Assembly: GCA_946965045.2 (NCBI GenBank)
Contig: OX337230.1
Location: 310,001 to 374,000 of the forward strand
Origin: Epithemia pelagica
Taxonomy: Eukaryota; Protista; Bacillariophyta
Direction: 5' to 3'
Length of the DNA: 64,000 bases
A model generated the notes under the pieces. That model was not told where the DNA came from. It searched no databases and saw nothing but the letters and a program-made list of their open reading frames with translations. This document shows, in pieces, positions 1 to 64,000 of the stretch; the first letter of the stretch is position 1; every line of letters begins with the position of its first letter. The position numbers and the translations under genes were made by a program.

Positions 1-4
1 ACAC

Positions 5-86
5 CATGCACAGTCAAGAACCAATAGTCATCACATCCCTCCACCTTCATGCACAGTCAAGAACCAACAGTCATCACATACCCTCC
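5..86. repeat. 43-bp tandem repeat (CATGCACAGTCAAGAACCAA...), about 2 copies
   Basis: Copies start at 5 and 48. Confidence 0.85.
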
Positions 87-286
87 TATGTATGCACTCA
101 TCCTTGATTGTGTCACATCACCATCATGCGCATTACTCCAGCATCAAGTGCAAGCAAGTTGAACACAGTGCATTTAACTAACACCATGCACACACTCCCA
201 CTAACAACCAGCGAATGAATGGAACACAATACATGTAGCTATATAGGAGTAGTATATGAAATGAAACCAATTGTCACTCTGATCAA

Positions 287-2279
287 TCACTGCCATGACC
301 GTTTTCGTGGCCTTTTAGAAGGCCTTGTCACAGCATCATCATCTGCATACCCCATTCGAGAGCGATATTGCCCATTGAGAAACATCATGAACCAGATACC
401 ACGGTCGCCTGCTCTGTCTTCACGAGCGATTTTCTCTTCCATATCCTCAAAATAGTCCATACCATCCTCATTCATACATCGACTTGAGTTCCAACTGCCT
501 GAATATTTGAAGCGAGGATACCTTGCTGAGGATGTATCAATCATTTGATCAACACCATTTTCATTGTACCACCTTGGATTTAATTCAAATAGTTTCGCCT
601 TGAAAGTGGTCTTGCCCATGTGAGTCCACACATCCCAGCAATCCACAAGGATGGTCAATATGAACGCCTCGTCACTTGAAGTGAATAACTTCAAGGCCTT
701 TTCGCAATGTTCCTTTCCCTGCTGCTCAGTGTGGTCACCAAAATTGAAATCAATCACGGTTTTATGCATATTCTCACCATAGACACATGGACCAAACAAT
801 TGCAAGAGATATGAATAGGCATAGTTGTCACACTTCTCTCCTCTCAATAACAGAAATTCTTCCAGGGTAGGCATTGGCCCAAAGTCTTCACAGTCGTTCA
901 AAAGGCATGGATACCTCCGCTGGAAATTACTGTCACGCCATAGATCAAGACCCACATGTTCTAGATTCAGCAACAAATTATCTCACATCTCTTTATGAGA
1001 AGACGACGTGATGAACCAACACATTCACTCTTCGATTGACACTTACTTATGAATGCTTTTCGCATGGAAGCCAGAACATTTGATCGTTTGCTTCGGAACT
1101 TGTCAAGCATATAAGGTGAATGTTCAATCCACCACTCCTCTTGTTGTTTTGCATCCGTAATACCTTTGCCTTTGAAATAGTGCTCAGTAAAATATGTTTT
1201 GCCATACTTCCCCCAAAGACCATTCGGATCTGCCTTAGTATCTTCGGACATGGAGAAATACTTGACATAACGCCATGCCACCTTCCGAACAAATGTATCA
1301 AAGAACTTCTCCGATACCACCTCAGGCTTTTTCTTCGGCTTTTGCTTCTTACTCTTGTCCTTTTCAACAGAACCTTTGTGTGTAGTGGATGTTACAATCG
1401 TACTTGTCGGGCAAGATGATTGATTATGGTATACTGTTGTTGTCTGTGTTTCCTGTGCCAACTGATTTTGAATATCGTCTTGTAGAAGAGTTTCCATCGC
1501 CTGATCAGGCCCTGTTGTTAGCAAAGTAGATGACGAAGATGACGACATATCCGAAAGGGAAGAAACGTCGTTAGCAAAGGTATCACCTGATGCATTCAAC
1601 CCACAAACACCCCCGTCATTAGAGCCGTCTCACCGACAAATTGTCCTCCTCCATTTTGTGCATCTAACAACTTACTGACAAGTCCTCCAGCAGGAAAATG
1701 TCTTTCATTAGGATCAAAATCATCTCCATCATACTCACTGGGTCCATTGCTCATATTCTGCAATGCTCGTTGCATTTCAGGTCCAGTGAGAATATTTACA
1801 CCGACGTCGTCTTCCTCCATGTTATTAACTGCCGTGTTTGTTGGTTGCGCAAAACCAGATGATGGTTGTGTTCTCAGCCCACCCTGTTCATTATTGCTAT
1901 CATCTGCTGAAGTCACATCGGCTCCATCTCTTTCTGAATTTGTTGCCTGCTCCAAAAGATTACCACTCCCTTCCACAGTTGTGCCTTCTTGTGCTTGTGC
2001 TTGATCGTTGTTCATCGAGATCTGTTCCTCTTCTTCCTCGTCATCAGAACTATCTTCTTGGAGTACTAAACCTCCATTGGCTGCTGCAATAAGAGCATCT
2101 TTGTTTGTAATTGTCCCGTCCTTGTTAGGAAGATTCTCTTTATTTCTTGTTGCCACTGCTGCCAAGATGCTTCTTCGTTGTCGTTCAACCTCTTTCTGAT
2201 TACTTCCATAGTTTGCATTTCGGACTGCTAAGGGTCGACGCCTCGTTGGAGCTGCATTTCTGGTGGTGACTCCTGCCAT
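287..2279 (-). CDS. Transposon accessory protein, about 619 aa, 3 exons (2279-1634, 1586-1047, 960-287)
   Basis: Three overlapping ORFs join in frame via GT-AG introns 1633-1587 (GTGAG donor, 47 nt) and 1046-961 (GTAAGT donor, 86 nt). The C-terminal TSSDEAF...W...GSW...EDGMDYF...DR pattern resembles second-ORF proteins seen next to CACTA/Plavaka transposases. Confidence 0.65.
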
Positions 2280-2843
2280 CGTTTATCTTGGATGCTCCGT
2301 CTGATTTATGACAAGGATATGAACAAGAGCAGGGTGACAACAAGTCCTCTGATGGACAACCATTCAAATTCAAATGCTGGAATGCTCCATGTTTGAATCA
2401 TAAACTCCGTGTTTGAACGATGGTCATCTGGAGAACGTATGAAGATGAGCATAGGTGGTTTCAAGTACATCATACTTGTCAGATGGAACATTGGTGCATG
2501 AGTTTGAATGATTGTCATTTCCTTTCTAATGTCGACAGTGTAGGTATCCTCGGCATTGACACAGTGTTTGAATTCCAATCGCTGCTATCACCGTTGGTAT
2601 CTAACCCGGCAGGCTGGATTGCAATAAGTAAATACACACGACCGTTTGAAAATATTATGATCCGTTCATGTACATAAGCGATTTTCAGTCGCTTTTATGC
2701 ACCAACGTCGGCCGATCCACCCAATGCGGAGAAATTCTGATATATGCCACAAGATTGACCACCGATGTCTCAATTTGCAGAAATCGATTACAGAGCATTT
2801 TTCATTCCAAACCAAAATCTAAAACCACCAGCATCGTACCATC

Positions 2844-5800
2844 ATGGGCCAGCGTCGTAAAGTAAAAAAGAAGTTGCGAAAGAGATGCTCAAATACAAGC
2901 CAACAAGAGGAGTCCTTCATATCCTTTCAAGTGTGTCGTTTCTGTCAATCACGTTTCGATGCAAGAGGAATCAGCCGTCACGAAACAGTTTGTGAATTGA
3001 AAATGAACACACAAAGGAAATGGCCAAATGTTGGCGATGACAACAATGATTGTGCCAGTAATATGAATGCTGATCCAATGAATATTGATATCATGGACGA
3101 TGAAACCACTATTCCGCATGCTGACCCACCAAAAGCATACTATGTACCTGGTGATACAGATAATATTATTCTGCGCAACAGCAAGGAGTGCCCGGTTGAT
3201 TTTCCTGCGTTCCTTGATAGAGATGGGAAGCAATTAAAACTTCATAAACACGATGCAGCCTTGGTCTCACTTATGATGTTACTTCGGAAAGCTGGTTGCC
3301 CCAAATATTTGTACAATTCGATCCTGGCATGGTCGAGTGACACATACTCAAGATGCGGTCCTGGGTTCTTCCTGGACAACCATTCAAAGAGGAAAACGTT
3401 CATCGAAAAGTTTTCTACCAAAGGTTTCAATTATCCCAAGGCAAAATTTTTCCCGGTACCAATGGAATTCACCCAAAAACAGGGTGTGGTTGTACCAGAG
3501 AGTGAGAAATCAATAACAACACCAGTATTTGATTTGATCAGTCAACTACAGCGTGTATTACAAGATCCCGATGCAACCAAGAAAGAAAATACGATCCTCG
3601 ATGATGACGATCCGTATCGTCCATATGTTCCAAACAAGCACATCCAAAATATACAAGACGGAGAAGTATTTCGGAAAACAGTGGAAAAATATAGAGATGA
3701 TCCAGATGCCTTCGTGGTTGGTCTTGTCTGTTATATGGACAAAACACATGCAACAGGGGATGGAAGATATACATCGGAGCCTGTTGTAATGGTGCCATCT
3801 TTTCTAACGGAAACACAAATGAGGAAAGCAAGGCGACAGATCATCCTTGGGACTATTACAGACATGGAAAGAAAATCATCGGCGGCAAAACATATCCTCG
3901 ATAAAGGGACTCCTTGCCGAAATTATCATGCTCAATTGACTAAGATCCTCGAAGGTCTTGTCAGTATCCAAAAACAGGAAGGTTTATGGATGAAACTACG
4001 CCTCCATGGGATTATCAAAGTTGTCCGTTTGATATTGCCAATGATTGTTGTCAAAGGAGACGGGAAGTCTCAGGATAACCTTGGAGGTCGGTATGCCTCG
4101 CATCATCCAAGTGTTGGAAGACTATCATGGTGTTGCAACATTAAACCAAGGGATAGCAGATACCCATGGCATGAATGTTCTTATATCAACGCTGCAAGTA
4201 CATACAAAATGTGCTTGAATGCATTGGGTCTTAATGAAAATCGAGAAAAACTGACTGAACAGGATGTTGATTACCAAGAGAGAGACAATGATACATTTTC
4301 GACTTTGACTGTTCCTACCTGTTTGAGCACATCGCAAGTAAGTCAAGAAAATAGCAGAGATGGAGGGGTCAATACCCTTGTGTCAGCTGCAAAAACCCAA
4401 TTGCATGACATGGGACAATATGCAGTCGATCTTTGTTTTTCCAAGGTTTACCTGGGTGAAGGAACCAATTCTGAACATGGGATTTTCTCGGCCAGTAGTT
4501 GTGATGTTCTTCATACATTGAAATCTGGGATAATGAGATACATCATGATTGACTTTTTCACGTTGATGACAAAAACTGAACGGGCCATGTTTGATTATGT
4601 CTACAATTCAATCTTTCGGGCAAGTAGACAGACTGTATTCTCGTATTCATCGAAACTTGGATATCCCGGAACATCATTCTCGACCGGGATCAGTAACCTG
4701 TCAAAAGTAACTGCCAATGAGTGGGTTGGGATCATGTTTGCTTCAGCAGCTCTATGTGCCACTGCCAGAGGTCGCCTTATATTTGCGAAGAATATGGCAA
4801 AGAAATGGAACAAGGTGGTTGCGGAATGGAAAAAACGACAAGCAAAGCAAACATCCAAAACCACCAACAAGACATGTCAAGCGGACATGGATCAAGTGCA
4901 AGAGACAAGTGAACCTATTGCTGACAATGAGGATGATACTCCACCAGATGAAGAGTACGAACGTACACGTCTTGATGATGATGATAGTGTTGACATTGAT
5001 ATCACAGCTGAAACTGTTTTTGATGATGACCCAGTTGCTTACAGGTCTATCTGGGATGTTGATGAGCGGGAACCATACATAGACTTCCTGCATCTATTCG
5101 AGACTCTTTTGTGTTTCAACAGCTGGATTCGTATGGATACATTCTGGGAAACAGACCCAGACTCACATGAAGGACAAACAACAGCTTCCAAGTCTCTCGA
5201 ATCAGTGCGGATTTTGATGGATGGCATCAGGAGATATGCACCCAGGCTCGATAAAAAAGGCAAATTGATGTCCAACGGGTGGATGATACCAAAATTCCAC
5301 AATCTCATACACATTATACAACAGATTCAGAATTTTGGACCAGCACGACTGCTTGATGTGGAGTCAGAGGAAAGTAATCACAAGGAAATTGTGAAATTGA
5401 ATGCAAAAACGGTACAGAAACGTGGAAAAGGAATTTTTGAGTCGCAACTTGCAGAAAATATCTGGTGGATGCAAAGCTTGGAAATGCTGCAGGAAGCAAC
5501 AGGTCTTGAAGAAGATCATGTCACCTTTCTCCAGGAAGGGAAGTCGCCTTATGAAATAAGGAGAAAAAAGGGATCCCAAAACCAACTCCCTACCACATCA
5601 ACCTCAAATAGTCGTGGAACGGTCATAGTAGTATCCATGACCAGAGAAAAATGTTTGATTCCAGTACCTCACACGAACGTACATACTTCTGGTGATAATC
5701 AAGACCAGTCATCAAATGAAATAGAAAAGGATCTTCCGTCTCCACTGGGTATGTCGATTCAAGTTCCAGGCACGACCAGAAAAGAACAAGACGGATCAAA

Positions 5801-6701
5801 CCGAAACCAGACGAGTAGTGTACACAGGCGATTGACAGCAGCACCACACAAGGAGGATGTGGTATCAGTGAATATCGAATTCCATTCCAAAACAAATCAT
5901 GACATGACATTGCCACAGTTTTGTAATCACTTCTTTTGATTACATTACAAACGCTTTTTTCATCATATAGACGGGATGAATGATGATCCAACAAATGAGA
6001 CTTCAACCACACTGGAATTGTTCGGGAGCACAGAACTTAAGTTCGAAGACCCCAGGATAGGAAATATACGGGCTCATCCGAATTATCAAAGCGAGGGGCC
6101 ATGGAGAGATTGGGTGATGGCTAAAGTTCCAAAGAAAAAAAGGAAACCTCTTGACGAGGTATACAACCAACCTCTCGGAGAATTTGATACCATCCTATGT
6201 CAAACGATATGCTTCATTCAAATACCCATTACTCGAACAGACCACATACAAATACAACCATCACCGGTATGTCAACCTTCAACTTCACCCGAGATGACCC
6301 ATGTCCTTCTCCGAACGACATACGTACGGAGTGCAGCTGATATCGAGAAATCATCCGTTCTCTTTCAAAAATGGCGGAAGCGTTTTGACCTACATCGAAT
6401 AGCTGAAATTGTCATGGTTCCACTCCGGAATATTGTTGAGGTTGTTGGTGTAGTGGATGAGAACCCAGAAATGATTCAAGACCGTGATTCTATCCCAACA
6501 TATTTCCATTCTTCACTTGAGAAAGATTTGCTCCAAGAAGACAGTCGTAATTTGAGAAACTTTAGTGACAATGTCTGGGCCGTGCGCAACATCAAAGAAT
6601 GGGCTTCCGAATTCAATGAAAGTGCCCGTGACAATCTCGAGAAACGCTGTAATGAAATGAAAGAAAGATTGAAACAATCCGTCAGCAATTCGACCTCATG
6701 A
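2844..6701 (+). CDS. Plavaka-like transposase interrupted by one in-frame TGA (5937-5939)
   Basis: Motifs VCYMDKTH, RNYHAQL..IL, GDGKSQD, DVLHTLKSG, PKFHNLIH...FG...ESEESNHK, and C-terminal RAHPNYQSEGPWRDW. ORFs 2844-5939 and 5976-6701 are in the same frame, separated only by the TGA. Confidence 0.8.
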
Positions 6702-6898
6702 TCATAATTTGCCTCTATGGGGGGTTGTCACATACCAGCACTCCCCTCCTAATCTCCCCCCCCCAACCGTACGCGAGCCGACCAATTCAACTCAGAGTGT
6801 CACACACAAATTGGATGAAACAGTAGATACTTTCCATCGTTTTCCAAAAGTCATCCTCAGTCTTCAGTCAGTTAGGCTATTCTACTCCTCTTCAAACA

Positions 6899-8026
6899 AT
6901 GATCAACCCATACAAATCGAGGAAGAAAACAGTTCCACCCTTGGTGGTCAAACCAAACTTTCCAGTCACAAAGATACCTCCATCTAATGAAGAAATGATG
7001 ATCAACCCATATGAGCTAGAGGAAATAGGGACCCCAATGGTCAAAACGCACTCTCCAACCCCGAAAACTTGCGACGGTGAACATGACAAGAAGCCACCGC
7101 CTGCGTCCAAATCAATAATCAAATGTCATCCACTTCCTTCTTCTAAGCTTGATACCAAGGAAGAAGAGGAGAAGAAACTACCACCAATCAAGCGCCCATC
7201 GTATCAGTTGATCCCAAACCCATATAAGAAGAAGCTCAAGGTTGCCGATCCATCTACTATTCCAATCTTGCTATTACGTGACTCTCCTCCGATGTGTAAA
7301 CCAAGAGCAAACCGAGATAAACTGCATCTCGAAGTTATTCGGTTCACTGAGCTTGTCAATAAAATCTATGGATCCAATGATGTTCCCCCAGAGCCAGTCT
7401 GTCCTTGGTGTTTTGTAACCGACAACCTTTCAACAGATCGTAGACTTACAGGAAAATGTTGGCATCGCTTCGGTAAATCTCTCTCATGTGCCGATTGTTG
7501 TTATGGTTGTGGAGTGCCCATGAACGGATGTGATTCAGGTGGGAATGAACGTTGTTGCACCGAAGCCCTGTATATCCATGATTCGATGAATATCACACGC
7601 GAAGAATCAGACATAAACAAGGTTCCATTGGTGTGTAAGTCTTGCTTAAGGCCATGCAATTCTTATTCAGAATGCGTCTTCTCGCATGGTTGTTGGAACT
7701 CTTGCAACAAGTACTTCGTCTGGCGATTCTGTCATATTGCTGGACGGGCGTTGGTGTACGCACAATTGAAGCCCAATTGCAAAGGACCAGGCACGATTCC
7801 CAAACATGCACAGGATATTATCAAAAACGCAACAGAGTTGATGTACAACGAACTGCGAGATCCGATGGAGTCTTCTCAGTATACATCTCCATTTTGTCAT
7901 GTTCTCGACCAAGACTCCTGGTCTAAATGGCTTGTCTCCATGTCTTTCGGTCGATACTACAATTACATGCCGTTCTTCTGTCATTGTTACACAGCCTTGA
8001 TGTCTTCATCGAAACCATTGTATTAA
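6899..8026 (+). CDS. Cys/His-rich putative Zn-binding protein, 375 aa, with repeated (I/P)NPY motifs
   Basis: Long ORF with multiple CxxC pairs; paralogous to 8088-9140. Confidence 0.65.
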   Translation: MINPYKSRKKTVPPLVVKPNFPVTKIPPSNEEMMINPYELEEIGTPMVKTHSPTPKTCDGEHDKKPPPASKSIIKCHPLPSSKLDTKEEEEKKLPPIKRPSYQLIPNPYKKKLKVADPSTIPILLLRDSPPMCKPRANRDKLHLEVIRFTELVNKIYGSNDVPPEPVCPWCFVTDNLSTDRRLTGKCWHRFGKSLSCADCCYGCGVPMNGCDSGGNERCCTEALYIHDSMNITREESDINKVPLVCKSCLRPCNSYSECVFSHGCWNSCNKYFVWRFCHIAGRALVYAQLKPNCKGPGTIPKHAQDIIKNATELMYNELRDPMESSQYTSPFCHVLDQDSWSKWLVSMSFGRYYNYMPFFCHCYTALMSSSKPLY

Positions 8027-8087
8027 ACAAAGACTCGACTTCTTCCAAAGGCAAACTGGGAACAGATAACAAGATTTATAATATATG

Positions 8088-9140
8088 TCAATGATCATTA
8101 CCATCCATATTTCCACGTTCCAACTCCGCCGTCTCAGCCATTCTTTCGAGACAATTACGGAAGCACCTGACAAAAAGTGGCATGTAGTTGCGAAAACCAG
8201 CCGTAGAATGAGGCAACGAAAGCAACCAAACTGCCCATGTTTTATCAGATGCTCGGGCATAATCGTATGGGGCACAATCGTTATCATCAAAATAGAAACG
8301 GGATCGCAATTCCTCAAGCCAAACGCTGCGGACAATAGTAAACATTGGCCAGGTGATTTGACGGGGAAAGTTCACACCATCGTAAAATGATGTTATTTGA
8401 AAAGTACGCGCCACAATATGGCGTATGAGCATACAGAACTGCCACACAAAGTGCTTGTTCTCAGATTCCACACAGACACTGCATGAATCCAAATCTGGTT
8501 GTGGAATCCCAAAAGGTATTGAGCGTTCGGGAATTCGGAAACATTCCCTACACACCTGACAATGAAATGTTGGATGCCTGTGGCGGTGACATAAGTTACA
8601 ACGCATCAAAAAACTCTGCTGCCAGATAACCGAATAATCGAGATATGCCGCACGTGTTACCACTGTATTATTTCCATGATTGCACTGGTGATGTGGTGTG
8701 GGACGACCAAGGATAACACAGTATGGACAGAGTTTCTCACCTCTAAGCATTTCGTCCACCAACCGTTTGAATTCAGTCTGGATTTCATGACCGACACGCA
8801 TCTCTTCTCTGAGTTGTTCTATGACTTGTGGTACATCTTCTTCTTCATTATCGTAATCAAAAAAGATCCTCCCAGCGTCCCTGTAACAAGGCCGATCATT
8901 CACTTCCAAGTTCCTGTCGTTGATCGCCTGCATTTCTCGTCGTCGTCTACGTTCCCGAACATAAAAATCTTCTTCCTCCGATTCATCTCCCGATTCATCC
9001 TCCGGTTGGTCCTCCGGATTGTCAGCCATTCTGTTTGCAGTCTCCTTCTCTTCGTTTTGCTGTGAATGCAAATACCTGTACTTGTTGCTTCTTCTTTGGA
9101 TTTTTATGAAACCTCTGCTGTCATATGAACGAGAGTTCAA
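8088..9140 (-). CDS. Cys/His-rich putative Zn-binding protein, about 350 aa; convergent paralogue of 6899-8026
   Basis: Shared motifs CPxC, VCxxCxR, NKxFVWxFC and WxxWLxS...NYMPxF. Start codon uncertain. Confidence 0.65.
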   Translation of the reverse strand: MNSRSYDSRGFIKIQRRSNKYRYLHSQQNEEKETANRMADNPEDQPEDESGDESEEEDFYVRERRRRREMQAINDRNLEVNDRPCYRDAGRIFFDYDNEEEDVPQVIEQLREEMRVGHEIQTEFKRLVDEMLRGEKLCPYCVILGRPTPHHQCNHGNNTVVTRAAYLDYSVIWQQSFLMRCNLCHRHRHPTFHCQVCRECFRIPERSIPFGIPQPDLDSCSVCVESENKHFVWQFCMLIRHIVARTFQITSFYDGVNFPRQITWPMFTIVRSVWLEELRSRFYFDDNDCAPYDYARASDKTWAVWLLSLPHSTAGFRNYMPLFVRCFRNCLERMAETAELERGNMDGNDH

Positions 9141-9285
9141 CTGGAAATAGATCCACGGATAACCGATCGGTCGCGTTTGTGTACAGAAATCGTCACACTA
9201 TACTATTCACTGTGAGTATTACCACATACTGTGAGGATAAGTGTAATCATTCCCAACATGGTCGCGTTTCACTCGCTGGGCTGAC

Positions 9286-9560
9286 CTATCGGTGTGGCTT
9301 TGCAAAATTCCATTGACATGGAACAATGACATGCTTCTAGAACTTGAATGGCTCCAAATTTTCGTAGAGACCATTTGGGTATCATTTGCATGGACAGTAA
9401 AGGCTCTGAACTTGTCTATCATCAACCAAAAAACTTGCAATAGACCCTACCGGTGTGGTGTTGCCGTCGTCCCAAAATTCTATGGACATGGAGCAAAGAC
9501 ATGCTTCTAGAACTCGAATGGCTCCAAATTTTCTAGAGACCCTTGGGGTATCATAGGCAT
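9286..9560. repeat. Imperfect direct duplication, period about 170 bp
   Basis: GACATGG..CAA.GACATGCTTCTAGAACT.GAATGGCTCCAAATTTTC occurs at ~9315 and ~9485. Confidence 0.8.
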
Positions 9561-9621
9561 TGATTGATGGTAGGTAGTGGTTTTGCTGACAGGTGGACAT
9601 GGTCTTGTATATTAGAAATCT

Positions 9622-12468
9622 CTATTCGTCACTAGATTTCTGGCCCGACGCCAAGCCTCCAATTTCATGAGAATTGTCATCCTCGTTTTGTGTTACGGTA
9701 GCACTCAAAGATCTTGCATTTGTGCTAAAAAACCAACCAATCGTATGATTTCCCACATTCTTGTCTTTCGGTGGTATGGAGTGTGTATGGACAGATGTTC
9801 CATGTCTGATGATTCTCCCGTCCCATGCGATCGCAATGCCATGGAATAACCGGATACAAAGCCCATGATAAGTCTTGTCGTTATGCTTTATAAGGACGTT
9901 GGGAAGGACGAAATACCAATCGTTGGTGCTGCCCGGGTTGGTTTCTGTCCAGATTGTAAAGGACACTGATGCATCATGAATATCATAGTGGCTTGCATTC
10001 ATCAAATCGCAACTCAAAATGATGGATGATGACACACCCCTTTCGTTTCCTCCCAATTCGTTTGGGACATCCAAACCGAAGTTTGTTTCCAGGTGTCTGA
10101 AAGCCGATAACACACCAGGGAATTTCCTCTCACAGAATCGCCGAACACCTCCACAGATTTTTGGCAATATATTCATCATGTTGGGAGATATTTTGAAAAG
10201 TTTGTCAGAAAAGAATGTACTTCTGCCACCTGTTTTTGTGCACACACCAACAGATGTCATGGTCCCCATATCACCATGGTTACACCTTGCATTGGCTGAT
10301 CTCTCTAGTGTACCGCTCTGCGCGAAGTGACATGACCTCTTGTGTAACAATGAAAGTAGGTTTTTGTCATTTTGCTGAAGTGTTGTCACTTTGACATGGC
10401 TGATGGTTTCGTTTTTACCCGCGTACCCACGTGTCCGAACAATGAATGTTGTATCTTCTCCGGTTTCCCTTACATCAAACAGGAGCGGACGGACTGAAGT
10501 ATCAGGCGGAGGGGACAGGTTTCTATACAATGCTCCATGGACGTACTTTCGGCATCCAGTCTTGTTAGCACTGGCTTTATTCAGCAGTGTTTCACGATAC
10601 CACACTCTAAGAGAATGTTGGTCGTTTGGTGTCATTTTTGGTCTGGACTTTTCACTTGTATAATGATCAGGGGCCCAAAGTGGAGAACCACTTTCGACAT
10701 CAGACGCTTGGTAGCATTCATGGACAACTCTCTTTGCACTTTGTGTCCAATCAATACACCAACACTTGACAACCTTTTTGAGGAATGCCCCACCACTTGG
10801 TTGGCCGTCGGAATGTCGTAAGCGCAGCCAGGATATAGGTAGTGCTACCAAAGATGAAGTGCATTCCGATGTTGCATACCCAGTATTCATTATCATTGCC
10901 GAAGTATAAAAAATACCGGCCAAAGGGATGATAACAATCACGTCATGGAAAATATGGTCCATACAATCATCACAGTTTTTCGTGGATGTGCGACAATGGA
11001 AGATTGTATCGTCAAACGCAGACCACACGGTTTTGGGGTATTTCCGATGTCCCTTATGTCGTTGACAGCGATTCAGTACACATTCTACCAAGAAGGCACA
11101 TGGAGACCGGGTTGTTAAGAACTTCAGGTCACATTCTGTCACATGAAGCTTGTTGTCTTCGAAACAACAATGGCTTGCTGGATCTTCCGCCACCTCACCA
11201 ACCATGTCTTTCATTTGTTCGTACATGTTAGGTAATTTTCCCATGATTGTCTGGAGGTCTGTTGGTGTGATGTTGTAGTCTTTCAGAACCTTTGTATAGC
11301 AGATGCCGAACACTCTCCGATCATCATTGCTACTGAGACAGAGTGATAGTAAGTCGCGTAGTCTTTTTGCTACCTTGTCCATGTCAGGAATTGCAAAAAA
11401 ACACATTTCTGTATGATCGGATTCATTTGGTTTGGAGAATTTTGTCGTCAAATGGCTAGGTTTCTCAGCCTGTCGTCTCATATACTTCTTCATCGTTTCA
11501 TGTGTTAGTGTCAACTTCGATAGGCCCTCTTGTCGTCGTTGCTTGTTCGTGGGTAGTCCCCTGGATGAACCAATGGTCTTACATCCTTTTCTTTTCCTTT
11601 CCGGTGAAGTATTTTGTTCGTCAGTATCGTCATGATTATCGTGTATTGGAGACTCGTGAATCTCCTTCGTACCTCGTTTGTCTTGTATGCGCTGATCCGT
11701 TTGTGCTGTCGTGTTGATGCTACTTCCCTTGTTATGGTCGTTTTTTGTCATTTGGTCATCGTTGTTCTTTTTGCTACCTTTTTGTTTGTCGGTACTATCC
11801 TTTCCTTCTTTGGTTTGTGTCGCATCATCTTGGTTGACACTGTCATTGTGACAGCTAGACGGATTATCACTGTCAGGTGCGTTGTTGGCATTCTTAGACA
11901 CGTCACATTCCTTGCCCTTTTGTTTGTCTGTAGAACCATTGCCATCTCTGCTTTGTATCTCTTCCCCTTGTCCACATTCATCTTGGTGACTGGAGGTTGC
12001 TTTCTGACCGCTCTGTCTGTTCCGATCATCCCTCTCCTGATTGTCCTTGGAATTCCAACCAAGTTTGGATAGGCCATCCTGCCCTCCACGACTCGCTGTA
12101 ATGTGATGAATGTCCTTTTCTCCCTCTCTACGAGGTGATTGATTTGGTTGACTATTACCTCTATCAGTTGAGGGACGGTTAGGCTCTCTCTGACGGGTAC
12201 GCCTAGAATGATCGTTGTGTCCAGGATGACTGTCACTAAGTGACAAATGGTGCCTGGAATGTTCGTTGTATCCAGGGAATCTCTCCCAATCCATCGGATG
12301 TCGATTAGACCATTGATTGTGGCTATCTCTGTATACCGAATGGTGCCTTGTATGTTCTCTTGAATGTTCGTTGTATCCAGAGAATCTCCTCCAATCCATC
12401 GAATGTCGATTAGACAATTGATTTTGATTATCATGTCTTCTTTTTCTATCCCGGTAAGTGTTTTCCAT
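9622..12468 (-). CDS. TET/JBP-like 2OG-Fe(II) dioxygenase domain protein (C-terminal part of a larger gene)
   Basis: C-terminal NASHYDIHD (HxD), WYFVLPNV, LFHGIAIAWDGRIIRHGTS (distal H), preceded by MTSVGV. In frame with upstream ORF 12532-14847 across a single TGA. Confidence 0.7.
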   Translation of the reverse strand: MENTYRDRKRRHDNQNQLSNRHSMDWRRFSGYNEHSREHTRHHSVYRDSHNQWSNRHPMDWERFPGYNEHSRHHLSLSDSHPGHNDHSRRTRQREPNRPSTDRGNSQPNQSPRREGEKDIHHITASRGGQDGLSKLGWNSKDNQERDDRNRQSGQKATSSHQDECGQGEEIQSRDGNGSTDKQKGKECDVSKNANNAPDSDNPSSCHNDSVNQDDATQTKEGKDSTDKQKGSKKNNDDQMTKNDHNKGSSINTTAQTDQRIQDKRGTKEIHESPIHDNHDDTDEQNTSPERKRKGCKTIGSSRGLPTNKQRRQEGLSKLTLTHETMKKYMRRQAEKPSHLTTKFSKPNESDHTEMCFFAIPDMDKVAKRLRDLLSLCLSSNDDRRVFGICYTKVLKDYNITPTDLQTIMGKLPNMYEQMKDMVGEVAEDPASHCCFEDNKLHVTECDLKFLTTRSPCAFLVECVLNRCQRHKGHRKYPKTVWSAFDDTIFHCRTSTKNCDDCMDHIFHDVIVIIPLAGIFYTSAMIMNTGYATSECTSSLVALPISWLRLRHSDGQPSGGAFLKKVVKCWCIDWTQSAKRVVHECYQASDVESGSPLWAPDHYTSEKSRPKMTPNDQHSLRVWYRETLLNKASANKTGCRKYVHGALYRNLSPPPDTSVRPLLFDVRETGEDTTFIVRTRGYAGKNETISHVKVTTLQQNDKNLLSLLHKRSCHFAQSGTLERSANARCNHGDMGTMTSVGVCTKTGGRSTFFSDKLFKISPNMMNILPKICGGVRRFCERKFPGVLSAFRHLETNFGLDVPNELGGNERGVSSSIILSCDLMNASHYDIHDASVSFTIWTETNPGSTNDWYFVLPNVLIKHNDKTYHGLCIRLFHGIAIAWDGRIIRHGTSVHTHSIPPKDKNVGNHTIGWFFSTNARSLSATVTQNEDDNSHEIGGLASGQKSSDE

Positions 12469-12531
12469 GATTTGATCTCTTCTCCCTCTAGACTCGTCTT
12501 GGTGGTTATCATGGTATCCAGGTTGGTCTTG

Positions 12532-14895
12532 TCATTCAATGACTCCTCTTCTAGTTTGTTGGTTATCTTGATCGAAATGTGAATGACGAGACCCATGATA
12601 ATCTGATGTATTAGATCCTCTCGATCCTGGATGATCATCATTGAATCGATTCTGTCCATGCTGACAATACACTGGCCTGTCATGTTCAGGTTGCGAACCC
12701 CACTCATTTGTTCTGGGGCTTCGAGCTGTCGACAGGACGTTGTTCTGATTCCGTCCTCCCCATAGCCCATGTGGATTCTCTCTCTTGTCCTTGGTTCTTT
12801 CGTTATCATGTTGGGTTTGCTCTGTTCTATGTCTTTCTTCAGGCAGCTCACTCCGGTTACCCCAATTCGCAGGCATTGCAACGGAACGTGATGATTTATT
12901 TCCTCCCCGTTGCTGGTATTTAGGCTTCTCACCATCTGGTGACTGATAGATTGCTTTGTGTTCAGAAGGATGAGTATATGTTCTTTGAACAGAACGTGTC
13001 ATAGGACAGAAGTACAATAGACTTTGAATATCCTGGCTGCACACCATACATGTGTTGTGGCCCCGCTGCATCCAATCTCCAACACATTCCCGACAAAATG
13101 TATGACTACAAAGAAACAGTTCGCAATCCACTTTTCTGGTCATACAAATCGAACAAACCTCGGGCTTGTATTTTGTCTCACCTCCTCTTTGTTCTAGTGT
13201 TGACGGCTTGTTACTCACAGGTGATTTTTTTGATGATTCTTCAGGGCGTCCCTCAATCGTAGTTGTAGTGTCTTCGACTGTTTTCCTATGTCCCTCTTCA
13301 GGGAATCCCTCGCTTGTAGTTGTAGTTTCTTCCACTGTTTTCTTGTGTCCCTCTATCTTCTCCGCACCAAACATGTGGATGTTACTCTTGATCTTTTGTC
13401 CACACTGGGGACACCATACATTATGATACTTGAACCGTATTCGTAAGCAATTTCCGTGAACCAGATGTCCACATGGGATGAGGGTACAGACTTCGCTGTC
13501 TGTATCTGTTTTCAATGCCCTGTTACAGCATACACAAGAATCTGGACAATATACAACGGTCGGTAGCAATCGATTTATATCTCTCTTGGAAAGTTTGGAG
13601 TCAAGTAACACCTCTTTGGGTTCTAATCCCACCTTCGGGCACGGTATGAACAATATGTCACCATCCGTAGTCCACGTCTCTGAACACCCACCATCAGATA
13701 GATCGACGTTCTCCGTGTATTCGTATTTATCGGTACCACGTGAAAACCCCACTTCAACAGGATCGTCGTCGCTGTTGCCATCGAAATTGTCAGGTCCCAA
13801 CACCAAAGGAGAAATCGAATTGCCACCAACAGCATGCTCTAGTCCTCTCGAAAAATCATTATTGTACCGTATTTGATTACTCGAAAAACAATTGGATATC
13901 GTCATACTCATGTCTATCTGACCTTCTTTCCGACCCGGGTTTGGTCGACTACTCATTATGTTTCCAAGCATTCTGATCACAATAGCTTGTGGCATTGGCT
14001 TTGGAGTATCCTTCTTAGGTTCTGGCATTTTCACAATGCGATATCGCCACTTGTTACATTCCTTGTTTGTATCATGTGTTGTCTCATCTTCTTCCACTAA
14101 TGATGGGTCATAACATAGACTGACAGGCGGGGCACCTTTTGACGTATTGACCAGGTCCCATTTCCGTAGTACATGACGCGTCGTTCCTTCCCAGTATTGG
14201 TCTGATCGATTATGTATTGGTTCGTAGATATGAAGTATCTTTTTGTCGATTTCGAAAGCCAATAAAGCTGGGTCGCTGACATCAGTTGCTGTTGTCAAGG
14301 CAATGATCGCCAATATCAGTGTGTTCGGATCCTGTTGTCTCCATGATGACATAGGAATTTTCTTAGGAAATGGGTTCCTGTTTGCTTCATCAAATGTTAC
14401 TTTGTCAACATATACTAGGTTCTGATGGTTGTGATGGACCATCAATTTCAAACAAGTATAGAAAGACTCAATCGGCATGCCCGTCCTTGAAGTGTTGTAG
14501 CAAAGATCTCTCCGACGATGTCTATGTGGGATATGCAAAACACGCGTTGTAGGGTCCTGGTCATTCATCAACCCACTGTAAGACATGCATAGTGTGCACC
14601 TAAATAATGTCTTGATTTCGACATGCGTGTTGTCCTTCCCCATATTCTTAGCATACTGGGTTGCTAGCTTCATGGCCGACTTGATGTTCTCGTTGTTTCT
14701 GTTAGTTTGTTTTTCCGCGAACTTGTCTAAGTAACCGTCACCAATGTTGTCGATGGATTCATTCGAGTCCCATGAGTCTTTTCTTCTCTTCTGGTTTACT
14801 ATAGGATCATGAACGTGTGGAATTTCAATGAAAGGCGGTGGTACCATACCATCACCTGTCTCCTCATTTCCCTTGTTTATGGAAGCACAACGTCT
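12532..14895 (-). CDS. Double RING-finger protein exon, in frame with the downstream TET/JBP-like ORF
   Basis: CVCC...IPCGHLVHGNC...CPQC and CSIC...FLCSHTFCREC...CMVC. Splice acceptor TTAG at 14897-14896. Confidence 0.75.
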   Translation of the reverse strand, partial: RRCASINKGNEETGDGMVPPPFIEIPHVHDPIVNQKRRKDSWDSNESIDNIGDGYLDKFAEKQTNRNNENIKSAMKLATQYAKNMGKDNTHVEIKTLFRCTLCMSYSGLMNDQDPTTRVLHIPHRHRRRDLCYNTSRTGMPIESFYTCLKLMVHHNHQNLVYVDKVTFDEANRNPFPKKIPMSSWRQQDPNTLILAIIALTTATDVSDPALLAFEIDKKILHIYEPIHNRSDQYWEGTTRHVLRKWDLVNTSKGAPPVSLCYDPSLVEEDETTHDTNKECNKWRYRIVKMPEPKKDTPKPMPQAIVIRMLGNIMSSRPNPGRKEGQIDMSMTISNCFSSNQIRYNNDFSRGLEHAVGGNSISPLVLGPDNFDGNSDDDPVEVGFSRGTDKYEYTENVDLSDGGCSETWTTDGDILFIPCPKVGLEPKEVLLDSKLSKRDINRLLPTVVYCPDSCVCCNRALKTDTDSEVCTLIPCGHLVHGNCLRIRFKYHNVWCPQCGQKIKSNIHMFGAEKIEGHKKTVEETTTTSEGFPEEGHRKTVEDTTTTIEGRPEESSKKSPVSNKPSTLEQRGGETKYKPEVCSICMTRKVDCELFLCSHTFCRECVGDWMQRGHNTCMVCSQDIQSLLYFCPMTRSVQRTYTHPSEHKAIYQSPDGEKPKYQQRGGNKSSRSVAMPANWGNRSELPEERHRTEQTQHDNERTKDKRENPHGLWGGRNQNNVLSTARSPRTNEWGSQPEHDRPVYCQHGQNRFNDDHPGSRGSNTSDYHGSRHSHFDQDNQQTRRGVIE

Positions 14896-14971
14896 CTAAG
14901 ACAAAGAGATCAATCATTTTTGAGATTGTCTAATCCTTCTCGATTCTTGGCAAGTCGCTCGAACATCTTAC

Positions 14972-16064
14972 CTCGTTGTCTGCGGTTTTTTCATTGTCGT
15001 CGCTTATAATCTTCCTGACCTCTTCCACACGGTCTGATTTGAGGGCGACTTGGTTCGACGTTGTAATGGAAGTTGGTAGTACTTGTTCCTTTCTCTCGTC
15101 AGTAGGATCATTACCAGCCACGACCTTCTGTCTCTTTTTTGCCGGCGAGTCTGTACTCCGACGTTGCACGGCAATTTCTTTCGATTTCCTGGCAGACAGT
15201 AACTCTTGTTTTTCTATATAAACCAGTAGATCGTAGAACATACCGCCGTCGTCTCCGTTTCTTCCATATTGTACCAAAGAATCTCTTTCTTCAAGGTACA
15301 TCTTGAACCATGTGTCAGGCATCGTATACAACAGTGCTTTCTCCATTTGGATATTGGAAATCACGTCCATGTTCTCGTCCGATGTCGATTCTGAGATGAA
15401 ACGGTGTATGGCCACCAGGTACGAGACGCGGTTTCCTGTAAAGGGAGGAATCATCTAGAAGGTATCGTTTCAATGCTTCTCCAATCCCACCGATCCCCTT
15501 GCGTGTCTTCTTAGAGACTAAGCCATGAGAGGAAAGAAATCTGATAATGGTTTGTCTCAGATTCTCAGCACTGTCTATCACTGTCGTCCCAAATGCCTGA
15601 TTCCAAATATTGGAAACAGGACTGTAGAGAGTCTTTTTGAACAACAGTCGAGCAACCATTGGAGTCAACTTGTCATCATCATCCATCTCGTTCTTAATTC
15701 TTGTGAAACAGAAAACGGAGTGACAGATGATATCTTGGAATGCAGGCGAATAACAGATTGGTAGGAATATCTTCACATAATGGCCGTCATGTGGTACCTC
15801 CACTGTTGTCCATTTTCCTGATTTGTCTTGGAAAACACTTTCATACCAATTGAGGACACTTTCGTATGTAATGGGCATAATACCGGTGTAGTGAGATTCC
15901 TCGCTTGTGTGTGTTCGAAGTGTATGATTGGTACCAGAAACAGTCATAGTCGACACGTCCTTTCTTTTGTTTCGTACTTCATCATTCATTGAAGAAGGGT
16001 CACCAGGATTCTTGGCGGTCGGTGGCTTTTTGTAGCGAGGGCCCTTGATGCGGTTGCCCGCCAT
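14972..16064 (-). CDS. Upstream exons of the RING/TET gene, unknown N-terminal domain
   Basis: ORF 14930-15454 joins the RING frame through a 76-nt intron 14971-14896 (GAG|GTAAGA...TTAG|AGA, phase 0). ORF 15315-16064 joins by a frameshift or a weak-donor ~55-nt intron near 15440-15495. Confidence 0.5.
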
Positions 16065-16517
16065 TTTGTACTTGTCACGATGCGCTTTTTGTGTAGCGTC
16101 TTTGTTTCAACAACAACAACAACAACAAGGGTAGTCGAGGAAGCGCTTTAATTGTAGCGTCTTTGAGACAACCTTGTGTACTTGTCTAAACAGTAAAAAG
16201 TGTGCGCTGAATTGTGTAGCGTCTTTGGTTTGGTCCTGAACTCTGGTGGTAACAAAACAACAACCAAATCGAAGGAATACACTACGACGCGCTTTATGTG
16301 TAGCGTCTTGTTCGTTTTGATCCAACAATCGGTGCCAGAATTTGCTACTCCAAAACCAGGGGTTGGTTGGTTGTCCAAGCAATCTCGCGACAAGAATAGA
16401 ACAGAAGCAACTGGCTACCACCGTGTCACACTGCTTGCTTTGGGTCTGTTCTATTCAAGTCGGAGTATCACGAGGACAGGAGGGTTCTTGATAAACAACC
16501 TAACAGATAGCCCGAAA

Positions 16518-17600
16518 CCGCTTTAATTGTAATAGCGTGATTGGAATGAAGGACAGAGCTGAGTGAAACAAGCAACAATCAGACAGATGCCCCAAGCCGC
16601 TTTAATTGTAGCGTGGTGATTGGAATGGCAGAGCTGCAAGATAGTGCAAGTGTCAAAGATAGGACAAATGTCGACAATATTTCGAATGCTCTGGTGGTCG
16701 TTCTTCTTCTTGGGTTCCTCTTCTTCTTGTTTTCCTGTTGTAGCGGTTTTGGAGTGAAGGTCGTGGTTGAAAGGAAGCAAGCAACAATCAGACAGATGCC
16801 CCAAGCCGCTTTAGTTGTAGCGTGATTGGAATGGCAGAGCTGCAAGATAGTGCAAGTGTCAATGTCTCGAATGCTCTGGCCGTGCTGGAGTTCCTCTTCC
16901 TCTTCTTCTGGTGCAGCGGTTTTGGAGTGAAGTGTTGTAGCGGTTTTGGAGTGAAGGTCGTGGTTGAAAGGAAGCAAGCAACAATCAGACAGATGCCCCA
17001 AGCCGCTTTAGTTGTAGCGTGATTGGAATGGCAGAGCTGCAAGATAGTGCAAGTGTCAATGTCTCGAATGCTCCGGCCGTGCTTGAGTTCCTCTTCCTCT
17101 TCTTCTGGTGCAGCGGTTTTGGAGTGAAGTGTTGTAGCGGTTTTGGAGTGAAGGTCGTGGTTGAAAGGAAGCAAGCAACAATCAGACAGATGCCCCAAGC
17201 CGCTTTAGTTGTAGCGTGATTGGAATGGCAGAGCTGCAAGATCGTGCAAGTGTCAATGTCTCGAATGCTCTGGCCGTGCTTGAGTTCCTCTTCCTCTTCT
17301 TCTGGTGCAGCGGTTTTGGAGTGAAGGTGGCTGAAGAGGAAGCAAGCAACAAAAAGGTGGCTGAAAAGGAATCAAGCAACAATCAGACAGATGCCCCAAG
17401 CCGCTTTAATTGTAGCGTGATTGGAATGGCAGAGCTGTTAGGTTGGTGAAAGAAGTTGGATAGGTGAAAGGATTGAAAAGGGAATCTCGGCAGAGAGAAA
17501 GCAAGCAACAAAAAGGTGGCTGAAAAGGAACCAAGAAACAATCAGACAGATGCCCCAAGCCGCTTTAATTGTAGCGTGATTGGAATGGCAGAGCTGTTAG
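16518..17600. repeat. Minisatellite array, unit about 197 bp, about 7 full or partial units
   Basis: CCGCTTTA(A/G)TTGTA starts at 16518, 16597, 16806, 17003, 17200, 17401 and 17560. Confidence 0.95.
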
Positions 17601-17969
17601 GTTGATGAAAGAAGCTGGATAGATAATGGGATTGAACAGGGGAATCTCGATAGCGTTGGGTGATCGATTGCTGTTGTTGCTGCTGCTGCTGTTGTTGTTT
17701 GTTGTGGTGTGTTGGGTGGAGGTGGAGGGAGATGAATGAGCATCGATTCTGGTGGTCGTTGATTGTTGAATGACTAGTATGCTAAGTTGTTCGGTTTTGT
17801 TCGATGGATCAGAGTGTCGAGTTGGTAATCCCCGCGGTTAGGGTGATTGGGAAAGAGGATCCATCTGAGACATTCTTTGGGACATCCATGTGCGTCAGTC
17901 TTTCTGGCAGCTGCTGTGTGATGTGGTGGGAGTGGAAATTCGTGATTCAAAGGTGAGGGGACAGACGCT

Positions 17970-18288
17970 TGCGCATGAGGGTTGTGTCATGCGCGTCTCG
18001 GGGGGGGGGGGGGTCGAGCGCGCCAGATAGTTGTAGTGCGCATTATCGGAGTGTGGCGCGCGTTATTCGTGGTTTGATCGCGGGCTTGTGCGCATTAAAA
18101 TTGTTGCATGCGCGTGATAGTCAGCTCGATCTCTAGAACTAGCTAGAGAAATGTGCATTGTTAGACCTAGATTTGCAGATTTAGTTGGGAAAGCAGGATT
18201 ATAGTTAAAAACTGCGCATATAAAAATAAACTGCGCATAAAAAATTTTAATTCGGCGAATTTTTTCTAGAAATTCGCTTTTGGGGGTG
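17970..18288. repeat. Subterminal region: TGYGCAT motifs, G14 tract (18000-18013), hairpin 18255-18277
   Basis: TGYGCAT at 17970, 18037, 18089, 18152, 18213 and 18232. GCGAATTT-N7-AAATTCGC stem-loop. Confidence 0.7.
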
Positions 18289-18338
18289 GAAATCAAGCGC
18301 CAGGGCCCATTTCCCTCCTTAGATGGACGGGACGCACA

Positions 18339-19250
18339 TTGCGCTTTGACCCTATTGCGCTGTTTGCCACTGCCGGAACTGCGAGTTCCGGCATTGACTG
18401 TGCGGATGTCCATAAAGTCATCTTCCATGGAATACCTACGAGCCTCCAGGACCTACTCCAATGTTCTGGCCGATGTGGACGGAGTCCATTGGCTACTGCT
18501 TCCAATTCATCGTTTACCATCGTCTTCTCTTTAAACAGTCTCGTGTCCCTAATGACACGAATCTTCATCATACCTAAATATGAAGAGATGCAACGGAACA
18601 AGACATCAAACACAAGTGGAACCAACAACGACGAAGAGAACAACAGTCTCAATTCCAAGCCAGCTGCTGACAACTCCCTATCCTCCGAAGCACTCGCCAC
18701 ACGCCATTGGAATAATCTGTTGCCTGGTCTATCTCTGTTATGCTTGAACAACGGCCGCTGCATCCATTATCAAGTAGAGCAGGCAATGCTCCATCCATAT
18801 CATGAGAAGGTCTGTGATATGGCCATGTCATGCAATGGTGCATGTTGGCGGTGTACCCCACATCCTGTGTCAACTCCTTTGGATGGTAGAGTCGACAGAG
18901 TTGCCTTGCAAGACTACTTTGTCCAGATATTTATCACACGAAAACTTTCACCAGCTCAACTCTCCCTTCACAAGGAATGCTTTCTCAACGGACTGCTGCA
19001 GTACGAAACAATTGGGCCCGATGGGAAAGGAATCAAAGTCTTTGCCAAAAGGGTATTCAGATTGAAGGATAAGCGAGCCGCCCAACAACGTGCTAAAGCC
19101 TTGCTTCTGAAATGTTTTGCCTCGGAAATCCTAGAGCCAGATGTTGACGGTTTAAACCTCCGAGTGAAACTCGGTTATTATGCAAATGGAAACCCCCGGA
19201 TGAACTGTGACGGCGTTTGGTCTGGCTTCAACCTCTTCCCAACTACATAG
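18339..19250 (+). pseudogene. 5'-truncated RecQ-like SF2 helicase (C-terminal helicase domain plus Zn-binding region)
   Basis: FATAGTASSGIDCADVHKVIFHGIPTSLQDLLQCSGRCGR matches helicase motifs V-VI; followed by CIH...C...C...CWRC. No Walker A/DEAH half upstream. Confidence 0.8.
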
Positions 19251-19279
19251 TCTTTAATGTAAAGCTCTTCTAAATAATA

Positions 19280-22200
19280 TTAGTCAACCGAATTCTTGAA
19301 ACGTTCCAAAGCATCCAACGACCGATCGAGTATACTGTTGTCGCTGTTGTTGCCTGACATTGCATCCATCCATCCCAAACTCTCTCGTTTGTCCTCCATT
19401 TCTTCCAACCTCATATAAAGCTTGTACCGTAAAAAGTGATCCTCCCTCTCCTTTCGTTCTGCGTCTTTTGCTTTTGCCATGATAACATTTTTTCCGCGAT
19501 CGCTTCAAGAGCAAGTGCAACAACATCTTGTGACGCTGTTGCATTCATAGAGACAACCTTCATCCCTTTCAAAGACGCTTTTTCTCTCAGACCATCCGTA
19601 TTCTTGTTTTTCACACTGTCCGAGGTTTCTCCCTCCTCGTTCCCTTCCTGAGATGCCCAATCCTCATCCTCCTCTTCATCGCGTTGAGATGGACTATCGT
19701 CACCATCCAGCCTATCATCCATCAATTCAGCAGCCTCTTCCTCAATGATATCCTCAATTTGGGTCTCATTTATCTCCTGTTCATCATCAGCTTGCAAATT
19801 GCCTTCCCGGTTATTCTCATATTCTTCCTCGTTCTCTCCACCTTCTTCGTTGTTGTCGGCGTCCTCTTCATTATCTGACACCATCTCCACACTCGGCTGG
19901 GTTCCATAAAATGTTGTCTCCTCAATCACATCCACAACAACAGTTTCTTCGCCCTCACTGAAATACGACCTATCACCGACTGACTTCTCCCCATCCTCTT
20001 CGTTCATGGCATCTTCGAGGTTAATTTCCTCATCCTCATCGTCCTTATCCACATCCATTTCATCTGGTTCTTCACGATCAATGGCTTCTTCGTCTACACT
20101 ACGATCTTTGGCTTTGGAGAGAGGTCCCATCATTGCCTGTGCCTGGCATAACACATACTGATGTGTTGTGTCGGCCTCTGCCTTACCGTCGCCACCACAG
20201 CGTCGAAGCTTCTTCTGTATCTTCAATGTGACCATGTCCAATGCTCGCCAGAAATGGTCTCCATCCATAACACGAGAACTGCCGCGAGGAACCTCGTGGC
20301 ACTTCGCAAGGACAAGCAATTCCGTAACCAATACACGATTCAGTCGACTTCTCGGGTAAGTTGTTTTTTTGTTACGTTTGCCCGGATCAGCAACTTTTTC
20401 CTCATCCTGGCCTTGGCTGCCGTCTTCTTTCAATCGTTCCGCAAGTTCCGACTGGCCATCGGCACGACCACAAGTATAGAATTCCACAAAATGCTTGGCC
20501 CTTTGACAGGCCGTAAGCATTTGGGAAACTTTAATGAACGACGCTTCGGTTCCAAGATGGTTCATGCCCTTGAAAAAGGGCATGAGCCTTTCCATAATTT
20601 GGTCCAGCGCGCTTTCCTTTTGGAATACGGAAGGCACACTTCCAGCCCTTTGGCGTTTAGTCCTATTCAACCTGAGTTGTTGCAGGATTGAAATAGGTAT
20701 GCCATGGTAGTACACGTCCATAAGGCGGATCTGTGTGTTGAAAGAATTGCGCTTGTTGGTGATATAGAAATAGGGCAGGTAATCTACCACCATGGCTTCC
20801 ATAGCGATTGCATCACCGTGTTGCTCAGCCTCCAGGAATCGCATGTATTTCTTCGTCACCAACAGAAAGTTACAGAGATAGCGCCGTAGCCAGTATGCAC
20901 TTTCTCTAACTTCACGACTTAAGAAAGCCAAGTATGTTTTGGCTATGTGGACTGCCAGAGCTTCTGCACCGTTGTCTCCTTGTAATATATCATGAAGCTT
21001 TTCGGACTTGATACATTCGGAAATGAAGACATCCAGCATCAGCCGTTCTAACTCTTCATAAACTAGTGCAACCAGTCGATGGCATAATCTGTAGCTGCTA
21101 GAAACGTCAACAGGGTCGAGTCGTTTCCACTTCAGCCTATGCTGGAAGCACTGAAGGAACCCACCGTAGAAGAGCCTGTAGATTGATTCTAACATATGGA
21201 ATCGAACGTGGAGATCCCCCGTTATTGGAACAACTCTGTGGATGACCGTTGCTAGTGCAATGGCTTGTCGATAGGCCTGCCTGAATGAAACCGTCTTCGA
21301 ATCTGTTATAGCCATAACATCGTCAAAAAACTGAAAGATTCTGTCAATTGACAGACCGTCACCAACTACAAATAGCCATTTCTTCTGCCATGATGCACCG
21401 GGTTTGTAAATATTGCTATTCTCATCCCAATCCAAAAGACCGTGAAGGGTCATAAAGTCAAGGACAACACCAGTTGCACCGACCTTTGTCGTCTCGTCAA
21501 GCACCGACACTGGTAACATTAATAATTCCGCAACAGGTGGAATGTGTCGCCAAGTCCGAACAACTCTAGACGGAAACTGGCGCGCCATGGTGAAGACATT
21601 CGTGTCACGGTTCTTCCGGAGTCTGTTCATGGTAGCCCTGACAATGGCTCGTCGCGGACAGGTTGCAAATTGAACAGGCTGAAGGGTATAATCAAAATCG
21701 TGGCCAGCATGTCGTCGGATGGATAGGCAACGTTTTATCGTACGCAATTCTGCACACCAAGAGACCATTTGCACGTAGCAACGGACACGGGTACCGGAAC
21801 AATCGAAGGGGTTCCCATCGCGTTCAAGGTCTGACTTGTACGTGCCACGGAAAACAGAAGCTATGCTGTCAACCAAAGACGCGTCGGTGTTCCGATCGCA
21901 TTCAAAAGCCGGCATCTGGTACGGTGCCGGAATATCCTGTTGGAGGTATGTCAGAATTGGTCGAGCATGAAAGGAGTAGACCCATGATGGCATCTTTTCA
22001 AGGTACATGGCCATCACAAAACGGGCTGTAACTCTGGTGTAGATTGCACTCTGGCCAAATTGGAAAGATAGTCGCCTGCCATCTTGGAGGTTGTCGAAAA
22101 CACATAGCAGATTGGTGACATTTCTTATGGATCGTTTGACTTTGTTGTCGTAGGAGCGAAGACTTTCAGCAACACGTCGTTCCATCGTCCTCTTCGAGAC

Positions 22201-24482
22201 TGCTATTCCAAACCAGATTGGAATCTGGGTAGCCAGCATTCCGTGGCCACAAGCATATTGGGCCAAAGCAAAAATCATGCCGAACGGAACCAATAAATGG
22301 TTATTGTGTTTCCGAGCTCGTATCACGAATTGGAACAATGCATCGAGAGTGTATCGTTTCCGGAGGAAGCGTTTATGTTTCGATGGTGCGTCGTCTATCT
22401 TTTTCGTGTAGCCACTAATCCCCATGATAGCGTTGAATTGTTGAGGACATTGTTTTTCAAATTGTGTGGCCAATTCGCGTAGCTCGTACTCGGAAAGATA
22501 TTTGTCGAAAATATTGTTGAATCGGCCAAAACAGTCATCCAAACGTTCGTTCAACCTTTCATCTAGGACTCGGCAAAACTTAGCAGCAACTTCGGACTCA
22601 ATGATGGGGGGAACACCAACGGTTGAGAGGCGGCTTTGTTCCTTTCTGCTGAAAGCTTTTCTTCGTACTCGGATTTTGTTGTCACTGCGTCCTGTTGGCT
22701 TTGGCATTGTTCCCAGACACTCTTTAAGTCTGCCATCATAAAGCGATCCCCTGGACTTTCTTGTATAATACGATGGAATAATGTCAGGCGATCATCTCCC
22801 TTGGCTTTGAATTCTTTGAAGATAGTCAACCAACTCCGTTTGGGATGATAGTCAGCCTGAATGAAAACACCTTGTGGGTAGGTGTACAATTCAAACCAAG
22901 AGATCAGCTTCTGGATACAATCTTGCGGTGGAAAGGCTATATTGCAATTGATGGCGGAGAAAACAGGAAACCGGAGGTATATGCCATTGTGATTGAACTC
23001 GGACATGGCTTCCCGAACTTGGTCGTAGGTTTTCACGCCCTCCTCAGTAATTTTCTTCTTTGTTGCTTGATTGGTATGGACCCACCCAGTCAGTTGCTTA
23101 TATTGTCGTCCCTGCAAAGATACAGCTGGTAAGAATTCGGACTGGAACGTTTCCCGCCAAAGAGTCAGCAAGCGCTTTCCGTAACGTGGAGGAAGGACTT
23201 CTTCGTCAAAAAACAATACCACCGGTGTTTCCTCCTTGATAAACCAGATATCCTCGATTAGTAAAGTACGTAATGCAAAGGATGTTACGACATGAATTTG
23301 ATTGTTTTGTTGGTTTGCTGAGTTAGGCGAGGTGGTTTCATCTTCAATAGATTCGCCTCGCTTCCTTTTGTTGTTGGATTGTCGGTTGTAAGGTCGCTGT
23401 TTATTCTTACCGGTGGTGGACCGAGAAACACCCGCGGTGAAGTTCTTGGCTTTTCGCATCAGTTGCAAACAATGGTTTGAGACTAAGGACAGAGCTTGGG
23501 GTTTTTCAGCTGAAGGAGCAACAATAACCAAAGGTGGATGGAGCTTAGTCGATTGGCCGGGATTTAGGCAAGGGAGGGGTGGATGCCGACGTAGAGGAAC
23601 GAGATATGTCCCTTCCGAAATTGCTTTTACCTTCACTTTCAAATTTGGGTATTGGGCTTGGGCTTGTGTACCACGGGCACGTCCTTGCAGCAACGGTACT
23701 GACGGTCGGGCGGTGGACGTTGTGTTACTGTCGGCAGAAGGTTCGGAAGGAGGGGCAACAGCAGTAGCAACAGTGTACGCAGTTACAAGGTCATTGTTGG
23801 GGTCGTTCGTTGAGGTTGGATTGTTGTTATTGTTGTTTGTTGTCGTAGTAGGAACATTAATGTGTCGGTGGTTGTTGTTTGGATGTTCCTCCTCAACCAC
23901 TTGTGAGATATTCAGTGCTTTGGCGGGCGACGATTGAGTTCCAAACTCGACTTGTCCCAAAGAGTGACGACGGTGTAGAAGGTGGAAGGACAGGGAAGAT
24001 GCACCTCTGTTGCTTGTTGGTTGGGCGCTGGAACCAACAGTAGTGGTAGGCCCACCTGGAGTAGCTTGGGACGGCAGAGAATTGTAGGTGAATTGAAGTC
24101 GATGGGGCGCTGGTTGGGTGCGCTCTGACGGTATCGTTGATAAAGAACTTGCAGCGGCACTGTCAAGGAAGCCTGAGGGTTCCGACGCTTCTTCGTTTGG
24201 TTCGAGTTGACCTTGTGCTGTGGTATTCCTCGATAAAGGGGTTGCGTAGAAAGGAAGAGACGAGGTGGTGACTTGGACCGATGAAGGAAATGGAAACGGA
24301 TTGGATGGAGAAGGGGCCGGAGGATTCGGCTCTTGTGAAGATACGTTCCGAGTTTTGGCGATGCTGTTGTTTCTGCCTTCTTGCGTTGAAACTCGGGACG
24401 CTTCGGATGCTTCTTGCGCCGCGAAAGCCTCTCGGGCTTGCTTCTGAGAGAGACGGTGTTTTCGGTGGGAGGATGTTGACAT
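19280..24482 (-). pseudogene. DUF6589/Academ-type DDE transposase with two frameshifts
   Basis: Motifs LCVFDNLQ, FVVGDGLS, PITGDLHVRFH and LDQIMER. ORFs 22563-24482, 19411-22707 and 19280-19480 overlap; frameshifts at the G6 run 22606-22611 and near 19500. Confidence 0.65.
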
Positions 24483-25920
24483 TGAGAAGGTCGTTCACAG
24501 ACACCTTACCTCTACCACCGTGATGAATGTGTGGAGGTAATATGTGTGTTTTGGGATTTTGTATCAAGATCGAGAGCTCCAGGACGCGCCGTGGGGGTGA
24601 GTATACGAAAGCCCTTTTTAAGTGCGACTCAATACTCGCCCGGCGCTTGGGGGTAGGCTTTCAACATGTGGCAGTAGAACCCCATTGGGGGGCGGCTACT
24701 GATGACTGACCGCCATGCCAAACCATCGTGAATGGTTTGTAAAGATAGGACCATACGTTGCAGCTGTGGGCTGCAAGGAAGGGGTGGAGACAAGTCCAAC
24801 CCGTCATGTGTGGGGGTTGAAGGCATGTTCCTGCAACTGTGTTGCATGATGAATGATGAATGAGTGGTGCGTATCGACGCATGATGGAAAGCGTGAGCTA
24901 TCTGGGGTGTGTGGAGACCTGGGCCATGATGACTCGACCGGTGACACAACATTCAAATTCGGTGAGAATGCAAGTATATCAACAGAGGTCTCGCCAAAAA
25001 GCTATGCTCGGGCCAAGAAGGTAGCCCGATAGCAAGGGGATAGTAAATATACTCCTAGGAGTATCATTGAATGGACTTATGATGATCGATACGACGTGAA
25101 GCAATCAAGGAGAATCAAGAGTCACTTGTCGTCTCCATGATATATGGAACATCGTTCAAACTGAACCAGTGGCAAGAAAGGTGGTGTCTCATGTTCTAGA
25201 CTGGATCTAGCAGGGATCGACGGATTCTGTTCCGCCCAAAGCGAGTGCGAAATAATCTGCAGTCGCAACTACATCCGTTGAGCCCTCGGGAACACTTTCG
25301 CCTTCATGTCTCTACTAGGTTTACCTGCATTGGACGAGGCGGGGCCGAGTTCGGACAACCATTCCCATTGATGCAAGGGGGCAATGGCATTCACAGCCGT
25401 TGTCGTCGTCCCATATGTCATTTTCTACAAATAGAAAAAAAAACAGCAAATCAATCTACTTGGTATACAAGCCACTTTGTTCCTTGTCTTGTCTCCACAG
25501 TTTGATTGATTCCACTTCCATGCATCTACTCCTAGGATTAGGTGGAAGAGCGTTTGTGGAGAAAGAACGCGAGACTATGAAAGCGCTCTGCATTCGTAAG
25601 AGGTAGATGTCATAGACTATTCGACTGCCGATGGTGACGTCATTGATGAGGACAGTCTCATTCTCATTCTTCATTGCAGCTCTTAGATATCTCATCTCTT
25701 GACATTCGACGACGCGAAAGACAGCACTGTTATCTCCATTTTTTGACCAAGGATCAGCAAACAAAGTCCTTCCGAAGATATGACAAGACCAGCGCTGTTT
25801 CAATTAGGAGGGGCACGGAGGAAGCAGTCATCTTTGCAACAACAACATGCACCATCCAGTTTCGAGAGTGCCATACAACAACGACCATGGCGACAAGCCT
25901 ATCCATCATCGTTGCATCCA

Positions 25921-27782
25921 ATGCTTTGGTGGACAATCTTGGTTGTCTCCTGTGGGCCTTGTTTGGTGGCCCATTCGTTTCACTGGACTACAATTACTAC
26001 CCACAGTCGAACAACAGCCTTTGTGCCATTGCCAACACTGCCACAGAGAATAACTATCCCATCACCTCGAAATGCTTGGTTCCAGCCGACACGTCTTGCC
26101 ATGGCCGAATCATCATCCTCCGAATCGACTGCCACGGAGAGCTTGCAAACGGCTGTTTCGACCTTTGAGACAGCAAGTCAAGCGGTTGAATCTCTCATTG
26201 CCAAGACTTGCAAAGTTCGTCCGGCGGTGGTCACCGACTCGCATCGCGTTGGATTGGTGGCGACCCAAGGCCTTTCCAAGGGCGATATCGTCTTGGCCAT
26301 GCCGTATAGCAGTCCCGTGGTATGGACGGCCGAAACCGCCAAGGCCATGTGGGAGGGCGTCTTGCCGGACAAGTACAATGGATGGACAGGCGATGCCGGA
26401 CTCATGGCCCTCTTGTTGTTGAATGAATTGGCCCTCGCCTCCGACCCCAACGAAAGTGGAACCCAACCGGGTATTGCGATACCCAAAAACTCGAAAAAGC
26501 TCGAACCACGCACACAAGCCATTCAAGCCTTTTTGGAGGCGTGGTTGACCACCTTGCCCCATGTCGACGACATGACGTCCTTGCATCCTCTCTTTTGGCC
26601 CGAAGACGATCAAGAAATTTTACAATCGTCCAGTACCACCAAAATTTATCGTTTGTTGGATGATATTGAAGAAGATGCTACGTGGATGATGGATTATATT
26701 TGGAAAGACAAAAAGGATACCTTTCCGGAAACCGTCACCCTCCAAGGACGCGAGTATCCCTGTTTTTCCGTCAAGGGCTTTATCTGGGCCATGGCATTGG
26801 TCCAATCCCGATCCTTCTTTTTGGACGGAGCCTCACGGTTGATTCCCTTTTTGGATTTTGTCAATCATAGTGATGACGTCGAACAAGAAGTGCAGGGCGG
26901 TTATATGGGAACCTTTGGAACAGTTCAAGGTGCCCAGTTGGTGGCGGATCGATCCTACAAGGCAGGAGAACAAGTCTTTTGCTCCTATGGTCCCAAGTCA
27001 GCCATTGATTACCTTTTGGAACATGTACGTATGGGAACTGATCTTGCTAGCGTGTTTATTGAGATTGCACCAGGCAAAAGCGATGGAGTCCAGATGTTCC
27101 CTTATTTGTCTTGTCTTTTTTTGTGTTTTGATCGTAGGGCTTTGTTTCGGAGCAATGTTGGCGGACACAAACGTCTGAAATCACCTTGGAATTGGACAAG
27201 GACGATCGCTTTTACGATGACAAATTGGACATTTTGGAATTCGAAACCTACGACGCCGCACCCATGGACCCGGTTCAATCCTTTGATTTGGTGGCGGGCA
27301 ATGGTCGTGATGGTCAACCCGATCCGGCCCTGATTCAATTTGCCCGACTCTGCCAATTGGGCAGTACCGATGCATTTTTGTTGGAAAGTATCTTTCGAAA
27401 GGAAGTCTGGGATTTCATGTCCTTGCCCGTGAGTGAACCAAATGAATTGGATGTCGTCATTGTCTTGACCGAAACGTGTCAACGATCCTTGGACGAATTT
27501 CAGACCGGTGACGACTTGGCGACCAAGGAGACGGAGGACAATCCAAATGTGCAACTCTGCAATCAAATTCGAGCTTCGGAACGTGCGGCCTTGGAAAAGA
27601 CGGTGGCCTTTTTGCAACGAGAAAAGGAGGCCTTGGATTTGAAAGAGTACTATCAAGAACGACGATTGAAAGATTTGGGATTGGATTCCGAATGGTCCAT
27701 GGAAGACGACGGCTTTAGTGACAGCGGGGATTTGGCGTTTGGACAAACGCGAGCACCAGGAGGCGCCGATTACGATTGGTAG
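25921..27782 (+). CDS. Plastid-targeted SET-domain lysine methyltransferase (Rubisco LSMT-like); exons 25921-27024 and 27138-27782
   Basis: RVGLVATQ, LIPFLDFVNH, QVFCSYGPKS and LLEH|GF across a 113-nt intron. Signal peptide with AHS-F cleavage plus Ser/Thr-rich transit peptide. An upstream in-frame ATG exists at 25780. Confidence 0.85.
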
Positions 27783-28319
27783 GTAGTAGGCGCTGCGAAC
27801 TATGGAAATGGAATACGAATTACCTGTCAGATGCTATCGACAGTAAAAGCAACCATGTTTGATCCTATGATAGGCAAAATTCTACTTCATTTCCAGTCAT
27901 TTCTGCGTGCGCTTTGGAAGGTCCATGGTCAAGAGGGAAATTGGGCCACTCGCTATTCTATTCAACTAGCTATGGGTATCAGTTTATATAGACTCCAATG
28001 CGATCGCTTCATGAATTGCATGTTACATCTCCGGCCGAGAGGACCAGCGCCTACCGGTCTCCCCACACCTCAGAGTCCTCTGAAAAGCTACTTCGTGTCG
28101 ATGGACTTGAATACCATTATCTAGCTAGGTTCTTCTATTGGGCGGAGTACGAAGAATCAAGATAGTGGCTGCAACTTCGCGTTGCAGAAAACGGTGTCAA
28201 CGCATAATAAACGCATGCCTTGTCTCCAAGGTCAGCATCTCTCTTCTAAAAGTAGATGCTGGTCCTCTAAGTCCATCTAAATACATCAAACGAGACAGTT
28301 GACTTGATGGGCCCGGTAC

Positions 28320-28900
28320 ATGATGGCCGCATCTTTTTTTATTCCACCCAATTCGGGCTCAAAGTCAAACACCGATGCCATAACTCGTGTGATCCGGTCT
28401 TGCATCCAGAGACTGGCTCATGTCAAAGATATAATTGGCTTCTTCATTGAAATGGGGAGCAAAACTGGCAAATGTCATGGCAATGGATCGTGCATCGTCC
28501 CAAATCTCGTCCTAAAATGCCAATTGATCCTTGAGTAGCACGGTCTTGCCATTCAACTTGTCGTGGAGACACACCCGCGGGTGGAAATCATTGTTGAATC
28601 GTTTTCATCAACAACTTGGTACCCGTTGCCGGAACCATTCCGGATCAAATGTCACGGCCCAATCGAATAATCTCGTCCAAGGCAACGACAGTCATTCCAG
28701 TTTCAAATTGGCTGCAGTCGAGCAATCTCGAGGTTGTTCAGCTTTCTGGTGGTCATAGTTCGCCTTGTTTGAAACATTTGTAAAAGGCAATCATTCACGG
28801 TTTGTCGGTCCGTGTGTGCCGCGTGCCTTTCATCTGGTTGACAGCCGGAACTCTCGATCATGGTCTTCAAAATGTCGGAAGTTTCTCTCATGATTTGAAG
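28320..28900 (-). pseudogene. Possible decayed protein-coding relic, unidentified
   Basis: One minus frame reads protein-like (LPWTRLFDWAVTFDPEWF...DFHPRVCLHDKLNG...FAPHFNEEANYIFD) but contains several stops. Confidence 0.3.
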
Positions 28901-29332
28901 GCCTCCAATGCAAGACTAAGTTGCTTCTCTCTTCTTTATTTGTCTTGCTCAGCGATGTCAAGGTTGCAGTTCCAGAACTTGTGAGGAGGAACTGATGGAG
29001 GCTCGTCAGTCGCGTCGCAGATTCCGAATGCTTAAGTAATCTACTAGGAAGCCGGCAAGCTCCGATGTTGGTCTTGATCGTGATCTATTTGTAGCAAACA
29101 GCTCGTCGATTTCTTGAGGTAAAGCAAGGAAAATTTGGTAAGACTGCTAGTAGGCGCCTATGTAGTCTAGGAGTAGTTCTTTTCAAAAAGTAACAAGAGA
29201 TGAAAGTAAATGAAAATAGATTGCCATACTTACTTCACAATATCAGAGATGGAACAAATTGAGAGAGGAGGCACAAATAATACACATAAGTTCCATTAGT
29301 TCGACAAGCACAAGACAAAATCGCCAGCAAAC

Positions 29333-32300
29333 ATGACAGTTATCGTGGTGATTGGCAATTCAGGTTCTGGCAAGACAACCCTGTTGAATGACTTTATCAA
29401 CGGCACTCCAAATGCTCCTCGGAACAGAAGAGTCAAGCAGTTCATGGCAAGAATGAACATTCTGCATCCACATGTGTCTACCTTACTCAATTCCACATGT
29501 TACGACCCTACATTCCAGTCTCTTGTATTCCACAGTTTGATCCAACACGATTGCCCTATTGGGACTTGTATACCGAACGAGACCAACAAGAATCGATCGC
29601 CTTGGGAGGAACCATGGCTGGACAGTTCACGGCAGGGTTGTCTGGAGGACAGCGCAAAGTGTTTTTACTCGAGTTGCTTTGTCAACGTCTGGAACAGCAA
29701 AAACAGCAAGGGAAGCAAGAACACTTCTTGATTTTACTCGATGAGCCATTTGCAGGTGTCACGGATGACTTTGTACCGTATATAGTCCGGCGATTGCAGC
29801 AACTCCAGTCGACCAAGCAAAAACGACAAGCAATTACCTTGGTCATTGTCACCAATGATCATGTCTCGGCGGTAACCAGCCCAAAGGTTGCCGATCATGT
29901 CCTTCACGTGTCGTCGTTAGATCGCAGCATCGTTCAACTCACTTCAAACGTAAACCAAGACGATGACGACGCCAAGATCACCAGTTCGAGTCATCACAAT
30001 GAGAGCGACAACAAAGAAAACTCAATGGTTGATACCATTTCGGTCCCTCGAGATGATATACTATGGGCATTGTGCTCACCTATTCCAGCCTCCCTTGTTA
30101 TGGATAAACCAGCGAACGAGCTACGACAATCTGACGATGAATTTCAACAGGAAGGCTCGTCCTCGTCATCAACACCAAACGACGGTACCTCTCAAGCAAC
30201 TCCACTCAACAGTCCGAGCACGAGATTGAGCATTGCTGATCTTGCCTTTTTCTGGAAAGTGGAAATTGTAGCGAGTCGATTCTGGCTCTTGCTGCTCAGT
30301 AGCGTCGTTATTTGCTTTGGATTCTTTCTCCTTTGTTTGTGGGACTCGGATGACACCACTGCCGCGGCATTGGTTTTGATGGCATCGACATTGTTGTCCT
30401 TCTTTGCGATGAACCCCTTTGTTCTGCCCTTGGTAGACTGGCGGTATGCCGTACAACAAGAAGGACAAGCCTGGTTGTTTGGATCATCCAGTCGTCGCCG
30501 CGTTGGCGGAGGTGCACTGGCCCCCCATGTGGGACCCCAAGGTATTCTCAAATTCTCCTCCTTGCTCATCATTTTGATTGTACTTTCTGTGTTGCAATTT
30601 TTGGTGGTCAACGCCGTCACCGGGTCCTTCTCTTCGCCATCTTCGTTCTGGAAATTTGACATTTGGTTGGGCATGATAATGGACAGTATCGCTCACTGTG
30701 TTCCTGGTATGATCTTGGGTATTTTTTCCAACATGGATTTTACCATGGTCCAATTGGTGGGATCTGTGCCAGTCATGCTGACTATTTTCTTTAGTACGAC
30801 GTTTAGTCCCTGTTCAGGAGTCCAAGTTGTGAAGGAACTCCGCTATTTGACATCGCGATTTTATTTTTGGTGCTTTGTGCCAGGTGTCCAAGACTTGATG
30901 GAAGGGTGCCCCTCCACAAGGGGGCATACATAGTTTTACATGGTTGTCACAGCCCATTTGTCACTGTTGGTTTTGGCAGTTGCATTGATCGTGCCATGTC
31001 GTCGACCAAGCCGTTTGAAGAAGACACAGCCATCTCATTTGTCCGACACCCAGAAAAATGCTCCATTCACCGACCAAGAAAAAGGAGACTCCAGTCAGGA
31101 GGGTGTGATTCTTTGTTCAACTTCAAATCAGGGTACGGACAACTCTGCCTTTGAAAGTCTAGAACGAGGAGTCACCACATCCTTGTCGTTGACTGCTTTG
31201 CAACAGCGTCTTATGTGTGGGTACCGAAAGGCAATAGTCCCCTTCAAGGGCAAGAGCAGGTTAGAGGACTCCGCTCCTGAACAAGCCAATAGCAAAAATA
31301 TTCTCGATGCCACCCCATCAAACGACCTCGACACGGAAGGACATGATGATGAGTACAAAAAGGAAATCATGGTCCAAAATGCCATGAAGCCGACTTCTGT
31401 GAACATCAAGAACATCACTTCTTTTAGATCGGCATTGACCCTTATTGTTGGAAGTTCCGGGTCCGGAAAGACAACATTCGTCAATGATCTGATTTGATAC
31501 CATGGTGAACAACAGCTGAAACAGGGTTCGATCAACAGCAACCGTCCCTTTGCAAAGTGTGTCTATGTCCCACAATTCCATACTCTGCGACCTTACATTC
31601 CTGTTTCCAAAATTCCAAACTTTGACTGCACATGTCTGCCCTTTTGGTCTCTGTATGAAAATGAAAAACGAGATTCCACCATTTGTGTTGGGGGAACCAT
31701 GGCGGGTGAATTTACGGCTGGGTTGTCGGGTGGGCAACGCAAATTACTCTTGCTGGAATTGATTCGACAGCGTACACGTACTTTACAAAGGCACAACACC
31801 AAGTGGTACGATTCGTGGTTGATTGTCTTGGATGAACCGTTTGCTGGTGTGACGGATGACTTTGAGCCATATATTTTGCAAACTTTACAACAATTGCAAC
31901 AAAGAGAACAGTGTCACGTTGTTGTCGTCAGCAACGATCATATTCCTGCTTTGACCAGTATTGCCAACAGCGTGATTTCTGTTTCCGCCGTCGACCGCTC
32001 AACGGTCCGCGTCGATTCTCTTCCGAATGGGATTCCGCGAGACCAAGTCATTCATGCCATGGTATCATCAACTGATCAAACACTCAATGAAGTTTCTAAA
32101 CACCGTCAAACAAGAAGATCGTCTTTATTGATGGCGGTGCCCACAAATCAAGAGCTGCAATTCTTTTGGGAGGTGGAAATTCGTTCAAATAAATCCTTGG
32201 TTCAAATTGGCATATTTGGGATGGGAGTCTTGGTGCTATTCATCGTTACCTTTTGGGATTCCCAAAAGGATTTATCTGCCTTGGTCCTAATTGCCGCAGG

Positions 32301-33052
32301 ACTGCTCGGGTTCTACGTAATCAACCCATTCCTCTCGTCGCTGGTTGAATGGAGGAATGCCATTTCCCAGGAAGCGCAAGCCTTGATCCATTCATCGCTG
32401 GCAATGAACAAGGCACTCAAAGCAGCTCTCAGTTTTACTCTGGTTGCGCTTGTCTCGGTGATTCAGTTTATTCTCATCAACATTGTTGTCACAGATGACG
32501 ATACGAATGGAACGTTTTCTCAGCGACCCTTGGCCAGTTTTCAAATTTTCTATGGGAATATTGACCGATTTTGTCTTCATTACCAGTTTGCTGATTACGC
32601 TGTCGCTTTTCACCCGAATGGATTTTCAATTGGTGCAATTTCTGGCCGGGTGGCCCTTTTTGTATACCGTGGGCTTTAGTACCACCTTTAGTCCAGGCTC
32701 GGGCATTATTGGTGTGAAAGGACTGCGGTACCTGTTTCCACGCTTTTACTTGTGGTGTCTTCTTCCAGGTGTCCAAGTCCTGATGGAAGGATGTCCCGCA
32801 GTGGATGATGATCATCAAGGTATTGTATGGTATATGGTCTTGACTTCCATCGTCGCAGTGACAATTTTTTTGGTGGGACAAGTCGTGGCACTGGTGGTTC
32901 GAATGTGGAAGAGACAGCAACGTCAGCTGAAGGAACAGAAAGAAGAGACGGATTGTTCCATCAATGACATGGGTTTGGATCTTGAAGCTGTTTTGTATGG
33001 TCAGAGCAAATCCGACGACAAGCATGAATCCAATGGTGGTATCCAGATCTGA
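29333..33052 (+). pseudogene. Disabled full-size ABC transporter (NBD-TMD-NBD-TMD, ABCG-like order)
   Basis: Two Walker A motifs (GNSGSGKT, GSSGSGKT), two LSGGQ, two LDEPFAGVTDDF and two TM blocks. Lesions: frameshift ~29395, TAG 30931-30933, TGA 31495-31497, frameshift ~32535. Confidence 0.75.
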
Positions 33053-33854
33053 AACTGTATACAAGCGCCACACAAAGAGCGCTATCGTGCCTTTTGTTCT
33101 CTGAGTTTCTTTGGACGAACCTGGATGCCCAATCCAAATTTGGCCATGAGTGCTGTCAGGTGGACCGTGCGCCAGTTGTTTTGAAATTCTTAATAATCCG
33201 TATGTATATTCGTGAAAGAGTTTCCCTTCTTCTCTTGAGGCAGAGACCATTCAAAGTTTCATTCTTTGATTTCGTTGCTGGTGTGATTGTGGCCTCCATA
33301 CGACACGCTTTGTCAAGTCACATTAGGGACAGTGCACCATTCAGAATTCTCTCGAAACCTTCTCTATCATCTTGAAAGAGTCCTCCTTCTCGAGCTATAG
33401 GGACAGAGCACCACCATCCGATCGAAATGTTCTCCATTATTCCTGAAGGAGACATGGTGCTGTCAAAGTGGAACTGGTTATCAGCTGCGCCAAAACACCA
33501 TTAATGACATTCTGGACATGTGTACTGTCGAACTTTTCAGGAAAGAGAAAGCGCAGAGAGTTTTCCCCACTAACTCTCCAATGCCGTAGCACTGTTCATA
33601 CAACAGAACATTTATAATCATGAGAAGCAGATTAATAGCGGAGGAGAGACGACGAGAGGCAACCACAACAACAACAGGCTCGACAAAAATGAGTGGGTAC
33701 AAAAAATAGAGCGATCCAACATACATGGCAAAAAAATGAGGGTCTGGATTTCGTGGATTCGAACCGACTGTCTGTGGGATGTGATGCGACCAAAAAGAGG
33801 ATGCGCGCACAAAAAAGGTGCAAGGACAGACCGAGATACGAAATACGCGCTGTT

Positions 33855-33891
33855 GTTGGGCACTTTTTGGCCGGGCCAAAAAGTGCCCAAC
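33855..33891. repeat. Perfect 37-bp palindrome (18-bp arms, 1-nt centre)
   Basis: GTTGGGCACTTTTTGGCC-G-GGCCAAAAAGTGCCCAAC. Confidence 0.95.
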
Positions 33892-35617
33892 CTCGCGAGC
33901 TCGACTGCACCCACGGTACTCCCCAGCTCTCGACGTGGCCTGAAAGTTCATTTCGGAGGGATTTCTTTTCTCATTTGAGAGTCGCACACCAAGCCGAGCC
34001 TTTCGCAGGCTCAGACATGGATCAGCAGCAACTTGCTGCGCGGCCTGTGCCCAATGGGATTTCCACCCGACACAGTTTGTCATCACACGCTTCCACACGA
34101 GCCGACCCTTGCGGCTTGTGCAGCAGATTCCGGAGAGGAGGAGTAGCGAATGTATTCGCAGTGCGGCCCGCGGGCTCGCATCTTCATACATCAACAGCTC
34201 TTATATTACTTCTTTCAGAGGCTTCACGTGCTGAAAAATACCTTGGGTTTGGTCGTGTTGCACACATGCTTGACAAGCGTTTCTCCTCCAATATATAAAC
34301 CTTGGTACCAATCTTAACGAACCAACAAAACACAACCACAAGCCAAAAGGCATTAATCATCAATCACTATGTCGAACGTCGACAAAACAAACAAAAAACC
34401 GTTCTCGATCGTTCACTGCTCAAGTGTATACGAGGACTCTAGGATCGGGAATAGTTAACATGCTTGACCCCCAATCAACATTGGCAGCAGAACGTTCACC
34501 TACTTGTCCTCGATCCACAACATGCCATGCACCCTTCTGGGCATTCTGTCCGATGGATCATTTCCAAAGGACGAGCAGTGTCGTGACTTAAGCAATGTGA
34601 ATTGTTCTCAATATACTGCATAAGAATCACAGACTTTATGCTACATTGTATGCAAGGTCTCTCGTTTTCTCCCTACGACTGCCGTTAACACCAGGGATGC
34701 CCTAAACACAAGATTCTCATCCATAAGTCTGTCAAGAATATTGGGACCCTGACATGCTGCGAATGATGGATTATGGTATGAAGTATGGGAATAAAATGGA
34801 TAGCCTTGTACTTGTTGGTTGTTGGTGGTGGGGAGAAAAGAAAAAATGACGGTTCCAATGGGACTGGAACCTTTGTTTCGCCAGTTGTCCATCCAAAGCA
34901 ACCCCACGCGCTGCCACGAAAAAAATACCTCCAAAAACCAGGCGTTCAAGCGTGTTCCAAAAAGGACAGCCCCGGCGATACCGGTGAGCATTCGCAGGTA
35001 CAGAACTCCCATCCAGTTTCCGCGTCGGGCCCCGACCAAGACTCTTTCGAGCATCTAAGAGGTCAAGGAAGTCGGGCAATTAGTTCGAACAAACTTGCGT
35101 AGGTCGAACTATCGTAAGCACGCGTGAATGTGAAACACAATCTTACACACCATAGCGCTAGAAACTCTAACGCTAGCTTGACACATCTTTACGATGCAAG
35201 AATCCTTAAGATTCTTAGCATTCAGTGAAAGTTTCAAGCTGCAACCGATATTAGTCGGCTTTGCTAATCCAGTAGCTGCGCATGCAGGTAGCGGACTTCC
35301 CAAAGACCGGGACGGGCTTTGAGAGAGCGAACTCTGCTAAGAACAAAGCCCACCCAGAAGAGGACTTCATTGCTGTCCGCAGGGATTTCTCCCAATTCAG
35401 AAACAATGCCGACCTGGACCACTGGAGGTAGAACGCACCGAATGTTAGAGCCATCCATCTACTCAAGACATGAAAGAAAACAGTTCAAAACCTACTTTCA
35501 CTCCAAAACACAATGAGCTTGGATCCACATCGTCTTGAACCCCAGTAACAATCAATGACCTACCTATTTCATATCTGTCGATCTACATTCATGAGTGAAA
35601 AAGGCGTACTACGTATA

Positions 35618-35820
35618 ATCTATGATTACATAATAGGAGTGACATGTTTCTCGTTCCATCCCCTAAAGATAGAACTTCTGTTTGTCGACAAGCCCCTGGT
35701 TGTGTCTGGTAACTCATGATAGAATATCTATGATAACATAATAGAAATGACATGTTTCTCGTTCCATCCCCTACAGATAGAACTTCTCTTGGTCAACAAA
35801 ACCTGAGTGTGTGGTAACTC
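35618..35820. repeat. Tandem duplication, period 108 bp
   Basis: ATCTATGAT.ACAT...GACATGTTTCTCGTTCCATCCCCTA.AGATAGAACTTCT...GGTAACTC at 35618 and 35726. Confidence 0.9.
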
Positions 35821-35880
35821 GCGAGAGAGAATACACACGTGTCTCCATCCATACAAATGCATGCACAAATACAGACAGAG

Positions 35881-38169
35881 CTATAATGCATTTGTTGTCG
35901 TACTCAGGGTCCGGTTCGTTCGAGGAACGTGTGGTGTACTGGGCCGTCCTCCTCCGGAACGACGAAAGGCTTCTGGTCCTCCCACTCCTACTTTCCGATG
36001 CACTACAGACACACTGGTGGTGGTACCACTCTTGTGGGTCGTACTCGTTTCGCTCGTGGCACTGGTCGCCGTAGCAGCATCGTCTGCTGTGGAGGTCGAG
36101 GTGGATGTGCGAGGAATACGAGACCGTCGTAACGTCGTAAGAGTCTTGTTCCGACTCGTTTTGTGGTTGGTAGGAGTCGTCGTTGTTGTGGTTGTCGTTC
36201 CAGTGCGTGTGGGTGTTTTGGATCCATACTTGGCATCCAACAAAAACTTTGGGGCCACAGGCACGGTCAAGGGACGTTGATGCCACGATCGTGTCGGAGT
36301 CTTGGCACTGCCACCTCCCACAGACGATCCACCTTGAGACGCCGTGGTGGAACGAGTCGTACTACTTCGTGCACTGGCTCGTTCGGCTGTGGCAAATCGA
36401 AAGGATTGAGGGCGGGTCGGAACAAAGTCGGCACCGTATCCTCGGGTCGGTGTCACGACCGAACTAGTGGTGGACGCCGCCGCCAACACACGACGAGATC
36501 GACTGGGCGTGGGAATGCCACTATTACTATTGGCCGATCGACCCGCCACACTGTGGTCCGTTTCCAATCGACGGGGAATCGATCGGGTGCGTGTGGGTGG
36601 TGTCCGCGTCGGCGTCAATCGATTTTGAGACGCAATCGTATTGGAACAGGTCAATTTGGGCGCCTGCGGTACAGTCAAGGGTTGAGACGATCGTTTCGGC
36701 GCCGGAAAGACCGCCGGTGATACGGGGGCTGTTGCTGCGGCGGCTTCTTGTTCGTCATGCCTTTCCTGATCCAATTGCTGCAAGGTGTTGCGCAAATAGA
36801 CACGAGCACGAGCTCGGGTTTGGGCTTCTTGAGCCGTAAAGCGACGAGGTGGGGGTGTTCGTGTACCCAAACTATTGGTCCGAGACGGTACGGGAGAGGC
36901 CGCCTTGCGTGCCTCATGATCCTTGAGTCGTTGTTCGGGTTGCGGACGAGCCATGGGTTTACTTCGCACTTGTACCACATTCATACTGCTTCGTACGGGT
37001 GTCGACCGACGGACGGTCGTTCCGGAAAAGGAGGCCGTTGGTTGGAGCAGGCGACTCGAAGGTGCAATCGGCTGGGGAATCTTGTTGTTAGCTGGGGCCA
37101 ACGGCGTAGTACTCGTCGGGTTGGCTGTCCGATTGTAGGGAGAGGGTGCTCGTCGTCCCGTGGTGTTGGCAGTGTTAGTGTTGAACACGGATTTGGCCAA
37201 GGGACGATGTTGTCGGGCCGGTCGAGGGGGTGAGGGTGGCGATGACGAAGAGGAGGACAAGAGGGTACAATCTTGCGGTGATGAATCCAACGGAATGGAC
37301 AGGTGTCGAATGGGAGGAGGGTTGGAATAACAGGCAGATGAGTCGGCTGCCGACTCGAACGAGGCCGCACGGGCAATCGGTTCTTGGTGGTGGTGGTGTC
37401 GTCGTTCCGGAGACGGTGATTTTTGCAACGCGCCTTCCAACCAAGCCGACAAATCATCGTCTTGAGAAACTGTAGTACCCGCAATGTTGACAACCTCCTC
37501 AGTAGGAACCACCAAGTGTTCGTTTTCGTGATGTGGGTCATCGTCTTGTGGTTGTTGTTGTTGGTGGTGCGGATGGTGGTAGTCCATCGAGTCATACTTT
37601 TTCTCTTCTTCTTCTTCGGCATTCTCGTGCCCCTGATAGTCTTGGAGGATGGGTCCTCGATGGTCTTCCTGTCTATTCGTACCTGCTGCATCCTTGTCAT
37701 TGGGAGTAACGCTGTCATCGTCAACGTCTCGAACCTGCGACGCTTGATCGTGAATCGACGACAGGGAATCGTCTGGATTCGCATCTTGCTCATACCGCCC
37801 TCCTTCGGGTCGTGGTGGTGGTTGAGATGTGGGTGTCACAAGGGCCGGTGCGGGTGCTTCTTCCCACAGGGGTGTTCTTCTTCGTGTAGCCGATTCCTTG
37901 GTATTTGTTGTTGTGGTGGTTATCGAGGGAGTATTTTGGTTATTGTTGTTATTGTGATTGGATTCGGCCAATTGATCTTGCAAGGCCCAAAATTTGGACA
38001 TGCGTTGCATTTGATCGTCATTGCGATGCGCATGCGCCGTCGTTGTGGAGGGTGGTGGTGCGGGCAAGGAGGAGGAACGAACCCCCTTTTGGTTGCTGCG
38101 GTACGGCACGGGACGTTCCTTGACGACAATGACCGACGTTGGAACCGCAAAGGAGGAGGAGTACGACAT
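35881..38169 (-). CDS. Low-complexity disordered protein, 762 aa, with TPX2-like motifs
   Basis: Long ORF. LTVPQAPKL, TRPQSFRFATAERA and LTVPVAPKF resemble TPX2-family repeats. Confidence 0.6.
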   Translation of the reverse strand: MSYSSSFAVPTSVIVVKERPVPYRSNQKGVRSSSLPAPPPSTTTAHAHRNDDQMQRMSKFWALQDQLAESNHNNNNNQNTPSITTTTTNTKESATRRRTPLWEEAPAPALVTPTSQPPPRPEGGRYEQDANPDDSLSSIHDQASQVRDVDDDSVTPNDKDAAGTNRQEDHRGPILQDYQGHENAEEEEEKKYDSMDYHHPHHQQQQPQDDDPHHENEHLVVPTEEVVNIAGTTVSQDDDLSAWLEGALQKSPSPERRHHHHQEPIARAASFESAADSSACYSNPPPIRHLSIPLDSSPQDCTLLSSSSSSPPSPPRPARQHRPLAKSVFNTNTANTTGRRAPSPYNRTANPTSTTPLAPANNKIPQPIAPSSRLLQPTASFSGTTVRRSTPVRSSMNVVQVRSKPMARPQPEQRLKDHEARKAASPVPSRTNSLGTRTPPPRRFTAQEAQTRARARVYLRNTLQQLDQERHDEQEAAAATAPVSPAVFPAPKRSSQPLTVPQAPKLTCSNTIASQNRLTPTRTPPTRTRSIPRRLETDHSVAGRSANSNSGIPTPSRSRRVLAAASTTSSVVTPTRGYGADFVPTRPQSFRFATAERASARSSTTRSTTASQGGSSVGGGSAKTPTRSWHQRPLTVPVAPKFLLDAKYGSKTPTRTGTTTTTTTTPTNHKTSRNKTLTTLRRSRIPRTSTSTSTADDAATATSATSETSTTHKSGTTTSVSVVHRKVGVGGPEAFRRSGGGRPSTPHVPRTNRTLSTTTNAL

Positions 38170-39502
38170 GGCAAATTCAAAAGGGGCCGTGCCAACCAGA
38201 AATCAAAAGGAAAAGCCAATAGCTGAATGAATCTGATTCAAGAGTGTTCAATCACAGAAATTATTGTAGGGGCAGATTTGGAACACAAATCTCGTTTCCA
38301 CACACTATCAATGGATAAATGAAGCTCGTTTGTTGTGTGACTTGTGAAGGAAGGAAAAAGCTCAAGGCTCGAGTTGGAAAACCACACAGTTGAAATATCT
38401 CGGGTGGGTTTCTTGGGTTGGGTTTTACGACAATCCGTGCCTCTTGTTTGGTTTTGTTTTTTAAGAAGTTGTTGTTGTTGTTAATGTTGCGGGACGTCCG
38501 TTTCAACCGTTCGAACGTATCGGGATCCACAACCCTCACTTCAACGAAAACAAACTCTCAATCTCGCTCTCTCTCGATCTCCCCTGCTCTGGATCGAAGG
38601 ATCGAGTGGAGTGTGTTGTCGTTCAATAGCGTGTCTCTCGCCCGAACCAATCTCTCTCTCTCTATGTCGCGCTGGTTCCAACCGTTGGTTCGTTTCAATG
38701 AGCGGGATGTTCCGAGACTCCGAACCAACGTACAAGTAGTAGTAATTGCTTGTCAAGAGGATTCTTTTTGTGTGTGTGCAACAGAGAAGAGAGAGCAACG
38801 AACCAAGCTTTCGATTCGCGCTTTACTGAAACTAGGTATTGGAGTCGCTCTCTCCTGCTCTCCACCACAATGAAAGAGAAGACGAAGGAAATGTATATGT
38901 ATGTGTATTGTCACTTTGGAAAAGGTACGGTTCAGAGAGAGTCCTTCTTTCTCATAGTCGTTGCCTCCAACGCGTGTGTGTGTGTGTTGTGTTTGTTCTG
39001 TGCGGGGGATACGACGAGACGCGGTGCCGAAAAAACTCGCGGCAGCCGTTGCCGCCGCCAACGACCAGTCCCGTCACGACCCAACCATCCGATGGGAGCA
39101 TCAATGATCGGCCGGCGTGTAGTCGCGTAAGAGACGCTGACTTCCCCTCGTTGGTGGGGAGTGGGTTTCCTCCTTGTTGTCCCTACCTATACTGTGGTCG
39201 TCTCTAGGAATCGAACGATCATTCCAGGATCCTCTTTCCAAAGCAATTTACCTATTGTAGATTGTAGTTGGACCAATCTTGGACTACGACGAGTTTGGGT
39301 AAGGTTACAATACTTACTTGCGCGCGCTCGTAAGAGCCTGGAGGGAATTTCTTACTCTAGTAGACAATAGTATAGTAGATGGATGGATAGAATGGTGGTG
39401 GTTCTGATCCAAAAAAGACTCTCTCTCTCTCTATCGTAGAAACCCATTCCAACTGTTGCTACTAGACTGCTTCTACTGCTACAGATACTAGAAGACAGTT
39501 TC

Positions 39503-41311
39503 TTACCGCGCCGACCCATGTCGTTGTTTGGAGGACTTGGTCTTGCCCATGCCCTGCTGCAATCGTTTTTGCAATTTGCGCGCGCGGTGCGTCGTCTTGG
39601 CTTGGGCCACTCGTTTGCGACTGACACCCACGGCGGATTGTTTGGGACCGCCCTTGTTGCTGTGGTGGTTGACGCCTCGGGGTCGTCGTTTCAAAGCCGC
39701 CGACTTGCTGCTGTGCTGGTTGTGGTGTTCCTTTGCGACAATGCGTCGCAATGCTGCGACGGCGGGAGGAACCGAGGATGCCTTGGAATGGGACGATTTG
39801 TTGTTCGTATTCTTCTTGTTGTTGGCGTTGCTTGTGTTGGCCGAGGATTCGGGGGCCGTCGTCGTCATCTTGTGGTTGTCTTTATTGTTATTGTTGTTGC
39901 GTTGTCGTGGTTTCTTTTTGTGCTTGTTTGTTTGCGGTTGACACACCAAGACACGAAGGGGTCGCTTGTGATAGACCACGCCATGCATGGTCCGTAATGC
40001 TTGTGCGACCAAGGCCTTGGTGGCAAACGACACGTAGCCAAAGCCTTGACAGACTTGGGTATGGGCATCCCGGACAATGCGCACCTGAGATATGTCCGTC
40101 GGCGACAAGGTCAATTGCAAGTGCTCGACAAACAAGCGTCGTATTTCTTCCTCGTCCGTCTGGACATGGGGCAAATTGCCGACAAAGACGGAGCGACTGG
40201 CATCCCAATCAGGTTTGTTGTTCGTTCTCGAGTCGGACGACGACGAGATAATCCCATCGACTCGGAGGGTTCGCGTGTGTGTCGGATTGGTGGGATCGGC
40301 CACGACGGTATTGTCGAGTTGCAACAATTGTCGTTTCCACTGGGCAATCGTTTCGGCGTTGACATTGTCGTGGGCCAAGACGACATAGGCACTCATACTG
40401 GCCTTGGTGTGGGCATTGACTTGGGCCGTGGTGACGGCCACTTTTTGGACAATGCCCCAATTCTGACTGGTCGACACCTTGACGCCGTCAGTGTTTGTGG
40501 CAATCGATCGCAAGCGAATCGAGGCAATGCGGAGCGGCGGAGGCAGTACTTCAGGCGAATTGTCATTGTCGTCGTTCTTGTCGTCATTGTTGTCCTCGCG
40601 ATTTTTGCGAGTTTGTTGGAGAATCCATTGGGTCAAGGATTTGCGCGTAAAGCCCAAGGGAACATTGCCCAAAAAGACGGTGCGTTCGTCGACCGATGAA
40701 GAATCTTCTTCTGTTTCTTGGTCGGTGGAAGTTGAGTCGAGTGTCGAGCTTGGTTTGGAATCTGTCATGATGGTATCCTCCTCCTCCTTGTGTGATGGAG
40801 TCGTTGCGTCCTCGCTAGACAGTGTGCGAGGACGTTTCTTGGTTGACTTGTTCTTCTGGTCGTTGTTGTTGTTGTCGTCGTTGCTGTTTTGTGGAGGTTG
40901 TGGTGCTGGTGTATCAAACAAGGAGGACCACGACGGAGCTACTGACGACGACAAGGAAGGAGTTGTCGTATCGGCAGCATTCTCTTTTGTGGCTTTGCTC
41001 TTCTTTTTCTTGTGCGTGTTGGTCTCGTTGGTGTTGTTGGTTGGCTGGTTGTTGTCGTCGGCCTCCTTCTCGTTGGTTGATTCTTGGCTGTTGTTGTCGT
41101 TGTCGTTGACAAGCGTCGTCGTTGTTGTTGTTGTTGAATCTCCAAAGATGGAGGCCATCAAGGAAGAAGACGAAGCAGGAGTCGACGACGACGACGACAT
41201 GATGATGGTAGTAGTGGTTGGTGTTGTCGTTGGATCGAATAAAGAAAACAAAAACTGTGGTTCTGATTTCACATGGTTGGTGGTGGGAGCCATGGAAAAA
41301 GGTGACGTCAT
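39503..41311 (-). CDS. Nucleolar two-RRM protein (RBM34/Nop12-like)
   Basis: RTVFLGNVP, SIRLRSIA, SAYVV, LRVD, SVFVGNLP and RIVRD...QGFGYVSF; basic C-terminal tail. Start codon uncertain. Confidence 0.8.
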   Translation of the reverse strand: MTSPFSMAPTTNHVKSEPQFLFSLFDPTTTPTTTTIIMSSSSSTPASSSSLMASIFGDSTTTTTTTLVNDNDNNSQESTNEKEADDNNQPTNNTNETNTHKKKKSKATKENAADTTTPSLSSSVAPSWSSLFDTPAPQPPQNSNDDNNNNDQKNKSTKKRPRTLSSEDATTPSHKEEEDTIMTDSKPSSTLDSTSTDQETEEDSSSVDERTVFLGNVPLGFTRKSLTQWILQQTRKNREDNNDDKNDDNDNSPEVLPPPLRIASIRLRSIATNTDGVKVSTSQNWGIVQKVAVTTAQVNAHTKASMSAYVVLAHDNVNAETIAQWKRQLLQLDNTVVADPTNPTHTRTLRVDGIISSSSDSRTNNKPDWDASRSVFVGNLPHVQTDEEEIRRLFVEHLQLTLSPTDISQVRIVRDAHTQVCQGFGYVSFATKALVAQALRTMHGVVYHKRPLRVLVCQPQTNKHKKKPRQRNNNNNKDNHKMTTTAPESSANTSNANNKKNTNNKSSHSKASSVPPAVAALRRIVAKEHHNQHSSKSAALKRRPRGVNHHSNKGGPKQSAVGVSRKRVAQAKTTHRARKLQKRLQQGMGKTKSSKQRHGSAR

Positions 41312-41639
41312 AATGACGTTTTACGAACAATTTACGGCAAAAGGATACAAAACAGAGAAATTAGATCAAATGCATTTGTTTTGACCAAATGTATCTTCCA
41401 AAATCCAAAATGTGAACAGTCAATTTCATCTTCATCACCCATTCGATTCTTCATCCGACATCAGGGTATACCAACGACGAACCATCACACACTAAGGATC
41501 ATGGCATACAAATACCAGTAGTTCATTGCAGTCTCATCCCTCAAAGAGAAGAAGAACCGTCCCAACAACAATGAAGGAAGGAACCGAACCAAGAAGCTAT
41601 CTCTAGTAAAGTGAACTAGATATTGTCCATCCCAGAATC

Positions 41640-44600
41640 ATGTCGTCGTCGTCGTCCCTTCGTCTCGTTCAATGCGTCAAAGTCCTTCCCCTCCTCCTGG
41701 TTCCCAATCGGATGGAACAGGAGGAACCCCCGAAACGGGACGACCGTCCAACAAACGATCCGGAACAACCACAACAACATCAAGAACAAGGCAATACTAC
41801 AACGAATCCTTCCACCCACCAAAAAGAGCACTTCCCAACGAACAAGGAAGACCACCACCACACAGTGGCCTCTCGAATTACGTCGTGGCATATCTCCTTG
41901 CGGAACCACCTGGAAGACACCAGTAACCCACCCTTGCCACGGTGGGACACGCTCCGTACCACAAGAAGAAGAAGGAGGAGGAACCCATCCACTACAAACC
42001 AACCACCAGAAACCGAGTCGTCCTTTGCCACCCTTCATGCTTGCATTCCTCGTGCATTGTGGTCGTGGATGACACCCGTGGTTGGTTCGAGACAACAACA
42101 GCGACAGCGACAAGCACACACCATCCAAGCACACGAATGGATGGAATGTGGTGTCGTGGCCTTGGCCTTGCATCTCGTATTTGATCATGATTCCTCCGGA
42201 AACGAGTCAGCGACTGCCTCCCTTCTTTCCTGGGATTGGAAGAATGACAACGAAACTGACGACGACAATGACGACGAAGATGCCGACCAACTCGAGTATT
42301 GGCAGACGGTAGCCCTCCGGCGACAGTGGTGGCATGCCTCCTGCTTGGCTCCTCACATTACGTGTTGGAAGCAATGGATTCGACTCTTGGTCCAAGTCGC
42401 CCGGCAGGTCGCCTATGTGCCAATTGTCCACCAACACGAGGAGGAGGACGACTGCGGCGACGATCAAGACGGCACCAAACGTCGTCGTATCACCGCCACA
42501 CACTTGCATCACTATGCGCAAACCGTGGTACCCACCTTGACGCGAGCAGAACAAGCTGTGGTAAAACGCCGTTTGAGTGATTGGATGCAACAGATTCACC
42601 AACACCAACACCAACAGTTAGGGCTCCTCCCCAATCCTTGTCTTCCCTCGGCCGTGTCCTCCTACGGTTCCTCCGATTCATCTCCTGGTTCCTGTTTGGC
42701 CTTGGTCCATGCCCTGACGGAATTGGCCGACTGGTGGCAGGAACAAGAACAATCCCTGGACGACCATGACCATGGCAATGACGACGACAAACCATCGCCA
42801 TCGCTACAACAACACGTCTTGTATTATGCCGTCTTGTTGCATCCCGAGGAATCGCGTCGATTGCCTCATTCCTGTCACCCCACCACCGTCTTGCAGGTTC
42901 ATCCTGCGGATGATTGCCGGACACAACACGGCAACAAAAACCACAACCACAAGGAGGACGCGAACCATGACACGAAACAAGGACCTGACACAACCGTCGC
43001 CGACGAGGAGGAGGGGGACACCCCAATAGCAATAAGAAGGACAGGATCGTCCCTGTTTCAAGTGCGGTTGTATCCCAAACCACAGTCGTCTTCTCAACCA
43101 CAACAACACTCACAACCACCAGTGGCAATTCCCAGCACGACAGCAATGACCAGCATTTGTCGCTTTGTGGGAGGACTCTGGAACCAGGAGGAGGAGGAGC
43201 CGCCACAGGACGATGCGGGCGTTGAAGCACGACAAGACCACATTTGGCATTGGACCGGACACGCGTGTCGGTGCATTCAATGTCATGTGGAATTGCTCCT
43301 TTCCTCCATGGATTCCTGCCAACAAACAACCACCACAACAACAAACATCATTACCACAAAGGACGAGCCGTCGTGGAGACGGCAATTGCGTGAGGTGTGG
43401 ACCATTCCCGAGTTGGTACAGTTGGGACGATGGTACTTGACACGACATGTCATGTTCCAACAGCAACAAGAACCACAACAACCAGAATCATTGCCAGCGG
43501 ACAAGTCTTCTTCTTCTTCCGTGACCACTACGAGTCTGGCGGTTCGTGCTCGACTCTTGTTGAAAACGGCCATTTACCACCAACCGGCGGATCCCTCCAG
43601 AACGACAGTATCATCATTATCATCAGTATCCTCATCCGTATCACCATTTTCGTTGTACGAGTATTGGGAGGCCTGGCATGCCTTGGGTGCCATTGCCTTG
43701 ATGGACCATGAATTTGTACAGGCACAATTCATTTGGGACCATGCACACCAACAACGACAACAACACCAACAAACGAGCCGAGATGAAACCAATCACTCGA
43801 GTATTCCAAAAGGATTGCAATTGCAATGGGACAAGTTACAAGCCTACCAGTATCTGGACCGTGCCACAGCATCTTTGTCCCCGCAGTCCTCCACAGGGTC
43901 CTTGGTGGAACAAGTGGTCCAACCCTGGGTCTATCGGTCCCGGACTGCCGTCGTTTCGTCCGAATCGTGTCGACAAGTTTTGGAATGGGCTACCGTGGGA
44001 GGTGGTGCATGGACTCGGGAACGACATTATGCGGTACCCACCTGTGACATTGCCGTTCATACGGTACCACCCTTGTTGGACTGGTACCAATCCTGGTTTC
44101 GGAAGACCCTCGAGCCACTCTTGAGGCAAGCCTTTTTGCCGCCTCATGGCAATTCCAATACCGACCACCAACCCTGCTTTTACACCCACGATGCCTTTGT
44201 GGTCAAGTACACGGCCCGAGAAGAAACAGCGAATGAGGACAAGGACGAGACAAATCAAACGAGCAACAACAACAACGACAACACCTATCTTCCCATTCAT
44301 GTGGACGAATCCACCCATTCCATTGTCTTGGCCTTGAACGACGGGTACGAGGGAGGCGGTACCTTTGTGGTAGCCAATGAGGACGACACTCGAGACGATT
44401 GTGTGATTCGGTTGGAAACGGGACAAGTGCTGTGTTTTCGAGGAGATTTGGTACGACATGGAGGAGAACCCGTGACACGAGGGACGCGGTATATTTTGGC
44501 CGCCTTTTTATACTACGATACAACCTCACGGGATGACCTGGAACAACAACAACAACAAGTCGAAGGAAGCACAAACAGGGCCTCATCCCAACGATTGCAG

Positions 44601-44729
44601 CAGCAAACGGCAGTGTCGAAAAAGAACGACTCGACAAAGCAAAAGAACAAGAAGCGATCCTTTCATGAAGCGGCCATATCCAACGACGGTAGTGGAAAAG
44701 AATTTTGTTTTGGATTCTCCATTTCCTGA
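41640..44729 (+). CDS. Large protein with C-terminal 2OG-Fe(II) oxygenase (prolyl/lysyl hydroxylase-like)
   Basis: DAFVVKY, LPIHVDES (HxD), YEGGGT and RHGGEPVTRGTRYIL; 1029-aa ORF divergent from the RBM34-like gene. Confidence 0.8.
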   Translation: MSSSSSLRLVQCVKVLPLLLVPNRMEQEEPPKRDDRPTNDPEQPQQHQEQGNTTTNPSTHQKEHFPTNKEDHHHTVASRITSWHISLRNHLEDTSNPPLPRWDTLRTTRRRRRRNPSTTNQPPETESSFATLHACIPRALWSWMTPVVGSRQQQRQRQAHTIQAHEWMECGVVALALHLVFDHDSSGNESATASLLSWDWKNDNETDDDNDDEDADQLEYWQTVALRRQWWHASCLAPHITCWKQWIRLLVQVARQVAYVPIVHQHEEEDDCGDDQDGTKRRRITATHLHHYAQTVVPTLTRAEQAVVKRRLSDWMQQIHQHQHQQLGLLPNPCLPSAVSSYGSSDSSPGSCLALVHALTELADWWQEQEQSLDDHDHGNDDDKPSPSLQQHVLYYAVLLHPEESRRLPHSCHPTTVLQVHPADDCRTQHGNKNHNHKEDANHDTKQGPDTTVADEEEGDTPIAIRRTGSSLFQVRLYPKPQSSSQPQQHSQPPVAIPSTTAMTSICRFVGGLWNQEEEEPPQDDAGVEARQDHIWHWTGHACRCIQCHVELLLSSMDSCQQTTTTTTNIITTKDEPSWRRQLREVWTIPELVQLGRWYLTRHVMFQQQQEPQQPESLPADKSSSSSVTTTSLAVRARLLLKTAIYHQPADPSRTTVSSLSSVSSSVSPFSLYEYWEAWHALGAIALMDHEFVQAQFIWDHAHQQRQQHQQTSRDETNHSSIPKGLQLQWDKLQAYQYLDRATASLSPQSSTGSLVEQVVQPWVYRSRTAVVSSESCRQVLEWATVGGGAWTRERHYAVPTCDIAVHTVPPLLDWYQSWFRKTLEPLLRQAFLPPHGNSNTDHQPCFYTHDAFVVKYTAREETANEDKDETNQTSNNNNDNTYLPIHVDESTHSIVLALNDGYEGGGTFVVANEDDTRDDCVIRLETGQVLCFRGDLVRHGGEPVTRGTRYILAAFLYYDTTSRDDLEQQQQQVEGSTNRASSQRLQQQTAVSKKNDSTKQKNKKRSFHEAAISNDGSGKEFCFGFSIS

Positions 44730-45201
44730 TCATGCCGTGAACGACACTCAACTCTTTGTACAGCGACTGCGCTAGGCAGTCATACGTCGCGCACTTGGTG
44801 ACTTGTTTGGAGCTACAGGAACATCGATTTGAGTCTCTCGATGGGGCCTATAACAGACACGCTGATATGTAAAGTGCGCATGCAAATAATAGCTAGTAGC
44901 GCTAGAGAGAGGGTTAGGAGAAAGCAATCTGTACGTTTTCATTTCTCAATCATTCGTCATTTTCCAACAATGACAAAGCAAACCACTTCTTTCGCATGAC
45001 TACTCGTTGAGGTCTCCATTGTGGTGGAATCCATCGAGTCGTTTGGTTTTGGCCGCAGGCATTCGGCTTGTCCAAGAAAAATGAGCCACATTGTGTGGTT
45101 TGTTTGGGTGCCACACAAAAGGGACCACTGTGTAGCAGCTCCCTAGTAGACGGGTGGTGTTGGTGTTGTAACAAACTCATTCTCTCTCTCTCGTCTTTTG
45201 A

Positions 45202-47999
45202 TTACGAAAAGAGTCCTGTCACATCCGAAACCGTCTTGTTGCGTGTTCCACGAGGACGACGATATCCCTTGGAAGTGGTGGCGGTGGCTGTCATGGACGC
45301 ATCCAACACCATGGAAGGAAGGGCAAAGTCTTCTTTGGATTCGTCTTGGCCATTGTGCAATCCCACCATGGGTTGCGCACCTCGTTTCATGGTGAGTCCA
45401 GCTTGTTGTTGCTGCCGGACCGATTCGGGTTGAAGCGCTTTGCGTTTTTCATCAAACTCTTTGGATGCTTCCAATACAGCTTGCCGAATCTCGCGATGAA
45501 ACCGACACCAGGTCCGATTGGCATCCAAGGGTGACATGGTTTCCAATTCCGCCCTGGATTCTTCGGGAAGTTGAAAGAGTCCACCACTGCCTTCTCGATG
45601 CAACGACGGTTTGTTGTTGTGAGTATTGGTTGTTGCCGGATCTTCTTCCCACATGGTGCGACTCCCTCCTTGATAGGATTTGGACTTGATTCGATGAGGA
45701 GCTCGCGCCACGACTTGATGCAAGGACGTATTTCGTGGAATACGAAGACTCAATCCCAATTCATCGGACGAACCATCGCGTTTTTGGGTTGGTTGTCCCT
45801 TCATCAAGCTCTTGAAATCATCATAGTAGATGCGATCCTCCTCCTGGTCGTCCGACATGTGCAACTCGTTCAAACTATCCAACCACACCTTTTCGAGTTT
45901 ATCGGCATCCGAGATTTTGCCCAACATGTCCTTGAGATCTTGTAGGGTAATATAACTTTTTCGTTGGGTATCCATTCGATCAAAGGCAAGACGAAGATTC
46001 CGGTCATCAATTTTGGCTTGCGAGAGACAGGCGGCCAAGAATTCGTGCCAATGAATGGTGGGATCACTTTTGCGGACCCGAATCGCTTCAAAGAGAGATT
46101 CAATCTGTTGTTCCGTCAAACCACCCAAGGCACCGGCTTCGGCATTTTGCAACAGCACCTTTTTCATGGCATGCAAAGAGATTTCACCCGTTCCTTCCGT
46201 GTCCATTTTTTGAAAGGCGGCCCGTTGTTCGACAATTTGTTCGGGCAGCAGGGTAAAACTCAGCACTTCGGACAACAACTTTTGCATTTCCGACTGTTCC
46301 TTGAAGGTCATTAACGCTTCCAAGACTTTGGGATGAATTTTGGTGGCGGCCTTGGCATCCTTTTTGGCCCACACTTGAATCCAAAAGTCTTTTTGTGCTT
46401 CCTTGGCCGTCGGTCGTCGGACTGGATTGCTCTTGAGGAGTCGTTTCACAAAGGCAATGGCATCGCTACTCACACTGTCCCAAATTTCGGCCGGTTCAAA
46501 CAAGAGTCGGTTCCGTTGAATGTTTTGACGGACCAAAAACAAATCTTCTCCTTCAATGCCACCAAACGGCGCTTCTCCGGAGAGCAAGAGGTAGGTAATG
46601 ACACCCAAGGCCCAGATATCGCACTTTTCATCGTGATGGCCTTCAATAATTTCCGGTGCCACCGTGTAGGGTGTCCCCACTTGTTCGTACAACTGTTGTC
46701 CGGCCGTAAAATGTTTGGACAAGCCAAAATCAATCATGCGCAACTCACTGTTGGCTTCCTTGGAGGAGAACAAAAAGTTTTCCAACTTGAGATCGCGATG
46801 AATAATGCCCTTGGAGTGCAAATACCGGACGGCGGACAACATTTGTTTGACCAATCGAGCACATTGCGGTTCGGTAAAATGCCAATCTTGTTCCTCATCC
46901 AGACGATCAAAGAGATCTCCACCCAAACAGAGTTCTTGAACAATGTAGATTTCCTTGGGACTTTCATAGACTTCCTCAATGCGAGCAATGTTGGGATGAT
47001 CGAGCTGGCACATGATAAAGATTTCATTCCGTAACTGTGCCAATCCTTCGGTCGAGTTTATTTTGCCCAGTTCCAATATTTTGACGGCATATTCGACTTG
47101 CGTAATCTTGTGCTTGGCGCGTCGTACCAGACCCGAAATGCCCTCCCCCAAAACATCGCCATCCTTGACTCCATCGTAGACTTCTTCAATGGGCTGACCA
47201 TACAAGGGCTATCGTGTTCGAACGTCATAGCAAGAAGGAAACACGCACCAGAGATATCCAGCAGAGACGGCCGACAGACGCTGTTAGTTTATCATGTTTC
47301 CAGACACACCACAGTTCTCCTTTCCTTGCCTCCTGTGGGAACTCACCTCAATTCGCACCACGGTCTGTGTCAAATCCCCACCGGCCACAAGCGTTTGACG
47401 CAAGGTATCCAAGGCCAAGATTTGACTTTGTCGCGAAGTAGCTCGCCGTTGTTCCTTGTTGTTGTGTTCCTCCTCATCGTCGTCATCTTCCAGATCGGAA
47501 CAGTCAATGGAGGAAGCCCCGGACGAATATCCCGGACGAACCGTTCGTTTGTTGTTGTTGTGATGACTGGACGACGTGCCATCTTGACTGCTCGTGGTAA
47601 TGGTCGTTGTTGTGGGGAGACTCCCATTCGTGGTCGACCCGTCGGGGCCAGCCGTTTCCAACTGCTTATTGGTCAAGGCTGGATTCGTGACGGTTGGCAA
47701 ATTGTCTGGGTCTGAAACAGAAGTATGAGGGAAACGGTCCGGAGCATATACAATGCAACACAACACAAGGGATGCCAAAATCACAATTCACGGCAGGAAC
47801 GGAGGTACAAAAGAACGTTTGAGGTGAGAGGCATGGAGAGATTGAGAGAGCCATGAGCCAATGAAACTCCCATTCTTCTCAGCCAGCACACGACTCTCCA
47901 AACAGGAGCAGAGCAACAAAACGTACCACCATGATGTGTGGTTGTACGGGTGGAAGCATCAATGGCTGCCGCCGCTGCCACACTTTGACCGCAACCCAT
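45202..47999 (-). CDS. Calcium-dependent protein kinase (CDPK-like); exons 47999-47927, 47711-47347, 47208-45202
   Basis: MGCGQS acylation motif; GEGISG, YAVK, HRDLKLEN, DFG, TVAPE and DIWALG; EF-hand-like loops DTEGTGEIS and DTQRKSYIT. Both GT-AG introns keep the frame. Confidence 0.9.
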
Positions 48000-49416
48000 G
48001 GTATAGAACAACAACAACACAACCACAACACAACGAACGATCTCTGTTGTTGTTGTGATGTCAAATCCGACAAACGACACACACACCAACCGCGGCCAGC
48101 GCCCGTTGGCATTTCGCAACCACTACTGGAGAATTATGTCCGTTCGGGCGTGCCTGCAGTACTGGAATATAACAGAGTTATAATCGTTGAACGTTAGGGA
48201 GCGGTTGGAACACTGGGAGCCAAAAAACCCTCTCCGATCTCTTTTTGCGTTCTCACTTTTTGGTGACTGCACAGCACACAGCACACCGCCAGAGGACAGT
48301 CAGCGGATGTTTGCGAACACTCTCTTCCCGGGTCATTTCGTTCCGAGCTAGAAACCACGAATGAGCATCGAAAGAATACATGAACGAGACACTTCCGTTT
48401 CAAGAGGCAAAGTATCCCTCAAACAAGACACTTAACGCAAGAGTCATTGTATCAATCCTGTGTCTACCCTATAGAGCATTCAATGAAAACATCGATCTTA
48501 CCTCCCCTGCCAAGTAGTTGTTCCTCATGTTTCAGGGAACATCATTGTACCCTAAGCCCTAAGCCGAGTAGAACCGCTCGGATAACTACCTAGTAAAAAG
48601 ATTCCCAAAACGGCATGTCTACTAGAGAGAAACTGGGGTGGATCGGCTGTCCGAATCGTCCGAAAAAAAAGAGAATACTTTTTACAGGATATGTAATCCA
48701 AAGATCAGGAGAGAGAGAAAAAGCCACAAACCAAGTCGCAACTCTTCTATAGTAGGCTGGTAGATTGATACTCCTAGGAGTACCATTGTTGCAGGGGTCT
48801 ATTGCAAACACTCCTACATGTCGGAGTTTGAGGGTAGCACTGATAGATGCGCGACTGGACATCTTTAAAATCGCGGAAAGATCGCGTTTAAGTCCGGACG
48901 GGGGAGGTGTCCGATGCGGTTTGCGGCGGTGGCATGTTTTCCCGTTTTGTTCTTTGTTGCTTCCGCGAAATGTTGGCTGCAAGGATGACGACGACGTCGT
49001 CGCTCATCTCTCATCTCCACCATTATTTCCACTCTCGCACTCTCTCTTCCTTTGCGCACCGTTGGATTCATCGTTTCATCTTCCATCGATCATCGGGCGT
49101 TGAGAAGAAACCACGACAGCACGAAAACCAAGTGTGTGCGCTCCTATCACTCATTCAACAACAACAACAACACCAACGAGAATCCAAGGGTCCACACGGA
49201 GTGAACTGTTTGGTTCGAGCCACAAAAGAAAGGTCAAGCACTCCAACAACCATACACACACACACACACGGAACACAGTCTGTCATTACCAGATTCGTCT
49301 CTGGGACTCGCAGAGACTACCTCACAACGAAACAAGGGAGCACACAAGAGTCGTACAACCTTTGTACCTACTACCACGACCCGACACTACCACCACAACG
49401 CCGCTGCAACGACACC

Positions 49417-51725
49417 ATGAACGGAGGATCCACTGCCGACGACGAACAGCTTCCCTTGCTCTTATCGTCGTCCTCATTATTGAACAATTCGTCGGCATCC
49501 TTTTTGCCCCATCGAACCGGCAGTACGTCGGACATTGTGCAAACATTGGAACATGCCGTCGAATCGGCTCTGGGGGATGACATGGATGATGATGACATGG
49601 ACGACGACAATGACAGTCGTGACCAAAACAATCACGAAACGACCGTGGCCCAAACCTTTGTGCATTTGCTCAAGGGATACATTGGTCCTGGCATGTTGAG
49701 TTTGCCATGGGCCGTCAGTCAATTGGGAATTCCCATTGGATGTCTCGGTATCTTTATCATGGCATGTTGGTACGTACGTACGTGGGTCGCGATCGTACCT
49801 CCCTGATTGGATGGGAAGGAGCCTCCTCGGCTTTCGGATTAGGATTGCAATGCGTTCTCATGGTACCATGTGATTCTTTTTCGTTTTTTTTTTGCTTGTT
49901 GCCTTTTCACAGGTCTTCCTACAATTGTTGGACCGTGGTTCGATTGAAGCGGTTCATTGAACGACAACGATTGGACAATCCAACCACGCCCGAAGATGGC
50001 ACCAATCTCCATACGACAACGAATACTACCAACGACGGTGGCATTTCTGAAACAGCCTCGTCGTCTGTCGCCACCACCCAAATCACCTATCCCGATGTCG
50101 GGGAATGGGCCTATGGTAAAACCTTTCAATCCTATGTCAGTGCTTGTATTTGTACCCAACAATTGGCCATTTGTACCGTCTTTATTTCCTTTGTCGGAGA
50201 AAATATCTTGGCCGTGTGGAATCATTTGCACCTTGGTTCGTTTTCGACCTTGCCATGGTCGTCCTGGTTGTTGGAATCTCATGTCGGTGTCATGACCTTG
50301 GCCTTGCCCTTGTTCCTGTCACTGAGTTTTATTCCCAGTCTCAAGGGCTTGTCCACCGTCATGATGGTGGCGACGGTCTTGTTGTTGTTGACCTTGTTCC
50401 TCCTCGGACTGGTGGTGGACGACCAATGGGACCATCGTCCCCCGACCATCGAGGATGGCGCGGCCTCCTTTCAAGCACCGCGAGCTCCGTTGGCTCTGTG
50501 TGCCATTTTGTATTCCTTTGAAGGCATTTGTTTGGTCTTGCCCATTGAATCGGCCATGAAAAAGGAGGAATCGCAACAGTATTTTCGACCCGTCTTTTTT
50601 ACCAGCATGACGCTCGTGGCAGTCGTGCTCGCCGGTTTTTCCTCAGTCTGTGTCGCGGCCTTTGGAACCGTCACCAATGGATCCATTACCGCCTTTTTGG
50701 TCCAAGAATTTCCCAACGACCAATCCTTGCAAGGACTCTTATTACTCGCCAATCTAGCCGTCTCTCTGTCCGTCTTGTTGACCTATCCCCTGCAACTCTA
50801 TCCTGCTGTCGAACTCGTGGCACCTGCCCTCTCCATCTGGTGGTCCAACCAAGCACAAGCACAACCACCACAGTCTTCCCAACGAAGCCTCTGTTCCTTG
50901 TCGTCGTGCTGTGGTGGTGGTCGGCACAACGACCAGGCCGAACAAGAGGAGGAGGAAGAAGAAAAGGATTTGACGGGCTTTGAACCACTTCAACCCTTGC
51001 CAGAATATGGTGCCGTATCCGTCAGTGAATGGGATTGGGATGAATTGCAAGAACATCGATACGAAGATGATGATGATGACAATGACGGCAATACCAAACC
51101 AAAACCGCCTCACCACGAAACCGAATCCTCGGGTAATGGTGTGACATTGGATTCCATTCAAAACGGCCGCTCCAACAACCACAATCTGGATGGTGCCGAC
51201 AGCAATGGTCGAGGCAACCCGGCGGCGGACGATGTCGTTTCCTTACGATCTTTCTTGTCCTTGGCGTTGAGTTTTCCCAATCCCATTTTGCCCAAAATGG
51301 TCTTGCCCGGTGATTCTCCCCAATTACGGGCCAGTTTGGTACTGCTCACCTTTGCCGTGGCCGCTGTCGTTCCCAATGTCCAAGCTCTCATTTCCCTCGC
51401 CGGTGCCTTGGCAGGTTCCTCCTCGGCCTTGTTGATTCCACCCGTTATGAAATTGGCTTTTTTGCGCCACGTCGAACAAGAACACCAACCACAAACGGTA
51501 CGAATCCACAAATCGGGATCCCAGGACGACGACGATGAGGATGAGGAAGAGGGTCCCGCCAAGAATCGTCCTAGTCCACCTTCCCGTCAAGTACGGATGT
51601 GGCAATTGGAAAAATTGGAATGTTACAGTTTGTTGGGTGCCGGTTTGGTCTTTTTGGTGATTGGAACACAAGCCTCCTTATCGGACATTGCCGCCATTTA
51701 TCGACATGGCGATCAGAGACTGTAA
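49417..51725 (+). CDS. Amino-acid transporter (Aa_trans, SLC36/AAAP-like); intron 49770-49912
   Basis: HLLKGYIGPGMLSLPWA, YSFEGICLVLPIESAM and LTYPLQLYPA; many TM segments; the splice restores CW|SSYNC. Confidence 0.9.
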
Positions 51726-52268
51726 CACCGTTCTTGAATTTGTGTAAATGTCTATGTATGCAATGGTCCACCACGATTGCGACAGGTGTCATGGGGACAT
51801 GATTGTGGCGGCCGTTATTTGTGACAAAAGAGACGAGCATCAAGACCATATCGTTTGTACAAAAGCCATACAAGAAACAAAAAGAGAGTTAGAGAAAAAA
51901 AGACGTGGAATTTTATTGGTATGACGTCAAACTATATTCCATACAAATTAAGATTTCTATCGAGAGGATTGCAATCTCCACAGTACAGAAAGAGGGAGGA
52001 GGATGTAGGACGAATTGGAAGAGGATCCTTCATGGACCAAATCTTGATGCAGGACAGAATATCCACAGGAAAAGAGCGCCCGTGATAACGAAAGGCGCTC
52101 GCTGAGATGCCTTACCAGTCCTGACAGTGGTGTATGTCGAGGTATATCCTTTGTCTCAGCTACAAGGAATTCCGTCTCATGAGATGGAACGGCAGGGTTT
52201 CTATCTCCAACAGGTCTTGTTCTCAAGAGCACCTGGCCGCTACTCATAACACAGAAGCAAGGGCCACT

Positions 52269-52407
52269 TCAAGAGGCATGCCATTTCGTACAAGAGAAAC
52301 AAGTGTCATCCTTCCATTTACCACGGTAGGCATTTGTTGTTGATAGTTCAGAAGCCAGTTTCAAGGTAGGGCAGGATGTTGCATTGGCTTCACGGGTACC
52401 CATTCCT
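52269..52407 (-). pseudogene. 3' remainder of the Kelch pseudogene, left of the Copia insertion
   Basis: Removing the element and one TSD copy restores the frame YHKWEG-MGTREANATSC... to TGA at 52271-52269. Confidence 0.55.
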
Positions 52408-52630
52408 TGTTGAGGATAGCAGAGCAACCGGTGATTATCGAGGACCAAGGTGCGACTAGCAACGGGAAGAAGGATCTGAAAGATACGGAGTCATGGACAT
52501 TGGTTTGTCGACGTGGCAAAAGCAACGAAAGAACGAACAAGAGAGCCAACGCTCATTCAATGGAGAATACGTAGTTCGATAAGCCTATAAAGAGTTGCTT
52601 TTACGGCACGGCTTGTTAGAAGTTTCAACA
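52408..52630 (+). repeat. 5' LTR, 223 bp
   Basis: TGTTGAGG...TTTCAACA; identical by eye to 58352-58574. Confidence 0.97.
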
Positions 52631-52644
52631 TATTCTCCATTGAA
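52631..52644 (+). promoter_or_regulatory. Non-tRNA primer-binding site, complementary to LTR 52556-52569
   Basis: TATTCTCCATTGAA is the exact reverse complement of TTCAATGGAGAATA in the LTR and abuts the LTR end. Confidence 0.7.
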
Positions 52645-52693
52645 ATTGTTATCATTACACTAAGTACCTCCGTTGTTGACGTGAAGTACCCTT

Positions 52694-53377
52694 ATGAGTG
52701 AAGAGGGCACAAGTGACTGCGTACAAGCTTTACTATCGGAACTGGCCCAACTCACTATCGAACAAGAGGATCTCTTACACGAAGCGGAACAGCGCTACCA
52801 ACAACGCTTTCGCACCAAGGAGGTGCAGCATCGCGAGGCCATCGCTGCACTGGAGCGAGAACGAGAAATCGAGAGAGACAACGATTACGAGGAAACGGAG
52901 ATTCGGAAACAGCTGATCTTCAAGGAGACGCAGGAAAAGCGACGCACTTTGTTAGCCAAAATCAAGCGTGCTGAGCAAGGTCCATCAACCTGCGTGGCTA
53001 CATACCCGGAGCACTCCGCTGAAGCGTATCTTGTGGAACCGAACCAAGAAGACAATTCGGAAGAGAATCAAGACCGTCGTTCATCTCCAGTGGCTCTCGT
53101 TGACCTGATCCGAGAAACACCGGACGGTGAAATCGAAACGGAAACAATCATCCCTGCTATTCCACCACAAAGAGGCGTACTCCCACGGTGGATTCCAATT
53201 GGAACTCGAGTTTGGGTATTGAATACTCTCAAGTTGAAGGAAACAGTGGGACGAACACACCTCCAAGGCACAGTGTCACGCCACGGAACGTTATACCACT
53301 TCATCAAGATTTGGAATCCCATCACAAAAGATACAGAAGAACACCGCCGCCATCGTGACAGCATTGCGATTGTCTAA
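52694..53377 (+). CDS. Extra ORF (227 aa) upstream of gag; coiled-coil N-terminus and small beta-rich C-terminus
   Basis: Intact ATG-TAA ORF inside the element, ending 5 nt before the gag ATG. Confidence 0.7.
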   Translation: MSEEGTSDCVQALLSELAQLTIEQEDLLHEAEQRYQQRFRTKEVQHREAIAALEREREIERDNDYEETEIRKQLIFKETQEKRRTLLAKIKRAEQGPSTCVATYPEHSAEAYLVEPNQEDNSEENQDRRSSPVALVDLIRETPDGEIETETIIPAIPPQRGVLPRWIPIGTRVWVLNTLKLKETVGRTHLQGTVSRHGTLYHFIKIWNPITKDTEEHRRHRDSIAIV

Positions 53378-53382
53378 ACAAG

Positions 53383-56300
53383 ATGTCTCAACAAGGCAGC
53401 GCAAATCGTCCAGACACGGTTGAGTCTAGCTCCCGGTCGAGTGGACAACAACGTCAAGGCAGAGGCGGACGAGGAAGAGGACGAGGATGGCAGAATCAGT
53501 CTCAACAATCCAACTCGCCTAGATTTCAAGGCCAAGAACCGTCGCTTAAAGAATGCATATTCGATTATAGTGAGGATCCGCAATCGAAGCGCTATCTACG
53601 AAACGTCGAGTTACTGATCGGCTACGTCGGTAGTAATTTTGATCGACACAATCAAGAGTTCCAACAAGCACTCGAAGCATTGGAACTACCCAACCCAGAA
53701 GAAGCAACAAAACCAAAAGACCCCACCGATATGATCCAGATGGAAGAGTGGAAGATGGCGTACAAAGCACGCCAGGAGCAAATGGTCCTCTACAAAAACT
53801 TTCGGGCAGCGCTATACAGCTTGATTATGGGACAGTGTACCCCGCTACTCAAGGATAAGCTACAGGCCCACGAGACCTTTGGAGAGATCAAGAAGATGCG
53901 TGATGGTGTAGACCTCTTGAAACTTATCAAGCAAATCACATTCACCTTTGATTCCGGACGCATATTCACTCTCGTCGCCCGTGATAAGCTCAAGGAAGAT
54001 TTCTATAGTCTGAGGCGACGAAACAACCAAAGTCTCCATTCCTATTACGAGGTATTCCGAGCCAAAGTCAAGGTCATGAATGAAGCCGGGATCGTCCTTT
54101 ACGATAAGGACATGCTGGAACGAGTGGCCAAGGAAAAGAAACACACAGCACCTTCTCCCGACGACCACGAGGACGCCCAAAATCGTTGTATTGCCATTCG
54201 ATTCATCCGGTCTTGTGGCAACAAGGATTACGAAGCACATTTGCAAAATATGTTCTTGGATGGGCAGAATGTATATCCCAAGACGCTTGCCAATGCTCGT
54301 GCGATCCTGGACAATCGAATGACAGGAAAACCAAAGAACAATCCTGGTCAGAGCAATGGTCAGCCCGACAACGCCACCGGTGTGGCGTATGTAACAAGTG
54401 GAGAGACAAGTATGCCCGATTCCACTCTGACAGGCCACTCCAATGCGACAACTGCAACAGGTACACAAGCAAGTGGCTCCCAAGCATCAACAACTCAGAG
54501 TCGCTCAAATCGAACCAACTCACAAGCCGAGGGTAACAATGAATCCAACCGAGGTGTGCTAACCTCATCAAACAGGGGCTCATTCGTCAACTGCAACTCA
54601 CCTGATTATGTGTTCTCTTCCTCTACCATGCAGGCTAGCATTCCCCCTCAATGGCTGTTACTGGACAATCAGTCCACCGTTGACATCATCAAAGATCCAT
54701 CCTTATTAAAAAATATTCATTCGTCTGAGACTCCCATCGTCATTCAGAGTCATGCCGGACAGAGGACTCTTCAGTTGCGAGGACTCCTGCCTGGATACGG
54801 CATCGTATGGCATGACCCGGAGGGTCCAGCCAACATCATCTCCCTAAACAACGCACACACAAGATTTCACATCAAATACGACAGCGACCATGGAAACTCA
54901 TTCGCCTTGCATGACCGAGCCACTGGTAGGCTAAAACACAAGTTCAATCCAAGCCCAGAAGGTTTATTCTATCTTGATACATCGATGTTACAGAGTAGCT
55001 TCGTAACCACTGTTAGCAAAAACGAAGACTCTTACTCACCGGAAGAAATTCGTAGAGCCAAGTTGGCCAGATCACTCCTAGCGAAGATAGGAAGGCCTTC
55101 TACCAAGGATTATCTTCATATCCTAAGGCACAACCTACTACCCAACGCTAACATTACTACTGACGATGTACACAGGGCCGAGAAGATCTACGGTCAAGAT
55201 TTGGGAACGCTCAAAGGCAAGACAACTAGACGCAAGTCTCCATTTGTCGACACGTCCAAGACAGTACCACCTCGCATTCCTGAGGAGCACAAGGATGTCA
55301 CGTTGACCATTGATGTCATGCACGTGAACAATGTACCCTTCCTTGTTACCACATCAAGGAAAATACATTTCGGTACGATGGACGCCATACAATCAACCAC
55401 CGATGCCAATATTATACAATCCCTGAAGAAGACTGTGGCAGTTTACCGACGTGGTGGGATTAGACCGAGAATTGTGTTGGCTGATGGTGCATTCACAAGT
55501 GATGATATACAAGCCAGTCTTCAACTCCTCGGCATCACCATCAACCCCACTGCCAGGGATGAGCATGTAGGTGATGTGGAACGCTACATCAGGACTGTGA
55601 AGGAGAGGATGCGCTGTGTTTATAACACGCTTCCTTTCGATGCCCTACCGAAGGTCATGTTGATTGAACTGGCCAAATTTGCCACTTTCTGGTTAAACTG
55701 CTTCCCACATCATACCGGCATTTCCAAAACACAAAGTCCACGCCTACTCGTGACTGGCGAGCATGTCGATTTCAACAAACATTGTCGGTACGAATTTGGC
55801 CAATACGTGCAGTGCCATGAGCAGCACGATAACACCATGGCCCCAAGAACCATCGGAGCTATCGCATTGAGGCCAACCGGTAACCGGCAAGGAAGTTATT
55901 ACTTCCTTAGCCTCACTAGCGGCAGAGTAATCACAAGGAATCATGCCACCGCTTTACCGATGCCAGCAGAAGTCATTCAACGGGTGCACCAGTTGGCACA
56001 AAGTCAGGAAATGCAACCGGGATTAGCGTTCGGCAATCGTGACAACAGAATCTTGTTCTTAGACGAGAACAATGAACTGTTTGATGATGATGACGATTCC
56101 TATGAAGATGTACAGGACATGGACGAGGATCTGCGGTATGACAATGATCTAGTTGAGAATGAATTAGCTGAAGATGACATGCCTGGTGTTGAAAATGTCA
56201 TAAACGAGCCAGAGCCCAACCATCCGTTGGACAATTTGGATCTTGAGCCTTTGGAAATCCAAGGAGTGGGGGCAGAAGCCAATCTGCCTGATCCGGTAGA

Positions 56301-58518
56301 CGATGAACAATATTATGATGCGCAGGAACAAGACAATAATGATGCGATCAATGATGATGCTATGGAGGGTGTGATGGATATGGATGCTGATGATGTGGAT
56401 GATGGAGGGGAGCTAGCCGGTGGAATGGAGGAGGAGGAGAAAGAAGAAGAAGCATCTGAGAAAGAAGAAGAAGCATCTATCACGGTGGAGGACGTGGGGA
56501 TGGATGATGAAGAACATGAACAGGTGAACAACAACCAACCCCAAAATGAACCCCGATACAATTTACGACCGAATCGACAACGAAGCTATGCCCATCGATA
56601 CGGACATTCTTATGCCGCAGTGGACAAGCTTCAGCGTGGACGTTACGATGGTTATTTGAGAGATGGAATCCTGTATTTGGTGTCAACTGAAATCAATATG
56701 GCAACACCACAAATGCCAATGAGGAAGGGCATCAAGTTGTTCGGTGATAAAGGGGTGGCTGCTGTGAAAGTAGAGATACAGCAGTTACACGACCGCGGTG
56801 TTCTACGAGCTGTCTACAAAACTGATCTAACTTGGAATCAAGTGCAGGAAGCGTTAGGATACTTGATGTTTCTAAAACGCAAGCGCTGTGGCAAAATCAA
56901 AGGACGAGGCTGCGCTGACGGGAGAAAACAACGAGCGTATATTGAAAAACCCGACTCGGCCTCACCCACAGTTGCTACTGAATCCGTCTTCATCACTGCC
57001 GTGATTGACGCTTTAGAACGACGCGTGGTTGCAGTAGCTGATATACCAGGGGCGTTCATGCACTCCGACATGGACCCCGACGTATATATGCGGCTAGAGG
57101 GATTGATGGCTGAGCTATTGTTGGAAGTCGACTATGACACCTACGCTCCTTTCTTGACCTATGAGAAAGGTCAACCGGTGATTTATGTAGAGATGCTTAA
57201 AGCTCTTTACGGCACGCTCCGTGCCGCCCGCTTGTTTTGGGAGAAGCTTCTTACCGCCGTGCTCAAGAGTTGGGGATTTGTTATCAATCCCTACGACTCG
57301 TGTGTTGCAAACAAACAAGTAAACGATCGACAGCTCACTGTTACGTGGCATATCGACGATTTAAAAGTCTCGCACGTGGATGGCAAGGTAGTTCAGCAAT
57401 TTTTGGATGACCTACGAGCGGAGTTCGGACAGTTGGGCGAGATCTCAGTGTCTGAGGGTACTCGACACGATTACCTTGGCGTGTTCCTAGACTATGGGGA
57501 AGATGGTGTGGTTCAAGTGGATATGAGATCATATCTTGACACCATCCTACTTGACTTACCGAAAGAATGGATCGGTCGTGCCCGTAGCCCGGCAGCGAAA
57601 CACTTCTATCATGTGAACCCAATGGCTCGCAAGCTGGATGAAACAAGAGCAGACCGGTTCCACAGTGTAACCATGCAACTCGCCTACATGGCCCAACGTG
57701 GTCGCCCTGATATACGGACTGCCGTGACTTTCCTCAGCACCCGTGTCATGTCACCTGATGATGATGACTATCGTAAGCTCGGACGTGTTCTGAAGTATTT
57801 ACAATCCACACGCGATTTGATCCTACGCCTAGAAGGTGACCCAATGATGCATCTGTGGTGGTGGGTTGACGCATCTTATGCGACTCATCCCGACCTCAAA
57901 GGACACACTGGGGGTTTCATGACCATGGGAAAAGGAGCAGTGGTGACAGCATCATCGAAACAAAAACTTGTGGCCCGTAGTTCCACTGAATGTGAACTCA
58001 TTGGGGTACATGATGTACTCCCGTCTATCATCTGGACCAAGAACTTCATACAGGCCCAGGGCCATGATATCAAGGACGTAACCCTACATCAAGACAATCA
58101 GAGTAGTATTCTATTGTCGAAAAATGGACGGTTATCCAGTTCTAAACGAACCAAACACATCAACCTTCGCTACTTTTATATCACGGATTGCATCAAGCGC
58201 AAAGAGCTGGATATTGCATTCTGTCCGACTGAAGAGATGGTCGCAGATTTTTTTACCAAGCCGTTACAAGGTCGCATCTTCTACCAATTGCGTGATATCA
58301 TCATGAATGTACCATCGGATAGTAAATATCATTCCTCGGCACAAAGGAGTGTGTTGAGGATAGCAGAGCAACCGGTGATTATCGAGGACCAAGGTGCGAC
58401 TAGCAACGGGAAGAAGGATCTGAAAGATACGGAGTCATGGACATTGGTTTGTCGACGTGGCAAAAGCAACGAAAGAACGAACAAGAGAGCCAACGCTCAT
58501 TCAATGGAGAATACGTAG
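53383..58518 (+). CDS. Copia Gag-Pol polyprotein, 1711 aa, intact
   Basis: Protease LLDNQST; integrase TIDVMHVN, LADG and VERYIRTVKER; RT ADIPGAF and WHIDDLK; RNase H VDASYA, QDNQS and ADFFTKP. The stop lies inside the 3' LTR. Confidence 0.97.
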   Translation: MSQQGSANRPDTVESSSRSSGQQRQGRGGRGRGRGWQNQSQQSNSPRFQGQEPSLKECIFDYSEDPQSKRYLRNVELLIGYVGSNFDRHNQEFQQALEALELPNPEEATKPKDPTDMIQMEEWKMAYKARQEQMVLYKNFRAALYSLIMGQCTPLLKDKLQAHETFGEIKKMRDGVDLLKLIKQITFTFDSGRIFTLVARDKLKEDFYSLRRRNNQSLHSYYEVFRAKVKVMNEAGIVLYDKDMLERVAKEKKHTAPSPDDHEDAQNRCIAIRFIRSCGNKDYEAHLQNMFLDGQNVYPKTLANARAILDNRMTGKPKNNPGQSNGQPDNATGVAYVTSGETSMPDSTLTGHSNATTATGTQASGSQASTTQSRSNRTNSQAEGNNESNRGVLTSSNRGSFVNCNSPDYVFSSSTMQASIPPQWLLLDNQSTVDIIKDPSLLKNIHSSETPIVIQSHAGQRTLQLRGLLPGYGIVWHDPEGPANIISLNNAHTRFHIKYDSDHGNSFALHDRATGRLKHKFNPSPEGLFYLDTSMLQSSFVTTVSKNEDSYSPEEIRRAKLARSLLAKIGRPSTKDYLHILRHNLLPNANITTDDVHRAEKIYGQDLGTLKGKTTRRKSPFVDTSKTVPPRIPEEHKDVTLTIDVMHVNNVPFLVTTSRKIHFGTMDAIQSTTDANIIQSLKKTVAVYRRGGIRPRIVLADGAFTSDDIQASLQLLGITINPTARDEHVGDVERYIRTVKERMRCVYNTLPFDALPKVMLIELAKFATFWLNCFPHHTGISKTQSPRLLVTGEHVDFNKHCRYEFGQYVQCHEQHDNTMAPRTIGAIALRPTGNRQGSYYFLSLTSGRVITRNHATALPMPAEVIQRVHQLAQSQEMQPGLAFGNRDNRILFLDENNELFDDDDDSYEDVQDMDEDLRYDNDLVENELAEDDMPGVENVINEPEPNHPLDNLDLEPLEIQGVGAEANLPDPVDDEQYYDAQEQDNNDAINDDAMEGVMDMDADDVDDGGELAGGMEEEEKEEEASEKEEEASITVEDVGMDDEEHEQVNNNQPQNEPRYNLRPNRQRSYAHRYGHSYAAVDKLQRGRYDGYLRDGILYLVSTEINMATPQMPMRKGIKLFGDKGVAAVKVEIQQLHDRGVLRAVYKTDLTWNQVQEALGYLMFLKRKRCGKIKGRGCADGRKQRAYIEKPDSASPTVATESVFITAVIDALERRVVAVADIPGAFMHSDMDPDVYMRLEGLMAELLLEVDYDTYAPFLTYEKGQPVIYVEMLKALYGTLRAARLFWEKLLTAVLKSWGFVINPYDSCVANKQVNDRQLTVTWHIDDLKVSHVDGKVVQQFLDDLRAEFGQLGEISVSEGTRHDYLGVFLDYGEDGVVQVDMRSYLDTILLDLPKEWIGRARSPAAKHFYHVNPMARKLDETRADRFHSVTMQLAYMAQRGRPDIRTAVTFLSTRVMSPDDDDYRKLGRVLKYLQSTRDLILRLEGDPMMHLWWWVDASYATHPDLKGHTGGFMTMGKGAVVTASSKQKLVARSSTECELIGVHDVLPSIIWTKNFIQAQGHDIKDVTLHQDNQSSILLSKNGRLSSSKRTKHINLRYFYITDCIKRKELDIAFCPTEEMVADFFTKPLQGRIFYQLRDIIMNVPSDSKYHSSAQRSVLRIAEQPVIIEDQGATSNGKKDLKDTESWTLVCRRGKSNERTNKRANAHSMENT

Positions 58519-58574
58519 TTCGATAAGCCTATAAAGAGTTGCTTTTACGGCACGGCTTGTTAGAAGTTTCAACA
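58352..58574 (+). repeat. 3' LTR, 223 bp
   Basis: Preceded by a short purine-rich ACAAAGGAGTG (putative PPT). Confidence 0.97.
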
Positions 58575-59510
58575 TGCCTTCCCATTTGTGATACCATCCG
58601 TTTGGTTGCTGCTCACAGAGTCGACAAAAACACCATCTTTTCCTGTCCATTTGTGGCAGTGTCGCACAGGTACGATTCAGACGCCCACCAATCGCGGCAA
58701 TCTGACTGGCAAGAGCCACCATACTGCAGCTCGCAAGGCCTTTTACGAAGGGTGGGAGATTCCAGACGCGGTTGCGGTGCGTATCCAAGATTTCCGCGGT
58801 CTGACTGTGTCCTCCCGCCACAACGAGACAAGATCCCACGGCTACCATTCCACACTTATAACGTTGTACGGGAAAGCAGCAAATCAGAATGAGTCGTCCA
58901 AGCGGACGAGAAGGAAATCACTGTAGACAAAACGTCGTCGTTTCTCTTGTCACAAGGCTTTGGAAAGTCCAAATACTCCACCGAGCGTTTTTTGCAGCCG
59001 CCAACGACAGAGATGCGGCGACCAGTGACCGCGCAGGCACAAGTACTCCGAGGAATGTTCATGCTTGGTCCCGTAGTAACAGAATGGTTGCAAGTATCAA
59101 TAATATCCACCGACGATGAGACCTCCTACGATTTCCCCCTGTTGCGTCCACCCATTAAAAGAATACATCGATCGTGAACCGCAACAGCACGGCATCCTCT
59201 TCGTTCCGTTGATAAGCGACAATTAAATGTCATCCAATTGATCTCATGTATGCTGCTTGTTGTAGAATATGATTGCAGCAAATCGTTGGCATCAATTGGT
59301 TCTATACAATCCAAAATTGAATGTCCATTGCATCCTCCCACAACGTAGATGCCTCCGTTGCACACAACAGCGGCATGTCCAACACGTTTCTTGTTTGACG
59401 AGTTTGGCTTTGATTGATCCAACACGAGAAGGGAATTGACATAGCCTCCCATCAGGATGACGGTTGTTGCGTCGTTGGTTTTGTCTTCGTGTTATCGGCA
59501 CAATATTGAA
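58575..59510 (-). pseudogene. Kelch-repeat protein pseudogene
   Basis: VILMGG, GIYVVGG, CILLMGG, RISVVGG, CLVVAGG and IAAIGG repeats spread over three frames (frameshifts ~59130 and ~58865); interrupted by the Copia element. Confidence 0.8.
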
Positions 59511-59734
59511 AATATCGCCTCGCGTTCTCACGCCTACGCGCTTAAATAAAGAATTCGCACCACATATCTTTCTTTAAGTGCTCGACGGTGACAACTCAGA
59601 ACGCATACGCTCTACAATTTCTGGGGGAAGACTCCATCCAATTTAATTTTGCCTCACATAATCTCTGTTGCCACCTGAGTCCAAGTCGCCGCAGGAGAGT
59701 TTTCGCAAATCACATACCCCCGTTTCCGAAAAGG

Positions 59735-60220
59735 ATGAACATGTTTCGTTCCTTTTTGACTCTTGTTGTCCTGGCGTTTTCCTATACTGGCATTTGTGAG
59801 GCGGACGATCCCGAGCCCTCCACTCTCCGCCGGACGGCCGATACGACAGAGGCTGTGGCAGAGCAATTCGACGACATGGCTCAGGCTCAGATCTTTGGGG
59901 ACTGGTTTGGTGGTAGCGGTATTGACGTTGATGGCGCTGACGTTGGATTGGGAAATATTTTTGCTGCTACTGTCATAGGTAACGTACAAGCTTGAAATTG
60001 TGGACGTGGAGAAGCACTGTCTAATCTGTTTTGCATTCTTTTGTTTCAACCAGGTATTGCGCGTAACCCATCATTGGCAGACGAGCTTGGCCGAACGGTT
60101 CTTTTTGCCAGTTTCGTAGTTGCGAAAGGAGTCGAAGTCCTGTCTGATGATACTGCTCGCGCGGAAGTGTTCTCTATTATCGACAAGGTTGCTTTGGACT
60201 TGTTTCCCCACACACCCTAA
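59735..60220 (+). CDS. Signal peptide fused to atp9/subunit-c-like sequence, copy 1, 136 aa; intron 59979-60053
   Basis: Spliced product contains GADVGLGNIFAATVIG|IARNPSLADELGRTVLFASFVVAKG; N-terminus MNMFRSFLTLVVLAFSYTGICEA. Confidence 0.7.
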
Positions 60221-60909
60221 CCTTCACCACCCCCAACTTAACGAACCCCTGCCCTTATGCCAACATCTGCAACCCGAAGTTGGATGGGGAGGACAACGCA
60301 AAACGCAAAGCTCGTAAACCGCCGCCATTATATCGTTGATGTGATGGAATATGCAAAAAGACTCTTTGAGATGAGTACATGATGATGGATTTCGGTTTCA
60401 AGTTGATTGAGGGGCCCTTTGAGCCACGCGGAACATTGAAAGTCTATGCTGCAGTATTTGCAGTTCTAAAGTAGTAGAGGGCATGATCGATGGGTCCAGA
60501 ATTCTAAATGGAACAGAGGGAAGAGATTTTTAATACCTATAGAGCTAGCTGGAGAAAGAGGAGAGCTTTACCACCACCACATTCATGCAATTGGGAAAAA
60601 TAATGACAAAATCGAAAATCAAAATCCCCTCGCGTGTTCGACGGTACGCGCTTACATAAAGAAGTCTATCTTCTGACCACCACGTACCACTTATCATCTT
60701 TCTTTAAAACTTGAAAAAAGAAAAAGGGATACATATAGAATTAGTGCTCAACGGTCACAACGCATAAGCTCTACAATTTTGGGGGGGACTCCAAGGATCC
60801 ATCCAATTTAGTTCGTCCTCACATAATTTCTGTTGCCACCTGAGCCCAAGTCATCTACTTGGGCCGCAGGAGAGTTTTCGCACATCACATACCCTCGGTT
60901 CCGAAAAGG

Positions 60910-61379
60910 ATGAACATGTTTCGTTCCTTTTTGACTCTTGTTGTCCTGGCGTTTGCCTTGACCGGCATTTGTGAGGCGGACGATCCCGAGCCCTCCACTC
61001 TTTGTCGGACGGCCGATACGACGGAGGCTGTCGCAGAGCAATTCGACGACACGAATCAGCCTCAGATCTTAGGGGTCTGGTTTGGTGGTAGCGACAATGG
61101 CGCTGACGTTGGATTGGGAAATATTTTTGCTGCTACTGTCATAGGTAACGTACAAGCTTGAAATTGTGTACGTGGAGAAGCACTGTCTAATCTGTTTTGC
61201 ATTCTTCTTTGTTTCTACCAGGTATTGCACGTAACCCATCATTGAGAGACGAGCTTGTTCGAACGAGTCTTATTGGAAGTTTCGTAGTTGAGAAAGGAGT
61301 CGGATTCCTGTCCAATGAGATTGCTCGAAAGAAAGTGTTCTCTATTGTCGACGACATTCTTTTGGACTGGAAGGTCTAG
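60910..61379 (+). CDS. Signal peptide fused to atp9/subunit-c-like sequence, copy 2, 130 aa; intron 61145-61221
   Basis: Spliced product contains GADVGLGNIFAATVIG|IARNPSLRDELVRTSLIGSFVVEKGVGF; same intron position and phase as copy 1. Confidence 0.7.
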
Positions 61380-62072
61380 CAAGAACCGCTATGCAACATC
61401 TGCGGCCCGGAAGTAGGATGGGGAGGACAACCCAAAGCTCGAAAACAGCCCCCGTGAGATTGGTGATGTGATGGAATATGCAAAAAGACTCTTTTGATGA
61501 GTAAGCGATGGATGTTGCTTTCAATTTGATTCGGGGAACATTTCAGCAATTGGTAACATTGAAAGTCTAAGCTACAACATTAGTTATGTAAGCTTACGAT
61601 GTTTGGAGTTTGGATAGAAATTTCATGAGTATAAGGAGAAAGGAACACATGCAACCCTTTTCTTCATTCTCTTTACGTCTACGGATAGAATAGTAGAGGG
61701 CATGAGAGATTGAATAGTTTGCCCGATGATGTAAATGGGGCGGGAATGAAGAAAACTACCATGACAGCTATGTGTTGCACCTGTATGTCATCGCCCCTTT
61801 TTCAACGATGGGCAAAAGGGAGCGCCTCTGCCACAAAGAACCACCCCCACCCACAAAATGTCTCTCATGAGAGTGTGTCCAATTCTCCTCGTTTGGCCGA
61901 ATCAACATCAAGTTCTATCTCTTAAATCAATAGACAATATTAACGCTGAGTAGTTTCTGTCACAAAAGCTGTATGCACGCGGCACAATGCTCTTCATTGC
62001 ATTCATCCAAACGACGAGAGAGAGCGGAAGAAGAACAAACAAGCAAGTGTCTCGTATCAAAATCCTCTTGTC

Positions 62073-62074
<2 letters not shown>

Positions 62075-62108
<34 letters not shown>
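62075..62108. repeat. (TC)n microsatellite
   Basis: About 17 TC units. Confidence 0.9.
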
Positions 62109-62110
<2 letters not shown>

Positions 62111-62384
62111 CTTCTTCTTCGTTTGGAGTTCTTTGGTTGTTGTATTCCTCACCAGAGAGGAGTACGGTACAGTGAAAGACGCATCGTCGACACTGACTCG
62201 GACAAGGAAGAAGAGGACAAAGGGTGTCGTGTGACGATTTTCCTCCAGAGAAGTGTCACGATCCACTTTCTAGTTCTCTGGTTGGCTGGCGAGTCCACAA
62301 TCCAAACATATCGTTTTCTTCCTTGTTTGTTTTGGGGGGGCGCATTCCTAGTTTGTAAACACCACCACCAGACACACCACCATT

Positions 62385-64000
62385 ATGTGGGGTAATTTTC
62401 GAGGAGTTGGATCGGCCATGCGCGCCATTGGAGATGCCATGGCACCCACTGGGGATGATTATGAAGAGGAAGACGACGAAGAATATGAAGAGGATGAGGA
62501 GGAGGAGGAGGAAGAAGAAGACGACGAGGAAGAAATTGTGTTGCAAGATGCGGAAGACGACGAAGATGAGGAACCACCCAATGCCATGCAACAACAATTG
62601 CGACGTCAATTTTATAACAACAACAATCACAATCAGCATCCTTCGAAAACAATGGGTACCAATTCTACTGCTGATACAACAATTTCCAATCCATCCTTGT
62701 CCAGTACCACCAAGCCTTCAACCATGACTCCCAAACCTCCTCCTTCGCCATTGGTTCCGGCAGCTGCTTCTGCGGCCACAACACTACCAAGGCAAGCACC
62801 TAACAATGATCATCATGCCGATGAGGAAGAAGATTATGATGATGAATCAGCCGTCACGGACGATTTCGATGAAGATGACATTGATTTGTCCATTGATGAC
62901 GACGATGATGACTCGATTGATACCGCGGGGGACGAAGAACCGGGCTCGCCCTCTTTGAACAGCAGTAGCTTTCATCGATCCAGTCGTCGCAACAAAAAGA
63001 AAATGAGTAGTTCATCCATGTCTGCTGCCGTTTCCTCTCCGCCGTCCTTGCTGGGAGCACCACGGAGATTGTTGCAAGCGTCGCCCCTCGTCACCGGAAC
63101 CAACAACAATAATCAGGCATCTCCCTTTTCTTCGTTGGTATCGGGGGTGTTGAAAGCTGCCGCGGTCGCTGGACCGCAAGGGCCCGTGGATGAGGATAAC
63201 GATGAAGAAGACGTGGACGAGGATGACCTACCGCTTCAACGGAGAGTCGGTCGTCCCCATTTGAAGAAACCTCCCGAAGCTACGGCTGACACTGTGCCTC
63301 CCACCACAACAGCCACTGCTGCTGTTGGTACGGATCCCAGCCATTCGGGTCACACGGATCCCAGTCACACGGACGACGACCCTGACGACGATGACGATGA
63401 GGATGTCATGCCGAAATTGGAACCCTTTGTATCTTCACGAACCGACGAAGAAGTCAGCGAAGATTGGGACGATACAACCATGGATCATTCCCAATCCTAT
63501 CATACCATTACGGACGATCACTTGTCCTTACAACAATCCAGTCATAGCAGTAGCCACAATCACAAGTCCTTGCTCTTGCAATCGCCCAAGGAAGGCAAAG
63601 ATGATGACGACGATGATGATCCGGAACCTCTCATAATTACCGAAGCCGCCGTTCCGCCCCTATCCACGACTTCGGCCATGAAGAAACCAAACAGTTCCTT
63701 GCGACCGCGTCCTCCCAGTGCACCAATTATATCCAAGGAACCAGTGGCTTCGTCGAACAAAGCACCGCCACAAACAGCTTCTTCTTCTTCGTTACCAACG
63801 ACCACTCCGTTGACCCACAATCTACCAGACAAAACTAACGCCAACTCGGCGACCGGAGTTTCCGCACCACGAAGGGCACCTCCCCCACCACCGCATCGAG
63901 CAACCAATCAAGATTCTGTGCCAAAAACGACAACAACAACAACACCATCCTTGGTCAAGGAAGAAGAATCCACCACCAATCCCATTGCGAGAACTTCCGG
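62385..64000 (+). CDS. Acidic low-complexity protein, N-terminal part (runs off the window)
   Basis: Open frame from ATG 62385 (MWGNFRGVGSAMRAIGDAMAPTGDDYEEE...) with no stop seen up to the edge. Confidence 0.7.
   Translation, partial: MWGNFRGVGSAMRAIGDAMAPTGDDYEEEDDEEYEEDEEEEEEEEDDEEEIVLQDAEDDEDEEPPNAMQQQLRRQFYNNNNHNQHPSKTMGTNSTADTTISNPSLSSTTKPSTMTPKPPPSPLVPAAASAATTLPRQAPNNDHHADEEEDYDDESAVTDDFDEDDIDLSIDDDDDDSIDTAGDEEPGSPSLNSSSFHRSSRRNKKKMSSSSMSAAVSSPPSLLGAPRRLLQASPLVTGTNNNNQASPFSSLVSGVLKAAAVAGPQGPVDEDNDEEDVDEDDLPLQRRVGRPHLKKPPEATADTVPPTTTATAAVGTDPSHSGHTDPSHTDDDPDDDDDEDVMPKLEPFVSSRTDEEVSEDWDDTTMDHSQSYHTITDDHLSLQQSSHSSSHNHKSLLLQSPKEGKDDDDDDDPEPLIITEAAVPPLSTTSAMKKPNSSLRPRPPSAPIISKEPVASSNKAPPQTASSSSLPTTTPLTHNLPDKTNANSATGVSAPRRAPPPPPHRATNQDSVPKTTTTTTPSLVKEEESTTNPIARTS

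Follow-up and report, generated by a model that had tools for sequence, protein, structure and literature searches.

Spliced nuclear genes of a diatom carry a core derived from ATP synthase subunit c, with an apparently plastid-type backbone and a mitochondrial-type loop

Two neighbouring genes of the diatom Epithemia pelagica raise the question of how sequence resembling ATP synthase subunit c came to stand behind an apparent signal peptide in the nucleus, which organelle it came from, and whether the products still work as c subunits. The genes lie on contig C3, in a stretch of 64,000 nucleotides that was analysed as a whole (hereafter the window), and an earlier note, made from the letters of this stretch, had described them as nuclear, intron-bearing, duplicated genes. 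Translation combined with a splice model bore this description out, giving a tandem pair of two-exon genes at 59735-60220 and 60910-61379, both on the plus strand, with spliced products of 136 aa (copy 1, W1) and 130 aa (copy 2, W2). Exon 1 of W1 (59735..59978) encodes a signal-peptide-like N-terminus of 23 aa ending in ...GICEA|DD (59735-59803; the sole maximum in the hydropathy scan), an acidic spacer and the helix-1 remnant GADVGLGNIFAATVI(G). A phase 1 intron of 75 nt with GT..AG ends (59979..60053) follows, and exon 2 (60054..60220) supplies the loop IARNPSLADEL, a helix-2 remnant, an amphipathic acidic tail and the stop codon. Within this exon, NPSLADEL (60065..60088) is a loop patch of mitochondrial atp9 type by segment identity and a run test, the atp9 sequence being NPSLKDEL. 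W2 is built in the same way: exon 1 (60910..61144) with a putative signal peptide at 60910-60978, spacer and helix-1 remnant, a phase 1 GT..AG intron of 77 nt (61145..61221), and exon 2 (61222..61379) with the loop IARNPSLRDEL, helix-2 remnant, tail and stop codon. Its loop patch NPSLRDEL (61233..61256) shares 7 of 8 residues and 20 of 24 bases with the organism's own atp9, and 1 of 8 residues with the family consensus described below. Both introns interrupt the Gly codon immediately before IARNPSL, and the resulting domain order is a hydrophobic N-terminus (MNMFRSFLTLVVLAF...GICEA|DD), an acidic spacer, the hairpin GADVGLGNIFAATVIG|IARNPSL(A/R)DEL... and the amphipathic acidic tail. The peptide quoted in the earlier note crosses the splice junction just as it was written there.

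Both window genes are nuclear, spliced and expressed. In run X4, a contig of 403 nt (depth 297) connects position 61142 to position 61220 with GT..AG ends, so that the second intron is exactly excised; it shows no other differences from the window and extends to at least 61493. X4 contigs also span 60871-61142 of the W2 exon 1 region, and a second spliced contig excises the 75-nt W1 intron and carries the other-haplotype allele, including G>A at 59904 (TGG>TAG). Splice joints of either intron were absent from the three DNA-like runs X1-X3. X4 itself has a small total, a longest contig of 19.6 kb and adaptor sequence at contig ends, and from this contig behaviour we judge it to be an RNA or transcriptome run. 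A repeat of about 60 nt lies in the 5' leader of W2 (60822..60885, plus strand) with the palindrome GCCCAAGT...ACTTGGGC, and W1 has a partial version at ~59652-59712. At least 24 further copies were found at 87-90% identity, several of them as same-strand pairs ~6 kb apart, and the leader-repeat region shows very high depth and many loose contig ends. The repeat in the W2 leader looks like a piece of an LTR.

The similarity to subunit c emerges only across the splice junction, as the earlier note had recognised. Pfam searches with single exons returned no match, and the spliced junction peptides matched ATP-synt_C as the sole family (E 0.002 and 0.0097, under the curated cut-off). The window hairpins scored 18.8 and 16.6 bits and their relatives 13.2-19.5 bits, below the PF00137 gathering threshold of 24 bits; ATP-synt_C alone was reported for 5 of 6 family hairpins and for the relative P0012, in one register throughout. 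BLASTP against the organism's own mitochondrial atp9 gave 44.7 bits for W2 and 38.1 bits for W1, and local alignment against the same protein scored 105 and 88, respectively, with shuffled sequences at 24 +/- 4 and 0 of 2000 reaching the real score. Against the organism's own plastid atpH, the W2 score was 56. Across all eight hairpin units, the score against the nearer of the two organellar c subunits was reached by 0 of 2000 shuffles, and that against the more distant one by at most 4 of 2000. Searches of PDB sequences were equally uniform: all 25 matches of the W2 hairpin were F-type c subunits (best match mitochondrial, E 1.2e-5), the top matches of the hairpin of the paralogue C10_3 were chloroplast c subunits (E 5.5e-5), and the family profile (A5) returned 39 matches, all of them c subunits, with chloroplast c as the best (E 7e-7). 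Profile-profile alignment (hhalign) of the family with real c subunits gave a probability of 98.3 and P 2.6e-14 over 37 columns, corresponding to c residues 18-54. The Arg-(Asn/Gln)-Pro loop and the Gly-rich helix 1 are both present, with IARNPSL invariant in the four W-locus copies and helix 1 reading GADVGLG. The putative donor genes are still in the organelles: atp9, as the earlier note had expected, on the mitochondrion-like contig C22 (GC 22%), and atpH on the plastid-like contig C23 (GC 29%). From these comparisons, the descent of the window-gene core from an F-type c subunit is solid.

The window genes do not stand alone. Whole-genome protein searches located diverged paralogues only at ~802000-807200 on the minus strand of contig C10, where three genes are found; a word search with exon 2 gave no candidate. 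The C10 genes share the build of the window genes, namely a putative signal peptide, spacer, Gly-rich helix 1, loop, helix 2 and tail, with the intron in the same codon. Both loci have the tail and the spacer motif EPS.LRRT...QF.D.T.Q.Q..GDWFG in common, and the intron sequences are homologous (common TACAAGCTTG...TTGT), which implies that the intron is older than the split between the two loci. Together, the shared spacer, tail and homologous same-codon intron indicate that both loci go back to one ancestor. One C10 gene is a polyprotein, in which the tail of each unit continues in frame into the next spacer and helix 1 and an intron interrupts every hairpin. Contig L029, of the second haplotype, carries it intact with three units; in this assembly it is frameshifted (C10_2), and C10_1 has no in-frame ATG here.

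A profile search of 1.84 billion representative proteins yielded nine at E <= 0.001. One of these was the window's own exon-1 call and seven were fragments matching C10 genes, either here or on the second haplotype. The ninth, P0012, is foreign: an intronless protein of 155 aa on a Logan contig, from which a word search led to P0013 (L027:3968-4312), an intronless protein of 115 aa on a metagenome contig of 37 kb. These were the only two relatives found outside this species. Both have a signal-peptide-like start, ..LW(G/S)(Q/K)AVEGIARQPEA.. and ..KAG.LGS.., and a Pro-rich C-terminus as in the C10 and H2 proteins. Because the genes adjoining them share only 32-45% identity with their best matches in this genome, their carriers are distant organisms. 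A literature search found no report of a secreted family derived from subunit c, and the family is small and apparently undescribed. By sequence comparison, the window genes form the branch that has diverged furthest within this nuclear family, which has two loci in this diatom.

To which organellar c subunit the hairpin is closer depends on the segment. Over the eight-residue loop, the window copies (NPSL(R/A)DEL) share 7 residues with the organism's own atp9, 1 with its atpH and 1 with the family consensus, and the consensus of the remaining family (QPEAENKI) shares 1 residue with atp9 and all 8 with atpH. Over the 19 residues of helix 1, the window copies agree with atp9 at 5-8 positions, with atpH at 8-9 and with the family consensus at 8-11; the corresponding counts for the 19 residues of helix 2 are 0-3, 1-3 and 3-7. 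Mitochondrial-type informative sites form a single run at hairpin positions 20-27 (permutation p 0.002-0.1). The bases flanking the intron (GGT ATT GCx CGT) are of family or atpH type, and the polyprotein unit C10_2c is identical to atpH at 24 of 27 bases. We conclude from these patterns that the backbone is probably a plastid-type (atpH) c fragment, and that the likeness to atp9, though real, is secondary and concentrated in the loop. The earlier note had proposed a new gene born here from a transfer of mitochondrial atp9. This part of its account is not supported, given an older family, homologous introns at C10, a plastid-type consensus and an atp9 likeness largely confined to the loop.

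How the loop acquired its mitochondrial character is less clear. Six of the seven changed loop positions carry precisely the residue of atp9, the lineage-specific DEL among them, and for each of two replacements (E>S and A>L) three bases had to change. The window genes have no flanking organellar sequence, just short codon-level traces, and synonymous-codon identity, whether to atp9 (4 of 7 identical residues) or to atpH, does not clearly exceed expectation. Since codon identity at this level is not decisive, transfer of the loop as DNA is not proven and there is room for convergence. We give about an even chance to the simplest and likeliest route, in which the loop patch was copied from mitochondrial DNA or a NUMT in a gene-conversion-like event. 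Outside the loop, the sequence GNIF of the window haplotype resembles GNVF of atp9 (11 of 12 bases). In the other-haplotype alleles, helix 1 contains ..FWGAT.. and ..VLGAT.., with W-G at positions 10-11 as in the plastid-type family; because these alleles lack GNIF, its presence in the window haplotype is probably recent.

Syntenic second copies of the C3 and C10 loci are found on L001 and L029 (ENA analysis ERZ21939226). The G/A variant at 59904 also turns up in the DNA-like runs of that study, where both forms occur in one sample; this and the synteny make it most likely that L001 and L029 represent the other haplotype. In the second-haplotype allele of copy 1 (H1), the variant turns TGG into a premature TAG stop, and the allele is still transcribed and spliced. 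The view that the reading frames had been kept open thus stands for three of the four window-locus alleles, which have open frames of 130-141 codons and canonical splice sites, and fails for H1. Pairwise dN/dS among W1, W2, H1 and H2 ranges from 0.7 to 1.9, indicating weak constraint; the C10 alleles differ by 21 non-synonymous and 6 synonymous changes (ratio ~1.1), and dN/dS between the two branches is ~0.5-0.8 at a dS of ~1, which is near saturation. W1 and W2 differ by 2 mismatches from helix 1 through the intron and by 22% in exon 2. A test of positive selection that set coding against non-coding divergence gave inconsistent results, with a mosaic of 0-15% by segment, and this mosaic points to gene conversion between copies. 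The invariance of the loop among the four W-locus copies extends to synonymous sites and may for that reason reflect recent gene conversion, not selection. Overall, the comparisons suggest a family under birth-and-death turnover with weak average constraint, in which most frames and splice sites have survived ~1 substitution per synonymous site.

The predicted proteins have lost the character of a membrane subunit. The highest 19-residue Kyte-Doolittle means of the mature window chains are 1.44 and 1.21, as against 2.33 for the organism's own atp9, and after residue 23 no 19-residue segment reaches membrane-helix hydropathy, so that a hairpin of two membrane helices is not predicted. This agrees with the earlier view that the c-derived part is no longer a membrane hairpin. 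The net charges are -13 and -8. The helix-2 carboxylate is missing in the window genes, where HMMER places a Lys (..VEKG/..VAKG) opposite the c-subunit Glu, and Glu is retained at this position only in the C10 units (..IIEG). An ungapped alignment had suggested the Glu of ..VVEKG in W2 as a proton-binding carboxylate; this candidate was rejected, as the change GCG>GAG is unique to W2 and HMMER aligns the adjacent Lys. Because the mature chains are acidic and have no hydrophobic segment of membrane length, the window products are, as judged from their sequences, not proton-translocating c subunits.

The N-terminus, the only strongly hydrophobic segment, begins with a basic stretch (MNMFR), continues into the hydrophobic core LTLVVLAF and places small residues (C-E-A) at -3/-1, and the acidic spacer follows it, both as previously described. 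Hydropathy and the -3/-1 residues point to entry into the secretory pathway. No member has an aromatic residue after the predicted cleavage site and the diatom plastid-import motif is absent; lacking this aromatic residue, the proteins are not predicted to be imported into the plastid. An AF2 model of P0012 has helices at residues 83-96, 98-121 and 127-141 with block-mean pLDDT of 74-85, which suggests a soluble helix-loop-helix fold capped by the tail helix. A Foldseek search of this model against the PDB gave nothing at E <= 0.001, the top rows being globins at a TM of ~0.22, which is meaningless for a small helical model, and a feature search of the ESM Atlas with P0012 gave no usable match. 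The EPS-x-(L/R)-R-R sites preceding every unit are possible processing sites; in W2, the dibasic site is lost (LCR).

We consider it probable that the window harbours spliced nuclear genes of a family derived from plastid subunit c, with a mitochondrial-type loop and products that are not c subunits. Under this reading, the family would have arisen when a fragment of a plastid-type c subunit (atpH) came to stand behind a signal peptide. One intron would then have been gained in this lineage at an AG|GT site within the hairpin, followed by duplication, with the intronless relatives sitting in two distant, putatively algal assemblies. Later, in the window branch, the eight-residue loop would have been replaced by that of the organism's own mitochondrial atp9. 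The proteins would consist of a signal peptide, an acidic spacer, a c core of 37-45 residues and a family-specific amphipathic tail helix, the core corresponding to the loop-proximal half of the c hairpin, from the end of helix 1 through the R-N/Q-P loop into the start of helix 2. Tentatively, the products may act as soluble three-helix proteins of the secretory pathway, and they might be freed from precursors at the conserved EPS-x-L-R-R sites. Fast evolution would have proceeded by gene conversion and birth-and-death.

Other explanations have to be weighed against this account. It is hardly credible that the likeness to subunit c arose by chance or from the composition of a hydrophobic, Gly/Ala-rich helix: every single Pfam match does stay under the curated cut-off, but all PDB matches are c subunits in one register, the profile-profile comparison reaches P 2.6e-14, and none of the 2000 shuffles equals the real score against the closer c subunit. 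A different origin is proposed if the whole window hairpin came from an atp9 NUMT that was fused here to a signal peptide, with the C10 genes unrelated or only secondarily similar. The mitochondrial best PDB matches of the W2 hairpin, its scores against atp9 and atpH (105 vs 56) and the likeness of GNIF to GNVF would fit such an origin, as would a genome that seems to take up mitochondrial DNA (C13 holds a large copy). However, W and C10 are united by spacer, tail and the homologous same-codon intron, beyond the loop W is closer to the family than to atp9, helix 1 of the other haplotype is family-like so that GNIF looks recent, and the outgroups P0012 and L027 are plastid-type. We regard this explanation as very unlikely.

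A further explanation keeps the plastid-type origin and attributes the atp9-like loop to adaptive convergence, that is, mimicry of the mitochondrial c-ring loop. Three of the replacements (N>D, K>E and I>L) are conservative single-base steps, only 4 of the 7 residues identical to atp9 have the same codon, which does not clearly exceed expectation, and flanking mitochondrial DNA is absent, all of which convergence would accommodate. It is harder to reconcile with six of seven positions landing on the exact atp9 residue, two of them by three-base changes (by a rough estimate, a chance of <1e-6), and it is not obvious how a protein of the secretory pathway would reach partners of the mitochondrial c-ring; convergence seems to us unlikely. 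More weight is due to the view that the window genes are transcribed but functionless, decaying members sustained by the LTR-like leader and gene conversion, which we hold to be a serious possibility, if a less than even one. It draws on dN/dS of ~1 or higher, on the stop-bearing H1 that is still transcribed and spliced, on mosaic divergence of the conversion type, on the LTR-like repeat in the 5' leader and on the broken state of C10 members in this assembly. Against decay, three of four alleles have remained open with canonical splice sites although ~1 substitution per synonymous site has accumulated since W and C10 separated, dN/dS between branches is below 1, the other haplotype carries an intact three-unit polyprotein, and residues of the hairpin are kept across distant organisms.

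Beyond the origin in a plastid-type c fragment with a mitochondrial-type loop, a bolder and quite improbable extension is that the family comprises secreted soluble mimics of the stalk-facing surface of the c-ring, with the window branch combining a plastid backbone and a grafted mitochondrial c-ring loop. If so, the proteins might self-assemble via the retained GxGxGxG helix, or serve as binders or decoys for molecules that recognise the c-ring loop, and they would form a new protein class recycled from the most hydrophobic ATP synthase subunit. Without this extension, the locus would still be new in several respects. A very hydrophobic and strongly conserved fragment of a membrane subunit appears to have become the core of a soluble-looking signal-peptide family, a multi-unit precursor is among the members of the family, which is spread over at least three putatively algal assemblies, and in one branch, c sequence of plastid and mitochondrial type appears to be joined within 45 residues. 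Should the products be made, they would offer a tractable case of a membrane hairpin turned into a soluble fold, and the loop swap, if true, would be a rare, datable patch of organellar DNA in an existing nuclear gene.

Compared with the c subunits of PF00137, the family is homologous over c residues ~18-54 and keeps the GxGxGxG helix-1 remnant, the Arg-(Gln/Asn)-Pro loop and the start of helix 2. It differs in having neither the first half of helix 1 nor the last half of helix 2, and in being nuclear; a putative signal peptide and acidic spacer precede the core, an extra tail helix follows it, and the genes of this diatom bear introns. The family also resembles secreted peptide precursors such as yeast alpha-factor and furin/Kex2 substrates, in that the putative signal peptide is followed by an acidic pro-region ending in Arg-Arg, and one member chains three units, each after EPS-(L/R)-R-R, like repeat precursors of the alpha-factor type. 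This is no more than a resemblance, and the units, at ~90-100 residues, are not short peptides as in those precursors.

The reuse of organelle DNA in nuclear genes is known mainly from single exon patches in plants, yeast and humans. A close precedent is provided by the NUMT- and NUPT-derived exon patches in nuclear genes, with Ka/Ks at or above 1, of Noutsos et al. 2007, as summarised in PMC7037861. As in those cases, the window genes have organelle-derived coding sequence in a spliced, transcribed nuclear gene, apparently in a new role, and Ka/Ks of at least 1 is reported for such exons too. In contrast to those patches, contiguous organellar DNA is gone from the window genes, the sequence belongs to a multi-copy family that includes a polyprotein and occurs in several organisms, and plastid and mitochondrial types appear to be brought together in one hairpin.

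Genes paralogous to the two window genes form a c-hairpin cluster, encoding hairpin units derived from ATP synthase subunit c, on the minus strand of contig C10 of the same assembly (approximately 802000-807200; L024 4092-9234), and the second haplotype of this cluster is found on contig L029 (approximately 7950-10830). The cluster contains one polyprotein gene with three units, and in its hairpins an intron splits each one at the same codon throughout. The three-unit polyprotein is intact on L029 and carries a frameshift in exon 2 in this assembly, where an additional gene with two exons, C10_1, has no ATG in frame. Kelch-repeat-like open frames lie immediately upstream of copy 1 in the window (58856-59452, minus strand), and Kelch genes are located upstream of the C10 cluster (L029 686-1861). 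The window and C10 loci may share common descent from a single segmental duplication.

Regarding mitochondrial atp9 itself, contig C13 matches the mitochondrion-like contig C22 over 44 kb or more (approximately 381700-425900). The match comprises a 3.2-kb piece with atp9 that is 100% identical between the two contigs, as well as mitochondrial tandem repeats. It is either a NUMT of the whole mitogenome that arose very recently or an artefact of the assembly.

The 3' UTRs of the window genes contain two blocks, GGATGGGGAGGACAAC and TGATGTGATGGAATATGCAAAAAGACTCTTT, in copy 1 at 60272-60287 and 60337-60367 and in copy 2 at approximately 61414-61429 and 61465-61495. Both are almost unchanged across all four copies and alleles, with approximately 20% divergence and indels in the surrounding UTR, and may be regulatory elements. 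A (CT)n microsatellite of approximately 35 nt follows copy 2 (62075-62109).

The 5' leader harbors a 60-nt element with the palindrome GCCCAAGT/ACTTGGGC (60822-60885; partial copy at approximately 59652-59712). The genome has no fewer than 24 further occurrences of this element (87-90% identity), often as same-strand pairs spaced approximately 6 kb apart, an arrangement suggesting that it is part of an LTR. Transcript-like contigs from other loci start with the element, with adaptor sequence immediately preceding position 60839; the start site of the window genes may be LTR-derived.
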